Below, in pieces: positions 1 through 13,582 of a stretch of 13,582 nucleotides of DNA. Numbering within the stretch: position 1 is the first letter of the stretch; each line of letters opens with the position of its first letter. Source of the DNA: Promethearchaeota archaeon (GTDB taxonomy: Archaea; Asgardarchaeota; Hermodarchaeia; Hermodarchaeales; Hermodarchaeaceae); the NCBI GenBank assembly GCA_048939245.1, contig JBHLPR010000060.1, positions 1 through 13,582 of the forward strand. Reading direction: 5' to 3'. Under the pieces are notes generated by a model that worked only from the letters and a program-made list of their open reading frames with translations, had not been told where the DNA came from and did not search any database. The translations under genes were made by a program, and so were the position numbers.

Positions 1-331
1 CGATGATGTCGAATTTATTTCGAATTCCACGTTCAACGCCACTGAGTACGTGGCTGGCTGTGAGAATCGGGACTTTGTTTTCTTTGAGGGTTTTTCGATG
101 TTCGGAGAGAAGTTGGTTTTGACCAGGTTGGGTGAAGCCACTCATGTGCGTAACGACGACCAGGTTCACGTTTTTCATAATTTTAAGGGCTTTTACTGCT
201 GTTGCACCAGAAGTTGTGGGAATAATGACGTGGGAGATGCCTAATTTTCTTGCACGCTGATAGGCCAGACGGAGGGTTTGGTCCGTGTTTTTTGCCCCCT
301 TTTCTTCAAAATAAGTGATAGAGACTTTCAT
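1..331 (-). CDS. Pyruvate kinase C-terminal alpha/beta-like domain protein (MTH1675/COG1751-like), runs off the window edge
   Basis: Not in the ORF track. Manual translation from ATG at 331 stays open to base 1: MKVSITYFEEKGAKNTDQTLRLAYQRARKLGISHVIIPTTSGATA...VVVTHMSGF...ILTASHVLSGVERGIRNKF. The YF..G..NT, TSG.TA, VVVTH..GF and H.LSGVER motifs fit this family. Confidence 0.85.
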   Translation of the reverse strand, partial: MKVSITYFEEKGAKNTDQTLRLAYQRARKLGISHVIIPTTSGATAVKALKIMKNVNLVVVTHMSGFTQPGQNQLLSEHRKTLKENKVPILTASHVLSGVERGIRNKFDII

Positions 332-354
332 AGTCCTTACAGGTGTTTTGCTAG

Positions 355-362
355 TTTTTATA
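355..362 (-). promoter_or_regulatory. Candidate TATA box (TATAAAAA) for a leaderless transcript of the 1..331 gene
   Basis: The minus strand reads TATAAAAA, ending about 24 nt upstream of the ATG at 331, which is typical archaeal leaderless spacing. Confidence 0.45.
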
Positions 363-581
363 GAAAACTGCGAGAAGACCCGCCCTAAAGGGCAGGGATG
401 AATCTTGGCGTTTAAATACGCCGCGGGGGAGCTAGGGATGAGCCCCCAGTCGGCGATCCGAGAACCAAGGATGCCGTGATTGGGCAACATCGCTGGAACG
501 GCGAGCTGAGCCTGTGGACCAGTGGGCATAGGCCAACGGGATGAAGCAGGAAGCCCCACTCGTTAGGGCGGGGTAGTTCAC
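362..581 (+). mobile_element. Non-autonomous IS200/IS605-family miniature element (no tnpA or tnpB)
   Basis: Left-end hairpin CCCGCCC-TAAA-GGGCAGGG (379-397) followed by ATGAAT. Right end GAAG-CCCCACTC-GTTA-GGGCGGGG-TAGT-TCAC (550-581), with the GAAG guide and TCAC cleavage motif typical of IS605-group ends. GC-rich island in an AT-rich intergenic region, no ORF. The left boundary is inferred from a TTTAT target-like motif at 357-361 and is uncertain. Confidence 0.8.
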
Positions 582-597
582 AGTTTGGATAAACCTC
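472..597 (+). ncRNA. TnpB omega-RNA (reRNA)-like scaffold plus ~16-nt flanking guide
   Basis: GCCGT...ACGGC 5' stem; GCCTGTGG...GATGAAGCAGG stem (CCTG 511-514 with CAGG 547-550); right-end hairpin 553-574; TGAA (542-545) complementary to TTCA (577-580), as in the omega-RNA pseudoknot. The guide would be AGTTTGGATAAACCTC (582-597). Confidence 0.65.
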
Positions 598-641
598 TAG
601 CCTTTTGGGGAGGGGGGACTATTTTCTGTAAGGTGCTTGAG

Positions 642-1319
642 ATGACGGAGATTCCACAAGATATTGAAGAAACTGTGGTGAACCGTTTTGAAGAGGAAAT
701 GAAGAAGCCTGTACGATTTGCTTTTTTTACCCAAGAGATGGAATGCCTCTTCTGCGCACAGACTCATCAACTCCTTGAATCAGTAGCAGGTCTCTCAGAT
801 AAAATTAGCCTCGAAGTCTATGATTTTGTTAAAGATAAAGAAAAGGCGGATGAATTAGGGATTGATAAGATACCTGCCCTAGCTATTCTAGATGACGAAG
901 ATTATGGGTTGCGGATGTTTGGAATTCCATCCGGATATGAGTTCCAGACGTTGATTGAGGGGATAGTATTGGTTTCGACTGGTGATAGCACCTTGTCTCC
1001 GAAAGCGGAAGCCGCCGTGGCAAAGGCGGCAACCAAGCCGGTGAAAATTCAAGTATTTGTAATTCCCACCTGCCCTGTGTGTCCAGTTGTTGGTGCAATG
1101 GCATTTCAGTTTGCAGTGGTAAATGCCAATATTTCTGTAGATATTGTAGAAATTGCAGAATTTCCCCATTTAGCGAATAAGTACAATGTAATTGGGACGC
1201 CTAAAGTAGTGTTAAATGAAACGGTTCAGTTTGAGGGGCTAGTTCCTCCTAAAGAGTTCTTGACCTTCATTACAAAGGCCGCTCAGGGTTCACCGACAGG
1301 CATTTCCCCTACAATCTGA
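642..1319 (+). CDS. pdo: Protein disulfide oxidoreductase (two thioredoxin folds, glutaredoxin-like domain protein)
   Basis: Two CXXC motifs (CLFC, CPVC), cis-Pro loops KIPA and GTPK, GIPSGYEF family signature. ATG at 642 is preceded by SD-like AGGTG (631-635). Confidence 0.9.
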   Translation: MTEIPQDIEETVVNRFEEEMKKPVRFAFFTQEMECLFCAQTHQLLESVAGLSDKISLEVYDFVKDKEKADELGIDKIPALAILDDEDYGLRMFGIPSGYEFQTLIEGIVLVSTGDSTLSPKAEAAVAKAATKPVKIQVFVIPTCPVCPVVGAMAFQFAVVNANISVDIVEIAEFPHLANKYNVIGTPKVVLNETVQFEGLVPPKEFLTFITKAAQGSPTGISPTI

Positions 1320-1347
1320 AGTATTTGAAGACCGTACTAGACTTCTT

Positions 1348-2358
1348 GTGGTGAATGAGATGACTGACCAACAGAAAATGTATGATTTGGCAATTATAGG
1401 TGGTGGAGTAACGGGGCTGGCTGCGGCGATGTATGCGGGCCGTATGAAATTAAAAACCATTCTAATTGGATATCCACCGGGAGGTGTGATTGCCACCACC
1501 GACTGGATTGAAAATTATCCAGGGTTTATTTCATTATCTGGAAAGGAACTAGCAGACAAAATATTAGCTCATGCAAAAGAGTATGAGGTTGAGCTAGTTT
1601 TTGATGAAGTAACAGAAGTGACTCGACAAGACCGGTGTTTTCTCGTAAGTGCAGCATTTGATGATTACGCTGCGAAGACCGTTTTGTTTGCTACCGGAAC
1701 ACGGTATCGGAAACTTCAGGTCCCTGGAGCCGAAACTTTTGAAGGGAAAGGTATCCAATTTTGTGGTTTGTGTGATGGCCCCATGTTTCAGGACCAAGTT
1801 GTAGCGGTTGTTGGCGGTGGTGATAGTGCGGCTAAGGAGGCGTTGATTCTTACCCAATGGGCGAAGCACGTTTTTGTGATTATTCGCGGAGATCGATTAA
1901 AAGCGGAACCAATTAATCTGGAACGGGTCACTAAGAGCCAGAAAATCACTTTGATATTCAATACAAATGTTACAAGTATTGAAGGGAATAATCGGGTTGA
2001 AAAAATCGTATTAGATCAACCCTTTGAGGGAAGCAAGGATTTAGCCCTGCAAGGTGTGTTCATGGCGATTGGGAGTGTTCCTTTGTCTCAATTGGCAATA
2101 GAACTTGGAGTGCAAACCAACGAGAAAGGAGAAATTCGCATCAACCGTCAAACTGAGACTAATGTTCCAGGAGTTTTTGCAGCAGGAGATGTGACTGATA
2201 CCCAGTTCAAACAAGCAATTACTGGTGTAGCTGAAGGGGTAATTGCAGCGTATCAGGCATACAAGTATGGGGGTGGGGAGTTTGTGTGTACCTGTGTGGA
2301 TACTGATTACCTTGATTGTCCACCCACTAAAGAAGATTTACGGCGCCCGCCTGATTAG
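1348..2358 (+). CDS. trxB: Low-molecular-weight thioredoxin reductase (FAD-dependent disulfide oxidoreductase)
   Basis: IIGGGVTGLAAA FAD motif, IENYPG, ATG, CGLCDG redox motif, VVGGGDSA, TNVPGVFAAGD, QAITGVAEG. Starts 28 nt after pdo. The true start may be one of the next Met codons. Confidence 0.93.
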   Translation: MVNEMTDQQKMYDLAIIGGGVTGLAAAMYAGRMKLKTILIGYPPGGVIATTDWIENYPGFISLSGKELADKILAHAKEYEVELVFDEVTEVTRQDRCFLVSAAFDDYAAKTVLFATGTRYRKLQVPGAETFEGKGIQFCGLCDGPMFQDQVVAVVGGGDSAAKEALILTQWAKHVFVIIRGDRLKAEPINLERVTKSQKITLIFNTNVTSIEGNNRVEKIVLDQPFEGSKDLALQGVFMAIGSVPLSQLAIELGVQTNEKGEIRINRQTETNVPGVFAAGDVTDTQFKQAITGVAEGVIAAYQAYKYGGGEFVCTCVDTDYLDCPPTKEDLRRPPD

Positions 2359-2379
2359 TAGAATTTTATGGTTTTCCCA

Positions 2380-3210
2380 TTATTCGGGAATAGAGTGCCA
2401 AAGGTTGGGATTCGTTTTAATATAGAGCTTCTTCTGTTCAGAGACTTTGAAACCTTCGGTTTCGAAAATATGGCGGGCTGGTTTGTTAGCTATTGACACG
2501 CGAAGCCATGCTCGAAAATGGCCCTGATCTGCGAGATGCCCCTTTGCCCATTGGGTCATTATTCGACCATAACCTTTTCCACGCATGCTGGGATGGACAC
2601 CCAGCATTCCAATGGTGGGTCCTTCTAAACTAATGACCCCAACGGTGTTGGCTTGGTCTTTTACAATGATTACTTCCATTTGCGAGAGGGTTGATTCGAG
2701 CTGGTCAGGAGGGAGCTGACGAATATTATACACCACCGTGTGAAGCAAGCGGTCCGGGGTATTGTGCATCATAGTTTCAAGATTATTCAATATAAGCGAT
2801 GTTTCATCAGGAGATGCGCGAGTAAAGGTGAGGTGAGTGTGTGGAAACGTTACATCCTGTAATGGCACGCCCATTTTGACTGTTTCATCATACACTGAAA
2901 AAGTCGCATCTTGTAGTGCTTGGATGGTTTCTTGTTTATCGGCATCGATCATGCAACTGAGGTAGGCTGCCTGTTGACTCGTAGCAATGGTTTCAGCTTC
3001 ACTTAACAAGCGAAGCACCGCGTCGGGTTCGTGGCGAAAAAGGTAGATTTGAATAAACGTTGTATTCGCTGGCTGTAGAAGTTCTCTTGGTTCCTTTGCG
3101 GCAACAATTAATCCAAGAACGGTTTGCTCTTGAACCAAGACCCAATAGGGGAACCCAGTTTGTTCGAAAATCGTCTTGAGCCCAAGAAATTGATCCGAAT
3201 AAGTTGCCAT
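2380..3210 (-). CDS. GNAT-family N-acetyltransferase (probably tandem GNAT)
   Basis: C-terminal LGVHPSMRGKGYG acetyl-CoA motif and N.PA..IF...GF; the N-terminal half looks like a degenerate GNAT. Start placed at MATYS (3210); the ORF track extends to 3258. Confidence 0.85.
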   Translation of the reverse strand: MATYSDQFLGLKTIFEQTGFPYWVLVQEQTVLGLIVAAKEPRELLQPANTTFIQIYLFRHEPDAVLRLLSEAETIATSQQAAYLSCMIDADKQETIQALQDATFSVYDETVKMGVPLQDVTFPHTHLTFTRASPDETSLILNNLETMMHNTPDRLLHTVVYNIRQLPPDQLESTLSQMEVIIVKDQANTVGVISLEGPTIGMLGVHPSMRGKGYGRIMTQWAKGHLADQGHFRAWLRVSIANKPARHIFETEGFKVSEQKKLYIKTNPNLWHSIPE

Positions 3211-3347
3211 TTCTGATTCAGTATACGCGATTAAGCGAATGATCATCACCCTCGTCATTTGAATTCCTTCAGCAACAGCACTTAAACATGGCGTTGAAAA
3301 GCTCAGCGTGAATAATTTTCAGGGGGATTCGCAGAATGTAAAAGATC

Positions 3348-4379
3348 TTAATCAGAGACCTTCGTGTCCTCAGAGAGGATAATTGGAATTGGGAGATTAC
3401 AGGATGGACAACGCCCGTCCCGAGTTAATCGCACAGAGATGGTTTGAACACCTAAGCGTTCGATGAGAAGCGCGCCACAATTTGCACAAATAGTGTTGGC
3501 TCCTTGATGTCCAGGCACATTACCTAAATAGACATATTTGAGACCAGCCCGTGTGGAGGCTGCAGCGGCGGCTTCAAGTTTCTTGATGGATGTAGGTGGG
3601 AGATTGCTCATTTTGTGATGAGGATAAAACCGTAGTATGTGGAGAGGGGTATTCTCCCCGAGTTCTTCTACAATCCATTGGGCAAGCGTTTCTGCTTCTT
3701 GAATGTCGTCACCAACGTCAGATACCAGGAGATTGGTAATTTCAATATGGATTCCCGCTGCTTTCATGGCTTTAAGGGACTCATAGATTGGATCCACAGA
3801 AGGTACGTTGCAGTATTTTTTGTAGAAAGTGGGATTGGCATTACCTTTGAAATCGACTGTTGCCGCATTAAGATATGGAGCTATTGTATCAACCGCTTCA
3901 GTCGTCATATACCCGTTGGTGACAAAGGTGTTGAAGAGCCCCTTTTCCTGTGCGATTTTCGCAGTATCGAAGGCATATTCAAAGAAAATAGTGGGTTCGG
4001 TGTACGTATAGGATACGCCGGTACAGCCTGTGTTCAAGGCGAGGTTAACAATTTTTTCTGGAGATATATTCCGTCCGATAATCTCACGTTCATGGCTAAT
4101 TTGCCAGTTTTGACAAAAAAGGCAGCGAAAATTGCACCCCACTGTGGCCACAGACATCACTAGGGAACCGGGACGGAAATGCCAGAGTGGTTTTTTCTCA
4201 ATCGGATCGGGATTTGCGGAGCAAGCTTTTCCATAGACTAGCGAGTAGAGAGTGCCGTTCTCATTTTTCCGGACTTGACAATACCCTAGCTTTCCATCAG
4301 CAATAGTGCACCGGCGACTACATAGATAGCACTCGATCTTTTTGTCCTCGAGTGTATTGTATAACATTGCTTCATGCAT
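3348..4379 (-). CDS. amrS: AmmeMemoRadiSam system radical SAM enzyme (PflA-like)
   Basis: N-terminal CYLCSRRC...GYCQVR, DPIEKKPLWHFRPGS, CNFRCLFCQNWQIS (CxxxCxxC), YTYTEP, VTNGY, YVYLGNVPG, C-terminal CxxC...CxxC. Confidence 0.93.
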   Translation of the reverse strand: MHEAMLYNTLEDKKIECYLCSRRCTIADGKLGYCQVRKNENGTLYSLVYGKACSANPDPIEKKPLWHFRPGSLVMSVATVGCNFRCLFCQNWQISHEREIIGRNISPEKIVNLALNTGCTGVSYTYTEPTIFFEYAFDTAKIAQEKGLFNTFVTNGYMTTEAVDTIAPYLNAATVDFKGNANPTFYKKYCNVPSVDPIYESLKAMKAAGIHIEITNLLVSDVGDDIQEAETLAQWIVEELGENTPLHILRFYPHHKMSNLPPTSIKKLEAAAAASTRAGLKYVYLGNVPGHQGANTICANCGALLIERLGVQTISVRLTRDGRCPSCNLPIPIILSEDTKVSD

Positions 4380-4555
4380 ATCCAGGGCCCTCTTTGGTGC
4401 TATATTTGGTTACTTTCATTTGGACTAGTAAATTATCTTAGATGTAAAACGCACTCAAAGCTTTTCCCGTCATTCCTCGAGCATGATATTCAATAAAAAG
4501 GCAAGAGCAGCAGCTTAATAAGATAGAATTGAGTTCGAGATTTTGGTGAACTAGG

Positions 4556-4816
4556 TTGGCGAGAACCTATGAACTTGGAAAATTAATCATTGAAGATCAC
4601 GAAAGTCAAACTCTTACAGGTGCTTTTGGATTAAAGGAAAATCAATTCGATGACATTGTGAATACTGCACGTGAATCTTGGAACTTTGAAGACACCGTGT
4701 CAGAAAGTGTTGAATTCATGGTTAAGAAACTGAAGAATTCAGAACTCGTCCTTGGTTTGTTAATCCTTGGTCGCATCTGGGAAGAAAATAGTATTGAAGA
4801 AGAAGACGAGAAGTAG
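4556..4816 (+). CDS. Small acidic hypothetical protein (86 aa)
   Basis: TTG start preceded by GGTGA (SD-like, 4545-4549); helical amphipathic pattern and acidic tail; followed by a pyrimidine tract; divergent from amrS. Confidence 0.75.
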   Translation: MARTYELGKLIIEDHESQTLTGAFGLKENQFDDIVNTARESWNFEDTVSESVEFMVKKLKNSELVLGLLILGRIWEENSIEEEDEK

Positions 4817-4862
4817 CTTATTCTTCTTCTCTCCTTCATCCTCTTATCTACGATTACTCACC

Positions 4863-5357
4863 GTGGAGGAGAAGCACACGTCAAATGAGGAAGCGCGGCG
4901 TTGTGAAATTTGTTTAAGACCCATTGAGCGAAAAGCGGATATTCGAATTATTCGACTGAAGGATTCAGAGTTTTTAGCACACGCATTTTGCCTGTTACGT
5001 CTACGCCGGCTTGCCTGCAAATTATACCAAACACCTTCACCGATTCCGACTTTGAACCGGGAATTAACACTGAATGAATTTCTTTTATCGAAACGCCCTC
5101 AAAATGATGCGGAGATTATATGCTGTATAGCCTCCTATCTGCACCTTACCAACCCAAAGAGGGGATTAACACCTTCGATGGTGAAAAAGGAGTTACGTTT
5201 TGCCGCTTTCAAGATCACTGATATTAAGTCTGCATTCCATGAAGCTTCTGAAAAACTTGGGTATCTTAGGAAACATGATAGCCTGCAGCAAGAAGCGTTT
5301 ATAATTACTGAAAAAGGACTCTCAATGGTTAAACGTCTTCCTGGCGTCTTTGATTGA
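4863..5357 (+). CDS. Hypothetical protein: N-terminal CxxC...HxxC zinc finger plus C-terminal winged-helix-like domain
   Basis: CEIC...HAFC ligands; C-terminal GYL...FIITEKG resembles a wHTH wing ending. GTG start at 4863 avoids overlap with the upstream gene. Confidence 0.7.
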   Translation: MEEKHTSNEEARRCEICLRPIERKADIRIIRLKDSEFLAHAFCLLRLRRLACKLYQTPSPIPTLNRELTLNEFLLSKRPQNDAEIICCIASYLHLTNPKRGLTPSMVKKELRFAAFKITDIKSAFHEASEKLGYLRKHDSLQQEAFIITEKGLSMVKRLPGVFD

Positions 5358-5360
5358 CCA

Positions 5361-5774
5361 TTACAAATCTATGCCACGGTCAATAACATTGGCGATGGCC
5401 CAGTCCTTGTCTGCCTTCACTAGATGAACAGATGTGTAGTGTATACCAACACATTGACCCATACTGAGCATCTGCCATTCTACAGTAGCGGAGGCAATCA
5501 AATTGTCTTTGTGTACGTCAATATGTTTGATGCGAGTGATTAGATAAGTCACGGTGAAGTCTGGGTTCGCCTTTTTTGATTCTTTAATCCCATGCAATTG
5601 GTTGCTAAGGATATCTTCGGTGGCGAATATATAGAGCTCGTTGTTCGAGCCAAAACCAAAACGGCGTGCTTCAGGGTGCCACACCTTCAAAAAGAGCTTC
5701 TCATCTCCCGTTTCCTGTGCCAAGAAAAATAATCGAAGTGTTTCTCGAATCCTTTCTTTTTCTTGAATCGACAT
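5361..5774 (-). CDS. NTF2/SnoaL-like (putative lumazine-binding type) protein
   Basis: IRETLRLFF.A...GD...F..VWHPEA at the start and HLVK...DWAIAN at the end are typical of the NTF2-like fold. ATG at 5774 is preceded by GGTGA. Confidence 0.8.
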   Translation of the reverse strand: MSIQEKERIRETLRLFFLAQETGDEKLFLKVWHPEARRFGFGSNNELYIFATEDILSNQLHGIKESKKANPDFTVTYLITRIKHIDVHKDNLIASATVEWQMLSMGQCVGIHYTSVHLVKADKDWAIANVIDRGIDL

Positions 5775-5902
5775 TTCACCACTTCCAGTGATGTGTATCA
5801 CACCGTCAAAGGTAAGTCTTGTGATATATGAATTCCTCGAAATCAATGACCCAATGAATAGAAACGAGAAGAACAGAAATTAATTAAGATGGTTCAGAAT
5901 CA

Positions 5903-5950
5903 CAAAAAAGAAAGAAGGAGAGGACCTCCTTGGCATAAAGAGGGCTCTCC
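5903..5950 (-). terminator. Hairpin followed by a U-rich tract (candidate terminator of the small-ORF transcript)
   Basis: GGAGAG (5917-5922) and CTCTCC (5945-5950) with inner CCTC/GAGG, followed on the minus strand by TTCTTTCTTTTTTG. Confidence 0.5.
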
Positions 5951-5980
5951 TAAGATGCCTTGACTATTACTAATCTATAT

Positions 5981-6125
5981 GCTGATCACGGGGAATAGGC
6001 TCCCGACGTCCGTTTCGCAGGCATCCGCGAATATTCAAACAAGTTCTTAGGCCTGCGAGCAACAATTAACCGTAATCGAATCCGGGGATAAATGCCCCGA
6101 TTTTGGTGACGTTGTTCTATCAGGC
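5981..6125. ncRNA. Candidate structured RNA (four-way junction), family unrecognised
   Basis: Nested inverted repeats: CTGAT 5982-5986 / ATCAG 6119-6123; GGGA 5991-5994 / TCCC 6001-6004; TCGCAGGC 6015-6022 / GCCTGCGA 6051-6058; AACAA 6061-6065 / TTGTT 6112-6116; CGGGG 6083-6087 / CCCCG 6095-6099. Confidence 0.45.
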
Positions 6126-6239
6126 TTATAGAACTCGCTCCCGAATATATGATTCAAATATGCGATTCTTGCGGTAATTTTCTTTCTCAAGGTTATTGTG
6201 AGGCTCATTGCGTTTCTCACCCTTTGATTTGGGTGTCAT
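6126..6239 (-). CDS. 37-aa charged small protein MTPKSKGEKRNEPHNNLEKENYRKNRIFESYIRERVL
   Basis: Strong archaeal SD GAGGTGAGG (6253-6245) just upstream of the ATG at 6239; divergent from the wHTH gene. Confidence 0.55.
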   Translation of the reverse strand: MTPKSKGEKRNEPHNNLEKENYRKNRIFESYIRERVL

Positions 6240-6325
6240 TGTTACCTCACCTCTTGGCGATGAATCGAGTTTCTGGCTTTGACGGTCTGTAAGATTGCAG
6301 CTGAGTGTTCCGATGCGTATAGCTT

Positions 6326-6403
6326 TGACACTTACTGTCATTTGGATGTCACGCTATGTCATTTCAGTGTAGAACCGGTATATTAATATTACTGTATGTG
6401 ACA
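6326..6403. promoter_or_regulatory. Divergent promoter with phased TGTCA/TGACA operator-like sites
   Basis: TGACA-N5-TGTCA palindrome (6326-6340), further TGTCA at 6347 and 6357, TGACA at 6399, and a palindromic AT-rich ATATTAATAT (6380-6389) usable as a TATA box on both strands. Confidence 0.55.
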
Positions 6404-6461
6404 ATAATAAACTGAAAACGCGATTAGAAAGTGTATTCATTTCAAACAGGATAGATGCATT

Positions 6462-7130
6462 ATGGGTCATCATAAAGAAGTAGAAAAGCCAAAAGATTAT
6501 GATGACTTCCTTACCGCTCGCCCAGAACCCATTATTTTCTTAACCGAGGAGCAGGAAGCCGTAGCAAAGGAACACGGTGAAATCATTAAGGCGATGGTTG
6601 GAAGGAATCTTACGGCAAAAGAAGTACATGCCTTGTATTTTAACCCAAATAAGGAAACCTACGATAAAACCATCAAGACCGTCTACCGTCACCTTGAAGT
6701 TCTTGAGAAGGCGGGCTTGGTCATGGAATGTGGCCATCGTAAGCCCCATGATAGTCGGTTAACCGAGAAATTGTTTTGCCGTACAGCTAACATCTTTGTG
6801 TTAGACCAAGGCAAACCCAAAGAGAAGTGGTGGGAAAAAGAGAAAGGAGAAAAGATCATCAAACGCCTAAGTGTTCTTATTCCAAGCCTTTTTGAGTTCG
6901 AACTCGAGAACATCTCGGAGTTCAAGGAATTAATGGCTAGATTTTTTGAACAACATGATGGAATTCGGATGGAATTATGGCGGAAAACTCCAAATAATGA
7001 GGCGCTTTCGGGCATCTTTCGTGAAGCTGACCTCTGGGAAATTAATTACCTTTCCGATTTAGTGGCAACCATTGGAGTGATGCTTCGAGATCCAGAACTC
7101 TGTGATTCGTTAAAACAGATTCTGAGTTAA
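6462..7130 (+). CDS. Winged helix-turn-helix (ArsR-like) transcriptional regulator with helical C-terminal domain
   Basis: LTAKEVH...KTIKTVYRHLEVLEKAGLVMECG...TEKLFCRTA wHTH pattern. Confidence 0.85.
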   Translation: MGHHKEVEKPKDYDDFLTARPEPIIFLTEEQEAVAKEHGEIIKAMVGRNLTAKEVHALYFNPNKETYDKTIKTVYRHLEVLEKAGLVMECGHRKPHDSRLTEKLFCRTANIFVLDQGKPKEKWWEKEKGEKIIKRLSVLIPSLFEFELENISEFKELMARFFEQHDGIRMELWRKTPNNEALSGIFREADLWEINYLSDLVATIGVMLRDPELCDSLKQILS

Positions 7131-7182
7131 GATAATCGCTTCAGAAAGCACAATTCTAAGGCTTTAATATTCGAAGAAAAGG

Positions 7183-7761
7183 TTACGTGGGAGTATGAGC
7201 AAGGCTTGGGGTATATTCTGTGAACCCCAACTTATTATGCTGTAAGGCAGAACAGAGAGTGTTAAAAGCTCGTTTCACGTTTTTTCCCGTTTTTGCTGAA
7301 CATGTGATATAGTTTGCGATTTGATGGCGAGCACAAAACAGCTGAATCGCTTTTGGGGAGATTGTCGATTGTAGGTCGGTTTTGTTCCCAACAAGGACAA
7401 TAGCTTGATTTCCGTGACAGATGTTCCAAGATGAGATGAACTCAAGCCATTGGCTTGCTGTTTCGAGCGATTCAGGTTTTGTCACATCAAAGACTAAGAC
7501 TACACCTGTGGCTCCTTGACAAAAGCGTGGCATCAGGCACTGGAATCGTTCCTGCCCACTTAGGTCCCAGATACTGAGGTTGATGGGACCCATTTCACCG
7601 TAACAGATTTTCTGGGCAAAATTGACGCCAATGGTTGGTGTGACCTTGGTGAATTCTTTGAAGACCAGGCTGTTGATCAGACTGGTTTTTCCAACATTCG
7701 TTGCTCCTGCGACGAGCACCTTTGCGAGCGAAATTCTTTCAGCTACCATGGTGATGTTCAT
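7183..7761 (-). CDS. Rab-like small GTPase (Ras superfamily)
   Basis: G1 GATNVGKT, G2 PTIG, G3 WDLSGQ, G4 NKTD, G5 SAK. Start uncertain (7794, 7761 or 7749). Confidence 0.93.
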   Translation of the reverse strand: MNITMVAERISLAKVLVAGATNVGKTSLINSLVFKEFTKVTPTIGVNFAQKICYGEMGPINLSIWDLSGQERFQCLMPRFCQGATGVVLVFDVTKPESLETASQWLEFISSWNICHGNQAIVLVGNKTDLQSTISPKAIQLFCARHQIANYITCSAKTGKNVKRAFNTLCSALQHNKLGFTEYTPSLAHTPT

Positions 7762-7809
7762 TGCATTCCTTGCAATGAGACTTATAGACTCCACAACAAC
7801 AATATTTGT

Positions 7810-9033
7810 TTATACTGGGGAACTAGTTGGTTTTCGATAGAAGTAGACGCCGACTAGAACAATAGATATTACAATCACAAGAGAGATCACAAGTCCCAGT
7901 GTCAAGGGAGCAGTATTGGTTGGAGTGAATTCTTCGATGGCTCGAAACACATAGTCTAAAACAAGTCCGAAAACGTTGATTTCTCCGTCATAGTCGGATG
8001 CGGTCTGTACGATTACAAGATCATATTCTGGGTGGATTATGATCCATTGGCTGTGTAATCCTCGGGCTTCGAAGGTGTCCATCGATATCTGCTTCCACCA
8101 TTGATAGCCATACCCGGTTCCCGTCCATGGCTGAACCATAGAACGCTGCGACTGGGTCACCCATTCGTGGGGAACGATTTGGGAGCCGTCCCATTCGCCA
8201 TCGTTGAGGTAAAGTAGACCAAATTTTGCCATGTCGCGAGGTCGGAGATGTAATTCACTGCCACCATAATTGAGCCCGTTTCGGTCGCGAGTCCAAATCG
8301 CGTGAGTGATTCCAAGTGGACCAAAGAGGTGGTCGAATGCAAATGAGAGGGGGATTTGTCCGGTGGTCTCATGGATGATTCCTGCTAGAAGATGGGAGGC
8401 GCCAGTATTGTAGACCCATGTGGTTCCTGGTTCCGCGACCATAGGTCGATCGAGCATAAATTGGATGCAATCAGCGCTGTATACCATTTGATAAAGATCA
8501 TTTTGTGGGTCAGTGTAGGGATGAGACCATTCATCCCATTCTAGCCCCGCGCGCATATTCAACAGATGCCTTATCGTCATTCGTTGCTTCCTTTCATCTA
8601 GATTTGCAATTGATCGATCTGTGAAAAAAGAACAAACGGGTTCATCTGCATTGGGGATGTAGCCTTCTTCGATGGCAATGCCGATTAAGGCCGAGGTAAA
8701 GCTTTTCGTCACTGAATGGAGGATATGCGAATTGTCAGGACCATAGGAACTTGGATAGTCTTCGTATACGATGTACCCATGGCGAACCACCAAATAGGAA
8801 TCCAAAGGTAAATCCTCATTTCGAATATGGTCGTGTAATTGCTGAAGAACTGCAGAACTCATCCCTTGTAACTGCGGAGGAGAAACCCGCCATTCATCGG
8901 TTGGCCAATAATCTGGTGTCAACAAAAGTTGAGTACCGCTACTCGTAGGGGGAATAACCCATAGAGAAGTGAGCGTAAGTGGTAATAGAAGGAGAAACCA
9001 CCGTCGAAAAGTCACGCTTACCACATCCAACAA
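7810..9033 (-). CDS. Membrane-anchored serine hydrolase, beta-lactamase class C/AmpC-like family
   Basis: SVTK (SxxK), WVYNT (YxN/T), LLNMRAGL, LRPRDMAKFG, GYGYQWW; N-terminal signal-like segment; C-terminal TM helix followed by RK. Confidence 0.9.
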   Translation of the reverse strand: MLDVVSVTFRRWFLLLLPLTLTSLWVIPPTSSGTQLLLTPDYWPTDEWRVSPPQLQGMSSAVLQQLHDHIRNEDLPLDSYLVVRHGYIVYEDYPSSYGPDNSHILHSVTKSFTSALIGIAIEEGYIPNADEPVCSFFTDRSIANLDERKQRMTIRHLLNMRAGLEWDEWSHPYTDPQNDLYQMVYSADCIQFMLDRPMVAEPGTTWVYNTGASHLLAGIIHETTGQIPLSFAFDHLFGPLGITHAIWTRDRNGLNYGGSELHLRPRDMAKFGLLYLNDGEWDGSQIVPHEWVTQSQRSMVQPWTGTGYGYQWWKQISMDTFEARGLHSQWIIIHPEYDLVIVQTASDYDGEINVFGLVLDYVFRAIEEFTPTNTAPLTLGLVISLVIVISIVLVGVYFYRKPTSSPV

Positions 9034-9096
9034 AAACCACCAATTGATTTTGCTAACGCTCTTACTCTTTATATCCTTCCAGAAACCGGCAGATAC

Positions 9097-9753
9097 TCAG
9101 TGCGTTCGCTGCCCCAGATATTCAATAACCCACGGATACCGCGGTTTCTTCAAGGTGCGATCGACTTCTATCCCATCAATATAATAGAGAACCTTCAACT
9201 TGGGAAACAATGTTGGAAGTTCATCTCGAGTGAAATAGTGATACGTTTGTTGATGCTTGGGAGAATAGTAGGTGTTAGGTTCAACCTGTTCTAGTTGTGG
9301 AATCTTCTCGGAACGCTTCACATGCTCCACTGAAAAAGTTCGCACGTACAAGATTCCCCGCTTCGCTAGCCCAGCATAAATTTGTTCAGCAATTGCTTCA
9401 ATCTCAACAATACGTAGCAGCTGCAGAATCTTGGATGCAATGATTAACGAATAACGCCGCGGAGGAATCGCAACAGTCTGCAACCTTGCCTTATAAACGC
9501 GCATCTTCAGATTCTCTTCTTTGGCATAATCTCGACATTTCTTTACCCACGTCTTGGATACATCAACACAATCAACTTCAAATCCCATCTTAGCGAAAAA
9601 TAGTGCATTTCGCCCATTTCCCATGGCTAAATCCAACACGGGATCAGATGAAATAAATGGCAAATACTCCATTAGGGTCCAATCCGGTTCATTACCCGTC
9701 TCTTTCACAACACTTTGATATGCATCGAACCATAACCTGTTTTCAGATGTCAC
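9097..9753 (-). CDS. Class I SAM-dependent methyltransferase (TehB-like)
   Basis: VLDLAMGNGRNALFFAKMGFEVDCVDVS motif I region, YSLII, LAKRGILY. Confidence 0.88.
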   Translation of the reverse strand: MTSENRLWFDAYQSVVKETGNEPDWTLMEYLPFISSDPVLDLAMGNGRNALFFAKMGFEVDCVDVSKTWVKKCRDYAKEENLKMRVYKARLQTVAIPPRRYSLIIASKILQLLRIVEIEAIAEQIYAGLAKRGILYVRTFSVEHVKRSEKIPQLEQVEPNTYYSPKHQQTYHYFTRDELPTLFPKLKVLYYIDGIEVDRTLKKPRYPWVIEYLGQRTH

Positions 9754-10110
9754 ACAAGCTTACCTCATCCTATCCAAGACAGGTTCTCCTCAAAAATCCC
9801 TACGAAATATTTTGATGAAATATAAAATTCATAGCATTGGTCAGATTTGGAGAAACCAAAGGGTGACGAAAAGGTTGCGAAGAGACCAAGAAAGTAGTAT
9901 TAGAATGCGAAAAAGCAGTATGTTAAATGGCTATCGAGGAAGAAATTTTAATATGAGTTAGATTTCTGCCTCGTATATTCGAACTTTGAAGGTGCTCACA
10001 CGTCGGAATCGCCTACGAATTCGGCTGATAATCATATAACAAATAACGATCAAACTGCTGACATCCATCAACCCGAAGATGAGGAGACAAATCAGCCTGC
10101 CTCTTGGTAT

Positions 10111-11907
10111 ATGCGATTCAAAACCAATCTAAGCCGTCAGTTCAAGAAACGAAAATTAGATGTTAGCACAAAACGTTTGATTCGTTTGAATGTATTAGCT
10201 GTGGTAATTGGTCTAGTTGCTGGATTCGGAGCCGTAGGCTTTCGTTACTTGATTGAAATCATGATTGCTCTGTTTGACTATCTTGGATGTATTGGGTTCT
10301 TTGTAGGGATGGTCTGGGTTCCGCTAGGATTGGTCATCATGCCCGTAGTAGGCGGATTAGTTGTTGGATTTCTCACAACAAAATTTGCGCCTGAAGCAGA
10401 GGGACATGGAGTACCAGAAATTATGACAGCAATTGCTCTAAATCAAGGTAAAATTCGTCCTCGTGTTCCAGTTATCAAAGCCATTGCCTCTGCGTTTACG
10501 ATAGGATCGGGAGGAAGTGCTGGGGCAGAAGGACCTATTGGGCAAATTGGTGCCGGCGTCGGATCAAGCCTTGGTCAGTTATTGAAGCTCAGTGAGCCCG
10601 AATTACGGGTATTAACCGTATGTGGGATTTCTGCAGGTATAGCAGCAATCTTTAATACCCCCATTGGTGGCGCCCTCTTTGGATTGGAAGTGGTGCTAAT
10701 TGGCATCGAAGCCATTGCAGTTATTCCAGTGCTGTTATCGACAGTCGTTGGCACCTCGGTGGCGTCATGGTTTTTTGGCCTGGATCCCTGGTTCACGGTT
10801 CCCCAATATTTTGTGCCCTATAGTTGGGAATTGTCACTTTTCATTGTTCTTGGATTACTCTTAGGGCTATTTAGCATCATCTGGGTGAAAGTGCTTTATT
10901 CAACTGAATTATTATTTCAGCGGATTCGAATACCCCGAATACTCAAACCGGCATTGGGGGGCATAATTGTTGGATTGATCATTATTTGGTTTCCGCACGT
11001 AGCCAGAGTTGGCTACAACTGGATAGAATACGCAATGATGGGATTCCTTGCAGTTGGCCCTATGATCGTATTGATGGTGATGAAACTTTTCAGTACCTCA
11101 GGAGCCATTGGCTCAGGGGGATCAGGTGGCGTATTTGCTCCCTCCCTGTACATGGGCGCTATGGGAGGAGGTGTAATTGGAACCCTCTTTTTCCTTCTGA
11201 ACCCAGGAATGGTGACCGCACCCATGGCATTTGCAGTTGTTGGGATGGCTGCCTTATTTGCCGGTGCAGCACGTGCCCCCCTGACGTGCATCATCATGAT
11301 TGCAGAAATGACGCGAGACTACTTTCTCCTAGTTCCTTTGATGGCCGCTTGTGCAACAAGCTACTTCATCAATCTCTTGTTCTCGCGCAATTCTATCTAC
11401 ACCGAAAAATTAGCCGCCAAAGGTATCCGTCTGAAACATCAGTTAATCGCTGACATCATTGATACCATCACCGTTGACCAAATCATGCGCACCCGCGATA
11501 TCGTCGTCGCCCGACCCCAAATGTATGCCTTCCAAGTCACCGAACTCGCCGACCAAACCCACCACAGCACCCTCCCCGTCGTCGAAGGCGAACGATTGAT
11601 TGGACTTGTCACCTTCCGCCGAGCCTACAAATGCCTTCGAGACGATTTGCCACCCGAAGACACCACCGTAACCAAATTACTCATACCTGCACCCACCGTC
11701 TATCCTGACGACTCAGCTCACACAGCGCTTGACAAGATGATCGAATCCGGAGAAAGCATAGTCTGCGTCGTCGATCGTAAGGACCCTACCCGATTTCTTG
11801 GAATAATATCTCACGGTGACATTCTCCAAGCCCACAACATCGAATGGATTCAACGCCAAACCCTCGGACCAGAACATTCCCCAGTCTACCCCGTATCCGA
11901 AGAATAA
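10111..11907 (+). CDS. CLC-family chloride channel/transporter with C-terminal CBS pair
   Basis: GHGVP, GGSAGAEGP, FNTPIGG, GGVFAPSL, RAPLT and SIY motifs; many TM helices; two CBS domains (LPVV...IGLVT; GIISHGDIL). Confidence 0.93.
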   Translation: MRFKTNLSRQFKKRKLDVSTKRLIRLNVLAVVIGLVAGFGAVGFRYLIEIMIALFDYLGCIGFFVGMVWVPLGLVIMPVVGGLVVGFLTTKFAPEAEGHGVPEIMTAIALNQGKIRPRVPVIKAIASAFTIGSGGSAGAEGPIGQIGAGVGSSLGQLLKLSEPELRVLTVCGISAGIAAIFNTPIGGALFGLEVVLIGIEAIAVIPVLLSTVVGTSVASWFFGLDPWFTVPQYFVPYSWELSLFIVLGLLLGLFSIIWVKVLYSTELLFQRIRIPRILKPALGGIIVGLIIIWFPHVARVGYNWIEYAMMGFLAVGPMIVLMVMKLFSTSGAIGSGGSGGVFAPSLYMGAMGGGVIGTLFFLLNPGMVTAPMAFAVVGMAALFAGAARAPLTCIIMIAEMTRDYFLLVPLMAACATSYFINLLFSRNSIYTEKLAAKGIRLKHQLIADIIDTITVDQIMRTRDIVVARPQMYAFQVTELADQTHHSTLPVVEGERLIGLVTFRRAYKCLRDDLPPEDTTVTKLLIPAPTVYPDDSAHTALDKMIESGESIVCVVDRKDPTRFLGIISHGDILQAHNIEWIQRQTLGPEHSPVYPVSEE

Positions 11908-12040
11908 CGCAATGTTGCTTCCACATCTTGATACACTTGAATCCATCTATTGCTTTGCACTGACACGCTAGTCTATCGCTCACTACCTCAGAAAGGTCTT
12001 ATGTAAAAACCCTATGAAATTATCTAACAAATTTTTATCT

Positions 12041-12556
12041 TCACGGTGTTGGCCAGCTTTGAATAACCTGAAGAAACGGAACGAGAGGAAATATGAGATA
12101 TGACGCAGCCCACCAAATGAAATAGGAAAGAATGCAGAGAATGACTGCTGCAATCCCGATCCGTCCAGGAGACAAATCCAACAACACCATTGCACCAATG
12201 AAAAAGACAAAGAAAAACACCACGACCGGGCTGAATAGTGCCATTAACGGCGCAAGCCACAAATTAAATTGCATGAACCAAGAAAAAAGAAAAACCAAGT
12301 TAACCAAAGTAGTTACTTCATACGCAATCGATGCCAACAGAACCGTGCCAAAAGTTCGTATTAGGGGAGAGCGTTTTCTTCCCAACCCCCACACCAAGAG
12401 AAACGCAATTGGAAAAGAAAGAAGCGACGTGAACAAGATTCGCAGACTGGTTACGACAAGAGTATACATCAACTGCCCCATCTCAACACTTCCAAAGCAA
12501 TTAACAACTGAAAATAGGGCAGCATATCCTAAATTCATTACCATTTCTCTTAACAC
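12041..12556 (-). CDS. Hypothetical integral membrane protein (about 4 TM helices)
   Basis: Long hydrophobic segments separated by short basic loops. Start codon uncertain. Confidence 0.65.
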   Translation of the reverse strand: MLREMVMNLGYAALFSVVNCFGSVEMGQLMYTLVVTSLRILFTSLLSFPIAFLLVWGLGRKRSPLIRTFGTVLLASIAYEVTTLVNLVFLFSWFMQFNLWLAPLMALFSPVVVFFFVFFIGAMVLLDLSPGRIGIAAVILCILSYFIWWAASYLIFPLVPFLQVIQSWPTP

Positions 12557-12588
12557 AAGGAAAAAGTGGTGCTCGTATACTCTGAGGA

Positions 12589-12909
12589 CTACATCTCTTT
12601 GGCAGCTATTTCACTCACTTTGAACCCGTTTATCTGTAAATAGTTCCTAACTCGATTGATATTCCTGCTATGAACGAACCCGTATTTGAAAGTCAACATC
12701 GAAATAACATCAACGACAACACCCTGTTTGACACGTTCTAGCATAATCATCAGAGAACGTTCTGTCCAGAAAGTAGTTTTTCGAACAGCAATGCTAGCCC
12801 ATTCCCGCTTGGTGTCACAATCCCATCTTCGACTGTAAATAACCCCTTCCATTACAGACAAAGCGTTGAACACTTCTTCGAAAAAAGCATCCACTTCAAA
12901 ACGCTTCAT
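12589..12909 (-). CDS. Hypothetical protein (~106 aa, alpha/beta pattern)
   Basis: Open frame co-oriented with its neighbours, with alternating strand-like segments. ATG at 12909; alternative TTG at 12924. Confidence 0.55.
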   Translation of the reverse strand: MKRFEVDAFFEEVFNALSVMEGVIYSRRWDCDTKREWASIAVRKTTFWTERSLMIMLERVKQGVVVDVISMLTFKYGFVHSRNINRVRNYLQINGFKVSEIAAKEM

Positions 12910-12976
12910 ATGTTTAACTGTCAACGAACATCACTTCTCCCATCAACGAGAAGGAAAAACACTATCAAAAAGATTT

Positions 12977-12992
12977 GCTGAAAAAGAAAATG
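12977..12992 (-). terminator. Oligo-T tract, candidate terminator of the rRNA transcript
   Basis: The minus strand reads CATTTTCTTTTTCAGC about 70 nt after the 23S core. Confidence 0.45.
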
Positions 12993-13150
12993 GTGGTCGT
13001 ATACCCAGAATTAATCTCGCGCCAGAACCAGCGCATATGGCTCCTTTCGCAACCGACACACTTAGGCGGTACGTGGCGGCCTGCTCAACATCTCGCCGAA
13101 GCTTGATGCGTACACAGCCGCTCGTTCAAACCGGTCTTTTACCGGAGCCT

Positions 13151-13216
13151 TTGTCCACGGTTCACCGTTCTAGTCACCTAGCCCAGTGTGGACTACAAAT
13201 CCAATAACCATGGAAT
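13151..13216 (-). other. Expansion segment at the helix 98/ES39 position of 23S rRNA (66 nt)
   Basis: Lies between the 3' strand of H94 (AAUCACCC) and the 5' strand of H99 (AGGC); contains GUCCAC/GUGGAC, CUAG/CUAG and UCCA/UGGA stems. Confidence 0.8.
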
Positions 13217-13237
13217 GGGTGATTCGTCTCGGGACCC

Positions 13238-13268
<31 letters not shown>

Positions 13269-13403
13269 GGACACAGCGTGGCTGCCCGGCGATGCCCCAT
13301 CGGACAACCGGTACACCATAGGCTGCGATCCGCCGTTCCTCTCGTACCGAGCGGACCTTACCCTCAATCACCCAACGCACCCAAAAGAGAGAATCCAACC
13401 TGT

Positions 13404-13544
<141 letters not shown>

Positions 13545-13582
13545 TTAACAGGCGTACAGCCTTACCCTTGGGAGCTAATGCA

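Follow-up and report, generated by a model that had tools for sequence, protein, structure and literature searches.

A protein-less IS605/IS1341 mini-element of Hermodarchaeota with a conserved, predicted omega-RNA scaffold

Between the genes for a PK_C-domain protein and for a thioredoxin-fold protein disulfide oxidoreductase (pdo), an archaeal genome carries a short segment with the ends of an IS605-type transposon and no evident protein, and the locus thus raises the question of whether it is a decayed remnant, a mobile gene for a TnpB guide RNA, or an RNA that the host has put to use. The stretch analysed here, referred to as the window, comprises 13,582 nucleotides and is contig C69 of a 2.52-Mb genome that is 88% complete. 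A first-pass annotation, made from the letters alone, had read positions 362-601 as a mobile omega-RNA cassette that depends on proteins supplied in trans, and had proposed that its dispersed copies form a guide repertoire that either protects the element or, together with a nuclease-dead TnpB, acts in regulation.

Boundaries, insertion site and ends

The segment 362-581 is a protein-less IS605/IS1341 mini-element of Hermodarchaeota, of the kind known as palindrome-associated transposable elements (PATEs; Table 1). Its boundaries follow from relatives without the insertion: excising 362-581 leaves an intergenic gap of 90 nt, equal to the gap in two relatives (G014 and G003), the excision joint matches the empty sites in G008 and G001 without a scar, and the PK_C and pdo genes are adjacent in eight relatives by synteny comparison. 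The span given in the first-pass annotation is thereby shortened, since its last part, 582-601, is host DNA beyond the 3' boundary. The features that it described (TTTAT, hairpins about 155 nt apart, a TATA-like sequence, CCTG/CAGG, the terminal TCAC and the quoted flank) are located where it placed them, and the Asgard host that it supposed is borne out by the relatives with the same motif, which are Hermodarchaeota.

The element has near-terminal palindromes separated by 155 nt, no terminal inverted repeats (a repeat search found none joining the termini of 362-581) and no target duplication, and it inserts 3' of a target of 4-6 nt, with TTAT at the left junction in 30 of the 36 aligned copies. 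It is too short for a transposase, with no tnpA or tnpB ORF within 362-581; its ends are related to those of a protein-coding IS605 element, and it occurs at multiple sites as a unit. A long minus-strand ORF (2-559) that overlaps the element was rejected as a spurious upstream extension of the PK_C gene, the true start of which is at 331. The element seems to be present at the same site in a strain with flanks about 91% identical (contigs of consistent depth, both junctions), which means that the insertion is not recent. Four DNA sequencing runs available in contig form yielded no joint of an empty allele, a result that says nothing on whether such alleles are absent. On the right, a motif at 591-606 upstream of pdo is conserved in all 11 relatives examined and is probably a promoter element; the mini-element now puts 220 bp between this motif and the divergent PK_C gene.

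Table 1. Features of the mini-element and its surroundings (positions in the window)
Feature	Position	Strand	Basis and remarks
PK_C-domain gene, left neighbour	1-331	-	Pfam PF02887; syntenic in relatives; runs off the window; transcribed away from the element
TTTAT, TnpA target and predicted TnpB TAM	357-361	+	Host DNA outside the element; empty-site alignment
Mini-element (PATE), 220 bp	362-581	+	No target duplication; boundaries from empty sites
Left end: GAGAAGA with DNA guide AAGA (375-378), then hairpin (379-397)	372-397	+	Near-identical to the left end of a full-length parent (G011:C41)
Archaeal promoter: BRE-like conserved hexamer and TATA box (411-418, TTTAAATA)	405-418	+	Conservation; fixed spacing to the start
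Omega-RNA scaffold, 142 nt (predicted)	440-581	+	+1 at G440 inferred; covariance model, 137 bits
Mini-specific 5' hairpin	445-484	+	Basal helix with compensatory change in 5 of 6 pairs
Nexus hairpin, loop GAAC (496-499)	490-504	+	Predicted pseudoknot with GTTC (576-579); loop-tail covariation
CCTG/CAGG stem (511-514/547-550) around variable hairpin (519-539)	511-550	+	Two mismatches in the window copy's hairpin
Right end: DNA guide GAAG (550-553), hairpin (553-574), cleavage site TCAC (578-581)	550-581	+	Conservation; covariation
Predicted 16-nt guide (host flank)	582-597	+	Overlaps the 591-606 motif upstream of pdo; same sequence past the empty site in relatives
Thioredoxin-fold protein disulfide oxidoreductase (pdo), right neighbour	642-1319	+	Pfam PF13192
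Thioredoxin-reductase-like gene, after pdo	to 2358	+	Pfam PF07992

Just 5' of the left and right hairpins stand AAGA and GAAG, respectively, the tetranucleotides to be expected under the IS608 guide rule if cleavage occurs at TTAT and TCAC. In the window copy the DNA fold of the left hairpin (-6.3 kcal/mol) is among the strongest of the 36; across copies, this hairpin is 63.6% paired, a value that does not beat shuffles (43 of 500), and it folds at -3 kcal/mol or better in 8 of 36 copies, versus 25 of 36 for the right hairpin. Since intact full-length parents also show imperfect left ends, tolerance on the part of TnpA may explain part of this weak pairing. Comparative evidence indicates that conservation of the RNA part extends to copies in which the signal for mobility is decayed.

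Promoter, predicted transcript and RNA structure

The TATA-like sequence noticed by the first-pass annotation belongs to a fixed-spacing archaeal promoter anatomy. In the 36-copy alignment, identity to the consensus is 92.5% over the TATA box against 46% over the spacer that follows; a pattern search places the first conserved purine 28-30 nt from the TATA start in 30 of 34 copies, three more (the window copy included) being mis-hits of the pattern that the alignment puts at 29 nt each, with one outlier. Conservation sets in at a pyrimidine-purine step 29 nt past the TATA start, and from this conserved spacing the +1 is predicted at G440. In the parents the tnpB ATG lies 30 nt past the equivalent TATA, so that the mini-element's RNA would start where the tnpB mRNA would. 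From this anatomy we infer that the 440-581 RNA is expressed; a bacterial sigma-70 scan is ill-suited to the archaeal promoter at 405-418. Two hairpins are private to the window copy and are not conserved among the other aligned copies: the first (407-422) surrounds the TATA box, and the second (426-448) straddles the predicted start.

The predicted transcript has the make-up of an omega-RNA, with a nexus pseudoknotted to the scaffold's 3' end, further stems, a right-end hairpin and a variable guide derived from the right flank: pairwise identity between copies drops from 0.93 to 0.26 after TCAC. Across 38 named scaffold pairs, 93.2% of the cells are paired, which 0 of 500 shuffles reach (slid controls, 24-46%), and 19 of the 38 pairs show changes on both sides, with the proviso that relatedness may inflate some covariation measures, the pair-counting ones being robust. 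The covariance model proposed by the first-pass annotation was built and gives the window copy 137 bits, where the best copy reaches 160 and three of the four source-genome copies exceed 130; the window copy departs from the consensus through mismatches located in its variable hairpin and close to the start. The 9-nt loop of the 5' hairpin, GAGAACCAA (460-468), is near-invariant (94% identical to the consensus), and the parents bear a different, UUCG-type hairpin in its place. The sequence of the nexus stem is wholly replaced in the parents with pairing retained, helices 5 and 6 are paired at 95-96% over copies, the right-end tail is 99% conserved, and the right hairpin has compensatory changes in 6 of 9 pairs.

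Because the pseudoknot columns are nearly invariant among the mini-elements, the pseudoknot was tested on wider relatives. The fourth nexus-loop base is G in 9 of 9 scaffolds ending GCTCAC, eight of which come from one lineage and the ninth of which is an independent change in a parent-type element; the 39 + 8 scored scaffolds with a GTTCAC end have A there or a loop of the common GGAAC type. TGAA (542-545), for which a pseudoknot with TTCA had been proposed, does not track this change of tail. While the stems of the scaffold that the first-pass annotation called intact do covary, its pseudoknot is thus to be corrected to a predicted pairing of GAAC with GTTC. The ISDra2 structure likewise replaced a predicted pairing by a nexus-loop pseudoknot (PMC10097598), which has been published as a feature across TnpB systems. 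The minimum-energy fold of 362-581, in which the two ends pair together, was dropped in favour of the covariation structure, and a K-turn reading of the 5' hairpin was set aside on inspection, the consensus not fitting it. Rfam returned nothing at gathering level over the element, only a weak, below-threshold match to RAGATH-18 (E 0.086), and no family match for the GAGAACCAA loop.

Related copies, parents and partner proteins

DNA, pattern and covariance-model searches within the genus located the family, of which 36 copies from 7 genomes were aligned (15 from G006, 10 from G011 and 4 from the source genome), and detected no mini copies in four genus genomes. The source genome has three further copies (on C78, C19 and C53, the last without a left end), and related copies in it match at E 1e-25 to 1e-28. 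The dispersed copies expected by the first-pass annotation, each with its own flank-derived guide, are present. One source-genome copy is sister to a copy at a different site in a distant species (support 100/97); together with the single layout at different sites, this argues for movement of the mini-element as a unit and against its repeated origin through separate deletions. Orientation relative to neighbouring genes is divergent in 15 of 30 cases, a noisy count that rests on ORF calling.

Terminal-only hybrids of about 45 bp, in which the left tip is joined to the right hairpin after TTTAT, occur in the source genome at C74:39319-39363 and C78:5251-5295 and resemble the core-deleted PATEs of Haloquadratum. 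Other Asgard archaea have protein-less omega-RNA elements from different TnpB parents (L150-L154 and L157 in G016; L016 and L028 in G027; L019, L030 and L036 in G040), and those of G016 are without the 5' hairpin and end in GCTCAC. With independent mini-elements from other TnpB parents both in a sister genus and elsewhere in the phylum, the layout evidently recurs.

The parent is likely a tnpB-only element of about 1.3 kb, found in related genomes with near-identical ends (G011:C41, with its TnpB at L070:1494-2696 on the minus strand). Its TnpB matches ISDra2 TnpB (E 7e-68) with the catalytic residues aligned, and the RuvC D-E-D triad is intact in 11 of 11 parent-type frames spanning the motifs, which speaks against the nuclease-dead partner envisaged earlier. 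In sequence, the nexus stem of the parent is not that of the mini-element, and the search for a full-length element with the latter's nexus and 5' hairpin came back negative (genomes and metagenomes gave only mini-elements, viral contigs none), so that TnpB cognacy is deduced from the shared ends and core. The two genomes richest in mini-elements contain several parents, four genomes have neither, and those without a parent mostly carry degenerate mini-elements.

The search for tnpA and tnpB loci with the same ends, which the first-pass annotation had recommended, thus succeeded for parent-type tnpB in relatives and for neither gene in the source assembly: at 88% completeness, this yielded no parent-type tnpB (tblastn, six-frame profile search) and no Y1 tnpA (family search, tblastn). 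Within the genus, tnpA occurs in 1 of 15 genomes, with different ends; tnpA loci with similar right ends, L212 for example, exist elsewhere in the phylum. The source genome has six TnpBs with other end types, namely three IS607-like, two ending GTAGTTCAC, which use a different scaffold, and one ending GCTCAC. At the position usual for RuvC-II the TnpBs on C54 and C88 (L004 and L005) carry Gly, but a Glu precedes their zinc finger, on account of which they are not clearly dead; the right ends of these tnpB loci also show a GAAC loop and a GTTCAC tail. A weak TnpB-family match in most genus genomes proved to be the zinc ribbon of TFB.

Retention in trans, rival readings and known systems

In our judgement the mini-element is probably a selfish omega-RNA cassette, which borrows an active TnpB to cut empty alleles and gets copied back. 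It would be a non-autonomous derivative of a tnpB-only IS605-family (IS1341-group) element in which a short hairpin replaced the tnpB frame, with the result that the element's archaeal promoter would fire straight into the omega-RNA. The distribution of copies shows that the element spread as a whole, entering TTTAT sites without duplicating them, and such scarless insertion would imply a Y1 TnpA acting in trans, although TnpA is rare in the genus. Transcription from G440 through TCAC into the flank would, to judge from the promoter anatomy, give the scaffold and a guide of about 16 nt; a nuclease-active TnpB of a full-length relative would then bind this RNA and cut only element-free alleles, in which TTTAT abuts a match to the guide, and repair from the filled copy would re-install the mini-element, along the lines of the TnpB homing/retention model (Meers et al., 10.1101/2023.03.14.532601). 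Selfish retention of this kind would keep promoter and scaffold under selection after the left end has decayed. The earlier reading as a mobile, protein-less cassette dependent on proteins in trans is supported, and of the roles proposed with it the protection of the element itself appears to fit best.

The cognate TnpB not having been found in the source assembly, the window copy may currently be an orphan. A reading in which the family was once functional and this copy is slowly decaying, its partner protein gone from the genome, would also accommodate the missing tnpB and tnpA, the mismatches of this copy's variable hairpin and start region, the age of the insertion as judged from the related strain, and the decayed copies of parent-less genomes. 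We nonetheless hold it to be unlikely, since the window copy retains both ends, the TATA box, nexus, pseudoknot and loop intact and has one of the strongest left hairpins, since most source-genome copies score highly against the covariance model, and since the assembly is incomplete and repeats often go unassembled.

An older insertion bears on selection in place. Four species have in common a mini-element inserted into a TATA-like motif between tRNA-Leu and rpl3 (L080, L031, L147 and L173), the source-genome copy being C53:49935-50074 (L080). Three of these copies are 69-75% identical from TATA to end, against 38-42% at fourfold sites of rpl3. The insertion is patchy: sister species are without it, and the four carriers are rejected as one clade. 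Such a patchy and conserved insertion is as expected for homing into a conserved site, and the pattern is compatible with transfer of a filled allele among lineages as well as with a long-standing polymorphism. Empty alleles have kept the flank motif, whereas in filled alleles it has drifted, which means that the guide is not being preserved; and as the guides there match empty alleles poorly, homing should weaken, which leaves the strong conservation of the scaffold not fully explained. All four filled alleles share sequence beside the TATA box, and in the source-genome copy, with its left end deleted, 45 nt separate the element's TATA box from the start of the tRNA; in empty alleles this distance is about 48 nt. 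In G006, G002 and G005 (L178, L179 and L184) the same intergenic region is occupied by another type of tnpB element, its guide covering the rpl3 promoter-like motif.

We give a small chance to the idea that mini-elements are long-lived guide-RNA genes selected in place irrespective of their mobility, through interspecies homing into conserved promoter sites, as the patchy tRNA-Leu/rpl3 insertion would suggest, or through host co-option by way of the GAGAACCAA loop and a protein partner; if true, host co-option would be an early step from a selfish OMEGA RNA to a host RNA-guided system. Roles without guiding are improbable as well, whether as a decoy for TnpB or TnpA, as a ligand of a host protein through the 9-nt loop, or as a replacement TATA for a neighbouring gene with a promoter region that the insertion has divided. 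They could draw on the invariant loop, which the parents lack, on the sequence shared by the filled tRNA-Leu alleles and the TATA spacing at that site in the source genome, and on PATE-derived RNA that is expressed in haloarchaea and has been proposed as a TnpA competitor (PMC4615843); promoter donation, however, fails to explain why the TnpB-binding features (nexus, pseudoknot and 3' tail) are conserved, the independent mini-elements of the sister genus are without the 5' hairpin, and the loop has no family match.

The selfish cassette is also preferred over a host-domesticated repertoire, in which a TnpB that is dead or has been put to a new use would be steered by the RNAs to promoters of the host or to invaders. 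For the four source-genome guides no TAM-adjacent target was found beyond background (best seed 6-7 nt; random 5-8), and scans of viral contigs gave one chance-level match, to a phage terminase and with TTTAT incomplete, two other guides having no match. Guides that are plain flank without TAM-adjacent targets leave the regulatory repertoire unsupported, and the drift of the guide at the old shared insertion likewise speaks against a selected set of guides. That promoter and scaffold outlast the left end, that the old insertion is conserved well above neutral sites and that guides often overlap promoter-like motifs would suit domestication, but the last follows from a TATA-like insertion target, and with guides drifting in filled alleles while the same motif is kept in empty ones, no dead parent-type TnpB among 11 frames, no single-copy tnpB common to the whole genus (the weak match in most genomes being TFB) and four genus genomes showing no mini copy, domestication is very improbable.

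The idea of a protein-less omega-RNA element is not new, as both omega-RNA-bearing PATEs and stand-alone omega-RNAs have been published. PATEs of the IS200/IS605 family (Dyall-Smith 2011, PMC3119063), some of which encode an omega-RNA used in trans by TnpB (Meers 2023, 10.1101/2023.03.14.532601), share with the elements described here the subterminal hairpins, the lack of terminal inverted repeats and of target duplication, the transposase-less length, heterogeneous copies, terminal-only products of core deletion and the provision of RNA for TnpB in trans. The Hermodarchaeota mini-elements differ in a resolved fixed-spacing TATA promoter, a dedicated 5' hairpin with an invariant loop, an Asgard host and evidence that selection acts on the RNA once the left end has decayed; the literature searched held no description of the fixed-spacing TATA, the 5' hairpin loop or the post-decay selection. 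Stand-alone omega-RNAs of OMEGA systems (Altae-Tran 2023, PMC10691335), for which function in trans was shown and the biological role stated to be unknown, are likewise mobilised RNA loci without effector or transposase; they are trans-active, whereas the compatible effector of the present elements is known from relatives' sequences and not from the source assembly. With the omega-RNAs of ISDra2 TnpB (PMC10097598) and Sulfolobus TnpB7, the guide of which follows UUCAC (PMC11043419), the predicted scaffold shares the nexus-tail pseudoknot, the second stem, the terminal hairpin and the position of the guide after UUCAC; it differs in having no overlapping tnpB ORF, in its predicted TAM TTTAT, and in a putative primary promoter in place of processing from tnpB mRNA. 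The TldR/dCas12f regulators (10.1101/2023.11.30.569447) also combine an omega-RNA scaffold with a guide overlapping promoter-like DNA, but TldR loci have a dead RuvC and no transposon ends, whereas here the ends are present, the parent RuvC is intact, and no second target of the guides was found above background.

The mini-elements do not, then, establish a new kind of system, and what is distinctive is the 5' hairpin together with conservation in place. They are a well-resolved natural case, with a predicted start, a 142-nt scaffold, a predicted TAM, candidate active TnpBs and reconstructable empty alleles, which, along with the post-decay conservation, makes trans-guided retention testable in a heterologous host.

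Elsewhere in the window, the translation of 2-76 is identical (100%, 25 residues) to that of the terminal part of contig C42; C69 and C42 therefore probably join inside the PK_C gene. The minus strand encodes a Ras-family small GTPase, typical of Asgard archaea, at 7183-7794 (PF00071, E 1e-36), and, judged by eye from the translations, a radical-SAM protein at 3348-4379 and a serine-hydrolase/beta-lactamase-fold protein at 7810-9033, with a CLC-type channel with CBS domains, likewise recognised by eye, on the plus strand at 10111-11907. The contig ends in the 3' part of an archaeal large-subunit rRNA gene (13050-13582, minus strand).
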